NCBI RefSeq assembly: GCF_009914755.1
Contig: NC_060946.1
Length of the DNA stretch: 64,000 bases
DNA from: the human T2T-CHM13v2.0 reference genome, Homo sapiens
Strand: one strand, 5' to 3'
The first letter of the stretch is position 1. Every line of letters starts with the position of its first letter. Positions 1-64,000 of this stretch are shown here, one piece after another. The notes under the pieces were generated by a model. It had not been told where the DNA came from and made no database searches. It saw nothing but the letters and a program-made list of their open reading frames with translations. The position numbers were made by a program, and so were the translations under genes.

Positions 1-23
1 CACACCCACCTAGAGAAAATTTT

Positions 24-679
<656 letters not shown>

Positions 680-759
680 TCAATTGTATTTCTATATACT
701 AATAATGAGCAATTGGAAAAAAAATCTACAATAGCCACCCCCCCGCCAAGTGAAATATA

Positions 760-1234
<475 letters not shown>

Positions 1235-2097
1235 TGAAAACCTCTGGATCAGAAGAGCTGGTCTTCAGCCAGGTCCTTGGCACCAAGAGGATGTGAACAA
1301 TCCTGAATTCCAGGGCCTACTGATGGAGTCCACTAGTTAGTCCCTTTGACACGGCCCCCTTATGGATCCCAGTAGTCAGCCGGGGTGCAGGTTTTCATAG
1401 TGATTCTAAACAAGGCTGCAGTCACTGTTTAGAAGTGATTGGGGGAAGCTGGAACTGTGCTCCTTGTTTCAGGACCTCTAGATTGCACCTAGATTAAACA
1501 AGACGGAAGCTCTCAAAAGGCTCTAAGTCTAGGCCTCCTGTGAGGTAGGGTCTGAAAGGACTTAAACCATTTTTTTTTTTTTTTTTTTTTTTACACACAG
1601 GGTAACTTTTTGGAAGAGTACTTTGTAACAATAAAGTGCTGTGCACAGAAAGGAGAAATGCCATTATGAGGATGTGTGTGCCGACCTGGGACCAGCAGGG
1701 TGAAAGAGTCTATCATTCATGATGAGAGCTGCCATTTGCGCTAAGCACACACCATGTGCCAGGCACTATGCCAAGAAATTGTTGAATCTTCACAATAACT
1801 CTGTGAGAAAAGGGCTGTCATTGGACAGATGAGGACACTGATGCTCCCAGGGGTCCACATCACATGAAGAGGAGGTGACAGGGCTGGGCCTTGGTCCGAA
1901 GCTCCAGCCTTCCAAGCCAAGGCCTGTGAGAGGAACCGCTGAGACCTGATGTTAGGCCTGTTTTTCTCATGTGCCCTGGAGAAGGGGACTAACACCATCT
2001 TTTGCCAAAGTTTGGTGAGGGATGGCCAAGAGCTCTTTGAAACTTTGCCATGTACAATAGCACTCACAATTTTTTTTAAATTTTTTATACAGTGGTA

Positions 2098-2386
2098 TCG
2101 GGGTACAGTGGCTCATCAACACTTTGGGAGGCTGAGGCGTGAGGATTGCTTGAGGCCAGGAGTTTGAGACCAGTCTGGGCGACATAGTAAAATCTCATCT
2201 CTATAAAAAAAGAAAAAAAATGAGGCGGGCATGGTGGCAAACATCTGTAGTCCCAGCCACGCAGGAGGCTAAGGTAAGAGGATCACTTGAGCCTGAGAGG
2301 TTGTGGCTACAGTGAGCCATGATCACACTACTGCACTCTAGGATGGGTGACAGAGCAGGACAGTTTCAAAAAAAGACAAAAAAAAA
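2098..2386 (+). mobile_element. Old Alu (AluJ-like), antisense to the distal DUSP18 3' region
   Basis: Diverged Alu dimer with A tail. Confidence 0.9.
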
Positions 2387-2795
2387 TTTACACAGTGGAA
2401 TGCTTTCTTTAAAAACTATCTTATGCATAAGTACAATCTAGAAAACCAGAACTGGGCCACTTATAGTGAAGGTGGAAGCAGAGGTGGCCTGGGACCCCCC
2501 AGGATTCCTGGAGCACTGCCTGAAGGCCATTTATCTAGTAGATTGGCACTCACTGTAAGAAGCGCAAGAGGTACCATGATGCTTAAGGCTCTGGCTCTGG
2601 GTGTGAAAGAATGAGGTGGAATTGTAGCAGATTCATTCCTGGGTCAATCTGTTTTTGGGGAGGGCTGCAGGATTCCAGGCCTGCCATGTGCAATGGGTGC
2701 TGCCCTCTTTCTTCTGGGCACCATCTGCCTCAACCTATCCCCTGGCCAGTGTCACTCACAGGGCAGAAAATTTATCTTCACCATCTCACAATTAG

Positions 2796-2801
2796 TTTAA
2801 T
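2796..2801 (-). terminator. Candidate proximal DUSP18 poly(A) signal ATTAAA
   Basis: TTTAAT on the plus strand about 180 nt past the stop codon, in U-rich context. Confidence 0.45.
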
Positions 2802-2977
2802 CTGAAAAAAAATGGATTATAAAGTTAAAAGCTACAGCAACTCTTTTTTGTGCTCATAAAAGGCATCATCTGTTTTTTTCTGTATCAACAAAAGTAGAAT
2901 GTTCAAGTTTGGATCTTGGTGTAAGATCAACAATAGATCTGTACCTCTGACTCCAATGCAGGGGCTCGTGGGATGGC

Positions 2978-3544
2978 TCACAGTGGAATCATCAAACGGA
3001 CTTCCTTCTCATAGATGTCAGGGATCATTCCCACTGGGGAACTGACCATGTGCACAGTGTTCTTGCCAAACAATTGGAACTCATAGTGGATGAGCTGCTC
3101 CCAAAAGCCGCTGTTGGGTCGGATGATGGGCCGGCATGACTTGGTCCACGTGTGGGCGTCCAGCAGGGACATGGCGTGGTACTTCATGAGGTAGGCGAGG
3201 CACAGGGCAGCTGAGCGGCTCACACCAGCAGCACAGTGCAGCAAAGTACGGCCCTGCTTCATCTCCACGCTGTGGATATGGTCAGCAATAGGGTCAAAGA
3301 AGTCACAGAGACGTGAGTTAGGGGAGTCAGCCACAGGTACCTGCATGTACTGGATATCCTCATACAAGGTGTTCACTACCTCCACTGAGACATTGATGAC
3401 CATGGTGATCTGGTTGCTAGACAGCATGAGCTTGTTGTTGGCGGCCACACCATTGCTGATATACAGGCTTTTGGTTATCTGCGAGAGGCCGCTGACTGAG
3501 GGCTGCCGGAACTGAACTGGGAAGGCACACGAGGGTGCTGTCAT
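2978..3544 (-). CDS. DUSP18: Dual specificity protein phosphatase 18 (188 aa, single coding exon)
   Basis: ORF MTAPSCAF...RLMIPL with the atypical-DUSP catalytic loop LHCAAGVSRS, acid-loop VADSP and the RPIIRPNSGFWEQL motif. ATG is at 3544-3542; the track's 3547 start is a TTG. Confidence 0.97.
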   Translation of the reverse strand: MTAPSCAFPVQFRQPSVSGLSQITKSLYISNGVAANNKLMLSSNQITMVINVSVEVVNTLYEDIQYMQVPVADSPNSRLCDFFDPIADHIHSVEMKQGRTLLHCAAGVSRSAALCLAYLMKYHAMSLLDAHTWTKSCRPIIRPNSGFWEQLIHYEFQLFGKNTVHMVSSPVGMIPDIYEKEVRLMIPL

Positions 3545-3640
3545 CAAGGCGGTGGGTCAGTGGTCAGCAGTCAGCGAAGCACGAAGGCTGCGTCTTTCTG
3601 CTAGGCTGTGTCCATGGAAAACTGCAGAGAGGGAGAGGAT
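3545..3640 (-). other. DUSP18: DUSP18 coding-exon splice acceptor and 5'UTR part, including a 4-codon uORF (3615-3601, MDTA*)
   Basis: Minus strand reads atcctctccctctctgcAG|ttttccATGgacacagccTAG; exon starts at 3621. Confidence 0.8.
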
Positions 3641-4498
3641 GTTTAGAGGGCAGGTGCCCAGAGGGCCAATTCCAGGGGATCCCTGGGAAATGGATGGATA
3701 GGCTTATAGCATTCCCCAAGGCAGTCCTCTGACCATCACAGCAGAATTACCCAGCAAACTCATTTAAAGTACAGATACCCAGGTCCCTCTCCAAACCCAC
3801 AGTCAGACTCTCGGGGTGAAGAGCATGAATCTGCATTTTCAGCATGCTTCTCAGGTGGTCTAATGTGCACTGCCCTATAGGACAAATGGCAAGTCCCCAA
3901 GTCTGGCACTTGAGGCCTCCCTTGAGGGGTCCCACAGCTCTAGTTGGGCAGATGACTTGTGTCCCTCAGCTGTGCCTTGGCCTGATTCTCCATTTAAGCT
4001 CACAGAGCCCTTTTCTTGCTGCTCTTCCAAATTCTCTCCTTCCTTCCAGCCCCTCTGAGTGGGAACCATTTGTACAGTCTTCCTCCTCAGTCTTCTGACT
4101 TTATGCCCAAATCATAAGGTCCTGAGCCAGTGGCATGGAACCAGAGCCCACTGTGCTGGCAGTCACTGAGGAGGCTGGTATAAGAGTAGGGAGGGTTCCC
4201 ATTTTCCCCCTCTAAGAACCATCTCTTTAAAGAGACAGGATATGCCCATGCGAAGCTGATGTCAAATACAAAGTCCTAAATTGTTAGACATGCTCCTGCA
4301 CCTTGCCTCTGAAGAAGGCCTGGGAAAGGGAGTGGCTGAAAGCTTCCTGGAAGCCAGCATAATGGGCACCACAGCAACCCCAGGGACAAGCACAGAGACA
4401 GCAGGGCCTTAGGAAGACCTGCCACACCTGCATCATGCTGCCTGCAGCAGAGCTGTGAAACACACCCCAGGGAGAGGCAGACCCCTTCCCTTCACCTG

Positions 4499-4638
4499 CT
4501 CGATAGGCTCAGTCGCCGCTAAGTAATTGGGGTAGGGGTTCAGCCGCAGATCTGCTTCCCGCGCCGCAGACCGTGCAGTCGTCGGTGCTCCTCAGGTGCG
4601 GCCTGGGTGCCCAGAGCATTCATTAGACTCTCGGACCC
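4499..4638 (+). repeat. 140-bp direct duplicate of 7751-7886 (3' part of pseudo-exon 1 plus donor)
   Basis: Hand alignment: about 11 substitutions and one 4-nt indel over about 136 bp (about 92% identity). Confidence 0.95.
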
Positions 4639-5149
4639 TCACTTTCTCAGTCTTAAACAAAGCTGCAAAAACCAGGACATCTTTATACATTCCGCTGAAA
4701 TAGGGGCATTTGGATTTAGATCACACCTTTCAAGGCCAAGTGGCAGTCTTCACCAGGCACGAGAAATGAGGAGCCAAAGTTTTGTTTCCCTGCTTAATAT
4801 ATTTCAGTGGCTATCCACTGTGAGGATAAGATGGAGCCACTTAGTTTGGCTGTCAAGGCCATTTGTGACCTGGCTCCTGCCTGTCTCTCCAGCCTCTTAT
4901 TAGGCTTCTCCATGCTCTGAAGGGCCTCAGGTGAACCGAGCCACTTACAGTTCCTTAGGGACAACCTGTCCTCTCCAGCCAGTGGCCTTTGCCCCTGCTG
5001 ATCTCTCAGTCTCTTTCCTTATGAACCCATCAGATCCTGATCTGGTCCATTCAGCAGAGGACTGCAGAAGTCTGAGGAGCCTTAAGATATCAACTTAAAG
5101 GTAACTGTTTTAAGGGAAATCTCCTTAGATCACACCCCTCCCTCACGTT

Positions 5150-5385
5150 TGACCAACTCTGCTCCAGGCTTTCTTAGCCCTATGTTCTCTCCTTCCTAAC
5201 ACTTACTGAAGACGTAGTTTTGCTCCGATCTGTCTGATTATTTGATTAATGTCTGTCTCCCCAAGAGACTGTGAGCCCTTTAGGGATATGATGGTGTCTG
5301 TCTTCACTCCCACTCTATCACCAACTAGTGCCAAGCGCTGTGTCCCCACAAGTAGGTGCTTGATAAATATTTGTTGAATGAAGAA
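5150..5385. mobile_element. L2 3' fragment
   Basis: agactgtgagccc...taggtgcttgataaatatttgttgaatgaa terminal motif. Confidence 0.75.
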
Positions 5386-5878
5386 ATGACTCCCAACAGC
5401 TATGACTCTGCCTTCTGAGAGGCTTTCTGGAAAGAATGAGTTCTCTGGCAGCGTGTCTCCAGAATTCCAGGGAGGGGCTGGGTGGGGATGGGGGTGGTTC
5501 TGAGGCTACTAAAGAGAAAGACCAAAGGTTGTATAGGCAAATCCTACCTGCCAATGCCCCAGACTCAAATGCATCAGGCTCATTCCCGGAAGGACAGAGA
5601 GGGCTGGCTTGCTACAGAGGTGATATGAAGGGCAAAGAAAAAGCCTCCTGAACCCAGATGGAAGTCTAAATGCTAAGGAATGTTCTGGATCCTCGTCATC
5701 AGAAAATCCATAGAGAAGTGAACTGATGTCCCCCCAAACCAGTGCCCAGTGGGTAACGGGAATAGAGGAATGTGCTGTTCATTATAGCCACTAAAAGTCT
5801 GCAGAAGTGACAATGCTCTTGCAGGTGAGGGTAGTGATGCGAGGAGTCATTTTCATGCTAGTTAAGAAATATCTATCA

Positions 5879-6272
<394 letters not shown>

Positions 6273-7000
6273 CTAGTGGGAGAAACAGATAGTAAACAGG
6301 CAATTACAGGCAGACAGAGCTTGAAAATAGGATAACAGTACCTACCTTAAAAGGATGTTGTGAAATTAAACGAGATAATCCACGTAAAGAGTTTTCTCAG
6401 GGCTTGGCATAGAGTAAGCCCTCTCAAAATGATAACTATTTTTCTCGCTTCTGATAGGGAAGTTAAAATGCAGGGCTCTGTGAAAGGGAAGTGTAAAAAA
6501 GATTTCTTCCAGGTCGGAGCCTAGGGAGTCGCAAAGACCACCTGAAGAAATCACAAAAGATCTAAAGAACGTTTAGCTTGAGAGGGAGGAGGAGAAAAAA
6601 ATAGCAACTCGGTAGCAGTTCAGCTTCACCACTTTACAGCCTATGAAGTATTTGGCTTCCCTCATCTGGTTCGATCTTCAAAGCAACCTAATCAGACCGG
6701 CGTCTAGAGTTAATATTTCCATTTTACAAAAGAGGAAAGTGAGACACAGCGCGGAAAAGGACTTGTTCAGAACGAGTCATAAAGCAAAGAAGCCGACCTT
6801 TATGGTCCATTATGTGTGGGAAAAATGAACAAACACCGCGGGGCGTTCGTGAAATACTAAGTTATAAACATGGAACAAAGTCCAAGAGTTAACGAGAGCG
6901 AAGCATCACTTCTAGGGGTGGGCCGGGTAGGTTTCCTAGGGGAGCTGGCATTGGAATAGGCTTCTTCGCCTGCTTAGTGTCAGGACCCCCAGGGTTTTAC

Positions 7001-7430
7001 CTCTCTCCTTCAGGCGGGTGGGCGGGTTCGCTCAGGAAGTAGCCGCTTGGGGAAGCCTTAGGCAAGGTTCTTCGGGAGAGAGACCCGTCATGATCCCGCA
7101 GCCTCAATCCCCGCTGGCCTAACGCTTTGGTTTCCATAGCAATGGGCTCGTCGCAGAAAGGAATAGCCTGTGCCGGGTCTTCAGAGAAATCCTGGCCTCG
7201 GCTCCACGCCCCTGAGCAGCCCCACCCTGGCTCAACCTGTTACCCGCCCTGCCGGCAAGCCGGGGTCACTGCAGTCCCCGTGGCGAAGCAGGGTCAGCTC
7301 AGCTCACCGCACCCCACTCCATCCAGCCCTGCCCATCTCTACGGCAACGGGCCGGGTCGCACCAGGGCTGCAGCCGAGAGACAGTCTCACCGCTTCCGTA
7401 GCCGCCCGGGCTCTGTGCGCATGTGCGACA
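7001..7430 (-). other. DUSP18: Probable non-coding exon 1 of DUSP18
   Basis: Lies in the CpG island just downstream (minus sense) of NRF1/GC-box motifs. Donor GAG|GTAAAA at 7001/7000; alternative CG|GTGAG donors at 7391/7390 and 7308/7307. TSS position is approximate. Confidence 0.6.
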
Positions 7431-7544
7431 CTCCCTCCCCGGCCCCGCCCCCTTATGCGTCTCCCAGGCAACGCGCCGCGCGGGGCTCCAAGTTCCGCCC
7501 AGGGACTAACTCCAGGTCTGCGCGCGTCCAACGAGCACGGCTCT

Positions 7545-7626
7545 CAACCGGCCTCCTGGCGCCCAACGACCATGGCTTCCAACCGGCCTCCGTGCGCCCA
7601 ACGACCATGACTCCCAACCGGCCTCC
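7545..7626 (+). repeat. 35-bp tandem repeat (about 2.3 copies plus a degenerate copy upstream)
   Basis: CAACCGGCCTCC recurs at 7545, 7580 and 7615; GCGCCCAACGACCATG occurs in both full units. Confidence 0.85.
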
Positions 7627-7660
7627 AGTTTCCAACTGTTTCTCGAACAGGGAAGCCGCC

Positions 7661-7843
7661 ATGACACAGCTGACTACGCCCTTGGTCACAGGGGACCTGA
7701 GATCCTCCACGATTTACGGGACCGGCGCCACCTCGGGCTCGAACCACCCTCTCGATAGGGCCGCCGCTAAGTAATCGGCGTAGGGGTTCAGCCGCACATC
7801 TCCTTCCCGCGCCGCGGACCGAGCAGTCGTTGGTGCTCTTCAG
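7661..7843 (+). pseudogene. Exon 1 of an unprocessed C5orf52/4921536K21Rik-like pseudogene
   Basis: GCCGCCATG start; translates MTQLTTPLVTGDLRSSTIYGTGATSGSNHPLDR/(fs)RR*VIGVGVQPHISFPR/(fs)PRTEQSLVLF-S; donor TTCAG|GTGCGG, phase 2. Homology recalled, not searched. Confidence 0.8.
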
Positions 7844-9014
7844 GTGCGGCCTGGGTGCCCAGAGCCTTCGTTAGACTCTCGGACCCGCAAGGGAGCCCGA
7901 ACTCTTTCAGACTCGCTCTCCCTCAGCCGGACCTCGGCCCTTTTTCACACCCCAGGGGAGTCTGGATTTCTCATAGTCCTGGGCACCAGCCCCTTCCCAG
8001 TCTAGCTCTTGGGACTCCCTGAAGCCGGAACTCCCTCGCCTGGACTCCCGGGAGAACCTGGAATCCCCATCTCCAGTCCACATTTTCTCAGAATCTGTCC
8101 TAGCCCTTCAGTCTCCCAGGCATGACATCGTGTGGTCCCAGCGCCCTAGGTGGTGAGCTGTGACTCTCCTTAGAGCCTGGCGAGGCCGAGGTCCTCCCCA
8201 GCTCGAACCCATCCCACACTCCCCTTCTCAGCCTCTGTGTTCCCCAGTGGTCCTGGAAAAGCCCCCAGTTCCCTCTGCCTGGCCCCAATCCTCACAAACC
8301 CAATTACCCACGCTCCTTTCCATTCCATAACCCCCATCACTGCATCCTCCAGGCTCCCATCCATGGAGGACTTGAGGTGGAAAGCAATTTGGTTCAAAAT
8401 AACCATTATTTATTACTTGAAAGGGAATATTTCCAGTCGTTGCCAGCCTCCTCCCCTTCTAGTATTGGTAAATTTTTTGCACCACTGAGTGGGTGAAGAG
8501 TTTTATGCGTCTTTAAATGTTTTAAGGATTTTTTTAAAAAAACAAAAAACTCTCAGGATTTGGGGGACTTTTGTGTTTGAGCATCTTGATCTCTAAACCA
8601 GCTTTTTCCATCACCTCATACCTAGGCTATGCATAGAGGTCAGAAAAATGTAAATGAGAGATTGAGAAGTTGGATTGTTCATACTAGTTTGTAAATATGA
8701 AAACATTCACAACACTCCAGTTCCAAATAGGCTGAAAATGCATTAGAAAAACTAGTCCTTCAATATTTTTTATCCTTCTACAGTTGTCTTTTTTGACCCA
8801 ATTATAAAAGTAGTGTACACTTATAGAAAAATGAGGACAGGCATGGTGGCTCACGCTTGTATTCCCACCACTTCACTTTGAAAGGCTGAGGCAGTTGGAT
8901 CACCTGAGCTCAGGAGTTCGAGACCAGCCTGGGCAACAGGGTGAAACCCCATCTCTACCAAAAATACAAAAAATTAGCCGGGCTTGGTGGCTCACCTGTG
9001 GTCCCAGTTACTCA

Positions 9015-9173
<159 letters not shown>

Positions 9174-9211
9174 TCACTGTTAACATTTTGGTGTATTTTG
9201 ATCAGAATCCA

Positions 9212-9214
<3 letters not shown>

Positions 9215-9262
<48 letters not shown>
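9215..9262. repeat. (TA)n microsatellite
   Basis: About 24 perfect AT units. Confidence 0.97.
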
Positions 9263-9265
<3 letters not shown>

Positions 9266-9561
9266 ACAACATGCTTATACTTAAAAAAGATACATCACAA
9301 AAGTTCACTTTTTAGTAACCTGCTTTTTTCTCCCATCTAATATACCACCCGTCTATGTTTCATACACAATTACATGTATTTTATTTTATGACATACCAAA
9401 ATTTATTCAATTGCTTCCATACTGTAGATTTTGTTTCCGCATTTTAGAAAGAAAATATGAACAATTTTTTTTTTGAGACAGAGTCTAGCTCTGTGGCCCA
9501 GGCCCGAGTGCAGTGGCACAGTCTTGGCTCACTGCAACCTCTGCCTCCTGGGTTCCAGTGA

Positions 9562-9753
<192 letters not shown>

Positions 9754-10224
9754 TGATCCTGAAGAATTATTTTTAAATGGGCAAAACCATTTAAAGGTAT
9801 TTATTTGTAAGACTACTTCATGGTGTAACCAAATTATCAAAAAGTGAAAATGCAGTGCTTAGAAGTATATCCACTCTTCAGCATTTCCTCATTTTGACCA
9901 GATTGTTATATTTTCACCTGGAGTACCTAGCTCCATTCTACCCCACCCCACCCCATGTTTCACCTCACCTTTCAGAGCCTCCTAAAACCCCTGTCCACCC
10001 CACACCTCCCTATTCTAAATTTTCCCCAAACCTTCTTCTGGAATTCCCCTATTAACCAGCCTAACATCTGTCCAAACTCTTCACTTTTATTTCTCCCTGC
10101 TCTGATCTATACTCCCCCAAGCCCCCGCCTCCCAGATCCCCTTTAGGCACAGGGTCTAGAGCAAGTGCTCCCCAAGCTAAACACCTCTCAAATTCATCCT
10201 TCGAACCCTACTCTACAACTTTTA

Positions 10225-10737
<513 letters not shown>

Positions 10738-10891
10738 TTACTCCCTTGCTTCTCTGAAAATTGTAACAGAGCTGCACTTGTCCTAAGATACCCGGGGAAG
10801 CCTCAGCCACTCCCCCAGGACCCTGTCAAATCTGCTCTGGCCCTGGCCTCAGCCATCTGTAACCTGTGTCACCTTTCCCTCCCCGCTCCAG

Positions 10892-11006
10892 CTTAATGAT
10901 TCCAGTGAAGCAGCAGTGAAAAATTTTTTACTCATATAAAAAGAGCAGTTTATCTTGGGTGGGTTTTTATGACAAGCTCATAGCACAACGACTCCATGAG
11001 GTGCAG
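10892..11006 (+). pseudogene. Exon 2 of the C5orf52-like pseudogene
   Basis: Acceptor cctttccctccccgctccAG|C and donor CAG|GTAAAG are intact. Translates S-LM/(fs)SSEAAVKNFLL[+7 nt]KSSLSWVGFYDKLIAQRLHEVQ; phase 2 at the start matches exon 1. Confidence 0.8.
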
Positions 11007-12661
11007 GTAAAGTAGCCACAAGCTTTTGCATTAGAGGGTGTTAGTGGCTTGACCCATATTCATTTCATTCTCTCTATATCCTGGGGGATCATAAAGGTGA
11101 TAGGAAGTCCCCAAGGTGCTCTAAGGCAGGCCCCGTTTTACAGAGGAGGCAATTGACACTCAGGGTTACTGACTTGCCCAAGGTGTCACACCTGTTCCTA
11201 GGCTAAGGAGGCTAGAAAGACTCCATGTCTCTTGGTTTTGTTTTTGTTTTTGTTTTTCCTGAAAGCACATTATCTCTCTAGGGAACCCATGAATGGATTC
11301 TTATTTTCTCCCATACAAAGTCTTGGGTTCTAGGCTGGGCGCGGTGGCTCATGCCTGTAATCCCAGCACTTTGCGGGAGGCAGGACGGTCACTTGAGGTT
11401 AGGAGTTTGAAATCAGCCTAGTCAATGTGGCGAAGCCCCGTCTCTACTAAAAATACAAAACTGATCTGGGCATGGTGGTGGGTGCCTGTAATACCAGCTA
11501 CATGAGAGGCTGAGACATGAGCATTGCTTGAACCGGGTGGTGAAGGTTGCAGTGAGCTGTGATAGTACTCCAGCCTGGGCAACAGAGCAAGACTCCGTCT
11601 CAAAAAAAAAAACAAAAACAAAAAAACAAACAAGCAAAAATAAATAAATAAAACCCCCAAAAAACTAAGGTCTTGGGTCCTAGAGTTTGAATCAGCATTA
11701 ACAGCATCTTGTCAGTTTTTTCCTTTGGGGATTATCCCCATTTTCCAGATGAGAACTGAGGCTCTTCTCCCACTTTTTGCTTATGGACAGGTAAGAGTTT
11801 GACTCAGGCTTACTCAAAAGCCTGAGTGCTGTCACCTACTGTTCCCATAGACCCTAATTGATGAACTCATTAAACCTGTCCTTAGGGCCTGCTTGGGACA
11901 GCTACTGTGTTGGGTGCTAGGAAGAGACACATGAAAAAGATGGACACCAATAACATACTCATTTTTTCAAACAGAGCAGGAAGCCCAGGGTTGAGCTTCT
12001 GCCCCTTCTTGACTCTGTTGACTTCTCTCCATGTTCCAGGGTCAAGTCTGGATGGGCCCACAGGATTCTAACATCAAAAACAGTTGGAGATCCTTAAGAG
12101 ATGGTGCCAGATCCTCTTGAAGGTCACAAAGACAAAAGCAGAGCAGAGACCTGGGCATTTCTGCCTCTGCTAAACTTCCAATGGTGGGATGTAGTGGAAC
12201 TAGATGGGCAGGCCAGCTTTGTGTGACCTTGGGTGAATCACACTTCCTCCAGACTCTGCTTTCTCATTTGTAAAAATAGGATCTATTAAGATCCTCTCAG
12301 TGGCAGGTAATATAAACTGAACTTGAACTAGTTCAAGCAAAATAGAGAAGTTGGGTTTACATAATCAAGGATGGATAGGGCACAGTCGCCAATGTTTTAG
12401 GGGAGAGAAGCCAGGGGCTGTACTACCACCAGGTATGTCTTCCATTCTGTCTTCATTGTCTTTATATTGTGTCTCGTCTCGTCCCGTCCCATCCCGTCCC
12501 ATCCCGTCTCGTCTGTTTGAGACACGGTCTCACTCTTGCCCAGGCTGGAGGCCAGTAGCATGAGGCTCACTGTAGCTTCAACCTCTTGGGTTCAAGCAGT
12601 CCTCCCACCTCAGCCTCCCAGGTAGCTGGGATTACAGGCATATGCCACCATGCCTGGCTAA

Positions 12662-12808
<147 letters not shown>

Positions 12809-13204
12809 TGAACACCAGTATCATTATCAGGCTGGCTGAACCTGGGGAGCAGAGCCACAGGAAACCTTGGCCTGTAGACCACAAGAAGTACTTCCACTGC
12901 TGCTCCAGTTAGACAAATCCTGAGGAAGGACTCCAGTTGGCCCCAGTTGGTTCATGGGCCCATCCCTGTTTTAATCACTGTGGCCAGGTGGTGTGGGGTA
13001 TTCTGAGTGGCCCACGATAGGTTCGGGGCCAACTGGGTGGGGAATGTCGTACACCTTAGGTGGGGCAAGGAACTGTGAACTACTCTTAACTGGAAGCTCC
13101 TGAGTTGGCTTTATGTATACCTGAGGGCTGTGCCAACTTTCAGCTGTCCAGAAGCTTCCTTTTACTTTTTTTTATTTTTTTATTTTTTATTTATTTATTT
13201 TTGA

Positions 13205-13498
<294 letters not shown>

Positions 13499-13567
13499 TA
13501 ATGCCCACTTTTTACAAATAAATAGACTCCCTGTGAGTCAAAGTATTTATGGAATGAATATAGTGTG

Positions 13568-13770
13568 GAGAGAGCTTTAGAGAAGAGCAATAAGGAGATC
13601 AGCCACTAATGAAGATCAGACCACCTGATAAAAACTTTATGACAGACCAGCTCAGAAAGCTGGGGCACTGGAGACGGGAATCCATGAACATCCACCAGTA
13701 CTTGGATAACATTTGTGTATACCAGGAATAGTTGAAACTCCAGTCTCCCAAGAAAGACCAGCCACTCTAG
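13568..13770 (+). pseudogene. Exon 3 (terminal) of the C5orf52-like pseudogene
   Basis: Translates RALEKSNKEISH**RSDHL/(fs)FMTDQLRKLGHWRRESMNIHQYLDNICVYQE*LKLQSPKKDQPL*. Acceptor is degraded; AATAGA at 13861 may be a decayed poly(A) signal. Confidence 0.78.
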
Positions 13771-14545
13771 TACTGGCAAAGGGATCTGCCCCAGGGCCAC
13801 GATGACACTAGTGTGATCAGAGGAGAACTAGAAAATAGCCAGGCTACATGACTGTAAAACAATAGACAGAGACCAGCAGACAGCAGGGCATAACAAATCC
13901 TCAGCAATCCTCATATTCCTTCCCCATGCGTCCCCTCTATTCTGGTGAAGGAGGTCCTGATAGTCCCATGGATGCTTACCTCAAAAAGGCAGGATCAAGC
14001 TAGCTTCCATGGTTAAGGTGAAGATTGACCTCTCGGTGCCCACTTGTCTGAGGTGACATGCTAGGTGAGGTGTGCCGGGACAGTGGTACCTTAGATGGGA
14101 AGGCCCCAGTAATGCCACTGCCTGGCATTCCAGTGGTAAGGAGGTGTGGGGGAGGCATCAGAAGGACCTGGCTTAGGTGCTGTATCTACCACCAGTCAGC
14201 CGTGTGGCCTTGTCACCTCCTTGAGCCTCCGTTTCCTTATCTGAAAGAATGTTGCAGTAGTAAGGGAACCTACCTCCAAGGTCTGGCGTGAGGATATAAA
14301 GTGCTCAGCCTAGGACTCATCATTTCCAGTGACTGTCATCATGGTGGCTTCCAGTGGCCTTCCAGTGGTCCCCACTCCCCGTTCTGCCTGCTCCAGACGA
14401 CACCCTGATAGTCCCCACATTGTACTTTTATTTGTGAAGACCATTTATCTGGAATGCCTCTTTAGCTCTCTCTTCATCCTTCAAGGTTTGTCTCAATGCC
14501 ATTTCCTACACAGCATTTTCTTTTTTTGTTCTTTGGTTTTTTTGA

Positions 14546-14914
<369 letters not shown>

Positions 14915-15003
14915 TGAACTTGGATTACTTGTGGTTCCATTCTGCCTTGCATAGTAGCTGTTTGAGTATCTGTCCTGGCTCCTGATTAGATTGTACACTC
15001 TTT

Positions 15004-15345
15004 TATTGGGGTGATCAGACCCAACACCAGGTCCTGGGGGCGACAAAGTCTGGCGGAGTCAAAGGAATGAGAAAAAAACAGTTTGAAAGAGAAAGTGGGA
15101 ACAGAGGGTCATGGCGAGTGTGGAGGCTGCGAAGGCCCCGAGCTCTGGGAGCACGCGCTATTTATTGGTGCTCAAACAAAGAAACAGGTGGTGAGGATGT
15201 GGGGGTTGAAACAGTGTATCGAGTGAATGAGAAACATATGGCTGCTTGAGATAATGGGAGTGCCAGAAGCAAGGGGCTGGCAAGTCTAGCAGACATGCAA
15301 GCCCTGCCTCACCTGCTCTCCCAACACTCAGTGCTTCTCCCAACA
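15004..15345 (-). mobile_element. 3' LTR (LTR14A-like)
   Basis: About 90% identical to 19153-19500 by eye; preceded by PPT AAAAAAGAGAAGGGGGAGGCA (15366-15346). Confidence 0.9.
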
Positions 15346-16053
15346 TGCCTCCCCCTTCTCTTTTTTGTAAAAACCGCCACAGCTATCATTATTACTAGCA
15401 TAAGGTGGCCTCTTTTTAAAATTGAGCAAGGCAATTGCAGGCTGTGTAGCGCTTAATTGCCGGTTGGTGATCCAGCTTCATTTTTCTTAGCCCTTATTCA
15501 AAATGGAGTCGCCCTGGTTTGAATGCTTCCTACGTATCTCCCCTTTCTCTTTTACAAGAGGACCCTTAATCCTAGGGGTTGCAGAAGGATGAAGGTCCGT
15601 CTTCTGTAACTTCTTCATGCTGAATAGGGGCAATGATACTCCTGCCTACCTATTAGGGTCTCTTGTATTCAGGGTAGAGAGGAGTTCAGTCAGAAAGCAT
15701 TGGTCCATTAAGCATCTACAGGTAAAACCTTGGCACTCCAGCAGTTTCTCAGCAAGGCTCGTACTGGGGGAACCCAGTCCATGGTTGTACACATCTTGAG
15801 GGCACCTACACGGTTTGTTCATCTCCTGCAAAAACACAAGCATACCCTCACCCCCACGTTAGTAAATCTACTGAAACAGAAGCAAAAACTTCTGTGGCTG
15901 TAGCCTCGAGGCATGCCATTGCGGAAGCATTTGTAACTCAGCTTCGGCCTCTTTGGTTAATTACCACGTGGTGGAACTTACCATTGATAAGGAGAAGCAA
16001 GCCCCTTACAACAGAAGGCACAGACGAAGCAAATCCAGACTTAAAAGCAATCC

Positions 16054-16560
16054 TTAAACCTTCAATTTGCACTGTACAGGTGGGTCCACTAGATGCTGTG
16101 GTTCATGATAGATCTTCAGATGTTTGGTGGGCACCCACACAGGCACCTGATTGTCACCTGGAGAGACACAAGCAAATCCTCTTCCCCATAAAATTATCTT
16201 TCCTTTTCCCAGCGCTTTGTGCATCCCTCCACCACATATCTTGTCCAACCTTTTTATTTGCCTTTTGTCTTGTCAGGTGTTGTTCAGCTGCAGTCATGGG
16301 TTGAATCACAGCATTAACAGCCCTTAAATCTGTTAACATTCTCCATTTCCCTGATTTTTTCTTAATGACAAATACAGGATAATTCCAAGGGGAGAAAGTA
16401 GGCTCTATATGTCCCTTTTGCAAATGTTCCTGCACCAGTTCTTTTAAAGCCTCCAGTTTTTCCTGTTTCAGTGGCCATTGCTCCACCCAAACCAGTTTGG
16501 CCGTTAGCCAAACAAGAGGAATGGGAGCCGGAGCCTCAACAATGGCCGCTCCTAAAAATG
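16054..16560 (-). pseudogene. HERV-K pol remnant: RT N-terminus fused to integrase C-terminus
   Basis: WVEQWPL...[33 protein letters not shown] runs directly into TAAEQHL...WWRD...[11 protein letters not shown]...WVPTKHLK. Confidence 0.88.
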
Positions 16561-17389
16561 ACACCCCAATCCGGTCCAATCTGTTTGCCTTTTTAATTCT
16601 AAAGGTTCTGGTTGGCCATTTTTATCTTTTCCTAGTCCTTTTCCTGGGCAACATCCCATATTTCTCATCATTTGTCCTCTATTATTACTATATTGATCCA
16701 TAGGAATAGATATTTCAGCATCCCATTGTTGCAATAAGTCTCTACCCCATAAATTGACAGGAATAGGTGTAAATGATAGGCTGAAATGTCCCTTCCTGAC
16801 CATCTGGCCCTTGACATGGTAAAATCAAAGAACTTTGAAAAACTTCTGAGGCAGCTCCTACTCCAGCAATACCAATGGATGCCTTTTGCTTAGGCCAGTG
16901 CTGGGGCCATTGATTTATAGCAATAATAGAGACATCAGCTCCAGTTATCTACTAGTCCTTCAAAATCTTTTCCCTGAATAGTTACTGTGCAAATAGGTCT
17001 TTTGTCAGACACTTGATTAACCCAATACACAGCCTTTCCTGGTGGATTAGTATTACCAAAGCCTCCTGTTCTTTTCACTGTACTCTTCCTAGTTTTATGT
17101 AAGGTAACAGCAACAATTGAGCAATCATTTTTCCTGGGGAGGCAGACCACGGAGTCGAGGAACTAATAACTAATTTAATTTCTCCAGTATAATCAGAGTC
17201 GATTATTCCCATATGTACAGTAACACCTTTTAAATTCAGACTAGACCTTTCAAATAATAGACCTACTGTTCCTGAGGGTAAGGGTCCCCTAACTCCCGTG
17301 GGGACCTTTGGTGGCTCCCCAGGAAGTAAGGAGATGGGAATTGTGCTGTAGACATCTATGGCAGCACTGCCTGCTGAGGCGGGGGACAA
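16552..17389 (-). pseudogene. HERV-K pro remnant (dUTPase-protease-G-patch)
   Basis: AGSAAID and GIIDSDYTGEIK (dUTPase); FEGLVD and VNLWGRDLLQQW (protease); GKGLGK (G-patch). Confidence 0.9.
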
Positions 17390-18996
17390 CTGTTGTACGT
17401 TTGTAAGGGTACTGGCTGTGCCGGGTATGCCTTGGTTTGTTGAGGGGCTCGAGGCGGGCCCCTCTTCCCATTTCCCGAAAGAGGTTGTCCATCTTTGCTA
17501 AATTTATAATGACACTGACTTTCCCAGTGATTGCCTTTCTTACACCGGGGACATACACCGGGACTTTTCTGTTGATTGATGGTAGTTTTTGCCTTTTGAT
17601 TTCCTTTTCTACATTCCTTTCTTGTGTGTCTAAATTGCCCACAATTAAAGCAAGATCCTGAGAAATGGGGCATATTCTTTCCTACTCTTAAACCAGCCAT
17701 AGTCTGATCTAAAAGAGTAGCCTTATATAAGTTACCTCCAATGCCATCGTAAGCCTTAATATATTCAGCTAAATAAGCCTTCCCTCTCAGGGGTCAAATA
17801 GCAGTTTGACACTCTGCATTAGCAGTATCGTATGCACGAAGCTGTGTTACAACATCCTGTGCTGTTTTATCAGTTATGGCTTTATACACAGCCTCTTGGA
17901 GTCAAGCAATAATATCAATATATGGTTCTTTGGGTCCTTGTCAGACAGAACTGAAAGAGGGATATTTTTCCCTTGTAACATTTATCCTTTCTCATGCCTG
18001 TAAGCACACAAAGTGCAGCTAAACAATGGCAACATCCTTCATTACTGCTTGATTTTCTAATCGACCCCAGTTGGGGCCAACTCCCATTAACCGTTCAAAG
18101 GAAACAGGCACAGGTGGCTGCACTTGTGTGTTTTCCCTTGCCTGAGTTTGAGCTTCATCAGTCCACCAAGTTTTAAACTGTAAATACTGAGACGGAGTGA
18201 GAACAGATTTTGTCAACGTATCCCAATCATATGGTATTAATTTATTATCAGAGCCATATTTTTAAAGTTTGCACAAAAGGAGGGTTCGGTCCGTATTGAC
18301 TAATGGCGTCCTTCAATTCCTTTAGTAACTTAAAAGGAAAAGTAGCCCAATTAGCTATATTAGCCCTGCCTCCCTACTGGATTATAGTAACGGGAAATTG
18401 CCATGCTTCAAGGTCTCCCTCAGCTCTAGCTTTTTGAATAGAATTTTGTATAGCACCACCAATTGCTCCAGTTTTAATGTTGCAACTACAGAAGCAGTAA
18501 GTTTTTCGGCTAATTTATTTTCTTGCCCATTAAAGGGAGAGAGAGGAGGTGGCCATTCACTTAATTCAGCAGGTGGAGCCGACAGGCTAGTAAAACATAC
18601 TTTTTTCAGTTTTCCTTTCTTTCATCTCCTCCGGTAGCTGTTCCTCACACTCAGAATCTGAAGTTAGTTTTTTACACTTGTCCTCCTCTTCCTCATCTGA
18701 ATCTGCCTCATGATCTGTTTGAAATGGCTTAAGAGCTGCCTTTATTAGCACCCACATTGACCAAACGGAAACTAGAACTTCTGCTCCCTCTTTATATGCC
18801 TTTTTAAAGTCTCCCCCAGTTCTCTCCCATTTATTCAACTCCATAGTCCCTTGTTCAGGAAACCATGGGCAAAACTGCTTTACTGTACTAAAGAGTGATT
18901 AACAAATTGTGAGTACTAACTTTCATGCCCCCCTCTTTGTAATAAATGCTTTAAGAAATCTAAATAAGCAGAATGTCTGCTTTCACTTTGTCCCAT
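17356..18996 (-). pseudogene. HERV-K gag remnant (frameshifted)
   Basis: MGQSESRHSAYL myristoylation-type start at 18996; matrix CPWFPEQGT; two zinc knuckles CFNCGQFRHTRKEC and CPRCKKGNHWESQC. Confidence 0.9.
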
Positions 18997-19129
18997 TGTT
19001 ACCCTGGTTCTTCCCAGTGCTCAGCTTTCCTGCCGAGCTTCTTTTAGACGTTCGACGTTCTTGGGTGTCCTGTGACAATGTGTCCTCCGCTTTCACATGC
19101 TCTAGTGTTCCTTCACCGGGGTCTTTGTC

Positions 19130-19148
19130 GCCCCACGTTGGGCAGCCA
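19130..19148 (-). promoter_or_regulatory. Primer-binding site for tRNA-Lys(CUU)
   Basis: TGGCTGCCCAACGTGGGGC versus canonical TGGCGCCCAACGTGGGGC (one extra T). Confidence 0.85.
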
Positions 19149-19152
19149 GGAA

Positions 19153-19500
19153 TGTTGGGGTGATCAGACCCAACACCAGGTTGTGGGGACGACGAAGTCT
19201 GGTGGAGTCAAAGGAATGAAAAAAAAGACAGTTTGAGAGAGAAAGTGGGACCAGGGGTCATGGCGAGTGTGGAAGCTGCAAAGGCCCTGGAGCTCTGGAA
19301 GCCCACGCTATTTATTGATGCTCAAACAAAGAAACAGTTGGTGAGGATGTGGGAGTTGAAAGGAAACAGTGTATCAAGTGAATGAGAAACATATAGCTGC
19401 TTGAGATAATGGGAGTGCTAGAAGCAAGGAGCCAGCAATTCTAGCAGACATGCAACCCCTGCCTCAGCTTCTCTCCCAACACTCAGCTTTTCTCCCAACA
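19153..19500 (-). mobile_element. 5' LTR (LTR14A-like)
   Basis: TGTTGGG...CCCCAACA termini; AATAAA at 19316-19311; followed by the PBS. Confidence 0.9.
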
Positions 19501-19612
19501 CTGTTTGAAGGCAGGGACCAAGGATCCTCCAAGATTCAGTTCAGGCCTCTTTTCTTCTTTGATGCCAACAGCTGGCCCCAGTAGAAAAGGCCATTCTTTC
19601 CTGTGCTTCTGA

Positions 19613-26795
<7,183 letters not shown>

Positions 26796-27056
26796 CACTT
26801 ACACAAACCTACATGGGATAGACTACTACACTCCTAAGGTATATGATGTAACCTATTGCTCCTAGGCTACAAACCTGTACGGAATGTTACTGTAATGAAT
26901 ACTGTAGGCAAATGTAATACAAAGGTAGGCATTTGTGTATCTAAACATATCTATAGATGGAAAAGGTGCAGTAAAAATACAGTATTATAATCTTATGAGA
27001 CCACTGTCGAATATTTGGTCTGTGGTTGACTGAAATGTCATGTGTATGTGACGGTA
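26796..27056 (+). mobile_element. Tigger3/MER7 (Golem) fragment
   Basis: cttacacaaacct...cctattgctcctaggctacaaacctgtac...tcttatgagaccactgtc matches recalled consensus. Confidence 0.75.
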
Positions 27057-27094
27057 CATAGACTGGGAGACTATTATGGTATACTCTAGACTGA

Positions 27095-28360
<1,266 letters not shown>

Positions 28361-28419
28361 TCAGTGTTTCCTAAAACATGATCTGTGTTCCATATTCCCC
28401 AATTGTCCCCAAGATGTAT

Positions 28420-33575
<5,156 letters not shown>

Positions 33576-33789
33576 CGGAAAAAAAAATTCGCTGATGTTT
33601 TAACCATTCTGGGGTCACAGCCTCCTTTGTTATGGACCTACTCTGGAAAAATGCACAGACAGGTAAACCTCCACAACTACTGCGGAAGCCTCACAGACTG
33701 CCAGCCTACCCAGGGATCCCGGGAGGTCCAAGTTCAGAATCCCACTTTGAGATGTTTCTTGTACTAAAACGCTTGGTTTACAAAAAGTC

Positions 33790-35320
33790 TTCCCCTATTT
33801 GTTTAGAGAACCCGAACGATGTCGTCACTGGCAGCGAAGCGCCTTGGCATGAACCGTAGGCCAGCTGGCTCAGGAGGTGGAGGCGGTGAGGCGGCCACTT
33901 GGGGCCACCGCTTCTGGCGGCCGCAGGAGCGACCCACAGACAGGTAATGGCTGCCATGGGGGGCGGGGCGTCGTCTTTAGCCTTTAGCGCCCCTGTGCTT
34001 CGTGCGCATTTCGTGGCCTCTGGGTGCCGTACCTGCTTCCCACCCGGCTTTCCTGGGTGGCAGAGAGCGAACCCACCCCAGCCTGGGTTGGGGGAGGGGG
34101 CGTCGGCGCAGGGTCCCGTGGGCAGAGCTGCGCTGGGAGCTGGCGGGCTCCGCATTCATCATTGTTCCTCCAGCGCCTGGCACGGGCTGGGCCGCAGCAG
34201 AGACCGTGGCCTGAAGCGCGCCATCCCCTCCGCGTTGCCCGCCCGCCGAGCTCTCCGCCCACAGGTGTTGCCAGGGCTCCTTCCACCGGCCGGACCGAGG
34301 GAGGACCCAGGGGCCAAACCTGGCCCGCGGCTGGCCGAGAGCACAACAGCCGGCGGGCGCTGGCGGGCGCGGGGCGCACGGGGCCGCGGAGGGACCCGCG
34401 CGCGCCCCCGCCTCGCGCCGCGCGCACGTGACTGCGCCCCCGGCCCCGCCCCCGGCCTGCCCCCCGCCCCCACTGGCCGCTCGGCCGCGCGCGGGTCGGC
34501 CGGCTCTATGGGGAAAGCGGCGGCTCCGAGCCGAGGCGGCGGCTGTGGCGGCCGCTCCCGCGGGCTCTCGTCGCTGTTCACGGTTGTCCCCTGCCTGTCG
34601 TGCCACACGGCGGCGCCGGGCATGAGCGCTTCCACGTCCGGCTCCGGGCCGGAGCCCAAGCCCCAGCCCCAGCCCGTGCCCGAACCGGAGCGGGGACCGC
34701 TGTCAGAACAGGTGTCGGAGGCAGTTTCGGAGGCAGTGCCAAGATCGGAACCTGTGTCCGAGACGACGTCTGAGCCGGAGCCAGGGGCTGGGCAGCCATC
34801 GGAACTGCTGCAGGGGTCGCGGCCGGGGTCAGAGTCAAGCTCAGGTGTAGGGGCTGGGCCCTTCACTAAGGCCGCATCGGAGCCGCTCTCCCGGGCGGTG
34901 GGGAGCGCGACCTTTCTCAGACCCGAGTCAGGATCGCTGCCAGCGTTAAAGCCCCTGCCTCTTCTGCGACCAGGACAGGCGAAGACTCCTCTTGGGGTTC
35001 CAATGTCGGGGACTGGCACGACCTCCAGTGCCCCACTGGCCTTACTGCCTCTGGACAGCTTCGAGGGCTGGCTTCTCAAGTGGACCAACTATCTGAAGGG
35101 CTACCAGCGCCGCTGGTTCGTGCTGGGCAATGGTTTGCTCTCTTACTACAGGTATGGAAGCGCCAGGGTGGGACATGGGGGTTGGAGGGTGGTGATGCTG
35201 CAGGGATGGTGATGGAGGGCCTCCATGGTTGGCGGACACTGCCACTAGTCTAGAGATGTTTAGGGGCATGCATTCCAGCAGGCCAAGTCACGCTTCTGGC
35301 CCGCCGCCAAGGGCCGGGGG
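33790..35320. promoter_or_regulatory. OSBP2: OSBP2 CpG-island promoter
   Basis: Very high CpG/GC content; E-box CACGTGAC 34425-34432; GC boxes 34441-34470. Confidence 0.9.
34508..35151 (+). CDS. OSBP2: Oxysterol-binding protein 2 (ORP4L), coding exon 1; gene continues beyond the window
   Basis: MGKAAAPSRGGGCGGRSRGLSSLFTVVPCLSCH... then PH-domain start EGWLLKWTNYLKGYQRRWFVLGNGLLSYY-R; donor CAG|GTATGG at 35151/35152 (phase 2). Confidence 0.96.
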
Positions 35321-35948
35321 CCCTGACCTCTGGCAAGGGTGAATGTGATCTGCGGACATGACCTCTGGCAAGCTTGGGTTTTTGGGCAAGTGGGGAGGTG
35401 GAGTAAGGGAGTGATCTGGGGCCTCAGTTCCCTTCTGCTTGGCAGTTGTGGGGCTTGGGGCAGCTAGCTAGAGTCAGCCCCTCAAAGTCCTTGCCCTTTC
35501 TGGTTCGGGAGCTAACATCATTGTGTGTTTGGGATTGAGGGAGACAGTCACCTTGTTCAGTCCTTAGGACCCACACTCTTAGGAAGGGCTGCTTATTCTT
35601 CCCGCCTGGGGCAGTTACTCCCACCTTTCCTGATGCCTCTGGTTGCCAGGCCTTGGGCTGGGCACCACAGACTCACAGATGTATTGGACACGGTTCTTGG
35701 CCTTCAGGAGTCCATCTTGGCATTTTGCGGAGAGCTAGGAAGTGTTTTGCTGCCCTCCTTTCTTATTCCAGACCCAGCACGGGATTCAAAATTAAAGTCC
35801 AGTGGTGAGAGAGCTAACACTGTCTTCCCACTGAAACTGGTTGAAAGGAGGTTACTGAAGCCTCCCTTTGCTTTCTTACTGGCTCTTCCCTGGGTCTGCT
35901 TCCTGGGGATGGTTGGTTTAAGCCTTGAGAACTCAGATCAGTCTATGC

Positions 35949-36136
35949 CAGTGGTTCTCAAACCTGAGTGTGCATCAGCATTCCCTGAAGAGCTTGTTGG
36001 AACACAAAGTGCTGGGCCTCCCCAATGAATTTCTGTTACAGTGGGCCTAGGGGAAGGGCCTGAGATTCGGATTTTCTAATAACTTCCCAGGCGTGGCTGG
36101 TGATGCTGGTCCAGGACCACACTCTGAGAAGCACTG
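35949..36136. mobile_element. MER5A-like hAT MITE
   Basis: Inverted ends cagtggttctcaaa ... tctgagaagcactg. Confidence 0.8.
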
Positions 36137-36179
36137 TTTCATTGCTGCACACAAAAGGACCTTGACTTGCTGTTGCTGA

Positions 36180-43375
<7,196 letters not shown>

Positions 43376-43709
43376 GCCTTATAGCTTTTAAAGCTACTTT
43401 TCTGTGTATCTGATGGCTTGCCTTGCACTGTTGGAAGCCAGCTATTGATCAAAGAAGGGGCCTCTACCCTAAAATGTTAGATCCAACTGGATAATACAAC
43501 CTTTTGTCTGTGGGGTATTCTGCAAGTGTCAGAGTGACTTCCAGTTTATGCTTTCAGTGCAGGAGTGCTGATCTTGCCATCCTGTTACATGGGGAAAAAA
43601 CTGGAAGCACATGAACAGCACGAGGATTCAATCACAGTCTTCTGACTCAGCCCACGCAAAGGTGTCCACCCACCTCACACTGGGGAGACTCTTCTGTGGG
43701 GTCCTGGGT

Positions 43710-44537
43710 TGGAGGTCTCCGAAAGTAACCCCAGGCTCAATGACCCACTAGGAGGACTCACAGGACTCAGCATATATTAATGGCAAAAACTGTGATTACC
43801 TTTGTACCAACCTAATAGTTGTACCCACAGCTATACTTTATTACAATGAAAGGATGCAAAGAAAGCACGATGGCAAAGAAACAGAGTGAAGTCTGGGGAA
43901 AAACAGCTGCAAGCTTCCAAGGGTCCTCTCCCAGTGGAGTCACACAAGATGCGCTTAATCCCTCCACCACCGAGTTGTGACAACGCACGTGAAATGCTGC
44001 CAACCAGGGAAGATCCTTAGAGACTCAGAGCCCAGGGTTTTTACTGGGAGTTCGTCATGTGGGCACCTTCTGTTTGGCACGTACCCAAATTCCAGATTCC
44101 CAGAAGGAAAGCAGATTTTTTTTTTTTTTTTTGAGACAGAGTCTTGCTGTGTCGCCCAGGCTGGAGTGAAGTGGTGCAGTCTCAGTTCACTGCAACCTCT
44201 GCCTCCTGGGTTCAAGATATTTTTGGCTAATTTTTGTATTTTTAATAGAGATGGAGTTTCACCATGTTGGCCAGGCTGGTCTCGAACTCCTGACCTCAGG
44301 TGATCTCAGCCTCCCAAAGTGCTGGTATTACAGGTGTGAGCTGGAAAGCAGATATTTGCCATAAATCACATCGTTTGTACAAACAGTATAGGCACAGTGA
44401 GCCACCCTTATCAGTTAGGGAATGGTAGGAAACCTCCCCAAATTCAAGCTACCAGACACTAGCCAAAGGCCCCTTGGAAGCAGGCCTGTCAAAGGACGGG
44501 CAGTCTCAGGCCTGCTGTGTGAACTCTTTTCTGCACA
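43710..44537 (-). mobile_element. MER21-like solo LTR containing an internally deleted Alu (44116-44341)
   Basis: Ends ...caggcctgctgtgtgaactcttttctgcaca; ggactcacaggactcagcatata motif; Alu TSD GGAAAGCAGAT. Confidence 0.7.
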
Positions 44538-44789
44538 GGTGTGAACTCATTCCTCCTTGCAGACATCAGTGACATCAGTCAGAGTAAGGGCTGGTTCAAG
44601 GAGAGTGAGTGCCCATACTTGGCTTTGAGTGATGGAGTGGCCTCTTGTCTCTGATCAGAGAAAGCCACATGCCAGTCTTGCAGGGTGTCAAACACATAGC
44701 ATGTCTGCTGCTCTGTGTGCTGAGTGCCTGCTCTGTGGCTCTCCTGGCCCTGTGATTGGCGGTTGATTGCATCACAGACACTTGTCTGA

Positions 44790-53365
<8,576 letters not shown>

Positions 53366-53369
53366 TAAA

Positions 53370-57015
<3,646 letters not shown>

Positions 57016-59070
57016 GGGAAAAAATCAAGGCCTTTTGAAAAACACCTACACTAAGGGGAAATGACACATGTTTTACTGTCCAGCTGCAGCTGTGCCATCC
57101 AGGACCAGATGGGAAGTTACATCCAGGAAAGTGGACCTCTAGAGTCCCTTCTCACATCTCTAGGCTTTGCTCACTAGCTATAAAGCCCTGTACTTACAAA
57201 AAGAATGATTGCCATAGCCTGTAAGAAAGCAGATGGAAGTCAAAAGCAGATCCTTAGGTTGATGACAAAGATTGCTGGTTGAGACTCTTATTTTGACACT
57301 TAGAGTCTCCTTATTCATCTTCTATTCATCTCAAATATGTGCCAACATGACTCCCCCTCAGGACTGGCCTCATCTCTGCCTCTCCAGCATCATCATCTCC
57401 TGCTGATCCCTTGCTCTACTCTGACACCTCAGTGACAATGGGTTGTGTGTGCATTCTGACAGGCGAGGGTGGGCGGGAGTTAGAATCGAGTCCTCAGCTC
57501 ACCTGTCCTCCTGGATCAAGCAACTTCAAAACACATTGCCCAGTGGTGATTTAAACTCTGAGGTTAAAGCAGCAGTGGTTTTCTCTTGCTTGAGGGTCCG
57601 CAGATGACCAGGCCAGGTCTCCTTCAGGCAGTGGCACTTGGGAGTAAGCTAGGAGGTGTGTCTTCCTGTTGTGATGGCAGAAGTACAGGAGGGTAAGCGA
57701 GAGTCACAGCATCCCAGCTTGAGCCTGCACACCCTCACTCCATTCCACATTCCATTGGCTGAATCAAGGCATGTGGCCCTGTCCAATATCAGTAGGGTGG
57801 GAAGATATCCATTCCCCATTTTAGAGGATCCTACAAAGTCCAGTGGCAAAAGTTGTGCACTTAAAATTGTAGTTCAGGGATGGCAGAAAGAAACAGGAGA
57901 AATGCTTCAGTCTGTCACAGCCTCTAACCTCCCTTCTAACGATCACATCCTTTAGCCTCTTTATCTATAGAGTGAGAGGACTAGGCTAGGTGATGTCTGG
58001 GGTTCTTTCTATCCTTACCTTTCTGAAAATTTGATGGGAAACCATCTGGAAGGAGGAGGAGGAGAGATGAGATATAAAAGATGACCTGTATGCTTGGCAC
58101 TGGGCTTGGCACATCAAAGGACTCGGGAAATGTCTGTTGACTTAATGGCTTGGAGATCTGAGTCCAGGAGGCCAGGAATCTGGTGACTGACCTGGTAGGG
58201 AAAGAATGGGGGATGCTTTAGCTGGGCCTCAGGTGTTCACTGGCCTTCCTGCCCCTGGGGCCACAGGCCCTGGGCACTGCTGTTGGAGTTGCAACTTTAC
58301 AACTTCGGAGTTGCAGTGACAACATCCGGGTGCTTGTCTCCCCCTTTTTTTTCCCCCTGCCAGTACTAACAGATTTGTTGCAGAAATGGCCTGGGCCCTT
58401 GCTCCTGAGCCCTGGGGCAGCATGGGAACAGGGCTGATGGTGTGTTCTGGTTCTCAGACTTGGGAGCCTTGCGGGCAGACTGAGTGGGGACTTTTTGCTG
58501 AGTTGTTCATGCACTGTGACAAGAAAGGCACCTTCTTTGAATTTTTTATTTTCAGAAAATAAAATTATTTTGCTAGATACAGGCATGGAAGCAATTTTCT
58601 TCTTTTGAATCCTGCAGTTCTTCTGAGTTTGAATTTATCTGTCAGCTTACTGAGCCTTTGCCTTCTAGAGACGGGATTAGAGTGTTCTTAACCTTGAGCT
58701 GATTCCCGCTGTGCCTTCTCTCCAGCCTGTACTTACCTGAGTGCCTCGCAGTCCTCTCAACATTATCCCTGGCTTCAGGCTGCTGCCCTCCTCACTCCCC
58801 TTCTCTTTCAGCCTTAGTTTGTGCTCGGTGGCAGTGTGTGTCATTATGTGTGCATGTGCAGCTGTGTGGCAGGACCAGTAGCTCATGTTTTGTCTGTTCC
58901 CTCCCAGAAGTCCCAGCCCACAGTAAATCAGTGTTCAGTAACTGATAGCCAGCCACACACTGCAGAGATGTGCCATGAATGGGAAGCTGATTAGATTTTC
59001 CAGGGCCCTGGAAAAGTTGCCTGGTGTGGTGGCAGAAGAATCTCTAGGTAAGGAACTTAAAAGTCACCAA

Positions 59071-60885
<1,815 letters not shown>

Positions 60886-62202
60886 ATGGTGCATGGGAGA
60901 AAGAAGGTCACATGTCATTGGTTACTGGGTGCTATGGGGGCCCAGAAGACTAGCTGCCCCATGGAGGCCGGGATCTCATCTGTCTCATTCACCACTCTGA
61001 ACCCAGTGCCTGGCCTGTGGCAGGCCCTCAGTGAATGCTGCGCTGACTGAATGAAGGACGAGTGTGCAGAGCAGGGGTGAAGGTGGTCTCCCACGCAGAC
61101 TCTGTTTGGGGAGTCTGCAACTGCCTATGGTGTGGGGTCTTTGGTTCTGCAGGCTGCTGTTGTGTTTCGACAGGAGTTTACCTGCCATTCCTGCTTCAAG
61201 TGAAGCTTGATGGGAGTCGCTTTTACATAAGACCATTTCATCTATTGTTTGTGTCAGTGTCTATAATACTGGAGGCCATGAAGGGAAGAAGCAAAATTCC
61301 TGAATAAATTGTATGTCTCACCATCAGATCTGTAAACTCATATTGTAATCCGAACATTTAAATTTATAATTGGCCTTGGAGTGTTAAATTTGGAGTTAAA
61401 TGTTTCCTTAATTATCTCAAATTCATGGCATTTCAATCTTTCACTTGGCTTAGTAACTGGTTTTCGTTTTTAGAAACTTTGCTTAGTGTAGTATTTTGGT
61501 AGGTTTTTGTGCTGCGGGACTTTTAAGCTTGTGAAAGGAAGAATCTGGGTTGCAGGAATATCCTATAGATTGTGGCTGCAGCTACCGAGATTGTGTGATG
61601 ATTTAAAAAACAAATCTGCTCAAGTATCCTGAATTCTGTGGAGGAGGATCTGGATGTATAGGCCCACAGCTATGCTTGAAATAGATCCAGCCCTGTGCCC
61701 TAGAGACCCTGCCAGCTCCCAGCTTCTTGTCTTGAGACACTTAGTGTGCAGCCTCATTCCTCTGCCTGGCTCCCTGGGACTCAAGAGATCCCCTTTGTCA
61801 CCAAAGTCATTCAGTGCTGCTGTTTGTCATGGCTATACACAGGGAAGATTTAAACAATACTTACAGATTTTATTTTTTATTTTGGAAATTTTCAAAATAT
61901 ACAAAAATGGAGATGTTGGCGTGATGAAATCCTTGTCCCCATCACCCAGTGTCAACAAGTCTCACCTTAGGGTCAATCAAGGGTCCACACTCAATCAAAT
62001 CCCACCCAACCTTAACTTTCATTTATAAATATTTTAGTACAGTGTGTATCTCTTTAGAGTTTTTTTAAAGTAATCAGAACAGTACCAACATACCTAAAAA
62101 TTTAACAATAATTACTTAATATTATCAAATATCTAGTCAATACTCAAATTTCCCCACTGATTTATAATTTTGTTTATAGTTTCTGGAAGTCAAGATCCTG
62201 AT

Positions 62203-62400
62203 CTTTCTTTCTTTTCTCTTTTTTCTTTCTTTCTCTCTTTCTCTTTCTCCTTCCTTCCCTCTCTTTTTCTCTTTCTTTCTTTTCTTTCCTCTTTTTTCTT
62301 TCTTTCTCTTTTTTCTTTCTTTCTCTTTCTCCTTCCTTCTCTTTCTCTCTCTTTCTTTTTCTTTCTTTCTTTCTCTCTCTCTGTCTTTTTTTTTTTTTTT
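62203..62400. repeat. Pyrimidine-only (TTTC/TC)n tract derived from an Alu tail; Alus follow at 62400-62685, 62750-63000, 63028-63310
   Basis: About 200 bp of almost pure C/T. Confidence 0.9.
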
Positions 62401-62933
62401 TGACAGAGTCTCACTCTGTCACCCAGGCTGGAGTGCAGTGGCGTGATCACAGTTCACTGCGGCTTTTACCTTCTGAGCTCAAGTGATCCTCCCACCTAGC
62501 TCTCCGAAGAGCTGGGACTACAGGCGTGTGCCACCACATCAGGATAATTCTTTTTGAATTTTAGTAAAGACAGGATCTCACTATATTGCCTAGGTTAGTC
62601 TTGAACTCCTGGGCTCAAGTGATCCTCCTGCCTCGACCTTCCAAAGTGTTGCTGGGATTACAGGCATGAGCCACCACACCTGCCTCAAATAACTTTCATA
62701 CATTACAATTGGTTGATATTTCTTCTAATATATATTTATTTATTTTTTGCTGGAGTGCAGTGGCACAATCTCAACTCACTGCAACCTCTGTCTCCTGGGT
62801 TCAAGCGATTCTCCTGCCTCAGCCTCCTGAGTAGCTGGGACTACAGGTGCGAACCACAAAGCCCAGCTAATTTTTGTATTTTTAGTAGAGACGGGGTTTC
62901 ACCATATTGGTCAGGCTGGTCTTGAACTCCTGA

Positions 62934-63998
<1,065 letters not shown>

Positions 63999-64000
63999 GT

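What the first reader, a model, noticed from the sequence alone, without database searches (positions are those of the whole stretch)
4499..4638. 140-bp exon-1 duplicate records the order of gene inactivation
4499-4638 is a direct copy of 7751-7886 (about 92% identical) that I do not recognise as a known repeat. Both copies share the in-frame TAA (CGC CGC TAA) and the 1-nt deletion at CCG CG- CCG, but only the 7751 copy lacks 4 nt (CTCA). The 4499 copy keeps the frame DRLSRR*VIGVGVQPQICFPR. Inferred order: stop and first frameshift, then duplication, then the 4-nt deletion. No poly(A) tail or TSD, and intron sequence is included, so a DNA-templated event is likely.
Basis: partly seen in the sequence, partly recalled or inferred. 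Interest (0 to 1): 0.7.

Follow-up and report, generated by a model that had tools for sequence, protein, structure and literature searches.

The report
Small copy timestamps a dead gene
A 149-base piece of a broken, unannotated human gene sits copied 3 kb away and shares two of its breaks but not a third, which likely orders those breaks; the working gene (C5orf52) is on another chromosome, likely moved there in an ancestor of monkeys and apes, so a published "gene lost in long-lived mammals" was probably relocated rather than lost in humans.

Summary
The duplicate is real: 4493-4641 copies 7745-7889 (131 of 145 aligned bases identical, plus one 4-nt gap). The genome search found one other match, C5orf52 exon 1 on chr5. 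Both chr22 copies share the TAA and the 1-nt deletion; only 7745-7889 lacks the 4 nt. It places only 3 of about 10 disabling lesions, so it does not give the order of gene inactivation.

The larger story: window 7607-13770 is an unannotated dead parent of C5orf52, at the position the gene holds in mouse and cattle (between DUSP18 and OSBP2). An 18.5-kb DNA duplication (5461-23924, K2P 12.8%) put the working copy on chr5, probably on the anthropoid stem. PMC6842137 lists the mouse gene as lost in long-lived mammals; the pattern in its supplement follows anthropoids and fits relocation.

The small copy is most likely a local templated insertion; an RNA template is not excluded. RefSeq uses it antisense as a DUSP18 5'UTR exon. 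These are ordinary processes in a tidy case that I did not find in print.

The parts
4493..4641 (+). Copy A: 103 nt of exon 1 (4493-4595) and 46 nt of intron 1 (4596-4641) of the dead C5orf52 parent; edges uncertain by a few bases
7745..7889 (+). Copy B: the source segment, inside the CpG island and the RefSeq enhancer 7512-7901
   Evidence: annotation
4520..4522 (+). Shared TAA in A (7768-7770 in B); Gln in capuchin, baboon, snub-nosed monkey and tarsier, so likely one C>T from CAA
4562..4563 (+). Shared 1-nt deletion (7810/7811 in B)
7759..7760 (+). 4-nt deletion found only in B (A keeps 4508-4511)
7607..7843 (+). Pseudogene coding exon 1 (ATG at 7607 matches the capuchin and colugo start, ATG at 7661 the human chr5 start); also a 24-nt in-frame deletion after 7724
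10892..11006 (+). Pseudogene exon 2: 1-nt deletion near 10898 and 7-nt insertion 10934-10940; splice sites intact
13567..13770 (+). Pseudogene exon 3: acceptor removed by a deletion of about 117 nt, three small indels near 13608-13627 (placement ambiguous), TAG at 13729-13731; meets the Pfam DUF5528 cutoff
5461..23924 (+). Segment duplicated to chr5:158,188,859-158,203,488, which holds the intact C5orf52 and an orphan DUSP18 exon 1; 1348 mismatches in 11,534 aligned sites
4496..4662 (-). RefSeq alternative DUSP18 5'UTR exon (short form 4496-4602). The donor is chimeric (GTG from the copy, AAG from the flank); the long form carries two upstream ATGs that B lacks (ORFs of 27 and 36 codons)
   Evidence: annotation
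4461..4490 (+). Left flank of A with a 12-nt exact match to 7946-7957 and a 9-nt match to 7990-7998; possibly part of the insertion (suggestive only)

Best explanation
4493-4641 is a 149-bp direct copy of the exon-1/intron-1 junction of a broken, unannotated C5orf52 paralogue on chr22, likely made by local templated copying during break repair after that gene had already gained a stop codon and a 1-nt deletion. Steps: (1) the ancestral gene lay head to head with DUSP18 (shown for mouse and cattle from published coordinates). (2) An 18.5-kb DNA duplication put a copy with its promoter on chr5 (homology shown; direction shown by synteny and the orphan DUSP18 exon 1; timing on the anthropoid stem inferred). 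(3) The chr22 parent decayed (about 10 disabling lesions shown). (4) A 149-bp piece was copied 3.25 kb upstream into DUSP18 intron 1, roughly 20-35 million years ago with wide error (order shown by parsimony; date and repair mechanism inferred). (5) The source then lost 4 nt (shown). (6) The copy decays neutrally (inferred) and is spliced antisense into minor DUSP18 5'UTR isoforms (annotation); a function is untested and probably slight.
For: Only 3 matches in the genome. Informative sites 21 (A+B) versus 4 and 7; binomial p 0.0009 and 0.013. Of 97 homologous proteins, 95 have a residue at the TAA codon (2 gaps), 93 keep the Pro after the frameshift site, and 0 carry the frameshifted peptide. 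Codon 39 is Arg in 11 of 11 species shown but CTC (Leu) in both A and B, left of the 4-nt gap. Duplication blocks are collinear at 82-87% identity. Cattle order DUSP18, C17H5orf52, OSBP2 on chr17; mouse 4921536K21Rik ends 142 bp from Dusp18; the macaque symbol is C6H5orf52. The capuchin protein shares the chr5 'TFG' C-terminal frameshift, TEQ and DNRI, which chr22 and tarsier lack. The tree puts chr22 as sister to capuchin plus catarrhine chr5 genes (90/86). An AluS-like element is shared by both duplicates and another is chr22-only (subfamily motifs recalled).
Against: No orthologous primate DNA could be read, so presence of A in other species and the empty site are untested; a protein search with A's open frame found nothing (11 candidates, none scored). 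No significant junction microhomology or target-site duplication (null 17-22%). The capuchin placement is not starred, and AU tests do not reject the alternatives (p 0.099 and 0.42). The date ratio is 0.44 (0.24-0.70) on the local rate but 0.81 (0.39-1.27) on the duplication-wide rate. The CpG-decay excess in A (6 of 10 versus 1 of 7) is not significant (p 0.13). The left-flank match hints at a more complex event than one clean copy.
Confidence: 0.78

Rival explanations
1. Same order of lesions, but the insertion is compound: a multi-step template switch or a reintegrated small DNA circle (about 7745-7998), giving pieces 7946-7960, 7987-7998 and then 7745-7889 in permuted order. This refines step 4 and does not replace the rest.
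For: A's left 60 nt match the 300 nt downstream of B better than 99.5% of 1216 control windows under two scoring schemes (0.0049, 0.0058) and 96.6% under a third. Same strand, 57 nt past B's end.
Against: Found post hoc; four flank comparisons were made, which gives about 0.02-0.13 after correction. It needs a 25-nt gap. The other three comparisons with B were at chance level.
Confidence: 0.25
2. The copy was made from RNA (an unspliced or read-through transcript of the CpG-island promoter), as a 5'- and 3'-truncated reverse-transcribed patch at a break.
For: B lies in an unspliced RefSeq exon (SLC35E4 7140-8558). Intron-1 read-through protein models exist for the chr5 gene (P0002, P0006).
Against: No poly(A) tail (longest A run 5 nt, 25 nt away) and no target-site duplication. 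Landing 3 kb from the source in the same orientation is unlikely for a diffusing RNA.
Confidence: 0.1
3. A is older than the lesions and shares them through later gene conversion with B; in the strong form, a decayed A converted and killed B.
For: B-chr5 divergence over the tract is high (27 of 145 sites versus an 11.7% mean; binomial p 0.01). A lies just outside the duplicated segment, so chr5 cannot date it.
Against: 8 of 79 non-overlapping windows are as diverged, including neighbours at 7274-7556 that A does not cover (29 and 32 of 145). Of 10 polarisable coding differences, 5 arose on the chr5 side (read by eye). There is no older, more diverged rim around A. Even if true, the 4-nt deletion still follows the last exchange, because of the shared base at 4500.
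Confidence: 0.07
4. The segment is a dispersed repeat, or the 'lesions' are the normal state of intact orthologues.
For: None found. The genome search skips very common words.
Against: 3 matches only; the segment is not among the listed masked stretches; 0 of 97 homologues carry the frameshifted peptide; no Rfam match over A or B.
Confidence: 0.01

Closest known systems
C5orf52 / mouse 4921536K21Rik family (Pfam PF17666, DUF5528)
   Same: Three coding exons with matching splice positions; exon 3 scores 45.4 bits against a cutoff of 28.9; the tree places it inside the anthropoid clade (100/99).
   Different: About 10 disabling lesions and no RefSeq row. It sits at the ancestral position, while the intact human gene is on chr5.
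Gene relocation by DNA-level duplication with decay of the parent (class recalled; described for Drosophila in the listings)
   Same: Intron-containing copy with its promoter on another chromosome; the parent is dead at the syntenic site.
   Different: I found no account of this locus. The copy also took exon 1 of the neighbour DUSP18, whose donor is deleted on chr5.
Local templated insertions at repaired breaks (polymerase theta end joining, MMBIR; listings and abstract starts)
   Same: Short, near its source, no poly(A), no target-site duplication.
   Different: Fixed in the germ line and old; junction microhomology could not be shown without the empty site.
Exonisation of inserted DNA into a 5'UTR (best known for antisense Alu; recalled)
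   Same: Antisense use, alternative acceptors, non-coding exon.
   Different: The material is a pseudogene fragment and not a transposon; the donor is formed across the insertion junction.
'4921536K21Rik lost in long-lived mammals' (PMC6842137)
   Same: Same gene; that screen also finds no syntenic gene in human and capuchin.
   Different: Its supplement row has gene IDs for 4 of 4 non-anthropoid primates and 0 of 18 anthropoid columns, short-lived ones included. An intact paralogue exists on human chr5. C5orf52 is not mentioned in its text or 2 supplements.

Membership tests
C5orf52 / DUF5528 (as a pseudogene) | Match to PF17666 above the curated cutoff | tested here: met
   Exon 3 piece 45.4 bits versus 28.9; the exon 1 N-terminal piece and A's shifted frame did not match
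C5orf52 / DUF5528 (as a pseudogene) | Same exon structure as the intact gene | tested here: met
Duplicated (unprocessed) pseudogene at the parental site | Introns kept, reading frame broken, ancestral synteny | tested here: met
   synteny
Unitary pseudogene (true gene loss) | No intact paralogue in the genome | tested here: not met
   Intact three-exon ORF on chr5
Processed retrocopy (copy A) | Introns removed, poly(A) tail, target-site duplication | tested here: not met
   46 nt of intron kept; no tail; longest flank repeat 5 nt
DNA-templated repair insertion | Microhomology or small deletion at the junctions relative to the empty site | tested here: inconclusive
   Junction similarity is at chance level; the empty site is not available
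Interspersed repeat family | Many copies in the genome | tested here: not met
   3 matches, a lower bound; no Dfam library available
Reintegrated small DNA circle | Circularly permuted copy of the source | tested here: inconclusive
   Left-flank match p 0.005-0.03 before correction
Functional exonised 5'UTR element | Substantial inclusion and an effect on translation | not testable with these tools
   Only RefSeq exon rows and the uORF scan

The most novel reading that the evidence does not exclude
The insertion is a circularly permuted piece of CpG-island DNA: a roughly 250-bp circle from the dead gene reintegrated in the primate germ line, became fixed, and now supplies DUSP18 with a uORF-bearing 5'UTR exon that tunes its translation.
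Probability: 0.07. Interest if true: 0.6.

Novelty: new member of a known kind. Interest (0 to 1): 0.33.

Why it matters
It marks an unannotated human pseudogene and a probable anthropoid relocation of a gene expressed in ciliated or male germ cells (PMC12328211 passage). Synteny-based screens read this as a loss: PMC6842137 lists the mouse gene among 27 'meaningful' losses in long-lived mammals, although a working paralogue exists on human chr5. The small copy is an internal timestamp showing the parent was already broken before it was made, and an example of pseudogene debris becoming an exon of the neighbouring gene. No new mechanism is shown.

Tried and rejected
Target-site duplication or junction microhomology: the CCCTTCAC / CCCTCAC likeness is at chance level (null 22%, shuffle 17%). 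The empty site on chr5: the duplication starts 820 bp right of A, and the chr5 DNA fetched has no match to A's flanks. A or B in other primates through predicted proteins: 11 candidates, none scored; weak evidence. An N-terminally extended DUSP18 from the new exon: blocked by a TGA in A and a second TGA in exon 2. A conversion-inflated tract: not an outlier. Structured RNA: 6 Rfam matches in 4200-8600, all below gathering score, none over A or B. Literature: 4921536K21Rik 4 papers, C5orf52 15, H5orf52 3, relocation term sets 0 and 8, DUSP18/SLC35E4/pseudogene 15 of 27 listed, DUSP18 isoform terms 10 of 745 listed, none holding DUSP18. None of the titles or passages seen describes this duplication. 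The one held supplement of PMC2864566 has no mention. Supplements of gene-age and pseudogene catalogues, GENCODE and UCSC segmental-duplication tracks were not seen and may list the locus. Earlier scan findings were not available.

Full report
Observation. A search of the whole genome with A returned three matches from three candidates: A, B and chr5:158,190,756-894. The chr5 match translates to human C5orf52 exon 1, 100% identical to a named human protein.

What B is. tblastn with 8 intact family proteins maps three exons in the window, near 7607-7843, 10892-11006 and 13567-13770. Against the intact chr5 gene they carry about ten disabling lesions. Exon 1: TAA, 1-nt deletion, 4-nt deletion. 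Exon 2: 1-nt deletion, 7-nt insertion. Exon 3: loss of the acceptor, three small indels of ambiguous placement, and a TAG. There is also a 24-nt in-frame deletion in exon 1. RefSeq has no row for this pseudogene. Window 5461-23924 is collinear with chr5:158,188,859-158,203,488 in 11 blocks of 82-87% identity; K2P distance 12.8% over 11,534 sites. A lies 820 bp outside this segment.

Direction and age of the large duplication. In cattle the order is DUSP18, C17H5orf52, OSBP2 (table passage, PMC6558954). In mouse 4921536K21Rik (chr11:3,886,088-3,895,098; supplement row of PMC6842137) ends 142 bp from Dusp18 (3,895,240; table passage, PMC7988575). Rodent family members are labelled 4921536K21. 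The chr5 copy holds DUSP18 exon 1 with its donor deleted and no exon 2 nearby. So chr22 is the parent. The capuchin protein shares the chr5 C-terminal frameshift and two substitutions that chr22 and tarsier lack. A tree of 20 rows (18 of the 97 homologues, chosen by me for taxon spread, plus the two human loci, cut before the lineage-specific C-termini where a pattern matched) places chr22 as sister to capuchin plus catarrhine genes at 90/86. The alternatives are not rejected (AU p 0.099 and 0.42). An AluS-like element at about 10313 is shared and one at 5880 is chr22-only (subfamily motifs recalled). The supplement row lists syntenic genes for mouse lemur, sifaka, tarsier and galago and for none of 18 anthropoid columns; human and capuchin were required to lack it (species read from ID prefixes, recalled). 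An anthropoid-stem event, about 43-65 million years ago (split dates recalled), fits best. Missing annotation could also produce blank cells.

Order of lesions. Sites group A with B 21 times, A with chr5 4 times and B with chr5 7 times. Among all 97 homologous proteins retrieved, 95 have a residue at the stop codon and 2 a gap, 93 keep the next conserved Pro, and none has the frameshifted peptide. The codon is Gln in capuchin, baboon, snub-nosed monkey and tarsier, so TAA probably arose by one change from CAA. A and chr5 both keep the 4 nt that B lacks. Codon 39 is Arg in 11 of 11 species shown and Leu in both A and B, and it lies left of the gap, so shared history spans the gap and the deletion postdates the last copying or exchange. 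The copy cannot order the stop against the 1-nt deletion and says nothing about the seven or so lesions in exons 2 and 3. It gives only a latest date for the gene's death.

Date of A. The A-B distance is 0.44 (bootstrap 0.24-0.70) of the local distance to chr5, or 0.81 (0.39-1.27) of the duplication-wide distance. That suggests roughly 20-35 million years, with a range from about 10 million years up to the age of the large duplication. Six of 10 A-specific changes are CpG-type transitions against 1 of 7 in B (counted by eye; p 0.13), which fits methylation outside the island but is not significant.

Mechanism. There is no poly(A) tail and no target-site duplication. Short range and same orientation favour local templated copying at a break (inference; class known from the listings). 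Keeping intron sequence does not exclude RNA, since the region is transcribed unspliced. A's left flank matches 7946-7957 exactly over 12 nt and 7990-7998 over 9 nt; controls reach this score in 0.5-3% of 1216 windows, before correction for four post hoc comparisons. This may mean iterative template switching or a permuted circle, or chance. Gene conversion of an older copy is not needed: 8 of 79 windows are as diverged as the tract, although the tract does exceed the mean (p 0.01).

Present use. RefSeq places alternative DUSP18 exons at 4496-4602 and 4496-4662 on the minus strand. The donor reads CAG|gtgaag, with gtg from the copy and aag from the flank; the equivalent in B is AGG|gtggtt. The long form has two upstream ATGs absent from B, opening 27- and 36-codon ORFs. 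No in-frame extension of DUSP18 is possible. The main isoform already has five upstream ATGs, so the added effect may be small. Nothing here tests function.

Papers seen. PMC6842137: passages, section 6, part 1 of 7 of the text, one supplement row. PMC7988575, PMC6558954, PMC13152581, PMC11449919, PMC12328211, PMC12607924: passages only. PMC2864566: search of one supplement, no hit. All others: search listings and abstract starts only. I found no description of this relocation or of the small copy in those searches; catalogues in unseen supplements or browser tracks may hold it.

Verdict. Each process is of a known kind. The useful result is the probable relocation of C5orf52 and the correction it implies for a published gene loss.

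Noticed in passing
window 7515-7626: Three tandem copies of a 35-bp unit (79-81% alike), two of them with an ATG, including the ancestral start at 7607; chr5 has a single unit in which that ATG is gone.
   Followed up: partly
window 12371-12433; L004 9773-9835: The N-terminus of a gorilla C5orf52 model (P0003) maps to intron 2, downstream of exon 2, in both human loci: an out-of-order exon that may reflect a tandem copy in gorilla, a circular RNA or a model error.
   Followed up: no
L004 about 4060-4090 (chr5): The duplicated DUSP18 exon 1 lost its splice donor through a 24-nt deletion, leaving an orphan antisense exon upstream of C5orf52.
   Followed up: partly
L005 about 2990-3050 (chr5 exon 3): The intact chr5 gene has its own C-terminal frameshift (4-nt deletion) shared with capuchin, while the dead chr22 copy keeps the ancestral C-terminal frame.
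   Followed up: yes
window 14827-20188: About 5.4 kb present on chr22 but absent from the chr5 duplicate (collinear blocks join across it); an insertion on chr22 or a deletion on chr5.
   Followed up: no
window 23924-24558: The right end of the chr5 homology abuts two Alu elements on chr22, and the left end on chr5 abuts two Alus; the true breakpoints may be hidden by later insertions.
   Followed up: no
window 7274-7556: The bidirectional promoter region is about twice as diverged from chr5 (29-32 of 145 sites) as the duplication average (17 of 145).
   Followed up: partly
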